The notes under the pieces are model-generated. The model saw only the letters and a program-made list of their open reading frames with translations. It was not told the origin of the DNA and did not search any database. A stretch of DNA of 52,312 bases from a virus. Taxonomy: Duplodnaviria; Heunggongvirae; Uroviricota; Caudoviricetes. Position 1 is the stretch's first letter. Every line of letters begins with the position of its first letter. This document shows, in pieces, positions 1 to 52,312 of this stretch. The position numbers and the translations under genes were made by a program. The DNA lies in the IMG/VR virus record IMGVR_UViG_3300044878_000087, positions 258,432-310,743 of that record. The stretch is one strand, 5' to 3'.

Positions 1-116
1 AAGTGTTGGTCATTGCTGTTGGGCCACGTGCCTACACATACGCGACTGTGTTTATGACGGACGAAGGTTCTGCAATTTACCAAAGTCCGTACACGCAGTT
101 CATTCTACCTAAATAG
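1..116 (+). CDS. 3' end of a hypothetical protein truncated by the window edge
   Basis: Frame is open from base 3 (VLVIAVGPRAYTYATVF...FILPK) to TAG at 114-116, 10 nt before the next ATG. Confidence 0.45.
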   Translation, partial: VLVIAVGPRAYTYATVFMTDEGSAIYQSPYTQFILPK

Positions 117-126
117 CGGGTATTCC

Positions 127-540
127 ATGAAACTACTAACCTCTCTCCGTAAGATCATTGCCCGGTTCTTTACTCGAATCGGGCTGCGCTGGTGCGCAAA
201 GCTTGACAATGATTTTAAAAGGATGTGTGTGTTAGCCATTATCCACTCTAAGTGGGTCGGCGGTGATGTTGTACGGGAACGTTACGCAAAAGCAATGTCA
301 ATGAACGACCAGATGTGTTTGGTTCGAGACGCTAATGCATTGAAGTTCCCTACTTGCATTGCGGATCATTGTTTAAGGGACATCCCAAGTCTTACTGAAG
401 CCAAAAGCTCCCCTGACTGTGGATGGAATCGTATTCGTAAGGCGATCCCTTGCTGGCTACGCTACTCTGATGAAGATACATTCCGCAATGACATTCAACG
501 GGTGTTCGCTATCTGTGCTTCACCTGTGGTTATCGCATAA
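127..540 (+). CDS. hypothetical protein (137 aa)
   Basis: ATG-started ORF ending just before a terminator hairpin. No recognisable motif. Confidence 0.65.
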   Translation: MKLLTSLRKIIARFFTRIGLRWCAKLDNDFKRMCVLAIIHSKWVGGDVVRERYAKAMSMNDQMCLVRDANALKFPTCIADHCLRDIPSLTEAKSSPDCGWNRIRKAIPCWLRYSDEDTFRNDIQRVFAICASPVVIA

Positions 541-543
541 CAA

Positions 544-575
544 CATATTGGCTTCCCCGAAGGGAAGCCTTTATG
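544..575. terminator. bidirectional hairpin terminator (CATA-hairpin-TATG family)
   Basis: CATA-tt-GGCTTCCC-CGAA-GGGAAGCC-tt-TATG between convergent genes. Confidence 0.8.
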
Positions 576-578
576 CCA

Positions 579-1448
579 TCAGCGGAGTTCACTCTCAAGT
601 GTTGCGAACACTTGGTTTACTTCAGTCAGTCGAGTGATTTGAATAGCATACCACTCAACCCACTTAGCTACTGTAGCTAGTTCATTACCGATTGTTTGGA
701 TCAGTTGCTTAGAGGCTGGGTCACGCTCTGAGGACAACGATTTAAACAGACCCTGTGCGACGGCTGACAATTGCTCTACCGACGCTCGTACTTGCTCTGG
801 GGAGGCCTGAGCCAACAGCTTGCCGTATTCGACCATCTGGAATTCAGCTTTCACGAATTCAGCATTGTTCGAGAACAGATTGCCGAAGTTAGTAGTCGCA
901 TCGTTGTTACCAGCCTTGAAGTATTTGCTTTCATCAGCCAACAGTTTTGCCAGTTGTGCTGTATTCATAGCACCACCTGGGAAATCACGACGCTCACCAC
1001 GTTCCGTTGGATTCGTCACGTAGTAACCCAGACGCTGGATAGCTGGATCGATTACAGCAGCCTTGATGTTAACAGCTGTAGAGATACGTGGAGCTAAGCC
1101 CATCACGTAGTCATGCAGGTTACCAGTAAAGCCACGAGGCTGGGAGACAGGCTTAGATTGAATCTCCATGTAATCCAGCGAACGCATTACAGTGTTCATG
1201 TTAGCAGGATACAGGGTGGTCAGTGGAGCCCAGGTAAATGTGGTCATCAGTTCGAAGCCACGTTTGATCGACATAGAAACGTTTGCGCCCATACGAGCGA
1301 ACCAACCGGAGATTGCACCCATCTCGGCAGCTTCCATGGAAATACTTTCACATGCAACGTAGAACTGACGGATTGGATCGACTGGTTTGTTATCGGCCGA
1401 TTCGTTAGATACGACTTCGTTCGTACCATAGCGAGTAAAGAGAGACAT
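579..1448 (-). CDS. virion head protein (phiKZ gp153-like)
   Basis: Divergent from uvsX as I recall for phiKZ. N-terminal S-x-E motifs (VSNE, ISME) resemble prohead-protease cleavage sites. Confidence 0.65.
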   Translation of the reverse strand: MSLFTRYGTNEVVSNESADNKPVDPIRQFYVACESISMEAAEMGAISGWFARMGANVSMSIKRGFELMTTFTWAPLTTLYPANMNTVMRSLDYMEIQSKPVSQPRGFTGNLHDYVMGLAPRISTAVNIKAAVIDPAIQRLGYYVTNPTERGERRDFPGGAMNTAQLAKLLADESKYFKAGNNDATTNFGNLFSNNAEFVKAEFQMVEYGKLLAQASPEQVRASVEQLSAVAQGLFKSLSSERDPASKQLIQTIGNELATVAKWVEWYAIQITRLTEVNQVFATLESELR

Positions 1449-1486
1449 GGTAGCTACCTTGTGTTTAATGAAATCAGGAGTCTAGA

Positions 1487-1497
1487 CATAAAATTAC
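1487..1497. promoter_or_regulatory. candidate back-to-back promoters: middle-type AAAATTAC (+, uvsX) and late-type TATG (-, head protein)
   Basis: CATAAAATTAC in the divergent intergenic region matches the phiKZ middle (AAanntTAC) and late (TATG) consensus. Motifs are short. Confidence 0.35.
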
Positions 1498-1546
1498 GCT
1501 TGAACTCAATTAATTGATTGCTCTATAACATCAACGAGGAAAAAAC

Positions 1547-2974
1547 ATGTTCGGAGAGTTTAAGAAACCATCCTTTCGGCCTGCAGTTAACGTAGGTTGT
1601 TTGATGGACATTTCGTCTGGCCACTATGAGGAAGGCGAACATGGGGAGATGATCCTCAACGGTGGTCTGGGTGCATTGAACGGGATCGTGTCTCGTCCAA
1701 ACAACTTTAAGACTGCTCTCGGCGTTTACATGCTGTCGATGGTGCGTCGAGCTATGCCTAGCTCCCACTCGATGGTTTACGATACAGAAGGTACACTGAA
1801 CCCTGTTGCACGTTTCGCTGCTGTCGCTAAGCACTTCCCTGAAATCGCTGCTATCGATTTCAACGATGACCCACAGTTCATGTTCACCGACTTGTCGCAG
1901 TACACTGGTGACGAGTTCTTCTTCACCCTGCGTAAAGCTTTGGATGCCAAAGCAAAAGACGAAAAGAAACATCACCGTACTACTCCATTCATCGATAAAG
2001 ACAAGAAGCATAAAGTCTGTCTGGAACCCACCACAGCTTTCATTGACTCGTTCTCGAAGTTCATTGTTTCTGCTGTAGATGAGATGTACGCTAAGAACAA
2101 GATCGGTGACGGCAAGAACAACACCGATGCAATGACTAACGGTAAAGCGAAGAACCAACTGTTCAACCAGCTCCCGCAAGTTGCTGCCAAGACTGGTACT
2201 CACTTCATCCTGACAGCTCACGTTGGTGATATCATCAACATGGAAATGTATCCTACCGACAAGCGTAACTTGACCGGTATGAAACAGAACACTGTACTGA
2301 AAGGTGTGTCGTCTGGTTTCTACTCGTTGCCTAACAACGTGTGGGACGTTATCTCGAACAAGCCATTGCTCAACAACGATAAGATGCCTATCTATCCGTT
2401 GGACAACGCTACGGCCATGCAAGGTGACTCTGACCTCCGTATCCTGGAAGTTAAGAACCTGCGTTCGAAAGGTGGTATCTCTGACCTGCCATTCCCGATC
2501 ATCGTTGCACAGTCCGAAGGTGTGTTGCCAGCTCTGTCTGAGTTCCACTACTGCAAAGAGAACGGTTTCGGTATCGGTGGTAACGTACAGAACTACTTCG
2601 TAGAACTGCGTCCAAACGTTTCGTTGAGCCGTACCAAAGTCCGTCAGAAACTGAACGGTGATGAGAAGCTCCGTCGTGCTGTAGAGATCCAATCTGAAAT
2701 GCTACAGCTGATTCAGTTCCAGCGCAAATTGGATATTCCTACTCCGCAAGAACTGTATGATGGCCTGGTGAAAATGGGCTACGACTGGGAAGTTCTGTTG
2801 GGTACCCGTGGGTATTGGATGCTCAAAGAAGACGAACACCTCAGTGAGAAACAGTTCCTGTCGACTATGGACTTGATCCGCATGCTGCGTTTCGAATACA
2901 AGCCGTACTGGATGTCGAAAGAAGACCGTGCTAAGATCGTACCACTGGAGGTGACTAGTGCTCCGGCTGCTTAA
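1547..2974 (+). CDS. uvsX: UvsX/RecA-like recombinase (phiKZ gp152-like)
   Basis: Variant Walker A GIVSRPNNFKT, YDTEG, Walker B-like AFIDSFS, HFILTAHVG. Good RBS (GAGGA). Confidence 0.85.
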   Translation: MFGEFKKPSFRPAVNVGCLMDISSGHYEEGEHGEMILNGGLGALNGIVSRPNNFKTALGVYMLSMVRRAMPSSHSMVYDTEGTLNPVARFAAVAKHFPEIAAIDFNDDPQFMFTDLSQYTGDEFFFTLRKALDAKAKDEKKHHRTTPFIDKDKKHKVCLEPTTAFIDSFSKFIVSAVDEMYAKNKIGDGKNNTDAMTNGKAKNQLFNQLPQVAAKTGTHFILTAHVGDIINMEMYPTDKRNLTGMKQNTVLKGVSSGFYSLPNNVWDVISNKPLLNNDKMPIYPLDNATAMQGDSDLRILEVKNLRSKGGISDLPFPIIVAQSEGVLPALSEFHYCKENGFGIGGNVQNYFVELRPNVSLSRTKVRQKLNGDEKLRRAVEIQSEMLQLIQFQRKLDIPTPQELYDGLVKMGYDWEVLLGTRGYWMLKEDEHLSEKQFLSTMDLIRMLRFEYKPYWMSKEDRAKIVPLEVTSAPAA

Positions 2975-3458
2975 AGCCATTCACAAATTCTTCATGCCTG
3001 AATTCCACCCACGTTGGTGGGAACGTTCGTGTGAACATTGCAAAGCCAGGGTTAATTGCCTTGGCTTCTGCAACCACCCAACCTGTAAAGGAAACGGAAG
3101 CGGAGCTATTGAAAAAACTCTTGCCAACGTTTGGGAACGACAAAAGGCTGAACGTAAACCACTGCCAGAAGTTCCACCACCTGCCCCACCTCCAGTACCA
3201 TCCAAACAAGGCATTGGACGTTACTACTTCGAAAGTCAAAAGATCTCTATCTGTGTTGACCGTAATAGCGAAGTCACCATTAATGCACCGCTGGGCGTTT
3301 CGGTACAAGTAGTCGGTAATACAATCAACATCGGTGATGTTAAGCCATCCCCAAAGCTACCTGCTCCACCGCGGCCAACAATTACATGTACATGCTTTAG
3401 TGATAACTGCGACCATCGCAAAAATCCAGACCATGTGAGTAACAGATTTAAAAAATGA
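2958..3458 (+). CDS. Cys-rich, Pro-rich hypothetical protein (possible Zn-binding)
   Basis: CEHC...C...CNHPTC and CTC...CDH clusters separated by poly-Pro linkers. ATGA overlap with the next gene. Confidence 0.6.
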   Translation: MLRLLKAIHKFFMPEFHPRWWERSCEHCKARVNCLGFCNHPTCKGNGSGAIEKTLANVWERQKAERKPLPEVPPPAPPPVPSKQGIGRYYFESQKISICVDRNSEVTINAPLGVSVQVVGNTINIGDVKPSPKLPAPPRPTITCTCFSDNCDHRKNPDHVSNRFKK

Positions 3459-3799
3459 ACGTATACACATTCCAGTTAGGCAAGTTGGAGAACTTGATCT
3501 TTAGTAATATCCCTTTTTACGACACTACTGTTAAATCAGGCATGTGGCAACTAGCTCCCTCATGGGAGATCGTAATGGGCGTAAAATCTAATCGCATTAC
3601 TCCTGAGCAATATGAAGCTCAGTACATGGCGATGCTGGAATGGCGTTACGACACTTACCCAGAATTCTTCGAGTGGTTGATAAGCCATGAACACATTGCG
3701 TTCGGCTGTTACTGCCCCGCTGGTAAATTTTGTCACCGGCATCTTATCACCAAATTCCTTTCAAACATAACAGAAGTTAATTATTGCGGAGAGCTTTAG
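3455..3799 (+). CDS. DUF488-like protein
   Basis: LAPSWE motif and C-terminal GCYC...FCHRHLI, typical of the DUF488 family. Confidence 0.65.
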   Translation: MNVYTFQLGKLENLIFSNIPFYDTTVKSGMWQLAPSWEIVMGVKSNRITPEQYEAQYMAMLEWRYDTYPEFFEWLISHEHIAFGCYCPAGKFCHRHLITKFLSNITEVNYCGEL

Positions 3800-3815
3800 T
3801 TAACTGGACCACCAC

Positions 3816-4112
3816 ATGACCTCTTATAATCAATTCATCTTCGAGATGACCCGTGCAGTAGATCCAGAACTAGCGGAAGATCTCAATCGCCGCATGGTTA
3901 CCCCGCTTACCAGTACCTTAGAAATGTCAGCCTTCATGAATGACATTCTCCATCAATATCCATCAGACTGGGCTAAGTTCTGGTTCACTACAGGACAACC
4001 GTACACTTTAGAACAATGGTGCAACTACTACCGTCAAGCAGTGCTGCCATTCTTCTGTATGCATCGATTGCCACCAGTCGCGGCAGATGCGAGACCTATC
4101 TATCCGGTCTAA
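3816..4112 (+). CDS. hypothetical protein
   Basis: ORF lies in the operon between the DUF488-like gene and the RNAP subunit. Confidence 0.65.
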   Translation: MTSYNQFIFEMTRAVDPELAEDLNRRMVTPLTSTLEMSAFMNDILHQYPSDWAKFWFTTGQPYTLEQWCNYYRQAVLPFFCMHRLPPVAADARPIYPV

Positions 4113-4142
4113 TCGTATAGTATTCATTAGTGGAGAAATACG

Positions 4143-4811
4143 ATGTCACGCAAAGCAGCAGAAAAGGATGCACTACATTTCATTGACATGTTCCTGCCGG
4201 GTAGCCCTAACAAGCAACTCCTGGCAGACATGTTCAAGCGAATGTCAGATGCAGAATTTGCACAGTGGATTGATAACTTAGAAGCCGGTACAGAGTACGT
4301 TACGTTGTACGCACCTAACCTGGCTGATGTTACCCTGAGTATTGAACGGAACTATAAAGTCGCAGAAGCGTTAGGCTTTGAACTGTTCCAACAACTCAAG
4401 CTTACAGACCAATCCACCGGGCAGGTTTATCTAACCCCAAACAAACACTTGATCGGCATGCTCCCGCTCCGTCGTCAAGTACAGATGCTAGCCAAGAAAC
4501 GATCTATCCCAGGTTCGAGTCACGTAGTGGACGAACGCTCGGGTCAGGCTTCTGGTGATTCGAAAGGCTCACGTCTATCAGGGCCAGAGATCCAAGTAAA
4601 CGTTTCTAAAGGTCTGAACACCGCTGTGTTGGAACTGGTTAAGTTCCGTGGTGGTGACGCTGAAGCTTACAACCAAATGAATCGACAGATCATGGAAACT
4701 GGTGAAGCTTCTTTGAACTCGATCATGGCTGAAACACCAAGCATCGTCAAATCTAACAAAACGTTGTCGGTATACCTATCGTCAATGATGTTGAGGAACA
4801 ACCTTACATGA
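4143..4811 (+). CDS. virion RNA polymerase beta subunit, C-terminal fragment (phiKZ gp149-like)
   Basis: GDSKGSRLSGPEIQV corresponds to the beta GGQRFGEME region and LELVKFRGGD to LTVKSDD. Size and synteny fit gp149. Confidence 0.8.
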   Translation: MSRKAAEKDALHFIDMFLPGSPNKQLLADMFKRMSDAEFAQWIDNLEAGTEYVTLYAPNLADVTLSIERNYKVAEALGFELFQQLKLTDQSTGQVYLTPNKHLIGMLPLRRQVQMLAKKRSIPGSSHVVDERSGQASGDSKGSRLSGPEIQVNVSKGLNTAVLELVKFRGGDAEAYNQMNRQIMETGEASLNSIMAETPSIVKSNKTLSVYLSSMMLRNNLT

Positions 4812-5293
4812 CCGTCCGTCTAATCGAATCCATCCGCAATGCGTGGGTGGAAGGATTAGAGGAGTTTCTGGCTTTGAACCCTACAGGTGAAAAGTCATTG
4901 CTCCCTAATCTAGTTCAAGTGATTTCCAATATCCGGATTCATCAACTTCTTCGTGAAGGTAAGAATGAATCGTTCATTCGTCGTGTCTATGACGACATCA
5001 AAAACATTCCAGACTTCTACAACATCCTGATGTCATCGACATCTGCCTTTATGCTGGAACTGGAATACCCGTTATCCGACTGCATTACGTTCTTCACACA
5101 GCGTATAGAAATGTATTCTGACAAGTCCAATGTAGTTGACCATGTCACATTGTCTCGTAGAGCTCCTACAGGCACGCTCACGACGATTCTATCAGAGAAC
5201 CCATGGCTCTTTATGCTTTTGGTTGCATCGACCCATGAGCGCGATACCATACGCACTCTGATCGAACATGGAATCAAAGGGGCTAATAAATGA
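4808..5293 (+). CDS. conserved phiKZ-like hypothetical protein
   Basis: ATGA overlaps on both sides. Syntenic with the gp148 position. Confidence 0.7.
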   Translation: MTVRLIESIRNAWVEGLEEFLALNPTGEKSLLPNLVQVISNIRIHQLLREGKNESFIRRVYDDIKNIPDFYNILMSSTSAFMLELEYPLSDCITFFTQRIEMYSDKSNVVDHVTLSRRAPTGTLTTILSENPWLFMLLVASTHERDTIRTLIEHGIKGANK

Positions 5294-6117
5294 TCCGACG
5301 AATCCTAATCAGTTTAGATGTACTATTGGATACACGTGTTGGTGTCATTGCTGGGATCTCTCAGGAAGCTGCCACAGCCTTAGTTACTAACCCGTTGTAT
5401 TGGGAACGTGACTTTGATGACTGGCATAAGCTTACCGGTGGGTTAATCACTAACGAACAATTCGCAGAAGCGTATGCTGCTCGTGGTGGTGAGAACAGTG
5501 CTAAGACACTGAACGCTAGCTTTGAAACTGGTATGGCTCCATTCCTTTACCAGCTGTTGGCTGAGGCCGATATTAATGCAATGGATGGCATGACAAGAGA
5601 TGCGCATGAGATCGGTTTAGCGGTCAATACAGCGCCTTACGTGCTGTCTCCTAATGAGCGGGCTGATCTAGTAGATATCATCCAAGCGAAATACGGCACA
5701 GAGCTCAATGTTAAGCTTGTGGAATACACTGTACCGGAACTGACTGTACAACGGTTGGCAGAAGAATTCGGTGGAATGATTATCTACGAATTCGCTGAGT
5801 GGTTTAAATATCACCACATCGCTATCGTTGGTGCATTGATGTCAGACTTCAACGTCGTGCATCCAAAGCTATTCGATCGTGATCCGTCGGAACTTACCTT
5901 AGAAGAAAAGAAACATGACTTCTTCAGGTTCCGTTTGGTTACGCAACACAACATGGATATCAACTATATTGACTCTCGCTACTTCAGCTTGATCAATGTG
6001 AAGAGTTCACTGTCAGCTCCAGTTGGTGATGCAGCTGATCACGAAGCTACACCTGTGGGTGAAATCGATCCAGAGTTTCAAGCATTGCTGCGAGGCGAAA
6101 TAAAGGCCACCCCATGA
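5290..6117 (+). CDS. conserved phiKZ-like hypothetical protein
   Basis: N-terminal ISLDVLLDTR motif, translational coupling and gp147-like position. Confidence 0.7.
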   Translation: MIRRILISLDVLLDTRVGVIAGISQEAATALVTNPLYWERDFDDWHKLTGGLITNEQFAEAYAARGGENSAKTLNASFETGMAPFLYQLLAEADINAMDGMTRDAHEIGLAVNTAPYVLSPNERADLVDIIQAKYGTELNVKLVEYTVPELTVQRLAEEFGGMIIYEFAEWFKYHHIAIVGALMSDFNVVHPKLFDRDPSELTLEEKKHDFFRFRLVTQHNMDINYIDSRYFSLINVKSSLSAPVGDAADHEATPVGEIDPEFQALLRGEIKATP

Positions 6118-6131
6118 GGGTGGCTTTATGT
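6100..6131. terminator. bidirectional hairpin terminator
   Basis: ATAAAG-GCCACCC-CATGA-GGGTGGC-TTTATG between convergent genes. Confidence 0.75.
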
Positions 6132-6136
6132 CTTAT

Positions 6137-6808
6137 TTACACACCGTTGAAATTTTCTACAGATTGAAACATTTCTGTAGGGATCGTCGGTAGTTCAGCA
6201 ATCGTTGTGGCATTGTTGGTTTGATCCTTCAATACCCAAGCAACTTGGTAGCCTTCGGTAACACGGTAGAACGTTGTGTCAGCCATAGCTACGAATTCAG
6301 AAGCAGTCAGGTTAACAGTTACGTTCTCGTATACACGATAAGCGATTGGCAGATCAGCGCCAGCAGCGATTGCTTCTTTAGCAATTACGCGGATAGAGCT
6401 GATATTCTGACGATCGGTAGTACGTATCTGAACGTGATAGATCTCACCGTTAACTTGATAAGGGAAACCCTTTTCGAATTGTGCTACACGGAAAGCTTCA
6501 ATGTTAGTAAGCAGGTTAGCTTTGGCTTGTGCCAGGTTTGAACTCAGTTCATTCTCAGTGAAAGAACGAGCATTCCAAACACGGTACCAACTACCATCAC
6601 GGAGTTCAGGCTTACCTTCTTGCACAACATCGGCTTGAGGTACCACTACATCGACTACTACTTCATAGCCATACATTAGCAATTCATCGGCAGCAACGAC
6701 TTGTGGGAAAATGGTACCCGGTACACGGGCAGACAGATCAGCCAGGAAGATTGGGTATTCGCCAGTCTCTGTGCAAATCAGTCGGGTATTACGGTTGACA
6801 GTTGTCAT
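6137..6808 (-). CDS. tail-fibre assembly/chaperone-like protein (DUF4376-like C-terminal half)
   Basis: Directly downstream of the long fibre gene. RVAQFEKGFPY...VQIRTTDRQNI...LKDQTNNATTIAELP resembles DUF4376/Tfa-type proteins. Confidence 0.6.
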   Translation of the reverse strand: MTTVNRNTRLICTETGEYPIFLADLSARVPGTIFPQVVAADELLMYGYEVVVDVVVPQADVVQEGKPELRDGSWYRVWNARSFTENELSSNLAQAKANLLTNIEAFRVAQFEKGFPYQVNGEIYHVQIRTTDRQNISSIRVIAKEAIAAGADLPIAYRVYENVTVNLTASEFVAMADTTFYRVTEGYQVAWVLKDQTNNATTIAELPTIPTEMFQSVENFNGV

Positions 6809-6843
6809 TTGAATTCCTCAGGGGATTGGGTTCATACACTAAA

Positions 6844-6874
6844 CATAGAGCTCTCCCTGAGGAGAGCCTTTATG
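6844..6874. terminator. hairpin terminator (CATA-hairpin-TATG family)
   Basis: CATA-ga-GCTCTCC-CTGA-GGAGAGC-ctt-TATG right after the fibre stop codon. Confidence 0.75.
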
Positions 6875-6877
6875 TCG

Positions 6878-9800
6878 TTACGAGGCGGTCTGAGCACCAA
6901 CAGCACCGATCAACACTGGAGAAGCACCACCGATAACCAAGAAGGTTACAACGTTGATACCAGCTTGATACGTAGGAGCTGTACCACCGTTCCAGATCAA
7001 GTTAGATGCCGTTACAGCAACACCGTTGATTTGGAAGCTGATGGATGCAGTCGAACCACGGATCAGAAGAACCAGTGTGGTCGAGCGGTTTGCAGCCGGC
7101 AGGTTAGTGAAGTTAATGGTCTTCGCTACAGCACCTGCGGTGTTCGTGATATCCAACAGCTGTGTGTTAGATGCGTTGAACGTTACAGCAGCCGTAGCAG
7201 CAGCGATTGCAGCCGAAGCCACATCGTAGCTATCGAAGGCTACCCATGCAGTGTCAGTACGCATGTACTTCTTGGAGTCAGCCGGAGCGCTGATACCAGT
7301 GTACTCGACCCAGTTAGCATTCTGACCGGAACGCAGGTAAGTTTTACCAGCGGTGGTCGGAGCATCAGTGATGCCACCAGCAGGGATAGTGATCTCTTTC
7401 CACTTAGGAACAGAGTCTGCAGCTTCGAAGGTACGAGCGTACAGTTTGCTATCTTTGCTTACCAGGTCAGCGATGCTTGGAGGGATAACTACTTCTACCC
7501 AGCCACCGTTAGTTTGACCAGTAGCTACACGACGAGCGTACAACTTAGAGTCAGCGGTTGGTTCTGGGAATGCAGGGAATTGGATTTCCACCCATTCGCC
7601 GAGGGTTGTTTCACCAGCCTTCAGTTGACGACCGTAGACCTTACCACTTACGAGGCTTGGTACTTCATCAACAGGTAGTTTAACCCACGAGTTACCCAGA
7701 CGTACAACTTTACCCAGGTTAGCCAGAGGCGAGTTTACATCACCAGCAACCAGACGGCCCATTTGCAGCCAGCCAGCGGATGGATCTTTGTAGAACGTAT
7801 CGAAGGTGTTGTTAACAGCCCAGTCACCAACGCGACCGTAGTCTGAGGTAGGTTCAGATACGTTGTTAGGCAGAACCAGCCACAGAGAACCACGTTCACC
7901 CGTTGCACCGGTGTTACCTTTCAGACCAGTCTTACCGATAGGACCTTCAACACCTTGTGGACCACGAACAGGACCAGCATCGTACCACTGAGTTGCACCA
8001 CCTACTGGGTTTACACCGTAGAGGAACAAGTTGCTACCGATCAAGTAACCTTCACCGTTAGCACCAGTTGGGTGAGCAGCTTGCAGTGCACCAAGAGTAG
8101 CGTAAGAACCATTGATGGTAATCGAGTTACCAGCAGGGCCTTGGATACCTTGGATACCGTCTTCACCTTGGAGACCACGAATGTGGATACCTGGGTTATA
8201 GACACCAGCAGAGTTCACTTGGTATAGGCTACCATCTTCTTTTACGAAGTAGGCATCGCCTTCAGCCAACGTACCAGCAGTAGGTAGATCTGCAATCAGT
8301 TCCACTTCACCTTTGATGTTGATGCTGACACCTTGTTTACCCTCAGGACCATCGATACCGACATCACCTTTAGGACCACGGAATTCACCGAGGTTGACCC
8401 ATGCACCAGTGATCCACATGAACAGAGTTCCTGTGTCCAGCGTAGTGTATGCATCTTGCTCAGCAGCACCGCCTGGCAGAGCCGCTTGGTTAGCTACAGA
8501 ACCTTTGATGACAACGCTCTTACCGTTGGTGCCATTCGTCCCGTTAGTGCCGTTGGTACCATCTGCACCTTTCAAGGAAGCGATAAACTCGGCTTCGGTT
8601 TTACCCGCATTGCCTGGGATAGCTTTATACGCTTCAAATGCAGAAGCACCTTGTGCACCGTCAACGCCATCAACACCGTCCGTACCATTAGTACCATCGG
8701 CGCCTTTGATGGACGCAATGAAGTCAGCTTCTGTCTTACCGGCATTACCAGGAATAGCTTTGTATGCTTCGAATGCGGATGCACCCTGAGCACCATCTAC
8801 GCCGTCCTTACCATCAATACCGTTAGTACCATTGGTTCCGTCAACGCCATCTGTACCATTGGTACCATCTTGACCACGGAATGGACCAGCATCGATCCAA
8901 GCTGCACCTACACGAATATGTAGATGACCAGTATCGAGTGCTACCCATGCATCTTGATCAACCGGAGTTGGCAATGCTTGGATTGCAGTCAGGTTAGCCT
9001 GGGTACCTTTAACTTGCAGGTTACGGCCATCCTTACCATCAATACCGTTAGTACCATCCTGACCGTCTTGGCCGTCGGTACCGTCTTGACCATTGGTGCC
9101 GTTAATACCGTCAGCACCTTTCATGGAGGCAAGCCATTGTACCTCGGTACCAACGAAATCTTGTTCCACTGCGATCTCGTAAGCCGACTTACCGTTCAGA
9201 GAACCGAAGTTATGGTAATCCGAATTCGCTGGGGTTGTTTCATCAATGATCCAAACATACAGATCTTTGTTGACGTAGAATGCTTCTGCAGGTGTACCAG
9301 GACGAGGCAGTTGCGAAACGTTGGTCAGAGTACCTTTGATTTCGAATGCCGGAGCAGGATCACCCTTCTCACCTTGGTCGCCTTTCAGCGATACCAACCA
9401 CTGAAGTTCAGTACCAACGAAACCGTCAGCAACTGCTACTTCATAGGCGGACTTACCATTAGGACCGATCTGACCATCAACGCCATCTGTACCATTGGTA
9501 CCATCTTTACCAGCATCGCCCTTCTGCCCTTTCAGGGAATCAACGAACTGTGTTTCAGTACCTGCGTTACCTTGGTCCAACCACGATTGATAAGCAGATT
9601 TACCAACTGGACCAGGTACACCAATGTCTACCCATTTACGGACAGGTTGTTCTACCAGAGTCCACAGAGAGCTACGCCATACGTACGTGTCACTAGCTTT
9701 GTAGTTCACGTCGAGTGGCAGCTGTGCGGCATTAGGCCATTCGCCCAGGTAGTTCAAACCACGACCTGCTGGACCTTGGAGCGCGTTGGACTTAACCCAG

Positions 9801-11209
9801 ATAGTGCCGTTCCACACGTACAGGAAAACGCCTACGATGTAAGCATCACCGATAGTGGAATCATCAGCATCAATGATATCTTGGTATTGTTCTTCGGAGA
9901 TAGTGTCAATGACATTCAGACCAGGGCCCATAACGCCGTCAGCACCAACAAGGCTTTCTAGCCATTGTTCTTCGCTACCAATAAAGCCATCTGCAACAGC
10001 TACTTCATAAGCTGATTTACCTTCGTCGCCTTTAGCACCTTTGTTAGATGCCAGGAACTCAGCTTCTGTCTTACCAGCGTTACCAGGCTTAGTCAGCCAC
10101 AATGCATATGCTGATTGGCCATCGGCACCATTGGTACCGTTTGTGCCATTAGTTCCGTCTGTACCCTTAGCACCTTTCAGGGATGCAATCCACTGGGCTT
10201 GGGAACCTACGTAACCACCATCTACCGCTGTTTGGTAAGCGGACTTACCGTCAGCACCATTGGTGCCGTTAGTACCATTAACACCGTCCGAACCTTCAAG
10301 AGATTCCAGGAACTGTGCTTCGGAACCAGTGTTGCCTTCAGCCAACCACAGTTGATAAGAGGACTGTCCTTTAAGGGAATCCAACCACTCTGCTTCTGTA
10401 CCGCTGAACCCTTTGTCCTTAGCGACTTCGTAGGCTGTTTTGCCTTCCAAAGATTTCAGCCAAGTAGCTTGGTCAACGATAGACGGGTCTTGTTCTTTAG
10501 CAACATCATACGCCGACTTACCTTTCAGGGATGCCAGGTATTGCGCTTCTGTACCGATGAAACCATTGGACAGTGCAGCTTCATACGCTGACTCACCGGT
10601 AGCACCTTTCTGTGCTTCCAGGTAATCTGCAAGTGTTTTGTCGACGTTCTCTGGGATAGCTTCCCAGACTTCAAAAGCGGATTTACCATCAGGGCCGATT
10701 GCACCGTCATTACCGGTGTCACCTTTTGCGCCCTTGAGCGATAGAAGCCATTCAGCTTCAGTACCGATGAAACCGTTGTCCAGTGCTGTCTTGTAGGCAG
10801 ACTTACCCACGAGGGTTTTCAAGAAGTCTGCTTCTGTTCCGACAAAACCGGTATCGAGAGCAATGTCATAAATCGACTTGCCTGAATCACCGTCTTCACC
10901 CTTAGCGCCTTTGAGAGATGCAATGAATGCAACCTCGTCACCAACGAAGCCAAGGTCTACAGCGATTTGATAAGCCGTCTTACCTTCGAGGCTGGACAGC
11001 CATTGGTCTACAGTGCCCACGTAGCCGTTCTGGACAGCGATCTCGTAAGCGGATAGACCTGCGTTATTGCGGATCTTGGAAACTAACAGACGATAGTTTT
11101 TATACGTACCGTCGGCCTCCAGGCGGATAACTTCCAGAAATTCTTCTCCACTGATAGTCAGCAGGGAGTCCATCCCAGAGATCATACCTTTCTTATTTGA
11201 CTCTGCCAT
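6878..11209 (-). CDS. long collagen-like fibre protein (1443 aa)
   Basis: Many G-X-Y runs (GTNGTDG, GPKGDVGIDGPEG), more than 15 GKSAY(E)xAxxxGFxGTEAxWLxSLKG repeats, foldon-like repeats and a C-terminal beta-rich domain. N-terminal module is shared with two neighbours. Confidence 0.85.
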   Translation of the reverse strand: MAESNKKGMISGMDSLLTISGEEFLEVIRLEADGTYKNYRLLVSKIRNNAGLSAYEIAVQNGYVGTVDQWLSSLEGKTAYQIAVDLGFVGDEVAFIASLKGAKGEDGDSGKSIYDIALDTGFVGTEADFLKTLVGKSAYKTALDNGFIGTEAEWLLSLKGAKGDTGNDGAIGPDGKSAFEVWEAIPENVDKTLADYLEAQKGATGESAYEAALSNGFIGTEAQYLASLKGKSAYDVAKEQDPSIVDQATWLKSLEGKTAYEVAKDKGFSGTEAEWLDSLKGQSSYQLWLAEGNTGSEAQFLESLEGSDGVNGTNGTNGADGKSAYQTAVDGGYVGSQAQWIASLKGAKGTDGTNGTNGTNGADGQSAYALWLTKPGNAGKTEAEFLASNKGAKGDEGKSAYEVAVADGFIGSEEQWLESLVGADGVMGPGLNVIDTISEEQYQDIIDADDSTIGDAYIVGVFLYVWNGTIWVKSNALQGPAGRGLNYLGEWPNAAQLPLDVNYKASDTYVWRSSLWTLVEQPVRKWVDIGVPGPVGKSAYQSWLDQGNAGTETQFVDSLKGQKGDAGKDGTNGTDGVDGQIGPNGKSAYEVAVADGFVGTELQWLVSLKGDQGEKGDPAPAFEIKGTLTNVSQLPRPGTPAEAFYVNKDLYVWIIDETTPANSDYHNFGSLNGKSAYEIAVEQDFVGTEVQWLASMKGADGINGTNGQDGTDGQDGQDGTNGIDGKDGRNLQVKGTQANLTAIQALPTPVDQDAWVALDTGHLHIRVGAAWIDAGPFRGQDGTNGTDGVDGTNGTNGIDGKDGVDGAQGASAFEAYKAIPGNAGKTEADFIASIKGADGTNGTDGVDGVDGAQGASAFEAYKAIPGNAGKTEAEFIASLKGADGTNGTNGTNGTNGKSVVIKGSVANQAALPGGAAEQDAYTTLDTGTLFMWITGAWVNLGEFRGPKGDVGIDGPEGKQGVSINIKGEVELIADLPTAGTLAEGDAYFVKEDGSLYQVNSAGVYNPGIHIRGLQGEDGIQGIQGPAGNSITINGSYATLGALQAAHPTGANGEGYLIGSNLFLYGVNPVGGATQWYDAGPVRGPQGVEGPIGKTGLKGNTGATGERGSLWLVLPNNVSEPTSDYGRVGDWAVNNTFDTFYKDPSAGWLQMGRLVAGDVNSPLANLGKVVRLGNSWVKLPVDEVPSLVSGKVYGRQLKAGETTLGEWVEIQFPAFPEPTADSKLYARRVATGQTNGGWVEVVIPPSIADLVSKDSKLYARTFEAADSVPKWKEITIPAGGITDAPTTAGKTYLRSGQNANWVEYTGISAPADSKKYMRTDTAWVAFDSYDVASAAIAAATAAVTFNASNTQLLDITNTAGAVAKTINFTNLPAANRSTTLVLLIRGSTASISFQINGVAVTASNLIWNGGTAPTYQAGINVVTFLVIGGASPVLIGAVGAQTAS

Positions 11210-11307
11210 CGCGATGTTCCTTTAAAGAGAGCCTTAGTAAAATCAACCGGTCGTCTTACTAAAACTTAAATAAGACTCATACAGTAGGTTAAAAAATACT
11301 GAGACGG

Positions 11308-11335
11308 CATAAGGGAACCCTAAGGCTCCCGAATG
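11308..11335 (-). terminator. hairpin terminator
   Basis: Minus strand GGGAGCC-TTAG-GGTTCCC-TTATG just after the 131-aa gene. Confidence 0.65.
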
Positions 11336-11338
11336 TCT

Positions 11339-11734
11339 TTAAGGTGCAACAGTACCTGCGTCAAGCTTCCACTCCCCGCCAGGTTCTTTGGTAAAGCCGA
11401 TGTCATTCAGCAGTGCCAACAGCGATGCTGCTGTAACATACTTCGCATCATCTGTACCTTCGATCACTTCCTCACCAGTAGCTTTGGCTGGAATTGTCGC
11501 AAGAGCTTCCGTTAGTCCATTAACGTCGGCAACAGCAACTTCAAAAGCTGCCAGTTTAGTGTCGATCAATTGGTTGATAGCGGTTTGGCTTAAGCCACCG
11601 ATCAGAGTACCACCAACAGTAACGCCGTCATGTACATAGACTAGTTTAGTAGTCAGGTCAACGAAGAACGTGCCTTCCAAACCTTTCCATGCGAGGGCTT
11701 CTGCAGTGGCACCACGTCTAACTTGAACGATCAT
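11339..11734 (-). CDS. small fibre-associated protein with Mtd N-terminal-like domain
   Basis: MIVQVRRGATAE...GLEGTFFVDLTTKLVYVHDGVTVGG matches the major-tropism-determinant N-terminal pattern. Also has a VADVNGLTEAL fibre repeat. Confidence 0.7.
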   Translation of the reverse strand: MIVQVRRGATAEALAWKGLEGTFFVDLTTKLVYVHDGVTVGGTLIGGLSQTAINQLIDTKLAAFEVAVADVNGLTEALATIPAKATGEEVIEGTDDAKYVTAASLLALLNDIGFTKEPGGEWKLDAGTVAP

Positions 11735-11756
11735 AATCAGTTCCTTCTAAAAAGTA

Positions 11757-12359
11757 TTACGGTGCGACAGGATTTACGTGACCTTCATCAAAGATGATGT
11801 CTTTCATATCGCTGGTATACCGAATGCCTGGAAGAGCCAGAAGCACTTTCATTACTTCGGTAGTTGTGCGGGACCGCAACAGATACCGAGAGAACTCAGT
11901 ACGCTGTGGTTCCGACACTGGCTTGTCTGCGTCAGCTGTATCGTTGACGTGAGTCAAGCCTACATCGGCAGGAGTGAGTTGTTTAAACACACCCACGCCT
12001 TGTGCGTCTGCAGTCAGTACTTGACCAACACGCAGTGGATCAGCTTTATACAAGGCTTCTAGGGCTTTAACCCAATCAGCTTCAGTGCCTACGAACTCAC
12101 CTACACGAACAGCGATTTCGTAAGCAGATGCACCAACCAATGTTTCAAGCCACTGTGCTTCCGTTCCGACAAAGCCATTATCTACGGCCAGGTCATATGC
12201 AGTTTTACCTACACGGAGTTTCGAAGCTAATGTGCGATAGTTCTTGTACGAACCATCTGGCATTAGCCGAACAACTTCTACGAATTCATCACCGCTGAGA
12301 GTCAGCGCTGTTTCCATCCCAGAAATCATATTTTTGTTTGGGGTGTTAGTATCCGCCAT
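11757..12359 (-). CDS. short fibre/adaptor protein
   Basis: Shared N-terminal module (MISGMETALTLSGDEFVEVVR..DGSYKNYR), two SAY..AV..GFVGTE..W repeats and a DVGLTHVNDTADADKPVS fibre motif. Confidence 0.75.
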   Translation of the reverse strand: MADTNTPNKNMISGMETALTLSGDEFVEVVRLMPDGSYKNYRTLASKLRVGKTAYDLAVDNGFVGTEAQWLETLVGASAYEIAVRVGEFVGTEADWVKALEALYKADPLRVGQVLTADAQGVGVFKQLTPADVGLTHVNDTADADKPVSEPQRTEFSRYLLRSRTTTEVMKVLLALPGIRYTSDMKDIIFDEGHVNPVAP

Positions 12360-12391
12360 GGCTAGATCCTTTTGTTACATAAAATTGTTGG

Positions 12392-15325
12392 TTAGAACTG
12401 TCTCACGTCGAAGTCCACCGTAATGGTCCCCGTAAACGTAGCAGATGCACCAGTAGACTGAGTGATCCGAACATCGATCTCTTGTCCAGGTGTGACAACT
12501 AATCCGCCAGAGAAGTTAAATCGTGGCTGACCATCTTTGGTATGGTCATAGTACGCAATGATGTTTGTAGCAACACCCTGAACATACACGCGCGCTGTGT
12601 AGCGCTGGTTGTTAGCTGGAAGCGTAGGGGCTTCAAGGTTACAGATGAGTTGTGCAAAAGAGGCCCGTAGTGGGATCTTAACAACTGTGGCACCTGAGGA
12701 AACCACCGAGTACTTATACGGATCTAACGTAGCAACATCGAAGCTCATCCGAGTAGCAACACCCGTCATGACGACAGTGCCACTCGCCGTTAGGTGTGCT
12801 CGCGTTTCAACCACACGACCACGGTCAGTATAGCTGTAAGCATCCAGTGCACTTGGCCATATACCCGCAACCGGACGCATACCAATACCAGTGTAGTGAT
12901 AGCTGAGGTTCTGATACATGTCATCAACACCGCCCCATGCTGTACGCAGGTTAGCGATGTACGCAGGAATATCCGGGATACCACCATCTGCAGGGTCATT
13001 ATGGATTAAACGTCCACCAATAGGACCAGTGCAGTTAGTATAGCGAATGATGCGTGGGAGTTGCCCTTGTAGCACAACACCACCATTGTCTGCCCGTACC
13101 TGATTGCCAAAGTAGTTTGTGCAACTTTCGAAGATCACACCTACTTCAACAGATTCATCAGTACCTGCAACAAACTTAGTAGGAGTAGCAAACCAGTACA
13201 CGCCTGGTAAACCACCACCCTCACCACCAAAGCGAACCTTGGTAAAGCGAACACCACCATAGGCATCGACCCAACGACACTTCAATCCGAATGTGCCACC
13301 TGGAACCATCATCAAGTCAGACATGGATAACAAGCCAACGTTCTTAATGGCAGACGTGTTATCGTCAAACCAATCCGATGCAACTTGTAGCCAACCACCT
13401 GTAACGAAGGTGTGATCACATTCAGTAAACAACACACGGCGGCAACGAGTCCAACGGCAGTTATCAAAGATAGCCTGTGTTGATGTTACACCGTAATCGG
13501 TCGCTGTGTTGCGGAGTTGTACTGCCCAGCCATTAGAACCAGCAAAGGTACAGTTACGGAACATCCACAAACCGAAGTTAACGTTCTTGTTGTTTAAGTT
13601 AACTTGGTTACGACCACCAATGAAGAAGATGTTCTCGTAATGAGATCGATAACTATCGTTCCCCAAGATCATATCCACAGTGGTAGAAGCTTCAAAAGAA
13701 GCAAAGCCATTAGCCACTACGTGAATTGCTGCAGGCATAGTTCGAGTTAATCGAACACGTGCACCTTTAGGAATCGTTAGACCTGGGCACACCACTACCG
13801 CACTGGATACGCCACCACCAAAGGTAGGGTTCCAGATCTTAGCCTTACTGCGTTGCCACAGTACTGCTCGCTCGTAAGCATCTGAGTCGTCGTTAGTACC
13901 ATCACCAACGAAACCTTTGAAGTCCGCTAGATCACGATACCCATCCAACTTAACTTGGAGTGTCCGATCTTCCGATGCCCCTACCGCTAGATCCCCTGGA
14001 TGGTAAGTAACCAATCCAGATCCACCCGGTGCAGCTAACAACGTCATGTTATTATTAGTGACTGCAGCAGCCGCTTGGGCAGATGCCGCAGCGTCGGTTG
14101 CTGATTGTTGGGCATTAGCTTGGAAGCCTTGTGCCGCAGTCTGTGACGATGCTGCAGCCGTTGCAGAGCTTTGAGCTGCTGTTCGTGCCGTGCCAGCTTG
14201 TGTCGCAGCAGTCTGTGCTGCTGTCGCTGAACTAGCTGCCGCATCTTTCGATGCAATGGCTTGGGCTGCCGCTGTTTGTGCAAAGTTAGTCGATGACGCT
14301 GCCGCCACCTTAGACGATTCTGCCTGGGTAGCAAAGTTCTGAGCAGACGTTACCGATGTAGCCGCATTATTAGCAAACCCTTCGGTAGCATTACGAGAAG
14401 CTAATGCTTGAGCCGCAGAAACTGCAGCAGCATCTTTAGAGCTGGTTGCACTAGAAGCAGAACTCGCCGCAGCATCTTTAGATGCACTGGCACCTTGAGC
14501 CGCTGTCGTAGCTGTGTCACTGGCCGCGATGGCGGATGCCGTCATGGCAGTAACAGTATCCTTGGCCGCAGTTACGGTTGGGACAATTGCTTCTATCGAG
14601 TCTTTAGCTGATGTTGCAATAGCTGCAGAACTAGCTGCCGAAGCAGCAGAACTTTGTGCAGCATCTTTAGCAGCATTAACCACAGGTAGCGAAGCTTCAG
14701 CCATGTCCTTAGCTGCAATAGCTAAGTCGGCACTGTTTTGAACTTCTATTGCCGTGTTGGTAATAGTAGCCGCAATCGATTCAGCTGAGTTGTTTGCATT
14801 CACTGCTCGTGTTGCAGAGCTTTGTGCACTAGAGGCAGATGACTGTGCAGAGTTCTTAGCCGAGATAGCTACTGTGACAGCACCTGTTACTTGATCGGCT
14901 GCGAGACTGGCAGTATTAGCTGACGTTGCCGCAGCTTGAGCAGCTGACTGAGCTTGAGATAAAACACGATCGAGTTCTTCTTGCAATCCGTCGATGGTGC
15001 TAATATTAACTTCTGTCCACTGTCCCACACCCTGATCATCGGCCATTAGAACTTTGCCGTACCTGGATTCATCGCGAGAGTACAACGCTTTGGTGCACTC
15101 CAGCCATTCCTCTAAAGTACCAACGAATCCATTGCTAACGGCGAAATCATAAGCAGTGCGGGTTTCCTTTAGTTTGCTCGTTAATACTCGGTAGTTTCTA
15201 TAACTACCGTCAGTAGCTCGCTTGACCACTTCGACATATTCATCACCACTGATGATCAGTAGCGGGTCCATGCCGGAAAGCTTATTTTTGTTTAGTTGCG
15301 TATCCGCAGCAAGTGATCCGTTCAT
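12392..15325 (-). CDS. tailspike/depolymerase-like fibre: shared N-terminal module, Ala/Ser coiled coil, pectate-lyase-3-type beta-helix, C-terminal beta-sandwich
   Basis: DFKGFVGDGTNDDSDAYERA is a classic beta-helix entry motif. Preceded by about 300 aa of A/S/Q/T-rich heptads. Confidence 0.8.
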   Translation of the reverse strand: MNGSLAADTQLNKNKLSGMDPLLIISGDEYVEVVKRATDGSYRNYRVLTSKLKETRTAYDFAVSNGFVGTLEEWLECTKALYSRDESRYGKVLMADDQGVGQWTEVNISTIDGLQEELDRVLSQAQSAAQAAATSANTASLAADQVTGAVTVAISAKNSAQSSASSAQSSATRAVNANNSAESIAATITNTAIEVQNSADLAIAAKDMAEASLPVVNAAKDAAQSSAASAASSAAIATSAKDSIEAIVPTVTAAKDTVTAMTASAIAASDTATTAAQGASASKDAAASSASSATSSKDAAAVSAAQALASRNATEGFANNAATSVTSAQNFATQAESSKVAAASSTNFAQTAAAQAIASKDAAASSATAAQTAATQAGTARTAAQSSATAAASSQTAAQGFQANAQQSATDAAASAQAAAAVTNNNMTLLAAPGGSGLVTYHPGDLAVGASEDRTLQVKLDGYRDLADFKGFVGDGTNDDSDAYERAVLWQRSKAKIWNPTFGGGVSSAVVVCPGLTIPKGARVRLTRTMPAAIHVVANGFASFEASTTVDMILGNDSYRSHYENIFFIGGRNQVNLNNKNVNFGLWMFRNCTFAGSNGWAVQLRNTATDYGVTSTQAIFDNCRWTRCRRVLFTECDHTFVTGGWLQVASDWFDDNTSAIKNVGLLSMSDLMMVPGGTFGLKCRWVDAYGGVRFTKVRFGGEGGGLPGVYWFATPTKFVAGTDESVEVGVIFESCTNYFGNQVRADNGGVVLQGQLPRIIRYTNCTGPIGGRLIHNDPADGGIPDIPAYIANLRTAWGGVDDMYQNLSYHYTGIGMRPVAGIWPSALDAYSYTDRGRVVETRAHLTASGTVVMTGVATRMSFDVATLDPYKYSVVSSGATVVKIPLRASFAQLICNLEAPTLPANNQRYTARVYVQGVATNIIAYYDHTKDGQPRFNFSGGLVVTPGQEIDVRITQSTGASATFTGTITVDFDVRQF

Positions 15326-15350
15326 ACTTAAATCCTTTTGTTACGCGGCG

Positions 15351-15935
15351 TTAACCGCGATACTTGGCTACTTTAGATTCGAGCAGCGCTAAGATTTCAG
15401 CATTGGTCAAAGGTGTCTTCTTATCGCGAGCATAGAAGATACCAACGTTTGCTGCAGCTTGAGCTGGGAACATTGCTGCCCCGATAGCCTTACGATCAGC
15501 CAACAGGAATTTCTTAGCTGTACCAACACCAAAGAAGTGTGCAGCGTACAGTTCAGTATCTGTTGGTTCACGACCCAGTCCACTCTTAAGAATGCGGGCG
15601 TTGTCTTTCAGCAGCTCTGCACCCATTAGGCCATTGGCTCGTGGATCTAAACGCAGTCCACGTTGAGCATCATCGATAAGACCATATTTGGCATTAGTCA
15701 ACTTCAGGATATCATCCCAAGTTTTGTTCAAGTGTTGAAACCAACCTGTTGCACTTGATGTAGATGCTTTCACCAGGTAATCAAACCCAGATTCGATTGC
15801 AGCGAATGTTGCCAAGATAGCAGCAGACATCCCTGTGATCTTACCAATAGCTTCTAGTGTTGGCATAGCCGCAGCACGTGATTTATTCGCTACGGGTAGC
15901 GGAATGGAATCAAGTATAGCGTTCTTAGTAGCCAT
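15351..15935 (-). CDS. endolysin, lytic transglycosylase (phiKZ gp144 catalytic domain-like)
   Basis: FAAIESGF, SSATGWFQ, LYAAHFFG SLT motifs. Start chosen at the ATG after the GAGGT RBS. Confidence 0.85.
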   Translation of the reverse strand: MATKNAILDSIPLPVANKSRAAAMPTLEAIGKITGMSAAILATFAAIESGFDYLVKASTSSATGWFQHLNKTWDDILKLTNAKYGLIDDAQRGLRLDPRANGLMGAELLKDNARILKSGLGREPTDTELYAAHFFGVGTAKKFLLADRKAIGAAMFPAQAAANVGIFYARDKKTPLTNAEILALLESKVAKYRG

Positions 15936-15945
15936 GTTATTTACC

Positions 15946-16485
15946 TCAGTCGTGTTCCATTTCCCGGATGTCGCCATCTTCCATCAGACGGTTATCACCA
16001 TCTTCCAGATAACGGGAGTATGGGTTAGCTTCCACGATATCGACAATAACATCAGTCTCGCCAAAGTAAGCGTAGCTACCGGTCATTGCTTTTAAGCGAT
16101 AAACGAAGCTGGCTTCTTTGACACTGATGACTACCGTCGAGAAAGAAATGTCATCTGGACCGAAAGTCATTTTACGACTACGGTTGATTTCTCGTGCGAT
16201 GCTGGCGGGCGTAGGTAACCCTACAATTGTGATTCGTGTGCTCGTGCCCAGTGCCTTTGGATGTGCCAAGTCTAGACGACGATATACAAAGAATTCTTTT
16301 AGCCCAGTCAGGCGATTAGTCATCTCAATAAAGGTACGGCCAGGGATAGCAGGCAGTGGGGCAAAGAACATGTCTTCAAAGCTCACTTGATCAGGTTTGT
16401 AGTTCCTTTTCAAGTCGATGTTCACCTGCTTCACGAGCGCGTCGCGAGAAGGCATGTCATACGGGAAACGATCTGTTGTGATCAT
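15946..16485 (-). CDS. virion structural/adaptor protein with C-terminal RxxEDG repeat tail
   Basis: FFVYRRLDL motif resembles the structural paralogs at 33825 and 34711. Ends ANPYSRYLEDGDNRLMEDGDIREMEHD. Confidence 0.7.
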   Translation of the reverse strand: MITTDRFPYDMPSRDALVKQVNIDLKRNYKPDQVSFEDMFFAPLPAIPGRTFIEMTNRLTGLKEFFVYRRLDLAHPKALGTSTRITIVGLPTPASIAREINRSRKMTFGPDDISFSTVVISVKEASFVYRLKAMTGSYAYFGETDVIVDIVEANPYSRYLEDGDNRLMEDGDIREMEHD

Positions 16486-16531
16486 GTTTAAACCTCAGTC
16501 CTGTGGTTACAAAGTTGATTAATCCACATAG

Positions 16532-16569
16532 CATAATAAAGCCCGCCCCATAACGGGACGGGCAGTATG
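16532..16569. terminator. hairpin terminator (CATA...TATG family)
   Basis: CATAATAAA-GCCCGCCCC-ATAAC-GGGACGGGC-AG-TATG after the holin candidate (imperfect stem). Confidence 0.65.
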
Positions 16570-16572
16570 TTT

Positions 16573-16974
16573 TTATTGTCCAGCAATGAGCAACTTTGCA
16601 ATTTCGAAAAGTCCTGTAATCAAGACTTTAAACACATCCGTGACACCCGCTGCAGCTTCGCCTTCCAATTTGGCAACACTACCAGCAAACCCTAATCCAG
16701 CAACAACTGCCAAAACAGCCATCGATAGAACTAGGAACTTATAGCTATCTTTCTTACGCAGAGGAACGAATTCCTTAGCGAAGATTTCGTCTTGCTTTTC
16801 TCGAGACGATTTATAAATAGCGGCAATCGCTTCTGCGCCTGTGGATGCAGTAGTCAAAGCAGTATCACCTGAGAGCATCAGGTTACTGTTCAAATACCCA
16901 ATCACCATTGCTGCAGTCGGGTGGGTCGAAATTGGACTTAGATCAATCTCATTCAGGATTTCCGAGATTTTCAT
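16573..16974 (-). CDS. membrane protein, holin candidate
   Basis: C-terminal hydrophobic segments (FLVLSMAVLAVVAGLGFAG; VLITGLFEIAKLLIA). Lies between spanins and endolysin. Confidence 0.5.
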   Translation of the reverse strand: MKISEILNEIDLSPISTHPTAAMVIGYLNSNLMLSGDTALTTASTGAEAIAAIYKSSREKQDEIFAKEFVPLRKKDSYKFLVLSMAVLAVVAGLGFAGSVAKLEGEAAAGVTDVFKVLITGLFEIAKLLIAGQ

Positions 16975-17305
16975 TTGGCTTCTCCAAACCACGATGTTTG
17001 TTTACCCACTCACGTGATTTGCGCACTTGTTTGTTACAGAGTCCCAGTGCGTCAGTTTGTAGGAGCCAGTGATCGGACATCAACAGGTAGCGAGCTTCCC
17101 AGTCCGACACCACACCGGCTACACGATAACGCTGTGCGGCGTTAACAATGTCGTCGGCAGTCGGAGGGGGAGAAACGTAACACTCAGTGGTTAGCACTGA
17201 TGGTAGAGCAGCCGACACCACGCTCGGGGGCTGCTGCACAGTAGTGCTGGTGCAACCGGTCAGCCATGAGGCCAATGCGAGCAGCATCACCAATAGGATC
17301 AACAT
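16949..17305 (-). CDS. o-spanin (outer-membrane lipoprotein)
   Basis: Signal peptide MLILLVMLLALASWLTG-C with lipobox, Pro-rich periplasmic part, start embedded in the i-spanin gene. Confidence 0.8.
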   Translation of the reverse strand: MLILLVMLLALASWLTGCTSTTVQQPPSVVSAALPSVLTTECYVSPPPTADDIVNAAQRYRVAGVVSDWEARYLLMSDHWLLQTDALGLCNKQVRKSREWVNKHRGLEKPNENLGNPE

Positions 17306-17690
17306 CTTTGGTGGTGGGCCTATCTTGAGTTGCTTTTGACCTCGTTGCAACCTTTGCCTTAGGCTTGTCCACAACCGGGGTTGGGATAGCGGCCTGGCTG
17401 GTTGCCATGTTAATGTACTCATCAATCACTCCTTCACGTGACTGTTGCATCTCTTCCTTCACATCTTCTTTTTCCTGAACAAATTCGGTAACAACCTGGT
17501 CCGAGATGGTTGCGGACTGATCTTTATATTTCACCGTCTCCGTGAGCGTAGAGTTCTCGGTCTTGAGAGACCCAGCTTGTTCGGTACGCGCATCGTATTT
17601 ATTCCAGAGTACAGTACTTACTCCTAATACTGCTACTAAGCAGCCTATCAGGAGCCATTCAAACCATTGTAGACTTTTAAGAAACATCAT
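17184..17690 (-). CDS. i-spanin (inner-membrane)
   Basis: N-terminal TM helix (WLLIGCLVAVLGVSTVLW) then coiled coil. Overlaps the lipoprotein gene in another frame. Confidence 0.78.
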   Translation of the reverse strand: MMFLKSLQWFEWLLIGCLVAVLGVSTVLWNKYDARTEQAGSLKTENSTLTETVKYKDQSATISDQVVTEFVQEKEDVKEEMQQSREGVIDEYINMATSQAAIPTPVVDKPKAKVATRSKATQDRPTTKDVDPIGDAARIGLMADRLHQHYCAAAPERGVGCSTISANH

Positions 17691-18331
17691 CGTCTTTTAC
17701 CTCGTCTCCGCTTTTTGCGATCCTTCTTGACCTTGATCTTCTTGATAGGTTCAGCGGGCATCACCCTAGGGGTTATGTGTTCGGCGCAATATAAACCAAT
17801 TGCGCACGCATCGACACTGTGTTCGTCTAGTTCTTCTAGATTAACGTTCCACTTAATGCCTTTACGTTTTCTCATTGCACGACGTACATCTTCCTTGTCT
17901 GTTCCTTTAATGCGTTCCATACCGGCATTGATCTTCGCTGTCGAAGGGTCAACTTGATACAGTGGCATAAAAGGGTCGTACATATACACAGCACTACGAA
18001 CCATCGCCACACACTCTACGAGTGCGGCGAAGGCAGTAGCGAAACGTCCCAGGTAGTTAGCCTCCACAATTACCGCATGTGGCCTGTGCGTCCGTAGGAG
18101 ATCTAAGACAGCATCTCCTAGTTGCATCAAGCGGATCACGCGGTTGCCGTGAAGATCACCTAGCTCCGAATACATCGGGCAGGTATCCTTCAAATGAACT
18201 GTGAAGGATTCGTCGATCACAACTTCTGAACCATCTAGTTGGTCTAGCAGAATAGCCACACCTAAATGCGAGGAGCCAGGGTCGAGAGACAGAATCTTAA
18301 ATGGTTCCGAATTCGCTGGCATCTTAAGCAT
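17687..18331 (-). CDS. ruvC: RuvC-like Holliday junction resolvase
   Basis: ILSLDPGSSHLG, VIVE and DEHSVDACAIG catalytic motifs. Basic C-terminal tail. Confidence 0.85.
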   Translation of the reverse strand: MLKMPANSEPFKILSLDPGSSHLGVAILLDQLDGSEVVIDESFTVHLKDTCPMYSELGDLHGNRVIRLMQLGDAVLDLLRTHRPHAVIVEANYLGRFATAFAALVECVAMVRSAVYMYDPFMPLYQVDPSTAKINAGMERIKGTDKEDVRRAMRKRKGIKWNVNLEELDEHSVDACAIGLYCAEHITPRVMPAEPIKKIKVKKDRKKRRRGKRR

Positions 18332-18340
18332 AATTAAGCC

Positions 18341-19234
18341 TTAGGTGAATTCTGCGACGTTCAATGCTTGGTCACCCAACATTGGTTCAGAAGCACCAAC
18401 GTCGTAAACCATGGTCAGACCGTTCGAGTTGTAAGCGATTGGATGGTTAGTTGCAACGTGCACAGCAATCTGAGCACCGATAACTTCGTTATAGTCGAAG
18501 CTACCACCGCCACCAGCTGGACCAGGTACGAGCTTATCAACACCGGTAACAAGACCGACTTCCGAGATAACTGGCGAACGAGTCGAACCAGTACGTACAC
18601 GGTGAGCGTTCACTATCTCAGCGATGATCTCTTTTGTCCACTTAACTTCAGCAATAGCGGAAGCCGAGATGTACTTAGGAGAACCTACTACTATACCAGT
18701 GTTTGGGATAGCTGGAGGGATCGGGTTCAGGTCTTCCAGAGTAGGAACATACGGGCGGGTTACTTCAACGCCGTTGATGATCTCAACTTCCAGCAGTTGT
18801 GGAATAACAGCGGAGATGTTAATCCGGTAAGCGTAGTAAGCAAAGTAAGGTTTGCCGTTGTGAGTTTCCGGAGTACGCAGTGCATACTGTTCACGTTCGA
18901 GTTGAGTAAAGTCATCAGTAACTTCACGCAGTGCAAATGGAATGTGGTTGTACAGACCGTTGTGGTTGGTACGGTGTGGACGAACATCAGTTTCATCCGA
19001 GCCGTCATCGGCGATCACAGTGTAGTGACCTTTGTTACCGATAACCAGATAGCGGAAGTTCAGTGATTGTGCATCAGCAGGCATCACGTTGTTCTGCACG
19101 TTGAACTTCTGGTTCAGTGTGGAGTTCTTGAGCAGGGCTTGCTTTTGTGGCAACCCGAAGAATTTAAACGTTTGTAACAGAGCACCGATAGCGGTACGTG
19201 TTACGTTTACAACTTGTTGGTCCAAGATCGACAT
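18341..19234 (-). CDS. virion structural protein (phiKZ gp139-like, baseplate-associated)
   Basis: RYLVIGNKGH, HIPFALRE, ISEVGLVTGVD. Size and position in the structural operon fit. Confidence 0.65.
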   Translation of the reverse strand: MSILDQQVVNVTRTAIGALLQTFKFFGLPQKQALLKNSTLNQKFNVQNNVMPADAQSLNFRYLVIGNKGHYTVIADDGSDETDVRPHRTNHNGLYNHIPFALREVTDDFTQLEREQYALRTPETHNGKPYFAYYAYRINISAVIPQLLEVEIINGVEVTRPYVPTLEDLNPIPPAIPNTGIVVGSPKYISASAIAEVKWTKEIIAEIVNAHRVRTGSTRSPVISEVGLVTGVDKLVPGPAGGGGSFDYNEVIGAQIAVHVATNHPIAYNSNGLTMVYDVGASEPMLGDQALNVAEFT

Positions 19235-19283
19235 TACGATCTCCTTTGATTAGTACATTGTAGTATTAAGTAAAAGCGTACTT

Positions 19284-19775
19284 TTACACTAGGTCTGCTA
19301 CGGGAGCACGAGTCATCACACAAGCCCATAGTTGACCTTCCTTTGAAGGCTTGATCTCATGGATTTGAGAAAGGCAAAAGTGAATACCTTCACCTTTGTT
19401 AAGCTGTATTGCACTACCCTCAATGTAGATGGTCTGTTTATCCGTTAACGAATAAGCACAGATCTTACCGCAGATATGGGCTTTGGAAATCCAAGTCGTC
19501 ATTACATCGAGGAATCCGGTGCGGGCAGGGATATCCAAGAACCAGACTTGTTTAGCTGTCTTGGTTTGTCGCTCTGGCAGGGCTTTACGGATAAGCTCAC
19601 GCTGAGCATGAGTCCAGTTAAACCACTTAGAGTAGTTGTAGATACTAAGAGCATCGGCATTGTTCTTGCCTTGTCTCCGACGAGCACCATACGAATCGGA
19701 GAAAGACACAGTGTCCTTAAGCTCACATAATTCGGCTACTGTTGTTTCTGAAAGTGTGTGCAGACGTGTGTACAT
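19284..19775 (-). CDS. cupin/2OG-Fe(II) oxygenase-like protein (degenerate)
   Basis: Double-stranded beta-helix-like pattern (LNKGEGIHF...IHEIKP) but no HxD motif. Adjacent to a canonical oxygenase. Confidence 0.5.
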   Translation of the reverse strand: MYTRLHTLSETTVAELCELKDTVSFSDSYGARRRQGKNNADALSIYNYSKWFNWTHAQRELIRKALPERQTKTAKQVWFLDIPARTGFLDVMTTWISKAHICGKICAYSLTDKQTIYIEGSAIQLNKGEGIHFCLSQIHEIKPSKEGQLWACVMTRAPVADLV

Positions 19776-19784
19776 GTCTACTCC

Positions 19785-20291
19785 TTAAGCATACAAGAAA
19801 ATGATTACATAGCGTTTGTGTTTGACTGGTGGCACTGCATGTGGTTCTGACTTGCGGGGGAAACACATTCCTTTACCGGGAACGTCAACAAAGAACTCAT
19901 CCATTACAGTACAACCATCGCCATTGTTAGACAGTGCAACAACCATGTTGTATCGATACCGAGCCAGGTCTATGTGCTCTGGCATTCCAGTACCGATCTC
20001 ATAACGGTTAACGCAAACTTCTTCCAAGAAAGACTTGGGAATAGACGGAGCTAAGTCCCAAAGCAGTTCTCGGAGTTCCTTAGGCATCTGGTTGTGTCCC
20101 AAGAACCCATAGTCGCACTCAGACACCCCTTTAGTGGGAATGGAGTTGATCTTTGAGCGTTGGTACCAGTATGGAGCCGGAAGGGCCTCTAGGGCCCCCA
20201 CAATGGCTTCAGCCATATCAGCTGAAAACACGTCCACCGGTGATCGTTCTTGGTCCAAAGGCTTCGTGTAGACCACCTTCGTACTTAGCAT
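19785..20291 (-). CDS. 2OG-Fe(II) dioxygenase (prolyl-hydroxylase-like)
   Basis: VNRYEIGTGMPEHID (HxD) ... PHAVPPVKHKRYVIIF (distal H, 2OG-binding R). Start uncertain (20291 or 20216). Confidence 0.75.
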   Translation of the reverse strand: MLSTKVVYTKPLDQERSPVDVFSADMAEAIVGALEALPAPYWYQRSKINSIPTKGVSECDYGFLGHNQMPKELRELLWDLAPSIPKSFLEEVCVNRYEIGTGMPEHIDLARYRYNMVVALSNNGDGCTVMDEFFVDVPGKGMCFPRKSEPHAVPPVKHKRYVIIFLYA

Positions 20292-20781
20292 TTTCTTGTT
20301 CTGCAAGTTCTTCATTGCTGATGTAAATGAAGTCGGGAGAGTCACGGTAGAATTCCTTAGAGGTTGCGTTAACTTCTTTACAGAGAGCGATGTAGGACAA
20401 CATCTCTTTTAGTTCAGCAAGTTCCAATCCAACTTTATCTGCCAACAGATCGATGGCACGACCCAACACGTTAACCTGTTCTACGACAGGATACTGTTTG
20501 GTGATCTTAGCTGACATGACCGCATCGGCTTGAGATTCATAGAAAGGTTGAGGACCTTCGCTCTTATTCTTAACGATGTAGTCTGGATATTTCCCTACTA
20601 CGACATCGTTCATAAAGTCGTATTGGTCTTCAACAAATTCGATCTGATCATGGCCGCCCAAAGTTGCAGGGTCACTGTAGCTGATAGCCGCAAGGAAAAT
20701 ACCGTTTGCTTTGTTGAACATTAGAAGTGACCGAGTGCGTGTGCCACTAGTCAGATCTGAAAGGGTAGTGGTATTGTACAT
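20218..20781 (-). CDS. fibre-associated hypothetical protein (chaperone-like)
   Basis: Follows the fibre paralogs. KITKQYPVVEQVN resembles fibre-chaperone motifs. Confidence 0.6.
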   Translation of the reverse strand: MYNTTTLSDLTSGTRTRSLLMFNKANGIFLAAISYSDPATLGGHDQIEFVEDQYDFMNDVVVGKYPDYIVKNKSEGPQPFYESQADAVMSAKITKQYPVVEQVNVLGRAIDLLADKVGLELAELKEMLSYIALCKEVNATSKEFYRDSPDFIYISNEELAEQENAKYEGGLHEAFGPRTITGGRVFS

Positions 20782-20795
20782 TTGTTGTTTCCTCT

Positions 20796-22118
20796 TTAGC
20801 CCCAGATTGGAACCCAGGTGCCATTAGATTTGATGAATGCTTTAAGCAGGGTGAATGTAACGTCAGGTGTTGGGTTATTAACGTAAGTGCCGATTGCGAT
20901 CGTGTTGTTCGGCCAAGAGCCAAATACAGCATATGCCGTATTCAACAATGCCTCTGGGGATGAATAGTTGCCCAACGAGACATACCGACGCCGAGATGCG
21001 TTAAATGAAGCCAAGAGCGTAGACCAACGACGCCAGTTACTGTCACCACAAAGTGCCCAGTTCCAAGTGTCTGAACCAATGCCGGCACCATTGTTACCCA
21101 TTTGCGTATGTGGGAAACCACCGAATGTAATATCGTTAGGGTCAAGGTTTAACGTAACGTCATTACGCAACGTAGCCATAGTTCGACCGGCGTACAGCGT
21201 TGCGTTAGTAGCAACATCTGTCCACAGATATTTGTCCAGGAAAAATGTGTCGATCTCTGTCTTCGTCCAACTACCAACCATTGCGGCAGTTGTGCCGTGT
21301 GGGTTGTTATAGTTAGTAACGTGTGCCGTAAGGTCAGGCAAAGGACCAGTGTTAAGAATACGGTACATGCCGCCGATAGGCATGTAATGTGACGCATCAT
21401 CACGATCAGCTACTTGCGCTGGTGTGGCCATGGACCAGTTGTTGATATTACCTAAACCAGCTTTAACTTTGTCAGTCAAGTGTGGGTTGTTAATATCAGT
21501 CAAGTGGGCAGATACTTTTACAGCATAAGCATCAATGGCATCACGCCCTTTCTGAACGTAGTCGGCAGCGTAGTCTTTGGACACCTGAACGATAGCCTTA
21601 GATCCAGCCTTCCATGCTTCAGCAATTCGATCGACTTCTTTAACCGTTGTTTCCATACCGAACAGTTGCCAGTACTTGTGCGTGTGGTCTTCTGGAACAT
21701 AGGCCGATGGTTTACCAATGATGTCATCCCACTTGAGGTCGAAATTATCTTCCTTCAAGGCGTCCATCAATGTTTTCAACTCGGAAGCCGAAATACTGAA
21801 GTTACCACCAACTGCCTGATACTGGATCGTGAGTGGAGAAACCACTGTGTCATTTGTAATAACGATCAGGCCCATCACTTCTTTAGCTGTCAGGGTAGAC
21901 AGCTCTTCGTAATGATAAGTTGTTTTATAGTCGGCCGGTAATAGCAGTCGCCCAGTCGCATCGCGTACCACCAGGCTCTTCGAGTAGAAGGCACCGTGAT
22001 TCAATACGCAAACACGATTGGTTTTATTTGCCACCCGCATCAACGGGCGGACTTCACCTTCACGTCGGTTGACGTAGGCGGTTCCCGTTAAGTCTAACGG
22101 TAGAAATGTAAGTGCCAT
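20796..22118 (-). CDS. baseplate/tail-fibre protein, gp131-135 paralog family (gp135-like)
   Basis: LPLDLTG N-terminus and HLTDINNPH..KAGLGN repeats. TAATG coupling with the upstream gene. Confidence 0.75.
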   Translation of the reverse strand: MALTFLPLDLTGTAYVNRREGEVRPLMRVANKTNRVCVLNHGAFYSKSLVVRDATGRLLLPADYKTTYHYEELSTLTAKEVMGLIVITNDTVVSPLTIQYQAVGGNFSISASELKTLMDALKEDNFDLKWDDIIGKPSAYVPEDHTHKYWQLFGMETTVKEVDRIAEAWKAGSKAIVQVSKDYAADYVQKGRDAIDAYAVKVSAHLTDINNPHLTDKVKAGLGNINNWSMATPAQVADRDDASHYMPIGGMYRILNTGPLPDLTAHVTNYNNPHGTTAAMVGSWTKTEIDTFFLDKYLWTDVATNATLYAGRTMATLRNDVTLNLDPNDITFGGFPHTQMGNNGAGIGSDTWNWALCGDSNWRRWSTLLASFNASRRRYVSLGNYSSPEALLNTAYAVFGSWPNNTIAIGTYVNNPTPDVTFTLLKAFIKSNGTWVPIWG

Positions 22119-23491
22119 TAGACACCCCCTGCAGATGTGATCCAACCAGAGGCAGGACCTGCGTATACTAGGATCGAAGTCCAACGTGTATCAGCATTTT
22201 GAACAGCACCGTTACCGTTGTAGGATTCTTGGTGCAAGTTCCAGTGAGCGTAAAGTATCGAGCCGACTGGATACCCGATCAGCCATTGGTTAGCTGTGTT
22301 CACAATGTGACCGTAGCTGCTGAACTCACCTTGCATTACAATGACTTGGGTAGATGGAGAAACTTCCCGTGCGATAACGTCAGAGATTTTCTGCCAACCA
22401 CCATCGGGCTTCAGTACCTGTGCAGTTGGAGCAATCCCTGCAAGATATGGACGTGCCCAAACCCAGAATGGATACATACCAATCGTTAGGTTGTCAGTGT
22501 GGTTGTTCTGTTGAACAAGTGGCTGTAGACTAAACGAGTTTACCCCATAGACGAGATCGGACTTATCCATCGTAGCACCTTGATCGGTGTAGAGGTTAGC
22601 CTTCTGGTTCATCTCTGTAACAGAATACATGTTCAACTGCGCCAATGTATTCTGGTGGGGGTTAAATTGGTTTGCAATGTGCTCTTGCAAGATTGGAGTA
22701 AAGTTCGCATCCAACGATTGACCGATAGACCATGGCGTCGCATAGACATCCATCAATGTACCATTATTCAAACGTGCTTGCGTCAGTGTGGCAGTAGGTG
22801 CATTAAACACGTTCCCCAAACCGATGTTACCTTTCCAGTCTTTGTGTGGGTTAGCAGTATCGGCAATGTGCACAGTCAATCGTGCTTCCACTGCATCGAG
22901 TTCAGCTTCAATGATCTTCATCTGAGCATCAAAGTCAGTGTGTACATCGTCCAACACTTGTCCAACTTTCTTAGCGAAAGCAGTAGACATTCGTTGCAAT
23001 ACCAGAACCGTAGGTGTGAAGCCGTACAGCTCCCATAGGGCGTGCATGTGACCACCAGCAGGGAAACGATCAGGCTTACCTTTAACGTTGTTCCAGTGCA
23101 CTTTACGAGAGTTGTTTAACAAGCCCATGGCCATCTGATCGATCGCCTTACCAACTTTCTCATAGCCACCACCGACCATCTGCGCATCAACGTAAATTCG
23201 TGAGGCTACCTTTTTATTGGTGATCACGATAACGGATACAACGGTCTTAGCAGTTTTATCTGCAACGTCAGTATTGAAACCAACGAGCTGATAATCTACA
23301 GCTTCTTTCAATACATGACCAGCATCATCGATGATGTACAGATCGTTCGTATAGAAGTAACCATGATCCAAGACTACACAACGGTAGTCCAGATCATAGA
23401 GCGCAGACATGTCATGCATCTCGCTCTTTGTCCGATTACGCAGGTCGGTACCTGTCCAATCAATTGGAAACTTGTGTAGTAATGGAGTCAT
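22118..23491 (-). CDS. baseplate/tail-fibre protein, gp131-135 paralog family (gp134-like)
   Basis: FPIDWTG, AQMVGG and HIADTANPH..IGLGNV motifs. Confidence 0.75.
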   Translation of the reverse strand: MTPLLHKFPIDWTGTDLRNRTKSEMHDMSALYDLDYRCVVLDHGYFYTNDLYIIDDAGHVLKEAVDYQLVGFNTDVADKTAKTVVSVIVITNKKVASRIYVDAQMVGGGYEKVGKAIDQMAMGLLNNSRKVHWNNVKGKPDRFPAGGHMHALWELYGFTPTVLVLQRMSTAFAKKVGQVLDDVHTDFDAQMKIIEAELDAVEARLTVHIADTANPHKDWKGNIGLGNVFNAPTATLTQARLNNGTLMDVYATPWSIGQSLDANFTPILQEHIANQFNPHQNTLAQLNMYSVTEMNQKANLYTDQGATMDKSDLVYGVNSFSLQPLVQQNNHTDNLTIGMYPFWVWARPYLAGIAPTAQVLKPDGGWQKISDVIAREVSPSTQVIVMQGEFSSYGHIVNTANQWLIGYPVGSILYAHWNLHQESYNGNGAVQNADTRWTSILVYAGPASGWITSAGGV

Positions 23492-23501
23492 CTCTTTTAC
23501 C

Positions 23502-24848
23502 TTAAGCCATGACCCAACCTGATGGAGTCATAACGAATACATAGTCTTGGTTAACGTCATAGTGTTCATCACCGTTACCGTAACCTTGTTGTACTGCTAC
23601 CAGCAATCGGGCAAATACGCTACTACCAACTACCTCATATGGCCATGTTGAGCGAATAATGTTCATCGCTACGTTTGGATCATACGAGTTGACACTGATA
23701 CCATTCCACGAACCAGATTTTGTCTTTACATATTCCGCTACGATATCTGTCACACGTGACCATTTGCGATCACCACGCATTACAGTGTTTGAGGCAAGAG
23801 GACCAGAGCCCATCTTTTCTGGCTTCAAAATCCCGGAAGGGAAATAAGCAGTGGACAGATTCTTCCGTAGTTTGGCTACGTATTCATCATAGCTGTGCCA
23901 CGCATTCTGATAATAGATCGAACGGGTGTTAGCAATGGTTGTGCCTTTCTTGTGCTTGGAGTTGATGATCGTCGTAGCTTGCGCTTTGGAATGCGAGTTC
24001 ATCTGTGTGAACGAGACGTTGTGTGGGTTAGCTGGTTTTAGATCAGTGTGTGCCTTCAACGGTTTTGCCGCAAGTTCATCACTGACAGCCCAAGCTAACT
24101 TTGGTGTCATGTACAAGTTGTCAGATGCGATCAACAGTGCTTGTGCATTGGATGCTACAGGCAAGTTACGCAGCAGCCCTAAGCCTACTTTCTCAGCGTC
24201 GCTTTGGTGTGGGTTCTGTTTGTCATCAATGTGATCCTGTAGTCGACTATTAAACCGACCTAAGAACTCAGCTAATCGATCACGGATATCTTGACGCAGA
24301 TCGTTTTCGGCTGAGTCAGAACCCATCTGCATCCGACGAGAAATGTTTTCCAGTTCATTGTTGAATGGCTGGTATGTATCCAGGCCCCAACGTTTGTGTA
24401 CCAACTCACCAGGTGACCAAATCGGCTCATCACCATTATAATCGATCCAAGCTGGAACATGTCCTGGTGTAGCATTGTAGTAGTTGATGTAATCCTGAAC
24501 AACTGTAAAGCTGAAGGCTACGTCACCACCGACCATTTGTGCTGATGTATAAACCAAACCTTCGATGGCATGGTTAATGAAAACGATTGCACTACAAACT
24601 TCCTGACCCGTGCGTGCACTGAGCAATGGATGTTTGTAAGTGCAGATGTAATCTACGTTAGGTCTTAGTCGATTGAAGTTTGCATCGAAGACCTTGAATC
24701 CCTTCGTATAAAAACCACCGTGGAAGAGGGTGATGATTTTATACGGGAAACCATCAAGATCTACCAGTAGGTGTTCTTCGCTACCAATGAGGTTGTTCGG
24801 GTTTACACCAGTTAGATCAAGTGGTAACTGTACGATTGGGTTATCCAT
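23502..24848 (-). CDS. baseplate/tail-fibre protein, gp131-135 paralog family (gp133-like)
   Basis: LPLDLTG, AQMVGG and HIDDKQNPH..VGLG motifs. Confidence 0.75.
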   Translation of the reverse strand: MDNPIVQLPLDLTGVNPNNLIGSEEHLLVDLDGFPYKIITLFHGGFYTKGFKVFDANFNRLRPNVDYICTYKHPLLSARTGQEVCSAIVFINHAIEGLVYTSAQMVGGDVAFSFTVVQDYINYYNATPGHVPAWIDYNGDEPIWSPGELVHKRWGLDTYQPFNNELENISRRMQMGSDSAENDLRQDIRDRLAEFLGRFNSRLQDHIDDKQNPHQSDAEKVGLGLLRNLPVASNAQALLIASDNLYMTPKLAWAVSDELAAKPLKAHTDLKPANPHNVSFTQMNSHSKAQATTIINSKHKKGTTIANTRSIYYQNAWHSYDEYVAKLRKNLSTAYFPSGILKPEKMGSGPLASNTVMRGDRKWSRVTDIVAEYVKTKSGSWNGISVNSYDPNVAMNIIRSTWPYEVVGSSVFARLLVAVQQGYGNGDEHYDVNQDYVFVMTPSGWVMA

Positions 24849-24913
24849 GGGTTACTCCGTTTGGATAATGCTTACAAAAGAGGACACGGTTGCCCATGTC
24901 CCGTCTTGTGTGA

Positions 24914-25231
24914 TTATGGTAAGCGTGAAGCAGATGCTTTGAACGCTTCGCCGATCGGGCCGTAGATATTCTCTTCGGCGTAATCGGCTGTTCGTCTAGG
25001 CGTCATGATGGAGGTGTTGTTCACACCACCTTTGGCTTGTTTCAGTGTGGTTGGTGCGTAGTTAGGTGTTTGACCTAACCCGATTGCATCTGCTGTTTGA
25101 TTCTTCAGAGTACGAGTAGTCGATTCCAAAGCATCAAGCCGATTCTTCACCAACGTAAGGCGGTTAACCACTTCACCTGCCCACAAGGCAATGCGTTGTA
25201 GCAGTGCCGTTACTTTTGCTGTACTGATCAT
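24914..25231 (-). CDS. small fibre-family protein (gp132-like)
   Basis: TADAIGLGQTPNY...IMTPRRT repeat shared with the paralogs. ATGA overlap with the upstream gene. Confidence 0.7.
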   Translation of the reverse strand: MISTAKVTALLQRIALWAGEVVNRLTLVKNRLDALESTTRTLKNQTADAIGLGQTPNYAPTTLKQAKGGVNNTSIMTPRRTADYAEENIYGPIGEAFKASASRLP

Positions 25232-27468
25232 GGAGTTACCTCTTCGATCACTGTGCCACGGCTGCCATACACCATTGAGTTATCTGGTGAATTGCCCCAG
25301 AACTGAACTTGGTGCTTGGTGTTAACCGTGACGGTGTAGTTATAACCTGCTGCTGCTACGAGGTATGGACCAGCCTTATCGTCCACTTCACATTGTCCTT
25401 GTGAGTTATCACCGATGAACAATGTTTGACCTGTAGTGGTCAGCAGTGCGACGTGTCCGTATTGACCAGTAACAAAGCCAACGCCACTTACGTTAGCGAT
25501 TGGAACTACGGTACCATCACCTTTGTAAATAACAGGGTTAGCCACTCGTGTAACACTAGTAACGTTGTTACCAGTACGATTGATCTGATACACATAGACA
25601 TCACCACGCAGTGCGCTATTGAAGACCACGTTGGTATCGCCGACAGCTACGCCTTTAATGTGGTCAGCTGCTGATTTCCCTTTGATCTCGGTATTCAGTG
25701 CAGTGATGACAGCATTGATAGCAGTAACCCATGCTGCTTGACCACGTCCTTTAAATACGTCGTTAGCGATTTCCAATAACGAAGTCTCGCCAATGAACTG
25801 ACGTTGGCCAGAGGTAAAGATGGCAACAGGTCCTTCCGAAGATGGGGACACCAGTGTGATTGGGGTAGCGGTGCCATAGACGTACAAGTCGCCAGGGATA
25901 GCTGCACCACCAACCACAGGTGTACCACGCTTACGAACGTAAACCAGACCAGCCGAAGCCCATACTGCTTCCAATGCGTTCGCTGGGTTAAAGGAAGCAT
26001 CATCCTTCCAGCCAACTGGAGCAGCAACTGCAGCGGTGCCATATGCACGCAAGGCACCATTCGGAGCAATCACGTAGATAGCATCTTTTGCATCGGACCA
26101 ACCGTCGGCTGCTTTGCGCATGATATCCAGAGCAGGGATCTGTGGAGCATCACTTGCCTGGATTAGCCGAGACGACCACAGTGAATTACTTACACTGTAC
26201 GTACCATAGCCAGCATCAGCTGCGCCGATCTGCCAGTTTTGGAATTCTGTTTCTTTTGCAGGAGTCCAAGGGGATTCCAGAGACACCGCTTGAATCAGAG
26301 TTAAGTTCGTTTCATGTTGTACACGGATTTCATCGATAACCGATTCAGTATTATCAACACTGACGAAGCTATCTTCCCAATCACCAGGAGACTTACCACC
26401 AAAGGTAGTTGCATCGCCACCACCACTGGAAACATCCGCCAGCTTCTGATCGATCTGTGCATTCGAGTACATACCCAAAATAGCAGGTGTCAGTTGGTGG
26501 GGGTTATTGTGGTTGTTGATGTGTTGGTTGATCAGGTTTTCCAGAGCATCGATACGTGGAATGTTCGACAACTGTTGAATCAACAGAGAACCGGTGTACG
26601 GTGTCAGCAACGTAATGTTGTTGGTGATGTCCACTGCTTCTGAAGGCGTTGCCGCCGAGAAGTTAGGAACACGACCCAAGTTGATATCGGCAGCAGTCAA
26701 ACCGTGCACGTTACCACGAGCAGCGATGTGTGCGTTCAGTGGGATCAGTGCTTTCTCAGTAATCTGCAAGAACACTGCACGGGACGACATATAAACGTCA
26801 TCTCGCAAACCAGCCTTAGCCTCAGCATCTGTAGCCATGCCGTAGTTCTGTACCAGGCCCAACAGCACTTGTGCTTTTGTTACTTTGTGCGGGTTGCCGA
26901 AGTCAAGCAAGTGAGACTGTGATGCCCCCTCTGCCGATGCTTCAATAACTTCCGCCAGATCTTCCAGAGCTTTCTTGATCTCTGCAGAACCTACCAACGA
27001 ATTGATTGGTTGGCTATGTTCCAGTACAGGGAACAGCGCAGGCAATACGTCGATCTGAGCCCAACTACGAACGAGTGGGTTGAATTGTCGGTTGGACAGT
27101 TCCGCCAGAATAGCCGTATCACTGAAGCCCCATTGACCACCTACAGTCCTGTACTCTAATCGTACTTGACCCTGGATGGTTTTCTTCATGAAACGAATAG
27201 AACCATTGATAGGTCGACCGATAGAGTCCATTGCTTCAATGAAGAAGTGACCTGTTAGATAGTCTACGTTTTCTACATACAACTGACCCGTTTGGGCGTT
27301 GTACACTTTGAGTGAGTCCGTAAAGTACGGAGCAGCTTTTGGAATGATGAAGTAAAAATCATCAGGCCCAGGAACTTGCAGCGTCTGGATTTCGCCTGTG
27401 ACTAAGTTCAGGGGGTTAGTCCCTGTCAAGTCTTCAGGATAGAGACCAGTAGTACTCATGGTGGACAT
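25228..27468 (-). CDS. baseplate/tail-tip protein (phiKZ gp131-like) with C-terminal RCC1/beta-propeller-like region
   Basis: YPEDLTG N-terminus, three NPH-type repeats and GDNSQGQC...AAGYNYT at the C-terminus. AGGAGG RBS before ATG 27468. Confidence 0.75.
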   Translation of the reverse strand: MSTMSTTGLYPEDLTGTNPLNLVTGEIQTLQVPGPDDFYFIIPKAAPYFTDSLKVYNAQTGQLYVENVDYLTGHFFIEAMDSIGRPINGSIRFMKKTIQGQVRLEYRTVGGQWGFSDTAILAELSNRQFNPLVRSWAQIDVLPALFPVLEHSQPINSLVGSAEIKKALEDLAEVIEASAEGASQSHLLDFGNPHKVTKAQVLLGLVQNYGMATDAEAKAGLRDDVYMSSRAVFLQITEKALIPLNAHIAARGNVHGLTAADINLGRVPNFSAATPSEAVDITNNITLLTPYTGSLLIQQLSNIPRIDALENLINQHINNHNNPHQLTPAILGMYSNAQIDQKLADVSSGGGDATTFGGKSPGDWEDSFVSVDNTESVIDEIRVQHETNLTLIQAVSLESPWTPAKETEFQNWQIGAADAGYGTYSVSNSLWSSRLIQASDAPQIPALDIMRKAADGWSDAKDAIYVIAPNGALRAYGTAAVAAPVGWKDDASFNPANALEAVWASAGLVYVRKRGTPVVGGAAIPGDLYVYGTATPITLVSPSSEGPVAIFTSGQRQFIGETSLLEIANDVFKGRGQAAWVTAINAVITALNTEIKGKSAADHIKGVAVGDTNVVFNSALRGDVYVYQINRTGNNVTSVTRVANPVIYKGDGTVVPIANVSGVGFVTGQYGHVALLTTTGQTLFIGDNSQGQCEVDDKAGPYLVAAAGYNYTVTVNTKHQVQFWGNSPDNSMVYGSRGTVIEEVTP

Positions 27469-27575
27469 AGATCCTCCTATGTAGCGCTGGTGCGCAGTTA
27501 GTAGCTTAATGATGTGTATGCACACCAGTATTTTAAATTCACATAGGATTATTCAATCCCCACGGAGGTTCCACA

Positions 27576-28826
27576 ATGTACACACTAGTACGTTCTCGCT
27601 ATCGAGCCGATAGACGTAAGGGCCGTTGGCAAGAAGCTGACCTCAGCAATGAAATCGTAACCACTCTGTCAACCACTTTCGGTGACGTGATTCTTTACGT
27701 CTCTTACTCGGGTGCAGGACAACAACAGCTCAAAGCACTTAAGTTCGACAATGTAACAACTTGGATGAATAACGTTGATCCGTCAATGACCGTCCAACAA
27801 TGGTTAACATCGATCGGTAATCAGACTCTTCCATTTGAAGCCAAGCTACCAAATGAAACAGAACGACTGGTTCGTTATGCTCAAGCATGGCATGCCGGTT
27901 ACGTAGCCCAGCCCAAAGGGCGTGAGATGCACGTCAATTCAACAGCTTCTAAGTTCGTCAAAGAAGACCTGCTGATGACACACCCGACACATTCTTATGC
28001 TGACTACGATAAGTACTGTCTGACTACAGTGAATGGTTACTTCCACATCACGGACTACACATCTAATGGCATTCGTGTTTGGGATGGAAACAAATCCGTA
28101 CGTCGGTCTAACAACAATCAGATCGGGGTCTACTCGTTCGAAACTGTTGGTGCTCTACAGAAAGTACCTATCACGGAAGCAATGGTTAAGCCTCAACGTC
28201 CAGGTGCTCCTTTAAACGATGCTGCTTATATTAGCATGCCGAACAACATCGACATTGATAACAAAACCGTGTTGCTGGTAATCGGTGGTTATCTGCACGT
28301 ATTGGGTAAAGTCTATAAGCCTGTAGGTGATCGGACTTGGCGTATTGAAGTTGGTGTTTCGATGTTCCTTGATCGGTATATCCAATCTGTACAAGAACTG
28401 GATATGGATCACTTGGGTCTGACTATCGATCCTAAGTCTCCGACACTGATGTCTCTGGATCAAATGCGTTCCGATGAAACCGTGATGAAATATCTCACGA
28501 TGTCTCAATCCTTTTTCGTGGTTGTAGATACACCTTCATTCTTCCAAGACTTCGAACCAATCGAATGGTTACGTTTGCCAGGTCGGTTCATTGATCCTAC
28601 CGGTGACAATCTACCACTCGTCGGTGCTTATGGTCGGATGCTGGATTATCACACGATCCATGAAGTAGATACTTTTGTTTACGCTGGTACTGAGAACAAG
28701 CGTTACGACTACGATGCGGCACATCGGAAGAACTGGACCACCAAAGCTTTAGTAGATGGTGGACGCTACTCGGCAAATCCATTCAAACACGATGAAGCTT
28801 TCTTCCGTGTCCTCGGCACGAACTAA
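27576..28826 (+). CDS. virion structural protein (phiKZ gp130-like)
   Basis: CLTTVNGYFH and VLLVIGGYLH motifs. Divergent from the gp131-like gene and convergent with portal. Confidence 0.7.
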   Translation: MYTLVRSRYRADRRKGRWQEADLSNEIVTTLSTTFGDVILYVSYSGAGQQQLKALKFDNVTTWMNNVDPSMTVQQWLTSIGNQTLPFEAKLPNETERLVRYAQAWHAGYVAQPKGREMHVNSTASKFVKEDLLMTHPTHSYADYDKYCLTTVNGYFHITDYTSNGIRVWDGNKSVRRSNNNQIGVYSFETVGALQKVPITEAMVKPQRPGAPLNDAAYISMPNNIDIDNKTVLLVIGGYLHVLGKVYKPVGDRTWRIEVGVSMFLDRYIQSVQELDMDHLGLTIDPKSPTLMSLDQMRSDETVMKYLTMSQSFFVVVDTPSFFQDFEPIEWLRLPGRFIDPTGDNLPLVGAYGRMLDYHTIHEVDTFVYAGTENKRYDYDAAHRKNWTTKALVDGGRYSANPFKHDEAFFRVLGTN

Positions 28827-28829
28827 CGG

Positions 28830-28862
28830 CATAAAGCCTTCCCCAACGGGAAGGCTAATATG
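28830..28862. terminator. bidirectional hairpin terminator (CATA-hairpin-TATG family)
   Basis: CATA-a-AGCCTTCCC-CAAC-GGGAAGGCT-aa-TATG between convergent genes. Confidence 0.8.
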
Positions 28863-28866
28863 TCGC

Positions 28867-31620
28867 TTAAGGTTTAGGCTCTTCTTCGAGCTCTTCTTCA
28901 TCTTTAGCTGCTGCGCCATGCGGATCATCCAAGCCATCCGTTGGTGCTGCCGTATCTTCATCTGCTGCTGGTTCATCTGCCGGTGCGTCCAAGCCCATGT
29001 CATCACCGCCCCCAGTGTCTCCACCAAGATCGCCGAAGTCATCGCCTCCACCCATTCCGTCATCTCCACCGCCACCCATGTCACCGAAGTCGTCTCCACC
29101 TCCCATGCCAGCGTCACCACCGGTGTCATCTCCGAAACCACCAGAGTCGTCACCACCACCGAAGTCACCACCCCCACCACCTGACGATTCATCGATGAGC
29201 TTCTTGAACTCACGAGCGAAATCTGTCTTGGTATCGTTCTCGTGTTTGATAAACTCCATGAATGCACGACCCATTGTGGATTGAGCAGTAGCCATGTAGT
29301 CCAGCAACGAGAAGGCTGGTTTGTCGCCGTCCATCTCCAACAGTACACCCAGTTCAGGCATGACGTTGTTGTTGGTAAGCCACTGACGTTTGAAGTATGC
29401 TTTAACGTGGTTGAGGATCTTGTCGGCCACACCAGACATGCCCAGTACTTCATCAGGGAACAGGTCAGGAGTAATGTAAGCTTCCAGGGTTTGATCCAAC
29501 AGATCCGAGTAAGCACGATACGATTCAGCTTGACGTTCATGTTGAGTGTTGTCAGGAGCTGGTAGAGCTACTTCCAATGCTGCAATGAAATCGTCGATGA
29601 TGTCATCGATCGGTTGTTCGATTTGTTCAGGGGACAACATCTTACGGTTCTTGATGATTGCCTTAGCCATCTTCTGGCGCAGGATCGAACTGTGGTGAGT
29701 GTAAGTCCGGATGAACTTTTGCAGGTACTCGGTAAATGCCTTTTGATAAGCACGTACACGACGGGAGAATACCAAGTCGTTCTGAGTTGCAGTTGTAGCG
29801 AAGTCTGGAGAAGACATCGGGTCAACTTTCTCAGGGTGAACGCCCATACCCGAAATGTGCATACGACGTAGACGGTCTTGCAGGTCTGGGTTACCAGCCT
29901 GTTGGTTCGTGTTATAGTCGTCGTACTCTACTTTTGTTTCAGCATAGTCTGCACCGTTAACGTTAATGGCAAAGTCAAAGCCAGAACGAATCAAGTGATC
30001 CATTGCTTGCGTAGGATCGGGGGCAGCCAAAGGGAACGAACGGTGTGCTTGTTCCATGATTGCCGATTGGATGTTCGAGATGGTTTGTTCAGCATCAGGA
30101 TCATCCGGGTCTAGCGTGATGTTTACTTTCTTACGACCTACTGCGTTACGCATGCCACCAACGGTGTCAGCCATCAACAAAGTAGAACGCATGGTTGCAA
30201 TCATCTTCGAACGGGACAGCAGTGATTCGCCAACACCGTTAGCGTTGAAGTTGAACGCCATGTAAGTGCAGAGCTCAGCAGGAATGAATACCAGTTGAGT
30301 GCACTTCTGTTCCCAGCTACGGAACAACATGATACGTTGGATTTCTTCAGAGATACCGATCTCGAGTTCTTGATCGTACTCACCGTTACGGAGACGGTTG
30401 TGCAGATCGTTTACGATGATCGAGTTATAAGTCTTTTGGATCTCATCAACTTCGTAATCTTGCTTGCTAGCATTAGCACCCATTGCTTCACGGGTAAGGC
30501 GCAGGATCTCAGAGTTACCATCGTTGTTACCGCCACCACCTTTCCACGACGATTGCAGTTCACCATAGAAGTCTCGGGTAGAGTCTTTGGATACTGGATA
30601 ACCGTTTTGGTCGACCAACAGGAAATAGCCGACGTGTTCATGAGGACGTCCTTGCATGAATACCGGGATCACAGCTTCCATAGGAGGCAGCAGTGCTAGC
30701 GGATGACCTACAGACTTCCGATCCATAAACTGTGGCGATGTTACAACTTGAGCATGCTCAGTTACGCCGTTACGGTTACGCTGATAGAGTTTCTCAATGT
30801 CAGCGTTAGTGAAGTTGTAGTTCTGTGTTTCCTTTTCCATCTCGGCTTCTAGAGAAACACGATGACGGTTGAGACGATCAGCAATACGCATCTCACGAAC
30901 ACGACGACCTACCACCGGAGACTTCAGGATGTTGAAGTTGTCGGTAACCAACAGGTTAGCATCACCCAGTACTCGGTTAGAGTTATCAGCTGCTACGTTC
31001 CAGGACTCCAAAGAGATATTGGAATTGGTAGGGTGTCCGAGGAAACCGAGTGGTTCACCTTGCGACATGCGTTTACGGAAACCTGAATAAGCTTCCATGG
31101 AAACTTTACGTGTACCATTGACGAGATGGTCCAATACGTTTTCTGGGAGAACGATGTGGATCGATGCACCTTTACGGAACATGATTTCACGAAGCACCAG
31201 GTCGAGACGGTCGTTAATCTTATAGTCTCTTTTAAAGTGCTCTTCAACGGGTTCAATCAGTAGACGTGCAATTTCGCTGTCAAACAGAATGGGGTCGACC
31301 GACCACGCCAGTTCTGTCTCACCCAGATCTTTAGGACTCAGGATGTTACCGACCATTACGGTCTCTACCAATTCCAAGTCTGGGTTAAGCTGCATGATCG
31401 AATCGTTGTCAGTAATGTCTTGCGACGTCTGACGTGATACCCGATCCATTGTTTGTTTATTGATACCAACTCGTGGTTGGTTGACACTTTGTCCCTTTTC
31501 ATTTACTGACTTGCGCAGTAAATTAATTAATCCGCCAAGCGGCGTTAGTGGATTGATGCCTTCTTGTGTTTGTTCGAACATGGGGTACGTTTTACCGTTC
31601 CCACCAGTTTTTCGAGCCAT
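28867..31620 (-). CDS. portal protein (phiKZ gp129-like)
   Basis: 917 aa, HVGYFLLVDQNGYP, GVGESLL, several S-x-E sites and an acidic Gly-rich C-terminal tail. Synteny fits. Confidence 0.75.
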   Translation of the reverse strand: MARKTGGNGKTYPMFEQTQEGINPLTPLGGLINLLRKSVNEKGQSVNQPRVGINKQTMDRVSRQTSQDITDNDSIMQLNPDLELVETVMVGNILSPKDLGETELAWSVDPILFDSEIARLLIEPVEEHFKRDYKINDRLDLVLREIMFRKGASIHIVLPENVLDHLVNGTRKVSMEAYSGFRKRMSQGEPLGFLGHPTNSNISLESWNVAADNSNRVLGDANLLVTDNFNILKSPVVGRRVREMRIADRLNRHRVSLEAEMEKETQNYNFTNADIEKLYQRNRNGVTEHAQVVTSPQFMDRKSVGHPLALLPPMEAVIPVFMQGRPHEHVGYFLLVDQNGYPVSKDSTRDFYGELQSSWKGGGGNNDGNSEILRLTREAMGANASKQDYEVDEIQKTYNSIIVNDLHNRLRNGEYDQELEIGISEEIQRIMLFRSWEQKCTQLVFIPAELCTYMAFNFNANGVGESLLSRSKMIATMRSTLLMADTVGGMRNAVGRKKVNITLDPDDPDAEQTISNIQSAIMEQAHRSFPLAAPDPTQAMDHLIRSGFDFAINVNGADYAETKVEYDDYNTNQQAGNPDLQDRLRRMHISGMGVHPEKVDPMSSPDFATTATQNDLVFSRRVRAYQKAFTEYLQKFIRTYTHHSSILRQKMAKAIIKNRKMLSPEQIEQPIDDIIDDFIAALEVALPAPDNTQHERQAESYRAYSDLLDQTLEAYITPDLFPDEVLGMSGVADKILNHVKAYFKRQWLTNNNVMPELGVLLEMDGDKPAFSLLDYMATAQSTMGRAFMEFIKHENDTKTDFAREFKKLIDESSGGGGGDFGGGDDSGGFGDDTGGDAGMGGGDDFGDMGGGGDDGMGGGDDFGDLGGDTGGGDDMGLDAPADEPAADEDTAAPTDGLDDPHGAAAKDEEELEEEPKP

Positions 31621-31653
31621 GAGAAGCTCCCATTATTCAAGTGAGTAAAAAGC

Positions 31654-33816
31654 ATGAGCAACGTTTATTTCGAAGTTTACCGAAACGATACAATGCGGTT
31701 AGCTCGTACAGTGGTGATTAAGTTTGATGCAGCGGCTACCATTCTGAACGAGCGGCTAGCAGAGGAAGGTATCATTGCGGATGAGCTTGATCCAAAATCG
31801 TGGAAGTACTACATGAACATGGCTGGCGAGTATCACTCGACTGACAGCATGATGACGGTACGGTCCATGGACACGTTGGAAGAGATAACCTTTACAAAGG
31901 ATAATCTAGCAATTCACCGTGCAACTGCCCGTGAGTATGTTCCAGGCAGCGTTTATTACAATAACCTAGTGCGTCAGTTCCCTGACCAAGTAGGTTTGAT
32001 CAACGGGATTCTCTACCCGATTGATATCAACAAAGCGATCGAATCAAATAATGGAGAGATTTTGTACTATGATCCTAAGTATGTCGAAGAAAACGAAGAC
32101 AACTTTGATCATGAGCTCCAAGACTGGGTGACTAGTTTCTACAACCGTTGGTATAACGAACAGTTCAACATCTCTGATGACCTGTACTTCGCTGGGTTCT
32201 TGGGATCGTTGTATACCCAACTCCCATTAGCGATCATGTTGATTCGTTTGCGTAATGCTAAGACACGCCGGGCTAACAGCTTCTTCATTCGTGAATGGCT
32301 GGGTTCGAACTCTCGTTTAGATGAGTTCATGCCTTACCTCGATAAAAGTCAGCAACTCCATTTGTACCGTGATATCAATTGGTACGAACGTAACGTTGGT
32401 AAGGAATCCACGTGGCAGAAGCTTGTGGATAACATCCTGACTCCCCGCGGTATTCCGTTGATCTGGTATAACATCAAGCAGAATGCATCGGCAATGCCTG
32501 GGGAACTTAAACCTAAGGCTGAACTCATCAAGCTGGATGTGAACTTCCCTATCGTTCATGAGGGGCAAGACAAGGCTACTGTAGAACAACTGCTGGAACG
32601 TGAAGACGGACTAGCTCGTGATAACCCACTCGTGCGTTTCGATGCCGAGAAAGAGATCACCGAACAAATCGAATCCGATCAGTTCTCTACGTTGCCTACT
32701 AAGATCCTCGACTCAGAAGTAATCGACCGTTCCACGTCATCTGTTCGTTCACATATGCATGTACTGATTAACGAATGGTTGGACCTGGCTTCACGTGGTA
32801 AGTATCGTGCTTATGTACAGATCCCTAACCCACGTACAGGTGAGCTGATGACTATCTCGGTGAAAGATGCTTTCATCATGATGCTCTATGCTTACATCCA
32901 AGTCTGGGACTGGGACATTCCAATGATCCCTTCGGTAGTTGCTTATGAAGTCATGCGTTCACCTCTGCCTGACCTAGTGGAGCTCCGTAAGTTCGTTTCT
33001 CCTCGTATCGTAGGTGACAACGTATTGACTGCGATTATGGACCGTCGTTTCCCAATGGGTTCATACATCTCCACCGAGCAGTTCTATCTGGATGCTACTC
33101 GTTGCCATAAGTCTTACCTGCGTCTGTGGGAACTGTATTCGTTCCAGGAACACAAAGATGGACGGGCTATGTGTGAAAACGCTGTTAAGGCGAACTACAT
33201 GAACCGTACTTGCCGATTGGTAAAGGACCCAATCTCATTCGATGATTACTTCCTACCACAAGGCATTGACATTCGTGGCTTCCGTCAATCGGAATATGAA
33301 CAACTCGTAACTGATTGCATTAACATTGCTACTGGTGCGAATCTGTTCAAAGTGATCACTCTGGGTGAGATCCAACGGGAACTGTTGCGTTTGATGAAGC
33401 GTCTATCATCATACCCACTCCAGTACCTCCGTAACGTCGCTTACACGAACTTCCACGTCATTGGCATGCCATCGGTCCGGTTAGGTGATTACCGTGCTTC
33501 AATGAGCGCATACTTCCGTGTGGTGGCTGATGACGTAACGGTACAGTCTTATCGGTCTACGGGTTTGGTTAAGACTAAGATCACTGACAAAGTGGTAATG
33601 CCCGACGTGAAGCTTTCGGCTGATGGTACACTAGCAGCTAAGATTGATCCGACCATTACAGTTGCTGACCTATCGCTAGCTGTGTCCCGTGTTAAAACCC
33701 GTGTACCACACATCGGTGTGCAGACTGTTCGGTTCTATGTAGATGATGCTCCTCCGGTCGATAACTATCTCGGCATGTACCAGAACTCGAATGACCCTAA
33801 CTACCCTGACATGTAA
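31654..33816 (+). CDS. virion structural protein (phiKZ gp128-like, baseplate)
   Basis: WKYYMNMAGEYH N-terminal motif, 720 aa, divergent from portal. Confidence 0.75.
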   Translation: MSNVYFEVYRNDTMRLARTVVIKFDAAATILNERLAEEGIIADELDPKSWKYYMNMAGEYHSTDSMMTVRSMDTLEEITFTKDNLAIHRATAREYVPGSVYYNNLVRQFPDQVGLINGILYPIDINKAIESNNGEILYYDPKYVEENEDNFDHELQDWVTSFYNRWYNEQFNISDDLYFAGFLGSLYTQLPLAIMLIRLRNAKTRRANSFFIREWLGSNSRLDEFMPYLDKSQQLHLYRDINWYERNVGKESTWQKLVDNILTPRGIPLIWYNIKQNASAMPGELKPKAELIKLDVNFPIVHEGQDKATVEQLLEREDGLARDNPLVRFDAEKEITEQIESDQFSTLPTKILDSEVIDRSTSSVRSHMHVLINEWLDLASRGKYRAYVQIPNPRTGELMTISVKDAFIMMLYAYIQVWDWDIPMIPSVVAYEVMRSPLPDLVELRKFVSPRIVGDNVLTAIMDRRFPMGSYISTEQFYLDATRCHKSYLRLWELYSFQEHKDGRAMCENAVKANYMNRTCRLVKDPISFDDYFLPQGIDIRGFRQSEYEQLVTDCINIATGANLFKVITLGEIQRELLRLMKRLSSYPLQYLRNVAYTNFHVIGMPSVRLGDYRASMSAYFRVVADDVTVQSYRSTGLVKTKITDKVVMPDVKLSADGTLAAKIDPTITVADLSLAVSRVKTRVPHIGVQTVRFYVDDAPPVDNYLGMYQNSNDPNYPDM

Positions 33817-33824
33817 GGTGAGAG

Positions 33825-34703
33825 ATGTATATCACACAAGACTACCTGAGGGTAGGATCATGGCAAGCTGTCATCGACATGATCAACGACAAATACAACT
33901 TCCAGCTCCAACCAGGAATTGTGAAGTTAAAGGAAATGAAATCACTGGGTCCCAAGCGGACTCAGATTGAGATCATTCCTAATCGGTCCAGTAACCCTGG
34001 CAACTTAATGCCGGCTATTACAGAGACTGTATTCACTTACGATCGATTGAACTGTACTGAATTCTTTCGTAACACCGTTGCTGTTAATATCAGTGGGCTA
34101 AAGCTACCAATCACCACGTTTGATATCCTCAAGCAGATCGGTGATCGCAATCAGATCGTATTTGAAACAGATGACTTTGTGCACCAAACCTTCGATCATT
34201 ATAATGCTCCAGCCGAACCGGATTTCATTATCCAGGCTGACTCGCATTCCCTGCGATTCGTAGGACACTTGAAAGTTCGATTGGTTAACACCACAAAGTT
34301 TAACCTGTCCTCTATTACCGATGTGATACTGGAGTTTCCTGAAGTAACGCAGAAGCATAACCCAGCCATTAAGTGTGGTGACTTTGTGTTCGGTCGTTAT
34401 GACTTTACCAATTGGCGGGAACTGTTGAAGGATACGCCTACGGGTTTGTATCACAATCCTGGATTAATTGCTAAGGCTATTAATGCATGTACGGGTATCC
34501 GCATGTCGATAGGGCCACAACCTTACACAGAGAGCCTGGTGCACACTTTGGTAGATGATGAGCCACATTGTAAGGTTCTGTATCACGGAGCTCCTACGTC
34601 ACTGTGGACAGCCAGACAGGATTGTAATCGTGTACTGGTAATAGAACTCAATCCAGCATACTCCACTGGCATGGATGGTTACATCCGTTTGCATTACGAT
34701 TGA
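33825..34703 (+). CDS. virion structural protein (gp127-like)
   Basis: VFTYDRLN motif. Cotranscribed with the gp128-like gene. Confidence 0.65.
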   Translation: MYITQDYLRVGSWQAVIDMINDKYNFQLQPGIVKLKEMKSLGPKRTQIEIIPNRSSNPGNLMPAITETVFTYDRLNCTEFFRNTVAVNISGLKLPITTFDILKQIGDRNQIVFETDDFVHQTFDHYNAPAEPDFIIQADSHSLRFVGHLKVRLVNTTKFNLSSITDVILEFPEVTQKHNPAIKCGDFVFGRYDFTNWRELLKDTPTGLYHNPGLIAKAINACTGIRMSIGPQPYTESLVHTLVDDEPHCKVLYHGAPTSLWTARQDCNRVLVIELNPAYSTGMDGYIRLHYD

Positions 34704-34710
34704 GGTTGGT

Positions 34711-35139
34711 ATGTACGTACTAGACACGAAACAAACATTGTTGAATAAGTTCAACAAAGCTACTGGTAAGAAAGTTCTACTCGAAGATGTGGACTTTGTT
34801 AATGCCGGGGTATGGTTACAAAACGCATGCAATGCTAAAGTAACGATTCGAGCTAAGGCTAGTTCCAATGACTTCACTGGTGAGGCTACCCTGTTTTACA
34901 ATCGTTACCGCATTGATCAGTTCCTGCCAGATGTGGTATTGAATGGTAAGCCTGGTGACTACGCTACTACGGAAGATGTATTGCGTTACCTACGTGTAAC
35001 CTATCAGATCCCCGCTTACGATACGGACTTCTATACTGGTGCGATCGATCCTACCGCTACTGAAGTTGTATTGACTCCGCGGATTGATTCTGTTGCGTGG
35101 TTACCACCACACCCAATCACGCTAAAGTTCCCCGTTTAA
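34711..35139 (+). CDS. virion structural protein (gp126-like)
   Basis: LFYNRYRI motif related to the upstream gene and to 15946-16485. GAGGT RBS before ATG 34711. Confidence 0.65.
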   Translation: MYVLDTKQTLLNKFNKATGKKVLLEDVDFVNAGVWLQNACNAKVTIRAKASSNDFTGEATLFYNRYRIDQFLPDVVLNGKPGDYATTEDVLRYLRVTYQIPAYDTDFYTGAIDPTATEVVLTPRIDSVAWLPPHPITLKFPV

Positions 35140-35155
35140 ACAAAAAAAAATATGA

Positions 35156-35187
35156 CATAGAGGCCACCCCGAAGGGTGGCCAATATG
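35156..35187. terminator. bidirectional hairpin terminator (CATA-hairpin-TATG family)
   Basis: CATA-ga-GGCCACCC-CGAA-GGGTGGCC-aa-TATG. Confidence 0.8.
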
Positions 35188-35198
35188 TTGTTAGGTGG

Positions 35199-35627
35199 TT
35201 AAGTTAGGAGTTTTGGTTGCTCTAGCCAGGTCTCGCCCTTATCATCCCGATAAGAGTAGACTTGGTTATCACGGATGAACGCATCTAAACGCTCACGGTG
35301 CACAACAACTGTCTGCATGAAACCATCGCGTGGCTTTATGCGAACCAGTACACCTTGATATGCAGCACGCTTATGCTTCAACAGTGCAGCGAACAACACT
35401 CTACATTGCAACATCGGAAGTCGGTACCGTCTTGCTTCCGATTTAACTACACGCACGTTTTGCTCAGACATTAACGGCGTGTAGATCGCACGCAACATGA
35501 GCCCGATTATGGCACGACGTCGATTGAAACCATCCGACATCTTTTTAGCAATGCGATGTTTCCGCTTGCCCACCATAAACAACTCAGGTCGCGACCTTCC
35601 TTTACGAAGACGAAGTGGTTCTGTCAT
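35199..35627 (-). CDS. basic hypothetical protein
   Basis: Arg/Lys-rich ORF with ATGA overlap with the upstream gene. Confidence 0.6.
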   Translation of the reverse strand: MTEPLRLRKGRSRPELFMVGKRKHRIAKKMSDGFNRRRAIIGLMLRAIYTPLMSEQNVRVVKSEARRYRLPMLQCRVLFAALLKHKRAAYQGVLVRIKPRDGFMQTVVVHRERLDAFIRDNQVYSYRDDKGETWLEQPKLLT

Positions 35628-36388
35628 GCAAACACCACAACGAATTCACCATCTTTAAAACCGAACTCGTGTTTCTCGTTATCGTACCACACATCTACCT
35701 CGATACGTTTGAGCGCATCGACGTACTCCCTTACCAGTGCACCATTCTTACGAACTTCTGTACGGATCTGGTTCAGCAAAGCTTTGTGGCTGTGACGGAA
35801 ATATTTGCTGCGCTGAGTTTTAACATCATCAGCACGAGCGATAATACCTTGAGGAACCATGTCCATGAAGGACCAGTTCAATGAAGCTTTTGCGTGGAGG
35901 TCACGACGCAAGGCATGCACGTTGTAGATCACGGAGAGTGGCCCTTTGCCACCTGTTGGCATGTTAGCCGTGTCGTCTATGATCTCTGCACGTGGAGCAG
36001 AGACCTGTTGCCCTTGTGGGGCGTAGGGGTTAAATGCCATGTATTGCCCATCGATGAATTTGAAGAGGTCACCAGTAGACAGGACCTTGTACGGTGCATC
36101 TGTACGGCCTGTGTCTGGAAGATCATCCATTGCAACGTAATGGTAGCTACCATCATCATTGATTGAACGGTGTTTAGGATTCGCTATGACGTCATGTGTT
36201 TCTGGAAACAACGCTGGGATAATTACGTTGTCGTAAGTATTCAGGTGGATACTGATCGAGTCATCGAGGTGAAGACGTTGAGCTGCACGCTCTTGTTCCC
36301 AGTTAGTTGGTACTGGCATACGAACTGCAGCTTCAGCAGCCATTACTTCAGCCAGTGCCCTATCACATACTTCAACATTATTCATCAT
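35624..36388 (-). CDS. hypothetical protein
   Basis: AAGGAAG RBS, part of a minus-strand accessory operon. Confidence 0.7.
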   Translation of the reverse strand: MMNNVEVCDRALAEVMAAEAAVRMPVPTNWEQERAAQRLHLDDSISIHLNTYDNVIIPALFPETHDVIANPKHRSINDDGSYHYVAMDDLPDTGRTDAPYKVLSTGDLFKFIDGQYMAFNPYAPQGQQVSAPRAEIIDDTANMPTGGKGPLSVIYNVHALRRDLHAKASLNWSFMDMVPQGIIARADDVKTQRSKYFRHSHKALLNQIRTEVRKNGALVREYVDALKRIEVDVWYDNEKHEFGFKDGEFVVVFA

Positions 36389-36417
36389 AGCTTCCTTTTT
36401 AATTTTGGTTTGGTTGA

Positions 36418-36870
36418 CTAGTTGGTAAGATTCGGGTCACGCCATGTCCAATCCCGTTTAGGAACGGACGAGTCATGGAAAACAGTACCGCCTTTACGGG
36501 CGAGGTCACGGAATTCATCTTGGTGTTCTGATGGTGTGCCATCGAAACAGAAGAGCTGATAGATCCTTGGTGGTTCATCAACGTTCTTATATTTCACACC
36601 ACGTGCATAAAACTTCTGAACTTTCATGAACTCAGGATCACGTGACATGTCCTGATAGATGAACTCAAACGTTTCATCGTTGAACTTCACATCACTGATC
36701 AGTCCGATAACACTGGTACCGTCAATGTAGTTATACGCCTCGACATCACTGGGACCAACACTGACCCACTTCTGCCAGTTCGCTTCATCCTTCAGAAGTT
36801 CTTTGAAACCCTCTGGATAATCACTGTACGGCAATTCGAATTGATACAGATGATCGCCAAGTGATTTCAT
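36418..36870 (-). CDS. hypothetical protein
   Basis: ATGA overlap with the upstream gene. Confidence 0.7.
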   Translation of the reverse strand: MKSLGDHLYQFELPYSDYPEGFKELLKDEANWQKWVSVGPSDVEAYNYIDGTSVIGLISDVKFNDETFEFIYQDMSRDPEFMKVQKFYARGVKYKNVDEPPRIYQLFCFDGTPSEHQDEFRDLARKGGTVFHDSSVPKRDWTWRDPNLTN

Positions 36871-37199
36871 TGGGTAACGAACTCCACGAACTTGATTACC
36901 CCACCAACCGCTTTACCACCACGGAACAGAATACCGTAGGTAGGCTCGATGGTGTGATCCAGGTGATCTTCTTCGGTAAAGCCATCCAGCAGATTGAGAT
37001 CATAGGTGAAATGATCATCGAAGAACTGAACGTTGCTGATGAACGCCTTGGCATTCATTGCGGTATTAATGGTATCCAGAGCTGCACCATCGTGAGCTTT
37101 GTAAACCCATGGGGTAGGGTTCTCTTCGAAGAACTTCTTCCAGTCAACCAGGGTCAGACCTTTGTCACGATCGTTACGGCGAACACACAGAGAAATCAT
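36867..37199 (-). CDS. hypothetical protein
   Basis: GGAG RBS, coupled to the next gene. Confidence 0.65.
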   Translation of the reverse strand: MISLCVRRNDRDKGLTLVDWKKFFEENPTPWVYKAHDGAALDTINTAMNAKAFISNVQFFDDHFTYDLNLLDGFTEEDHLDHTIEPTYGILFRGGKAVGGVIKFVEFVTQ

Positions 37200-37216
37200 T
37201 TACTGCTCCAAACAGA

Positions 37217-37247
37217 ATAAAACCCTTCCCCGAAAGGAAGGGCTTAG
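37217..37247 (-). terminator. hairpin terminator
   Basis: Minus strand GCCCTTCC-TTTCGG-GGAAGGGT-TTTATT after the 724-aa gene. Confidence 0.7.
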
Positions 37248-37254
37248 AAATGGT

Positions 37255-39429
37255 TTACGCTACACGGCGGAACATGTATGCCGAGTTCACCAGCACACCT
37301 TTGAAGAACTCCAGGTAAGCACCATCGAGGGTGATCACACGGAAGCGACGCAGGATACGTTCACCAGCGTCAGCACGACCGTACATGCCTTTGATAGCAT
37401 CGATCAGCGCTTGGTGAGAATAACCAGACACCAGTTGTGCTTCATCGTTCAGCTTGGCATCGGTCAGGTCTGCGAGAACCCAACCAGTCTGCAGGTTGAC
37501 GTAGGTATCGTTAATCGAGAACACTACTTCGCCTTCGTCGTCTTCTGTACGATGCAGCTGCACAGAACGAGCCAGGATCAGCGATGCTGCTTCTTTCAGA
37601 TACTTCACGTACTTCGCATCGTAGTCGGTGTTCAGAACATCCATCAGTTCGCCGATGTCTTCGATGAAGTTATCGATATTCAGATCCAACGACATCGAGT
37701 CTTTCATGAAGCTATTAACTTCTTTGGTCAGACGCTCTTTGATGAAGTTGAACACGCGATCGGACAGCAGACCTTGACGATTCGCCAGAGCGATATCTTT
37801 AGCGATCTGCTGCAGGTCGTTGGTATCGATAGCCGTCATCAGAACATCGAAGCACTCTTGATCGATGTCGACCAGGTGAGTACGGGTAGAACGATATTCA
37901 TGAGATGGCAGCTTGTCTTCTTTCGACAGACCGAGTTCCTGACGCAGAGTCTTACGGACCTCTACTTCGTTCTCCATGTCAGTGGTGCCTTGATAATCAC
38001 CAGACATCTTAACCGGAGTAGTTTCATCCGCCAGTTGCAGTTCTTTGACTTCTGCGATTGGCAGCATGTCATTGATCTGGGTGTGGATCTTCAATGCAGT
38101 CAGCCGCACTTCGCCGACCGGCTTATACGCTGCACCACGAAGATCAGCATCGATCTCGTGTTGGAGATAGTTCATCATTTCGTTGATCTCAACAATGCTT
38201 TCTTGAACCACGCCGTCTGGCCACTTCGTATAGAAGCGGATAAACTTCTCGGGGTTCACCATTTGGGTATAGACGAATGTGTCATTGCGACTAACCTTCC
38301 AATCAACTTGGTAAGCTGGACGCGTGACGATGCCGCCTGGAGAATAGATGAAGTCGAATGGGCGTTCCTGATCGATCTCTACCCCTGCTGGGATATAGTA
38401 GTGCTGATCGAGGATCACGTCTTTCGCCGACATCGGAATTGGACGATCGAGTTCTTCTACAGTAGGGATCGGGTGATGGATAACCGGAGCTGTTGCTTCT
38501 GCTACGGATACACCATACGACTCTACTGGATTCAGAGCTGGGGTTTGCATCGGTTGCTGCGTGTGCATCTGTTGCACTGGAGCCGGAGCTACAGGTTCTG
38601 CAGACGGGATACCGTAGTCCATACCGGTGTCGCCATTGCCTGGCAGAGATTGTACGGTGATAGCTGGTTGTACGCTGAGCGACTGATGACCTACAGCCAT
38701 CGTCGACAGTTGCATCGGAGCACGCTGTACCATTTGCTGTTGTCCATACACTGGGTTCATACCAACAGCTGGGAGTTGTCCCATGCTAGGTTGAGCCATG
38801 CTCACCATCTGACCATTGTTCATCATGGCCATTTGTGGTTGCTGGGTCATCATCTGTTGTTGCGGTGCTACCATACGACCAGAACGATAAGCCTGAACGT
38901 CTTGCATGATTGCCCCGAACACTTGGCTATACTTCTGAAGCTCAGCCATCATGTTAGGATCTTGCGCAACGAACTGTGCGAGTTGTGGTTGTTCGGCAAC
39001 ACATGCAGCCAGATAGCACTTGAACATGGTATCTGCAGCTTTGGTAACTGCCACTTGCGGTGGATTGTTCTGAGCTTGCACCACGGAGATGAACTCCAGG
39101 AAGCCGGCCAGGTGACCACACCACTGAGCCCAGACCTGGTTTTGGAACCGGCCTTGGGAGATTTTGTTATATGCCCAAGTATGCAGCGAGCTACGTTGTG
39201 CACGTTCCTGCAGACGCAACCGGAAAGTACCGATCGCCATTCCCAACATCTGCATAGCCTGAGGGTTAGCAAGCCATTGGGTTTGTTGTACCTGAGGAAA
39301 CACATCGTTCGATGCAGGCAGGTTCGGATTGAACGTGGACTGATCGAGTTGGTTATAGCAGATGTTCGCCAGATATTGCGGTTGGTTCATTTGAGGCTGT
39401 TGCTGTTGCATCATTTGCTGCTGGTACAT
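37255..39429 (-). CDS. conserved phiKZ-like protein with Gln/Met/Pro-rich low-complexity regions (724 aa)
   Basis: Long ORF with codon usage like the highly expressed genes. Immediately downstream of the nvRNAP subunit and has its own early-type promoter. Confidence 0.8.
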   Translation of the reverse strand: MYQQQMMQQQQPQMNQPQYLANICYNQLDQSTFNPNLPASNDVFPQVQQTQWLANPQAMQMLGMAIGTFRLRLQERAQRSSLHTWAYNKISQGRFQNQVWAQWCGHLAGFLEFISVVQAQNNPPQVAVTKAADTMFKCYLAACVAEQPQLAQFVAQDPNMMAELQKYSQVFGAIMQDVQAYRSGRMVAPQQQMMTQQPQMAMMNNGQMVSMAQPSMGQLPAVGMNPVYGQQQMVQRAPMQLSTMAVGHQSLSVQPAITVQSLPGNGDTGMDYGIPSAEPVAPAPVQQMHTQQPMQTPALNPVESYGVSVAEATAPVIHHPIPTVEELDRPIPMSAKDVILDQHYYIPAGVEIDQERPFDFIYSPGGIVTRPAYQVDWKVSRNDTFVYTQMVNPEKFIRFYTKWPDGVVQESIVEINEMMNYLQHEIDADLRGAAYKPVGEVRLTALKIHTQINDMLPIAEVKELQLADETTPVKMSGDYQGTTDMENEVEVRKTLRQELGLSKEDKLPSHEYRSTRTHLVDIDQECFDVLMTAIDTNDLQQIAKDIALANRQGLLSDRVFNFIKERLTKEVNSFMKDSMSLDLNIDNFIEDIGELMDVLNTDYDAKYVKYLKEAASLILARSVQLHRTEDDEGEVVFSINDTYVNLQTGWVLADLTDAKLNDEAQLVSGYSHQALIDAIKGMYGRADAGERILRRFRVITLDGAYLEFFKGVLVNSAYMFRRVA

Positions 39430-39490
39430 GCATGTTTCCTGTTGGATGTTTGCAATTTGGGGTTACCCCTTCTGTGTGGATCTTACCCCA

Positions 39491-39511
39491 GTGATATAGA
39501 CTTGAGATTTT
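39491..39511 (-). promoter_or_regulatory. early (virion RNAP) promoter
   Basis: Minus strand AAAATCTCAAGTCTATATCAC, one mismatch to the phiKZ early consensus TATATTAC. Near-copy at 42965. Confidence 0.65.
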
Positions 39512-41138
39512 ATCGACTGAAGCGAGCTTGTGCTGCGTCGATTCGTTCTCTTACATCTTCACGTCTTTCGATCAGACCGTCATGACGGAACTGTACGAAT
39601 AGATTGAGGCGACCACGACCATCGGGGTTATTCTTCGGCTGGTTTCGGAACTGGCATACCTCAGCGATAGAGGCGTTCAGCAACCGAGAGTTATCTGCGA
39701 GCAGGGATTTGTTATGCGCCAATGCAGACTTCGCACGATCCTGAGGGACGAGGATAGACGTACAGCGAATAACCTTGTTGGACCCTGGCATAGACAACGT
39801 GTCAAGCTCACCGTGTTCCGACGTCAGCTTACGGATGGCTGTGTTCAGTTTGAATGAACGTTTCAGACCATCGTTCAGTTCCTGCAACGACCATTCGGTT
39901 TTATCCCGACGGCCTTGGAACATATAAGAGAACATGGATACGGTGTAGTTGAAATCTTCCATCACATACGGCAGTACGGTCAGACGCTTGTTATACATCG
40001 ACGTTTCATCAATGTCGGATGCATACAAGTGGTGAGACATACTCGTCATGATCGAGTGAAACAGTTCCCAGATGCTGCTAGCTTTAACGCCAACAGAATG
40101 CAGCTCTTCCATGGTCATCTCATCAAGAGTTGTTTCCAGGGAATACATGTGGGATTTGATGTTCTCTGCAACTTTGCCCTGGTGTTCGAAATCGCCGAAT
40201 ACCATGTGGCCGAGGATAATCCGCCACAGATCGATGGAGTCTGCATAGTGGGGTTCAACAAACCGGTTAGGGAATGTATCGACCACATACCAGAAACCCG
40301 CTACCAAACGCTTAACCAGATCAGTTTCCTGATGAGCTGGAACCACGAGCACGTGATCACCTGTTGGGTGATTGCCGGTCAAGTGTGCGGATTGATACAC
40401 GTTCCATTGGTCACGTGGGTATTTCTCTGGTGGGAAATCTTTCAGATAACCTACCTGTACATCTGCACCTGCCCATTGCTTGAATGTCTGCGTGACACCA
40501 AACTGAGCGAAGAAGTATTGAGCCAAGCTGGATTCGATTCGCTCACGCTTATCATAATCCTTTTTAGTTCGTTTGCCCATCTCGTTGTGAATCTGAGACC
40601 AGATCACGTACATGATCTTTCGGTTGCCATTACAGAAGTAGTGATGCGACTTCTGTTTGAATGTCAACTTGGTCCGACGGAATGGGATAAAGATGCTACC
40701 ATTCAGCACGGAGAAGCCTACATCTTTCGACACTGGAGATACGGTATACTTAGCACCGTTCAATGTGACGACACCACCATCTTCTACATAAGGCAACAGT
40801 AGAGGACGGGGGAACAACGGTTCGCCTTTATAGGTGAAGTTCAAGTTCACCATGTAAGTGTTGGTCTTAGCGATGTTTGCAATCCGCTTAGAACCATACT
40901 CACGAGTAATCTCATCGAAATGTTTCCACGCTGTCACCAACGTGTTACCAACATACTTGAAATCTTCAGGCCAACTGGAGGCGTTAATTGCCATGATCTT
41001 ATCGATCTCACGCCGGGTCTTATTCATACCCGTGTCTTCATCGATTGCCATCATCTGTTCTGTTGCGATGCCATTTGCCAGGATGGGATTCATCCGCGGC
41101 ATGATTGCTTTGATACCGGCAATTAGTTTCGGGTCCAA
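39510..41138 (-). CDS. non-virion RNA polymerase beta subunit, N-terminal part (phiKZ gp123-like)
   Basis: 542 aa, LLLPYVEDGG...LNGAKYTVSPV, NNPDGRGRLN. Size and position next to MCP fit gp123. TTG start. Confidence 0.8.
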   Translation of the reverse strand: MDPKLIAGIKAIMPRMNPILANGIATEQMMAIDEDTGMNKTRREIDKIMAINASSWPEDFKYVGNTLVTAWKHFDEITREYGSKRIANIAKTNTYMVNLNFTYKGEPLFPRPLLLPYVEDGGVVTLNGAKYTVSPVSKDVGFSVLNGSIFIPFRRTKLTFKQKSHHYFCNGNRKIMYVIWSQIHNEMGKRTKKDYDKRERIESSLAQYFFAQFGVTQTFKQWAGADVQVGYLKDFPPEKYPRDQWNVYQSAHLTGNHPTGDHVLVVPAHQETDLVKRLVAGFWYVVDTFPNRFVEPHYADSIDLWRIILGHMVFGDFEHQGKVAENIKSHMYSLETTLDEMTMEELHSVGVKASSIWELFHSIMTSMSHHLYASDIDETSMYNKRLTVLPYVMEDFNYTVSMFSYMFQGRRDKTEWSLQELNDGLKRSFKLNTAIRKLTSEHGELDTLSMPGSNKVIRCTSILVPQDRAKSALAHNKSLLADNSRLLNASIAEVCQFRNQPKNNPDGRGRLNLFVQFRHDGLIERREDVRERIDAAQARFSR

Positions 41139-41139
41139 G

Positions 41140-42300
41140 CTATTCTTCTCCTTTGAGGCTGGTGAAGATCTTGATGATTGCCTCTATGCCCTTCGGCCCG
41201 GTAATCAACAGACCTACCGCGCCCTGAACGAGCGATAGGACTGCTGCACGTTTAACATTCGTGCTGGCATCTTTCTTATCGACTCTTTGATCAGCGTAAG
41301 CGCGTTCTTCTCTACTCAGCTGCAGTAGATCGCGGAGTTCCTTCGATTCACGTTCGGCTTCTTTAATCCGCCGTTCATATTCTCGGTTCTCTGCATCACG
41401 CTGTAGCTGTTCATCTTTCTGTCGACGATCATAACTCGTCTGTTCTTCTTTGATGCGTCGTTCGTATTCTCGATCTACCTGTAGTTGATATGCACGTTGT
41501 GCCTGAGCGATTTCTGCTGCGGTCTCACCGCGAGCAGCTGCTGCATCTTGCTCAGTCATATAAAAACCATTCGCAGACAACTCGTCTATACGAAAGATTC
41601 GTTCTGTACCATTCGAATGGATAATAAGTCCTTCGGGCTGGTTGGGGTCATTCTGATTCTTACACAAGAACCGAGTTGTGGTGCCTTTGAGATTTAGCCA
41701 AATGCCCTCAATCATGAAATCGATTTTGTTAAAGGAAGCTGTAATGCCTTCGCCCGTAAACTCTACGTTCGGTGGTCGATAGTCAGCTGGATAGATAGCT
41801 GCACCTTTGTGATGCTTAGCCAGTCTAACTACAATGCCCAGAGCTTCGATATGAACGCCGCCTGGGGATCTTTGCAGCATCTCTAGGGGAATGTCCCAAT
41901 AGAAATACAACGTGCCTGGAGCGACTGCTGTGTTGTGTTCTAGGTCCTGTCCCTTCAGAGCTTTGTCGATATAATCAACCATCTCTGCTGGTACGTGTTC
42001 CATGAGCTCATGCATGCCCAGATAATCAGGTCTTGCACCACCACAAGGTTTCAGTGAGATCTCGACACGCACAACTTCAGGGTTAGCTGGGCTGCGCGCA
42101 TCGAGATGATACGGAATACACAAGTTATCCCAAGTAACAATCTCCATCCGAGTTCGGTTTTCGACGTTCACGGATTTAACTAGAGTTGCATACTTGGGAT
42201 TGGTTACCGGGAAGGTATCCGCCTTGGTGTTTGGTTTTGTAGTGGGGGTCTTGCTAATGCCTTTGATTCGAGAAAATGGATCGATGATGCTAGACGTCAT
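41140..42300 (-). CDS. conserved hypothetical protein with C-terminal charged coiled coil and hydrophobic helix (gp122-like)
   Basis: Repeated REYERRIKE helix and terminal AAVLSLVQGAVGLLIT. Confidence 0.7.
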   Translation of the reverse strand: MTSSIIDPFSRIKGISKTPTTKPNTKADTFPVTNPKYATLVKSVNVENRTRMEIVTWDNLCIPYHLDARSPANPEVVRVEISLKPCGGARPDYLGMHELMEHVPAEMVDYIDKALKGQDLEHNTAVAPGTLYFYWDIPLEMLQRSPGGVHIEALGIVVRLAKHHKGAAIYPADYRPPNVEFTGEGITASFNKIDFMIEGIWLNLKGTTTRFLCKNQNDPNQPEGLIIHSNGTERIFRIDELSANGFYMTEQDAAAARGETAAEIAQAQRAYQLQVDREYERRIKEEQTSYDRRQKDEQLQRDAENREYERRIKEAERESKELRDLLQLSREERAYADQRVDKKDASTNVKRAAVLSLVQGAVGLLITGPKGIEAIIKIFTSLKGEE

Positions 42301-42305
42301 AAAAG

Positions 42306-42920
42306 CTATTCCAACCTGAACCCGAAGCCGAGGTCACCGAGGTTTACTTTTTCCGGTGCACTGGTTTCTTGTGTACTACTACCGTCTCGGTTACTGTTTT
42401 TCCGAGGATTCTTGTTTGCCGTTTTTCCACCTTTACGGCTGGTGGCTTCTTTGGCTCTTCTTTCTTTTCTATTTCCGGTTTCGGCGGGGCTTTTCCTTTC
42501 GGTAGCCTTACCCGCTTTCGCTGGACTAGCTAACCCCCTTGACGGCTTTGCAGGCGCCTGTTCGGGTGTTAACTTGAGTGGTACAATTGTTACTGGTTCA
42601 GGTTGTACAGGATTATCTGTCTCAGTATTTTTTCTCCTTTTATCCAGTTCTTCTTCCAGGTCAATAACCTTGAAATCAATATCGTCTTGCACTGGTGGTT
42701 CTTCTACAACCGGAGCCACTTCAGGCTGAGGCGATAGTTGGACATCAGGTGTCGTTATATAACCATTCTCCTTTGTCTTGCGACGATCAACTTCAACGAT
42801 ACGATCAGGGAGGTTCGCTCCTTGATAATGATCGAAGTAGAAGGGTGCGTGAACCATGGCTGAGAAATCACCATGGAAATCGTTTTTGAGTACGCTGTTA
42901 AACTTATCAAAATAGTCCAT
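42306..42920 (-). CDS. hypothetical protein with disordered Pro/Lys-rich C-terminus
   Basis: GAGGT RBS before ATG 42920, downstream of an early promoter. Confidence 0.7.
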   Translation of the reverse strand: MDYFDKFNSVLKNDFHGDFSAMVHAPFYFDHYQGANLPDRIVEVDRRKTKENGYITTPDVQLSPQPEVAPVVEEPPVQDDIDFKVIDLEEELDKRRKNTETDNPVQPEPVTIVPLKLTPEQAPAKPSRGLASPAKAGKATERKSPAETGNRKERRAKEATSRKGGKTANKNPRKNSNRDGSSTQETSAPEKVNLGDLGFGFRLE

Positions 42921-42964
42921 GGTAATTACCTCGGAATTTGTCTTTGTGTTATAGCTGCAGTCTA

Positions 42965-42987
42965 GTAATATAGATCTGAGATTTTTT
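42965..42987 (-). promoter_or_regulatory. early (virion RNAP) promoter
   Basis: Minus strand AAAAAATCTCAGATCTATATTAC contains the exact phiKZ early consensus TATATTAC. Confidence 0.75.
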
Positions 42988-43001
42988 ACAACCAGAGACG
43001 A

Positions 43002-43033
43002 CATAAAGCCTACCCCGGAAGGTAGGCCAAATA
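43002..43033 (-). terminator. hairpin terminator
   Basis: CATA-aa-GCCTACC-CCGGAA-GGTAGGC. Minus strand ends GGCTTTATG. Confidence 0.75.
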
Positions 43034-43034
43034 A

Positions 43035-43649
43035 TCAAACCCAGTCTTGTGTGCCATCGATCAACTCTAGGATAGGTCGCCATCCACGTGAGTTAAATAC
43101 AGTGTCGTTTGCGGCGTTGGTAAGAATGGCAATGTTGTTCTTGCTACCACGAATGTAGTACTGTGAGCCATTAAATGGTTCTTTAATGTAAACTCCCACT
43201 CCGATACTTGAAGAGTTTGCATCACCTACACCTAGTTCATCATACGAATAGTTTGCCCAGCGTTTGTATGGAGCTGTAGTCGGTCCACATAGGCCGAACA
43301 TATATTTAGCCCATTCACTTGTTGTGTTGTTAACCCCTGTAAACAATCGACATTGCCAAGTTGCACCACCGATATTAACGTTCGCGTTATTGACTGCATT
43401 GCATGCGTTAATGTGAAGTCCATAGCGTAATGCTTTCTGTGGGATAGCAAAGACTTTATCATCATCCCGGATGATCATCCATGCAGTTGTATCAGCCCAT
43501 GCCGTTAGTGTTCCTTTCTGTGCTTGGGCATCCATACCAGTTGCTGCGCTGAATGCAGAACCAGTAATGAACTCAGCTGGTGACAATAATACATGTATTG
43601 GTTTAGGTGGCGTAGGTGCGATAGCTTTTCCCATTAGTGCTTCAAACAT
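43035..43649 (-). CDS. putative virion protein of the phiKZ-like GWRP(V/I)LEL paralog family
   Basis: FITGSAFS, FAIPQKALRY, SEWAKYMFGL and C-terminal RGWRPILELI. GGAGG RBS. Confidence 0.65.
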   Translation of the reverse strand: MFEALMGKAIAPTPPKPIHVLLSPAEFITGSAFSAATGMDAQAQKGTLTAWADTTAWMIIRDDDKVFAIPQKALRYGLHINACNAVNNANVNIGGATWQCRLFTGVNNTTSEWAKYMFGLCGPTTAPYKRWANYSYDELGVGDANSSSIGVGVYIKEPFNGSQYYIRGSKNNIAILTNAANDTVFNSRGWRPILELIDGTQDWV

Positions 43650-43693
43650 AGGTCCTCCATTATCTAAATATTTTCCTATACATGATAACGCGA

Positions 43694-43725
43694 CATAAAG
43701 CCTACCCCGAAGGGTAGGCCGTATG
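43694..43725. terminator. MCP operon terminator (CATA-hairpin-TATG family)
   Basis: CATA-aa-GCCTACCC-CGAA-GGGTAGGC-cg-TATG. Starts 1 nt after the second in-frame stop, not after the annotated MCP stop. Confidence 0.8.
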
Positions 43726-43726
43726 T

Positions 43727-43813
43727 TTAACCTTCTAGGTACCGCTGGGTAGTACCGTCCTCAAAGTACCGGATAGTACCGTCTTCATATCGACGGACGT
43801 TGCCCGGATTCCT
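43727..43813 (-). other. in-frame 28-codon readthrough extension of the major capsid protein (RNPGNVRRYEDGTIRYFEDGTTQRYLEG*)
   Basis: Hand translation past the TGA at 43816-43814. Frame stays open to TAA at 43729-43727. Repeat motif matches the C-terminus of 15946-16485. Confidence 0.7.
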
Positions 43814-46033
43814 TCAAGGTGCTTTAACAGCATCGATCAGTGGTTTGTTCCACTGCGATTTGCCCATCACTTCTTCCAGACCAGTGATGGTCAGGTTGAT
43901 TGCGAATGGGATGTTGTTAACGTGCAGGTTGAATGGAACAGCTGCGATCTCACGAGTCACTTGCTGGCCACCACGAGTGATAGGTAGGTCAGCGATCACG
44001 GTCGATACGTAGAAGAACTGACCGAAGGACAGGATGTCGTTTTCGGTTGGGTTCTTACGAGTAGGAACGATTACCAGTTTACCATCGAACAGTTCGTTGT
44101 TGGTAGTTACCAGGTCGTACTCGAGGATTGCGCCCAGGGTACGGTCGTCGCCTTGAGTCATCAGGTAGTTACCGATTTCTTTGTCGGTAGCGAAGATGAA
44201 CATTGGCTTCTCGTCTTGGTTGCCCGAGATCACACGGAACGCAGCTTCGATGTTCGATTCACGGTAGGCCGGGAACAGAATACCTTTAGCGAAGTTCAGG
44301 ATGGTCGAGCAAACGTCTTGCCAGCGATCTTGCGACTTCAGAGTGTCGATGTGATCTGGCAGGTGCAGCGAACCTTCACGGTAGGTAGGACGCATCATGA
44401 TGCTCAGTGCGCCTTCAACAGCGCCGAACTTCGGACGGTCGTAACCATTACCAACTACTTCTTTCAGCTGAGCCAGGTAGTTCAACAGACGTTTAACAGC
44501 GTTGTTGCTGTTACGGATGTTGGTGTTGACAGTCAGTGCCTTCACGACGTCGCCTGGGCCTTGCTCATCCATGGTGGACATTGGCAGGGTGACAGGAGCG
44601 TGCATCGGGATTGGGTGACGGAACTGGATAGCACGAGTTTGCAACAGGTGACCACGCTGACGGCGGTTAGTGTTGGTGAACTTCAGGTCCAGGTCGTAGC
44701 CAACTACTTCGAGTTCGCCGATAGCTGCAACCAAAGCTGCACCATCGCCAGTCTCGATCGAGATCAGCTTGCGGTCTTCGTCGACGATACGGTCGATTTC
44801 GATACCAGTTGCGCCGTAACGAGCATCACCACGGGAGGTCGAAACACTGCCGTTGAACGATACGCTGATACGAGCGGTCCACTTACGGTTGATCAGTTCC
44901 TGCACGTTAGCAGAAATCGAACCGTCGATTGCTTTGGTGTCTTCGCCAACAACCAGGTCTTCAGAGATGAAGTCTAGTTTAGCCAGACGGGTGTCGCCGA
45001 TCAGACCAGGCTGGAATACAGCGGTAGGCAGACGGTCAACAACGAAGCGGATTACTTTGCCGTCGAACTTGACGTACAGAGCTTTCAGGCGGCCACTTGG
45101 GTCGATGGTATCCGAAATGTCCAGCATGCCTTTGTTGATCAGCAGGTTGGCGTTCGAGTTACCCATCAGGTCGATCTTCACGTTTGGCTTCAGTGGGCCA
45201 GTAGTGATGGTCATGTTCTGTTCGTTGGTCACTGTGTGGTGTGGAACCAGAGCATTGTCAGTGAAGAACTTCAGGTTGGTACCATCTGGATCAACAGCAG
45301 GGATCAGGTCGGTGCAGTTGTCGTCCAGGATCGATGGATCACGGTAGGCTTCTACCATGTTCACTTCTTCGTTAGCCAGCTTCTGGCCCGAAACAGCGTG
45401 GTAGACGTCTTTCATTACAGCGATGTACGGAAGAACCTGAACCACACCACCTTCAACTGGGTTGATAACGGTAGTTGGGTACAGACGTTCAGCGAACTCG
45501 TCCTGACGGGAAGCTTCGAGGTTGTAACCTACAGTTACGACGCGGAAGTCCCGTTGGGATTTTTCGTTGTAGTTTTCCAGGCCCAGGTGGTCTTGGAATA
45601 CTTGCAGGGAGCCAGCAGGACCGTTGAACTCGTGACGTACGTTGTGTACGTGCTCTTCGTTCGAAACTACTTCTTTCGATACTGCACGCAGAGCTTTCTT
45701 GTAAGCGTCTGGGTCAGCACAGGCGATAGCAGCAACGGTAGCAGCGCGCTGTTGGTTTTCGGTGATGTACGACTTGCCGTCAGTGAAGTGCTCGAAGCCG
45801 TATTTCTTCATGGCGGTGCCAAGGTCGGAGTACATCTGACCAGCGGTAGTACGGCCAGCTTCAGTAATGTCACCGAAGTTTTCTTGGCTGATGAATTCTA
45901 CCAGGCCTTTACCTTTAGCCAGGACGGAGTCGCCGTAGTTCTGTTCGGCAGACAGTGCACCGAGGAAGTCTTCCATCGAGAAGCGGGTGTATTGCTTCTG
46001 TGCGTTATGTTTAAACAGTGAATCGAGATTCAT
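43814..46033 (-). CDS. major capsid protein (phiKZ gp120-like)
   Basis: 739 aa, strongly biased codon usage, N-terminal x-S/G-x-E cleavage-type sites (FSME, ISQE, LGLE), ASRQDEFAERLYPT. Next to gp119-like and DnaB. Confidence 0.9.
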   Translation of the reverse strand: MNLDSLFKHNAQKQYTRFSMEDFLGALSAEQNYGDSVLAKGKGLVEFISQENFGDITEAGRTTAGQMYSDLGTAMKKYGFEHFTDGKSYITENQQRAATVAAIACADPDAYKKALRAVSKEVVSNEEHVHNVRHEFNGPAGSLQVFQDHLGLENYNEKSQRDFRVVTVGYNLEASRQDEFAERLYPTTVINPVEGGVVQVLPYIAVMKDVYHAVSGQKLANEEVNMVEAYRDPSILDDNCTDLIPAVDPDGTNLKFFTDNALVPHHTVTNEQNMTITTGPLKPNVKIDLMGNSNANLLINKGMLDISDTIDPSGRLKALYVKFDGKVIRFVVDRLPTAVFQPGLIGDTRLAKLDFISEDLVVGEDTKAIDGSISANVQELINRKWTARISVSFNGSVSTSRGDARYGATGIEIDRIVDEDRKLISIETGDGAALVAAIGELEVVGYDLDLKFTNTNRRQRGHLLQTRAIQFRHPIPMHAPVTLPMSTMDEQGPGDVVKALTVNTNIRNSNNAVKRLLNYLAQLKEVVGNGYDRPKFGAVEGALSIMMRPTYREGSLHLPDHIDTLKSQDRWQDVCSTILNFAKGILFPAYRESNIEAAFRVISGNQDEKPMFIFATDKEIGNYLMTQGDDRTLGAILEYDLVTTNNELFDGKLVIVPTRKNPTENDILSFGQFFYVSTVIADLPITRGGQQVTREIAAVPFNLHVNNIPFAINLTITGLEEVMGKSQWNKPLIDAVKAP

Positions 46034-46090
46034 GATCTATTCCTTCGAAGGGATGAGGTTTTGGTGGTGTTACAAAATTCAGGGATGCAG

Positions 46091-46636
46091 TTACTTCGCC
46101 TGCAATGCCTCTAAATAATAAGTGAACAGTTTTGTCGAAGCGACACTCTCGAATGTGCGAGTTCGCATCAGTTCGCCGATCATATCATCAAATAATGCAC
46201 GATTGGCCTTGATGGAGAGTCGAGCAGGATCGCCATTACCCGTGTGCAAACTCTTTTGCACAGCAACCCAAAGATTCTCATCTACAGGATAAAGGCTGTA
46301 TTCATAGCATTCAAGGCTAGGATGCAGCGCTTTGGTTAGTGCGTTGTTGGTAATACGTCCTTCTACACGATTGTGTAAATCTTGCATCTTAAGGTTCGTA
46401 ACACCTGGTGCACTGGCTAGTTGCATGAGTCCCGTTACAGGACTGTCTGCTAATTCAACTTTTGTAGTGGAACAAAACTTGAATGGGAATTTGTTGATAG
46501 CATCATGGATGGCAGCGAGGTCGCTGACAGACGCAACGCTTGACATATAGTTAATATCAAGCAATTTGGTTAGCTGAACGCCGTCATTACGGAAATGTTC
46601 CAGCAAGTCGGCGGGTAGTACTAACAGTTTGACCAT
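46091..46636 (-). CDS. virion protein (phiKZ gp119-like)
   Basis: Sits between MCP and DnaB. Start chosen at MVKLLVLP. Confidence 0.7.
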   Translation of the reverse strand: MVKLLVLPADLLEHFRNDGVQLTKLLDINYMSSVASVSDLAAIHDAINKFPFKFCSTTKVELADSPVTGLMQLASAPGVTNLKMQDLHNRVEGRITNNALTKALHPSLECYEYSLYPVDENLWVAVQKSLHTGNGDPARLSIKANRALFDDMIGELMRTRTFESVASTKLFTYYLEALQAK

Positions 46637-46763
46637 TGGAGGGCACCCCGTTGAATGTTGACGTTTCATAGCCTTATACATAGGGATATGTAATAAACTA
46701 CCCATCAAGTTAATAATACATGGCACATTATTAGAAACATTCACATTCAGGAATACCGCTAAA

Positions 46764-48296
46764 ATGTCATCGCATAAACAACTTTTAGTTAGTTGCATCA
46801 CTTTGCTCTGCTTGGAGCATCGCGACGACTCCCCTGCATCGGCTTCGACCGAGCTGATTTCTGACGTAATCGAAACGATCCAAGTCAAAGAGACTACGAT
46901 CGATAGCGACCATGGACGTCAAACATTTTTGGAGCTTCGTCGTTTAGTAGTTGATCTCAACTGCAAGACTCCGACGGAATTCCCGAGCCTTATGGAAGTT
47001 CTTCAGAACGTTCAAGTTTGTGCTCGTGAAGAATCATACCTATTTGAAGCAGTCGCGGCTGCGGTTAACGAAGTATTCCCTGATGGCTTGTCCATCATGC
47101 AACGTATCAATGAGAAGCGTAACGTACTACGCGCTCACTTGAATGATACGAAGATCTCTTCTATCATGAAGGAATACTCCCACAAGCTTTTGTTCAATGC
47201 TGTTGGTTCTACTAATAGCATCAGTCTGATCCGTGAGATGCAGGCTAAGTTGGACCCTTATGTACAAGCTCGTGCTGATGCTCGACATCCAGCAGAGATC
47301 GGTACAGTAGACTTCGATGATCCTGAGCTGGTAGCTAAGTACTTCGAAGCTGTTAAAGAAACAATGTCGATTGAAGGTGCATTCAAAACTGGTTGGAAAG
47401 GTTTCAACCGGATGCTGGGTAAACTCGGCGCGCTACGTCGTGGTGAGTTCATTCTGGGTGGTGGTCTACAACACAACTTTAAGACTGGCCTTGCGCTGAC
47501 TTTATTTTCTCACATCTGTCTGTTCAACAAACCGTTCATGCGTGATAAGAATAAGAAGCCTCTGGCTCTGTTCGTAACACTCGAGAACGAACTGTCTGAC
47601 AACTTGCTGATCCTTTATAAATACCTGATGGAGAACGAGACGGGTGAAGCTGTCGATGAAACTCTGATCGATCCGGTATTGGCTACGCAATATATTTCTG
47701 CTCGTCTGCAGGAATCTGGTTTCAAAGTTCTGATTACTCGTTTTGACCCTACTGATTTTACCATTGCTGGTTTCACTAACTGGCTGGACAGTCTGCAAGC
47801 TCAGGGTTACGAGATTCAGTATCTGTGTGTTGACTATCTCAACATGTTGCCGAAGACAGGTCTGGATGCTAAAGTAGCTGGTGATGACATTCGTCTGTTG
47901 TTCCGTCGTATGCGTAACTACACTACGCCACGAGGCATTACATTCTTTAGTCCACACCAGTTGTCATCTGACGCTCTGCAGCTCATGCGTGAGAACACAG
48001 AAGACTTCGTGAAGATTGTAGCTAACCGTGGTTACTACGATGGTTGCCGTCGTCTGGGGCAAGAGCCTGATTTGGAACTGATCTTCCACATCGTCAAGAT
48101 TGCTGGGAAATCGTACTTCACTATTCAACGTGGTAAACACCGGAACACAGTTACAGCTGAAGCTGACCAATACTGTGTACTTCCATTTGCACCTGTGGGT
48201 ACAATCCCGTGGGACATCGACAAAGAAGTAGACTACAGTCTGCGACAGCTCCCAGGCATGTCTGGTGCAGCTGGTGATGAAGCCTGGTCTATTTAA
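46764..48296 (+). CDS. dnaB: DnaB-like replicative helicase (phiKZ gp118-like)
   Basis: FKTGWKGFNRMLG, Walker A GGLQHNFKT, FVTLEN, Walker B CVDYLNM, SPHQLS and RGKHR arginine finger. Confidence 0.9.
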   Translation: MSSHKQLLVSCITLLCLEHRDDSPASASTELISDVIETIQVKETTIDSDHGRQTFLELRRLVVDLNCKTPTEFPSLMEVLQNVQVCAREESYLFEAVAAAVNEVFPDGLSIMQRINEKRNVLRAHLNDTKISSIMKEYSHKLLFNAVGSTNSISLIREMQAKLDPYVQARADARHPAEIGTVDFDDPELVAKYFEAVKETMSIEGAFKTGWKGFNRMLGKLGALRRGEFILGGGLQHNFKTGLALTLFSHICLFNKPFMRDKNKKPLALFVTLENELSDNLLILYKYLMENETGEAVDETLIDPVLATQYISARLQESGFKVLITRFDPTDFTIAGFTNWLDSLQAQGYEIQYLCVDYLNMLPKTGLDAKVAGDDIRLLFRRMRNYTTPRGITFFSPHQLSSDALQLMRENTEDFVKIVANRGYYDGCRRLGQEPDLELIFHIVKIAGKSYFTIQRGKHRNTVTAEADQYCVLPFAPVGTIPWDIDKEVDYSLRQLPGMSGAAGDEAWSI

Positions 48297-48324
48297 AGAA
48301 CCTTGGTGGTGGTTGCAGGAATGG

Positions 48325-48348
48325 TTCTCCCTTCGGGGAGAATTTATT
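48325..48348 (+). terminator. intrinsic terminator after dnaB
   Basis: TTCTCCC-TTCG-GGGAGAA-TTTATT. Confidence 0.65.
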
Positions 48349-48374
48349 CCGTTACCCTATTCCCGGAGTACGGA

Positions 48375-48761
48375 ATGAAACAAATTGATTACTTGATTGA
48401 TGCAATCAAGACCGATGTAAGTTACCATGCATCTGTGGGTGTCGGTACGCGTATTCAAGTATTGGTAGCTTCTCAGAACAAAGATACCGTTCGTAAAGCT
48501 ATCGGAGAGCTTGCACACAGCATTCTACGTGGCACTGAATGGGAGAACCAGGATCTGTCGCAAACAGAGCTAGAACTGCGTACTAACATCCTGCTGAAAG
48601 ATCTCTTCTATAGTAAGCGGATCGTGATTGAACTCAAACAAAAGCAATGGCCTGAAACTGTAGGTAACCATCTGGACTTCGATGTCAGTGGTTTTGATAA
48701 GTTGATCTATGATCAGGATACCTGCGATTCATACGCAGCTTATTTAGCTCGTCAGAACTAA
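48375..48761 (+). CDS. hypothetical protein
   Basis: GGAG RBS before ATG 48375, ends before a terminator. Confidence 0.65.
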   Translation: MKQIDYLIDAIKTDVSYHASVGVGTRIQVLVASQNKDTVRKAIGELAHSILRGTEWENQDLSQTELELRTNILLKDLFYSKRIVIELKQKQWPETVGNHLDFDVSGFDKLIYDQDTCDSYAAYLARQN

Positions 48762-48772
48762 AAAAAATAGGG

Positions 48773-48804
48773 CATAGCGGCTACCCCGAAGGGTAGCCAT
48801 TATG
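48773..48804. terminator. bidirectional hairpin terminator (CATA-hairpin-TATG family)
   Basis: CATA-gc-GGCTACCC-CGAA-GGGTAGCC-at-TATG. Confidence 0.8.
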
Positions 48805-48809
48805 TTGTC

Positions 48810-49214
48810 TTATTCGAACAGACCATCCATGTAAGCATCTACAACAAACTTCGCTTCACGCAAACTGGTACCGAAGGTTTCACGCAGGCTACGAATTGCT
48901 TCGATACTTACACGCAGATGCTTTTGTGCGGTAGCGATTTCACGCCACTCACCTTTAGTACCTTGACGTGCTTCATCGGCCAGGTAGGTGAGGATGTAAC
49001 CAAAACGTTCCAGTTGCAGGCGAGCATCTTCTTGAGCATGGATTACTTTGGTGAGAGCAGCATGGAAGCCACCGCCAGTTTCAGCTTTGTACTGTGCATC
49101 AACTTCAGCGGCAGGGTGTTTCAGAACCGACTTGATAACTTCTTTCAAACCGGTTTGGTATTCGATGATCTCACTAACGCATTCAGTGAGCAGAGTAACT
49201 TGTGGAATCGCCAT
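48810..49214 (-). CDS. protein with ribosomal L7/L12 C-terminal-like domain
   Basis: C-terminal IEAIRSLRETFGTSLREAKFVVD resembles bL12 IAVIKAVRxxTGLGLKEAKDLVE. Confidence 0.65.
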   Translation of the reverse strand: MAIPQVTLLTECVSEIIEYQTGLKEVIKSVLKHPAAEVDAQYKAETGGGFHAALTKVIHAQEDARLQLERFGYILTYLADEARQGTKGEWREIATAQKHLRVSIEAIRSLRETFGTSLREAKFVVDAYMDGLFE

Positions 49215-49232
49215 CACATCATCCTTAAATTT

Positions 49233-49258
49233 GGCTCTCCCTGAGGAGAGCCATTATG
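49233..49258. terminator. hairpin element
   Basis: GGCTCTCC-CTGA-GGAGAGCC-at-TATG, same stem-loop as 6850-6867. Confidence 0.65.
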
Positions 49259-49261
49259 CCG

Positions 49262-49666
49262 TTACGAAATGTTTTTCAGGTGCAGGATCATCACGTCATC
49301 AACTTCACGATAGTCCGCTTGTACTTTCTCGAGCAGGGACTGGTGGTAGTCGATGGTGACTTGTTGCAGGAAGTTGTAGACATCACGCAACACCATGCGC
49401 TGCAGGTAATTGTGTTCTTCACGGATCTGTTTGCTGATCAGTATCCGAACGGCCTGAGTGCCTTTCATGTCGAACTTGAAGTTCTTCACAGCCCTGGTAC
49501 CAGCATAGACTGTGATCTCACGATCGCATGTTTCAGGATGGAACTGATGAACAATCCGAATGTCATGTGGACGACAATCGAACAGAGCGTAGAACGCATT
49601 GATCACTTCCAGCGATTGATAGCTGTTAACGATCTTTACACTAACCTCATGGTGCTGAATATTCAT
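49262..49666 (-). CDS. hypothetical protein
   Basis: ATG ORF in the minus-strand accessory array. Confidence 0.65.
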   Translation of the reverse strand: MNIQHHEVSVKIVNSYQSLEVINAFYALFDCRPHDIRIVHQFHPETCDREITVYAGTRAVKNFKFDMKGTQAVRILISKQIREEHNYLQRMVLRDVYNFLQQVTIDYHQSLLEKVQADYREVDDVMILHLKNIS

Positions 49667-49688
49667 GTCTAATCCCTAAAGTAGTGGA

Positions 49689-50249
49689 TCACTTGATCCA
49701 GTTGTAGATCTTCGTGTGCCCCGTTGCCAACCGACCGATGTCTTTCACTTCATGCGACATCCCGATGTTACTGATGTCGTAGATAATGTTAGAGTTCAGT
49801 GAACGGATGGTGAGAGGCTTTTCTTGTGGGTTATGGATAAACTTCGCAGCATCGTTTACAGTTACCTTGACTTTGGTTTCACCGGTACGGAGAGTAACCA
49901 GTTGACCGTTAGTCAGGGTGATTTCCAGAGCGGCTTCCACCGGTTCAGGAATCGACAACAGTGCCTCGATGACACCACCGTCTACACGCACCACGTTGTG
50001 CCATGTAGGCTTTTCGTGGTTGGCATAGGTGAGATGGGTGCATGGCTCACCTTGCGTGCTCATACGCACTTCCAGCTTGTCCAGCGGGATATGAAGCTGG
50101 TGGAGTGGTTCAGACCAATCCGTGGTAGTGCGACCGTTTTCAGTAACGAACTTCGGCAGACCCCCGATGTGATGAACTGGCACCAGGCCATCTACCGTAC
50201 CCAGAAGTTTAGCAAGGTTCAGTGCTTCAACGGAATGATTGCGAGACAT
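49689..50249 (-). CDS. hypothetical protein
   Basis: AAGGA RBS, minus-strand accessory array. Confidence 0.7.
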   Translation of the reverse strand: MSRNHSVEALNLAKLLGTVDGLVPVHHIGGLPKFVTENGRTTTDWSEPLHQLHIPLDKLEVRMSTQGEPCTHLTYANHEKPTWHNVVRVDGGVIEALLSIPEPVEAALEITLTNGQLVTLRTGETKVKVTVNDAAKFIHNPQEKPLTIRSLNSNIIYDISNIGMSHEVKDIGRLATGHTKIYNWIK

Positions 50250-50283
50250 CTTTAATCCTTAATGCTTAAATTGAGAGAAGGTA

Positions 50284-51063
50284 TTACAGTGCATCTTCAA
50301 AGAAGTGTTTCATGTCGCGTTCGTAGTCTTCGCGCTGTAGACGTTGTTCTTCTTTGTGGTGCATGTTCTTCGATTGACGAGAACGTGAAAGCAGCACCTT
50401 CAGTTCTTTAATCAGTCGTTTCTTGTTTACCGTGCAGTAACCAGAGTATGGCGATACTCGTGTCATGTTGAACAAGTGGCGAAGCTTCCCACCCAGTTCA
50501 TCGATCGTGGCGTAGATATGGCCATCGTGATCGATATCATGGAAAGCAGGGTGATTACCCAATACAAAGGCGATAACTGATTGTGGATACATCGCAGCAT
50601 ATAGCCCAGGCCGTTTAGCCTTGGTCGGAACTTCTTTTTGCTGTGACAGGTATTCCATCTTCAAGAAATGTGTATTCGCTTTATTGTTAACGAAGCGTAT
50701 ATCGCCATTACCGCGAGACACTACTTCCACAACGTAGCTTGCATTGAATGATGTCTTATGCTCGCCACCAAGAATAGAGCATTGGTCATCTGTCTTCACT
50801 ACCCAGGACTTAACTCCATTTTGGTGATGCCCGGTAACAACGGCTTCCTGGATACCATCCTTACGATGATCCAAGTGGTAGCGAATAACAGAACCAACCG
50901 GCATGTGTTCTGGTTGCCAATCAACTTGCCAAACCGTTTCGAAAACCTTCTCCTTTTCAGGATACGGACCGAGGTCTACTTGGGTCCCATCGTCACGGGT
51001 AATGATGCAATCCAACATCTTACCAGTTTCACGTTCACCCATATACTTCTTAACGTACGGCAT
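50284..51063 (-). CDS. hypothetical protein
   Basis: Long ORF in the accessory array with AAGGA RBS. Confidence 0.7.
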   Translation of the reverse strand: MPYVKKYMGERETGKMLDCIITRDDGTQVDLGPYPEKEKVFETVWQVDWQPEHMPVGSVIRYHLDHRKDGIQEAVVTGHHQNGVKSWVVKTDDQCSILGGEHKTSFNASYVVEVVSRGNGDIRFVNNKANTHFLKMEYLSQQKEVPTKAKRPGLYAAMYPQSVIAFVLGNHPAFHDIDHDGHIYATIDELGGKLRHLFNMTRVSPYSGYCTVNKKRLIKELKVLLSRSRQSKNMHHKEEQRLQREDYERDMKHFFEDAL

Positions 51064-51078
51064 CACTTCTTTCCTTGC

Positions 51079-51363
51079 TTAAATAGAGGAGAGACTGTCA
51101 ACCAATCGGTTATCAGTGTACTCGCAAGTTTCTTTGCGTTTGGTAATGACAAGATACAACTCATAGTCACTGTTATCATTACAGCAGCTACAGCCCCGAA
51201 CTTGTTTACGTTCAACTTCGATCGAGAACTCATTGAGTTTTGCACTCATACCGAAGTGAGCCGTAATGCTGTCGGCTAGTTCTCCGAAGGACTGTGGGGT
51301 GCCGTAATAATTGAGATACAGCTCGTCTGGTGTATTTACCGGTTCGGAGTATATCGACGCCAT
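51079..51363 (-). CDS. hypothetical protein (GCSCC motif)
   Basis: TAATG coupling with the phosphatase gene. Confidence 0.6.
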   Translation of the reverse strand: MASIYSEPVNTPDELYLNYYGTPQSFGELADSITAHFGMSAKLNEFSIEVERKQVRGCSCCNDNSDYELYLVITKRKETCEYTDNRLVDSLSSI

Positions 51364-51737
51364 TAGAAGCTTACCTTCACTAAACGTGCCATGCAGAAGT
51401 CTGTTGAATGACAAGCAATGCGATACTGCTTGCTGTGATGTTGCAACCACTTAGCCATGCTCTTAGAGCGGATCTGTCCCATGTAGCAATGGATGAACAG
51501 ATTCTCCCCATTTAAGCTATCCAGGAACGCCATGGCTTTTTGGTGATCTTCACCGTTCAACCCAAAACCGGGATCAGTCAGCTCGAGCACATTCTGATTT
51601 GGTTTCCAGGCTGGACGACTTTCGCCTTCACTGATAATGCTAATGATGTTAGCACTGTCGGCGAGATCTTTTACGTAGCTCCTGGGGATATACGAGATAC
51701 CAAACCGTTTACGGAAAACTTCAATGATCTTCTTCAT
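51363..51737 (-). CDS. CX5R protein tyrosine/dual-specificity phosphatase-like protein
   Basis: LFIHCYMGQIRS matches the HCxxGxxRS signature. Upstream IISI motif. Confidence 0.75.
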   Translation of the reverse strand: MKKIIEVFRKRFGISYIPRSYVKDLADSANIISIISEGESRPAWKPNQNVLELTDPGFGLNGEDHQKAMAFLDSLNGENLFIHCYMGQIRSKSMAKWLQHHSKQYRIACHSTDFCMARLVKVSF

Positions 51738-52021
51738 GCTTTCGCCACGTAGTAACAGGTGTATGCATTGCGATCACGACCGCGACTAACTTCTGTCACT
51801 TTCCAACCAGCCATATCGAGGTTGAGTGTGATCTCACGTTCAGTGGACGCATTGTGATCTTTACCCATGGTGAAGCGCCAGAAGGATTCCCCATCGCCAC
51901 CACAACGCCATTCTTCGATCCATTTCTGATCGGACATGCATTCATTGAACTCTTTGAAGAATTCATCTACGTGGGACTGGTTCAGAGAACCCAGAGCTTG
52001 CTCAGCGGAAATGATGTGCAT
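51734..52021 (-). CDS. hypothetical protein
   Basis: ATGA overlap with the phosphatase gene. Confidence 0.65.
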   Translation of the reverse strand: MHIISAEQALGSLNQSHVDEFFKEFNECMSDQKWIEEWRCGGDGESFWRFTMGKDHNASTEREITLNLDMAGWKVTEVSRGRDRNAYTCYYVAKA

Positions 52022-52023
52022 CG

Positions 52024-52312
52024 TTAAACCTTCGGGGAGTTGTCATGGGGGTTCTTGAAACGACGGGCCAATGCCAGCATTACATCGAATGGTCGATCCA
52101 GTGGAACGTGTTCATCGTTACGTTGATCAATCCAGCACCACTCACTGTAACGTCCGATGGACTGGTGACTGATCAAGAAACTTTCCGATGTCATGCTAAC
52201 CGTTAGGCGATCAGCTACATCAGTTTGCAGATGAATGCTGGATTCAAACATCTCAGCCAGCATAGCCATGCGCCACATCATTCCTTCCATGACATCGCTG
52301 TCTGGTTGGAAG
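52024..52312 (-). CDS. hypothetical protein, probably 5'-truncated by the window edge
   Basis: Frame stays open from the ATG at 52290 to the window end. Confidence 0.55.
   Translation of the reverse strand, partial: FQPDSDVMEGMMWRMAMLAEMFESSIHLQTDVADRLTVSMTSESFLISHQSIGRYSEWCWIDQRNDEHVPLDRPFDVMLALARRFKNPHDNSPKV

Follow-up and report, generated by a model that had tools for sequence, protein, structure and literature searches.

We describe an in-frame continuation of the major capsid protein gene in a phiKZ-like giant Pseudomonas phage (source genome of 310,743 bp), which is located behind a UGA stop codon and resembles the C-terminal tail of another protein of the same phage, the homologue of phiKZ gp143. 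Comparison with relatives points to a stretch that evolves as protein in the capsid reading frame. We consider it quite likely that readthrough of this UGA gives a minor, extended capsid protein, the tag of which recruits proteins of the DUF7941 family. A minority of the capsid subunits probably carries this hidden docking tag. All coordinates refer to the window, that is the whole analysed stretch of 52,312 nt, and are collected in Table 1.

Table 1. Features of the capsid gene end and of the DUF7941-type genes in the window
Feature	Coordinates	Strand	Remarks
gp143 homologue P0001	15946..16485	-	179 aa; DUF7941-fold virion protein, reported lysis regulator
C-terminal tail of gp143 homologue, residues 158-179	15949..16014	-	three-unit motif as in the capsid extension
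DUF7941 paralogue P0052	33825..34703	+	292 aa; candidate tag receptor; PF25613, E 6.7e-21
DUF7941 paralogue P0053	34675..35139	+	154-aa ORF; candidate tag receptor; PF25613, E 6.5e-11
Intrinsic-terminator-like hairpin with TTTATG flank (conserved)	43694..43719	-	8-bp stem, TTCG loop
Second stop TAA, end of the putative extended protein	43727..43729	-	from the sequence
In-frame extension	43730..43813	-	28 sense codons; peptide RNPGNVRRYEDGTIRYFEDGTTQRYLEG
First stop TGA, next base A; proposed leaky stop	43814..43816	-	capsid gene ends AAA GCA CCT TGA
Major capsid protein gene (phiKZ gp120 homologue)	43817..46033	-	739 sense codons; ORF including stop 43814-46033

The capsid ORF gave a full-length match to the Pfam family PF25620 (PhiKZ_MCP; E 1.8e-227, profile positions 1-634 of 635), and its product matched gp120 of the structure 8Y6V over the C-terminal 243 residues (E 1.4e-120). 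The first-pass annotation of this DNA had described a capsid TGA followed by 28 in-frame sense codons, a TAA and a terminator, and this arrangement was confirmed in the sequence. The synonymous GAA/GAG difference that it had reported between two repeats of the extension is real, and the extension has no start codon of its own, as had been claimed, with ATG, GTG or TTG at none of the 28 codons. The encoded peptide consists of a Gly/Pro-rich linker and then three units of the R-x-h-E-[DN]-G type, the tag comprising roughly 22 residues. The GC-rich terminator hairpin (43719-43700) starts 7 nt past the second stop and is followed by TTTATG. It is kept in relatives, where the stems differ and compensate for it, and in relatives devoid of the extension only a few tens of bases lie between the capsid TAA and the terminator.

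The open frame by itself is not significant, because such open stretches are common in this genome. Among its 317 ORFs (ended by TAA in 193 cases, TGA in 96 and TAG in 28), at least 25 open in-frame codons were present downstream of 27 of the 96 TGA-ended ones, and at least 28 downstream of 17. The significance of the extension therefore comes from the comparison with relatives, and not from one genome.

For this comparison we used 24 distinct extension-bearing relatives, including phiKZ, phiPA3, 201phi2-1 and Noxifer. As the check on related phages, it had been proposed to look for conservation of the UGA and of an open frame with the motif, and for a dN/dS below 1; all three were found. The first stop is TGA in 24/24 genomes, which means that it is not a sequencing error; the base after it is mostly A (18 genomes), with G in 5 and C in 1, and T never occurs at this fourth position, which would be compatible with a weak stop. 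On the same tree the second stop varies (TAA 15, TGA 5, TAG 4). Frame 0 past the capsid stop is open in all 24, while stops occur in frame +1 in 22 and in frame +2 in 20 of them, and the extensions of 24, 26, 27, 28 or 30 codons differ in length by whole codons. No conserved in-frame ATG, GTG or TTG was found in the relatives' extensions. The dN/dS of the extension was 0.39 in frame 0, compared with 0.80 and 1.10 when the two other frames were taken; the final 30 codons of the capsid gene gave 0.34 in the codon alignment. Invariant Arg columns are written with CGT, CGA or AGG and with CGG, CGT or AGA, and the invariant Gly columns make use of all four GGN codons. This pattern of substitutions indicates that selection on the extension acts at the protein level.

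Within the ingroup the identity of the stop follows the extension in 35 of 35 rows: with an extension it is TGA, without one it is TAA. The rows lacking it, all with TAA, are L043, L044/L055, L045, L047, L049/L050, L051 and L054, the last of which is nested among extension-bearing Noxifer-like phages. The association comprises about 3-4 co-transitions, and with so few independent contrasts a phylogenetically corrected sign test cannot reach significance. The last capsid residue is Pro, Ala or Gly, also in the TAA relatives without an extension, and since these lineages share it, it is not a specific readthrough signal. A different arrangement was noticed in the relative L046, where TGA-A after the capsid gene is followed by an in-frame ORF of 203 codons with a Big_2 domain; an ATG lies two codons past this TGA and separate initiation is possible there.

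The tag has a single counterpart elsewhere in the genome. A relation of the extension to the C-terminus of the 179-aa protein had been noted from the sequence, and BLASTP recovered it (8/14 identities, E 0.007); for phiKZ the capsid extension and the gp143 tail share 13/20 identities (E 2e-7). When all six frames of the 310,743-bp genome were scanned for the double motif, two sites only were found, the capsid extension and P0001, each 8 residues from the stop, and in phiKZ, phiPA3 and PS119XW the motif likewise occurs at only those two sites in each genome. Conservation of the gp143 homologue's tail extends over 48 homologues, in which R158, R166 and R174 are invariant. The protein itself matches the Pfam DUF7941 profile weakly (E 0.028); when its AlphaFold2 model (pLDDT 85.5) was compared by fold, an outer peripheral baseplate chain of phiKZ came out best (9xqd, E 2.6e-7). 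Tails of the gp143 type are also present in phages that lack the capsid extension, so such a tail can do without the capsid tag, and there is no mutual dependence of the two. The predicted complex of two copies of the gp143 homologue scored 0.02 against a mark of 0.42, a value which speaks neither for nor against binding.

The location of the stretch between a stop and a terminator might suggest a non-coding 3' end of the capsid mRNA, serving RNA stability, regulation or as an accessory to the terminator, with the open frame as a by-product of nucleotide conservation. The DNA-level alignment of the stretch does reach as far as phiKZ, and an RNA fold of the window can put the stop codon inside a stem. 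Nevertheless, the substitutions are mostly synonymous, exchanging CGN and AGR codons for Arg and all four codons for Gly, the dN/dS well below 1 is that of frame 0 only, and an ordinary gene, that of the gp143 homologue, ends with codons for this same peptide. Nothing convincing for an RNA element came from the alignment fold, which was weak (consensus energy -7.9 kcal/mol, covariation term -0.3), from the single-sequence fold over the stretch, no better than shuffled sequences (z-score -1.4), or from an Rfam 15 scan over the extension, in which no family was found and the sole match, to the terminator hairpin, was below the threshold (21.8 bits against a gathering score of 58.7). We regard this explanation as hardly probable at all. 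Protein-level selection points to translation of the stretch and leaves its mode of starting aside, so that the 28 codons could also be made as a separate peptide, by non-canonical initiation or by re-initiation after the capsid stop, with no fusion to the capsid protein. Purine-rich, Shine-Dalgarno-like bases past the stop in many relatives and the ATG of L046 are in favour of it. It is nonetheless quite unlikely: the frame shows no conserved ATG, GTG or TTG, and although indels occur to either side of the stop, the peptide stays in the capsid frame in 24/24 genomes. Nor would a separate gene call for a first stop that is always TGA and becomes TAA once the extension is lost, and a free 28-residue mimic of the tail would compete with docking and anchor nothing.

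It may also be asked whether the UGA is decoded efficiently late in infection, through altered termination or a decoding capacity of the phage, in which case most or all subunits would be tagged. Stop codons are recoded in late genes of some large phages, and this phage encodes a tRNA-Trp(CCA). However, none of its eight tRNAs has a UCA anticodon, the tRNA-Trp(CCA) shows the ordinary U11:G24 pair and not a suppressor form, and the other ORFs are intact under code 11, with TGA ending 96 of 317 of them; a suppressor tRNA or a reassignment of TGA, which here is a normal ORF end, was rejected on these grounds. In addition, the model of the phiKZ capsid protein reaches residue 747 and includes a six-helix bundle; further ordered density was not reported (PMC11297242). 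We hold efficient decoding to be very unlikely.

The preferred reading, readthrough giving a minor tagged capsid subunit, gains from a second phage. In Goslar the capsid gene ends with TGA-A, followed by 28 in-frame codons unrelated in sequence to the phiKZ-type extension, and elsewhere in the Goslar genome this extension matches only the very C-terminal end of gp23 (E 0.005), which belongs to the DUF7941 family (E 7.3e-20). The matching segment is short, with 56% identity over 18 residues, and no close Goslar relatives suitable for checking conservation were present in the phage collection searched. That the Goslar capsid extension is paired with the tail of a DUF7941 protein from this phage itself is, in our interpretation, an independent parallel. 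The docking-tag idea of the first-pass annotation is strengthened by the copied tail of a DUF7941 protein and by this pairing, and its interpretation overall is supported by the sequence comparisons.

The DUF7941 (PF25613) filament proteins of chimalliviruses comprise Goslar gp22 and gp23 and phiKZ gp126, gp127 and gp143. Goslar gp22 forms filaments seen by electron microscopy (bioRxiv 10.64898/2026.04.21.720040), and head-to-tail oligomerisation via a disordered tail, which would dock on the next protomer, was proposed for DUF7941 proteins, phiKZ gp143 by name included, on the basis of AlphaFold (bioRxiv 10.64898/2026.04.21.720040). The docking of the tail on the DUF7941 N-terminal domain is thus a published, AlphaFold-based proposal and not a measured interaction. 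The capsid tag is like these proteins in having the C-terminal tail sequence of the phage's own short DUF7941 protein, and unlike them in being a tail only, with no DUF7941 globular domain.

According to the mechanism we propose, the ribosome would read through the capsid UGA, most simply by means of near-cognate tRNA-Trp, and go on to translate the 28 codons past it, which would lengthen the major capsid protein at its C-terminus. No conserved RNA structure stimulating readthrough was recognised, so its level may be only basal. The minor, longer subunit would be assembled alongside the normal one, and its tag, on the flexible Gly/Pro-rich linker, would imitate the tail of the gp143 homologue. 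The phiKZ capsid protein's C-terminal arms come together as a six-helix bundle at the centre of the hexamer, and in pentamers make contact with the external protein gp244 (PMC11297242). Because the capsid C-termini meet there, the tag would be displayed at the capsomer centre. The deposited phiKZ capsid chain (8Y6V gp120) has 747 residues and is without the extension; an extended form is reported in neither of two structural papers (one of them PMC11297242), and no published report of phiKZ readthrough or ribosome profiling was found in the literature. The transposon data consulted for phiKZ are counts per gene and contain none for the sequence behind orf120. The occurrence and level of readthrough, the assembly of the extended subunit, the position of the tag and its binding partner are what we infer from the genomes compared.

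What has been published as the role of phiKZ gp143 is to regulate the holin, and not fibre formation (PMC12894885), which counts against our reading. An unlikely elaboration is that tags at capsomer centres act as start sites for head-to-tail DUF7941 filaments and that, the captured gp143-type protein being also the reported holin regulator, accumulating capsids titrate it, with the timing of lysis tied to the progress of head assembly; if true, such start sites would explain the thousands of DUF7941 copies per virion. Should the readthrough itself take place, the model jumbo phage phiKZ and its relatives would have two forms of the structural protein that is their most abundant, the second one unannotated, and one stop codon would be a genetic handle on a surface-displayed tag. 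The abundant, unplaced DUF7941 proteins of the chimallivirus fibre cloud could be anchored at the tag, which would also be a natural site for engineering of capsid display.

To our knowledge, capsid readthrough has been established in small RNA phages and plant viruses and not in tailed DNA phages, which are known for frameshifting. In the small ssRNA phage Qbeta (Qubevirus) the coat gene ends with UGA, and occasional readthrough, with no separate start, gives A1, a minor capsid component whose extension is a domain of roughly 200 residues needed for infectivity. The capsid gene described here resembles this system in its conserved leaky-type stop and in a zero-frame, start-less extension evolving as protein. 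It differs in belonging to a tailed dsDNA phage of 310 kb whose HK97-fold capsid is of the T=27 type, where translation of the extension is inferred, and in a 28-residue tag that copies the tail of another virion protein and has no homology to A1. In T7 (gp10A/10B), the Listeria phages PSA and A118 and Lactobacillus phage A2, minor C-terminally extended capsid proteins arise by -1 or +1 frameshifting at slippery sites. These too are tailed dsDNA phages, and recoding at the end of the capsid gene is what we propose here; unlike in them, the extension lies in the zero frame behind a stop, which makes readthrough the simplest route. The likeness to Qbeta A1 and to T7 10B is best read as analogy, not homology. 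Ig-like domains are also added to phage structural proteins by recoding, the known cases being mostly frameshifts, and the Big_2 ORF at the capsid gene end of L046 resembles such accessory display domains at the ends of structural genes. A minor readthrough capsid subunit displaying a surface module for protein interactions is also known as the CP-RTD of luteoviruses and poleroviruses, which differs in that it comes from eukaryotic plant RNA viruses and employs a UAG stop, a large domain and long-range RNA signals.

The major capsid gene of the window ends in AAA GCA CCT TGA, and the source genome, a phiKZ-like Pseudomonas phage of 310,743 bp, has D6, Psa21 and RVTF4 as its nearest relatives by sequence search. 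The first-pass annotation had described this TGA as followed in frame by 28 sense codons lacking any start, a TAA and then a terminator; all of these statements were verified on the window sequence, with no start codon found among the 28 extension codons. At the terminator, here and at the matching place in the sequences of relatives (L001-L056), a TTCG-type loop and a GCTTTATG(C/T)CGT flank are conserved, and the stem varies with compensating pairs. Many relatives also carry a conserved AGATCTATATTAC-like motif between this terminator and the next gene; the window is without it.

Features of the window and of related phages discussed in the text
Feature	Location	Strand	Basis or record
Major capsid protein ORF, 739 aa	43814-46033	minus	Pfam PhiKZ_MCP E 1.8e-227; 8Y6V gp120 E 1.4e-120
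In-frame extension, 28 sense codons	43813-43730	minus	Capsid frame past TGA
Second stop, TAA	43729-43727	minus	Terminates extension frame
Hairpin terminator	43694-43719	minus	Begins 7 nt past second stop
P0001, 179 aa, homologue of phiKZ gp143	15946-16485	minus	Homology to phiKZ gp143
Goslar capsid extension	L020:1691-1777		MK327938.1
Goslar gp23, abundant DUF7941 protein	L064:1027-1566		MK327938.1; DUF7941 E 7.3e-20
L046 post-capsid Big_2 ORF	L046:1466-2080		IMGVR_UViG_3300043122_000192
Extension-less TAA relatives	L043, L044/L055, L045, L047, L049/L050, L051, L054		Second IMG/VR scan

An open frame in a single genome is no more than chance, as 27 of the 96 TGA-ended ORFs of this genome are followed by at least 25 open in-frame codons and 17 by at least 28, and the case depends on relatives. 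We therefore rely on capsid-gene 3' ends taken from annotated D6, Psa21, RVTF4, phiKZ, phiPA3, Noxifer, PS119XW and 201phi2-1 and from two IMG/VR scans, which together gave 24 distinct extension sequences from several genera. A conserved UGA and a conserved, open, motif-bearing frame had been predicted for relatives, and both were found: the first stop is TGA and the frame beyond it is open for 24-30 codons in all 24, while stops occur in frame +1 in 22 and in frame +2 in 20. The first stop is invariant, whereas the second is TAA (15), TGA (5) or TAG (4), and in the alignment extension lengths differ by whole codons only.

The extension evolves as protein. Its aligned peptide consists of a variable Gly/Pro-rich linker and three R-x-h-E-[DN]-G units, in which CGT/CGA/AGG and CGG/CGT/AGA encode the invariant Arg columns, all four GGN codons occur in the invariant Gly columns, and Glu is written as GAA or GAG. 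The dN/dS ratio, computed also on a 16-sequence version, is 0.39 in the capsid frame, below 1 as anticipated. The other two frames give 0.80 and 1.10, whereas the capsid gene's own final 30 codons have a value close to that of the extension (0.34). A reading of the stretch as an RNA element is unsupported: only a weak consensus structure emerges (-7.9 kcal/mol, with a covariation term of -0.3), the window's own fold at the extension does not outperform shuffled sequences (z -1.4), and no Rfam family covering it was found.

The stop codon also tracks the extension. In relatives without it, collected in the second IMG/VR scan, the capsid gene always ends in TAA, with a terminator after 1-8 random codons. 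On the capsid tree L054, a TAA phage with the extension deleted, is nested within Noxifer-like phages having TGA and extension, and L047 (TAA) is placed beside L048 (TGA and extension). The pairing has no exceptions in the 35 ingroup rows of the capsid comparison, but stems from just 3-4 independent changes, a number insufficient for formal testing. L046 is sister to TAA lineages, yet its own capsid gene stops at TGA-A; the frame continues as an ORF of 203 codons, in which Pfam identifies a Big_2 Ig-like domain (E 4.1e-9). Because an ATG is present two codons beyond this stop, the ORF could be translated either by readthrough or by coupled re-initiation.

Translational readthrough of UGA is the simplest route to the extension, because a start codon is lacking and the frame linkage to the capsid gene is constant. 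In bacteria, UGA terminates translation comparatively weakly when the next base is A, G or C. The eight tRNA genes of the phage (G000:C1:126937-134316, outside the window) include no suppressor; the tRNA-Trp(CCA) among them, a near-cognate UGA reader, has an ordinary U11:G24 pair and not the suppressor form. Literature searches found no published report of readthrough at a phiKZ-type capsid stop. Judged from sequence, the readthrough interpretation of the first-pass annotation is supported, and the extension is quite likely made in this way as a minor capsid form.

A six-frame scan found the double motif only twice in the whole genome, in the capsid extension and at the C-terminus of P0001, the gp143 homologue, both 8 residues from the stop. 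In phiKZ, phiPA3 and PS119XW a degenerate DNA pattern matches only these two loci (control matches 0), and in phiKZ the extension and the gp143 tail share 13/20 residues (E 2e-7). All homologues keep the tail, and across 48 sequences three Arg residues spaced 8 apart are invariant. In fold comparison the P0001 AF2 model (pLDDT 85.5) comes closest to a 9xqd chain that belongs to the outer peripheral baseplate of phiKZ (E 2.6e-7). Such gp143-type tails occur also in phages whose capsid gene has no extension, so the tail is older and the capsid tag an add-on. One relative of this sort (IMGVR_UViG_3300011906_000001) has a pair of gp143-like genes (L060 and L062) separated by about 3 kb, one with a typical Arg-bearing tail, the other with a degenerate tail without Arg. 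In the window, the listed start of an endolysin-like ORF (15351-15977, minus strand; weak SLT domain match) lies 32 nt before the gp143 homologue ends, so that the ORF overlaps the last tail-motif codons; its true start may lie further downstream.

A 2026 Goslar preprint lists gp143 among DUF7941 proteins, shows Goslar gp22 filaments, puts the DUF7941 content of a virion at over about 2,500 copies and proposes head-to-tail oligomerisation, in which each disordered tail docks on the next protomer's N-terminal domain (bioRxiv 10.64898/2026.04.21.720040). In another 2026 paper phiKZ gp143 is described as a holin-binding lysis regulator (PMC12894885), and its gene was non-essential in a transposon study.

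The capsid protein of Goslar is only about 30% identical to that of the window over the C-terminal part. Its gene, too, ends in TGA-A followed by 28 in-frame codons, which are unrelated in sequence to the window's extension. Elsewhere in the Goslar genome this Goslar extension matches only gp23, at the protein's extreme C-terminus (56% identity over 18 residues, E 0.005; common core DNVADGF), and the match stops 4 residues short of the gp23 stop codon. Two distant lineages thus pair a UGA-gated capsid extension with their own short DUF7941 tail, using different sequences, and this parallel is the best evidence that the tag may work by imitating that tail. The gp23 gene adjoins a peptidoglycan-hydrolase gene, much as gp143 lies beside an endolysin.

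Hexamer centres in the phiKZ capsid structure hold a helix bundle to which six subunits contribute their C-terminal arms; in pentamers the arms extend to the external protein gp244 (PMC11297242). From this position the tag would project from capsomer centres, probably outward, and crowding of six tails at one pore could be a reason for keeping it rare. In our estimation, the odds that docking of DUF7941 proteins is the tag's function are roughly even.
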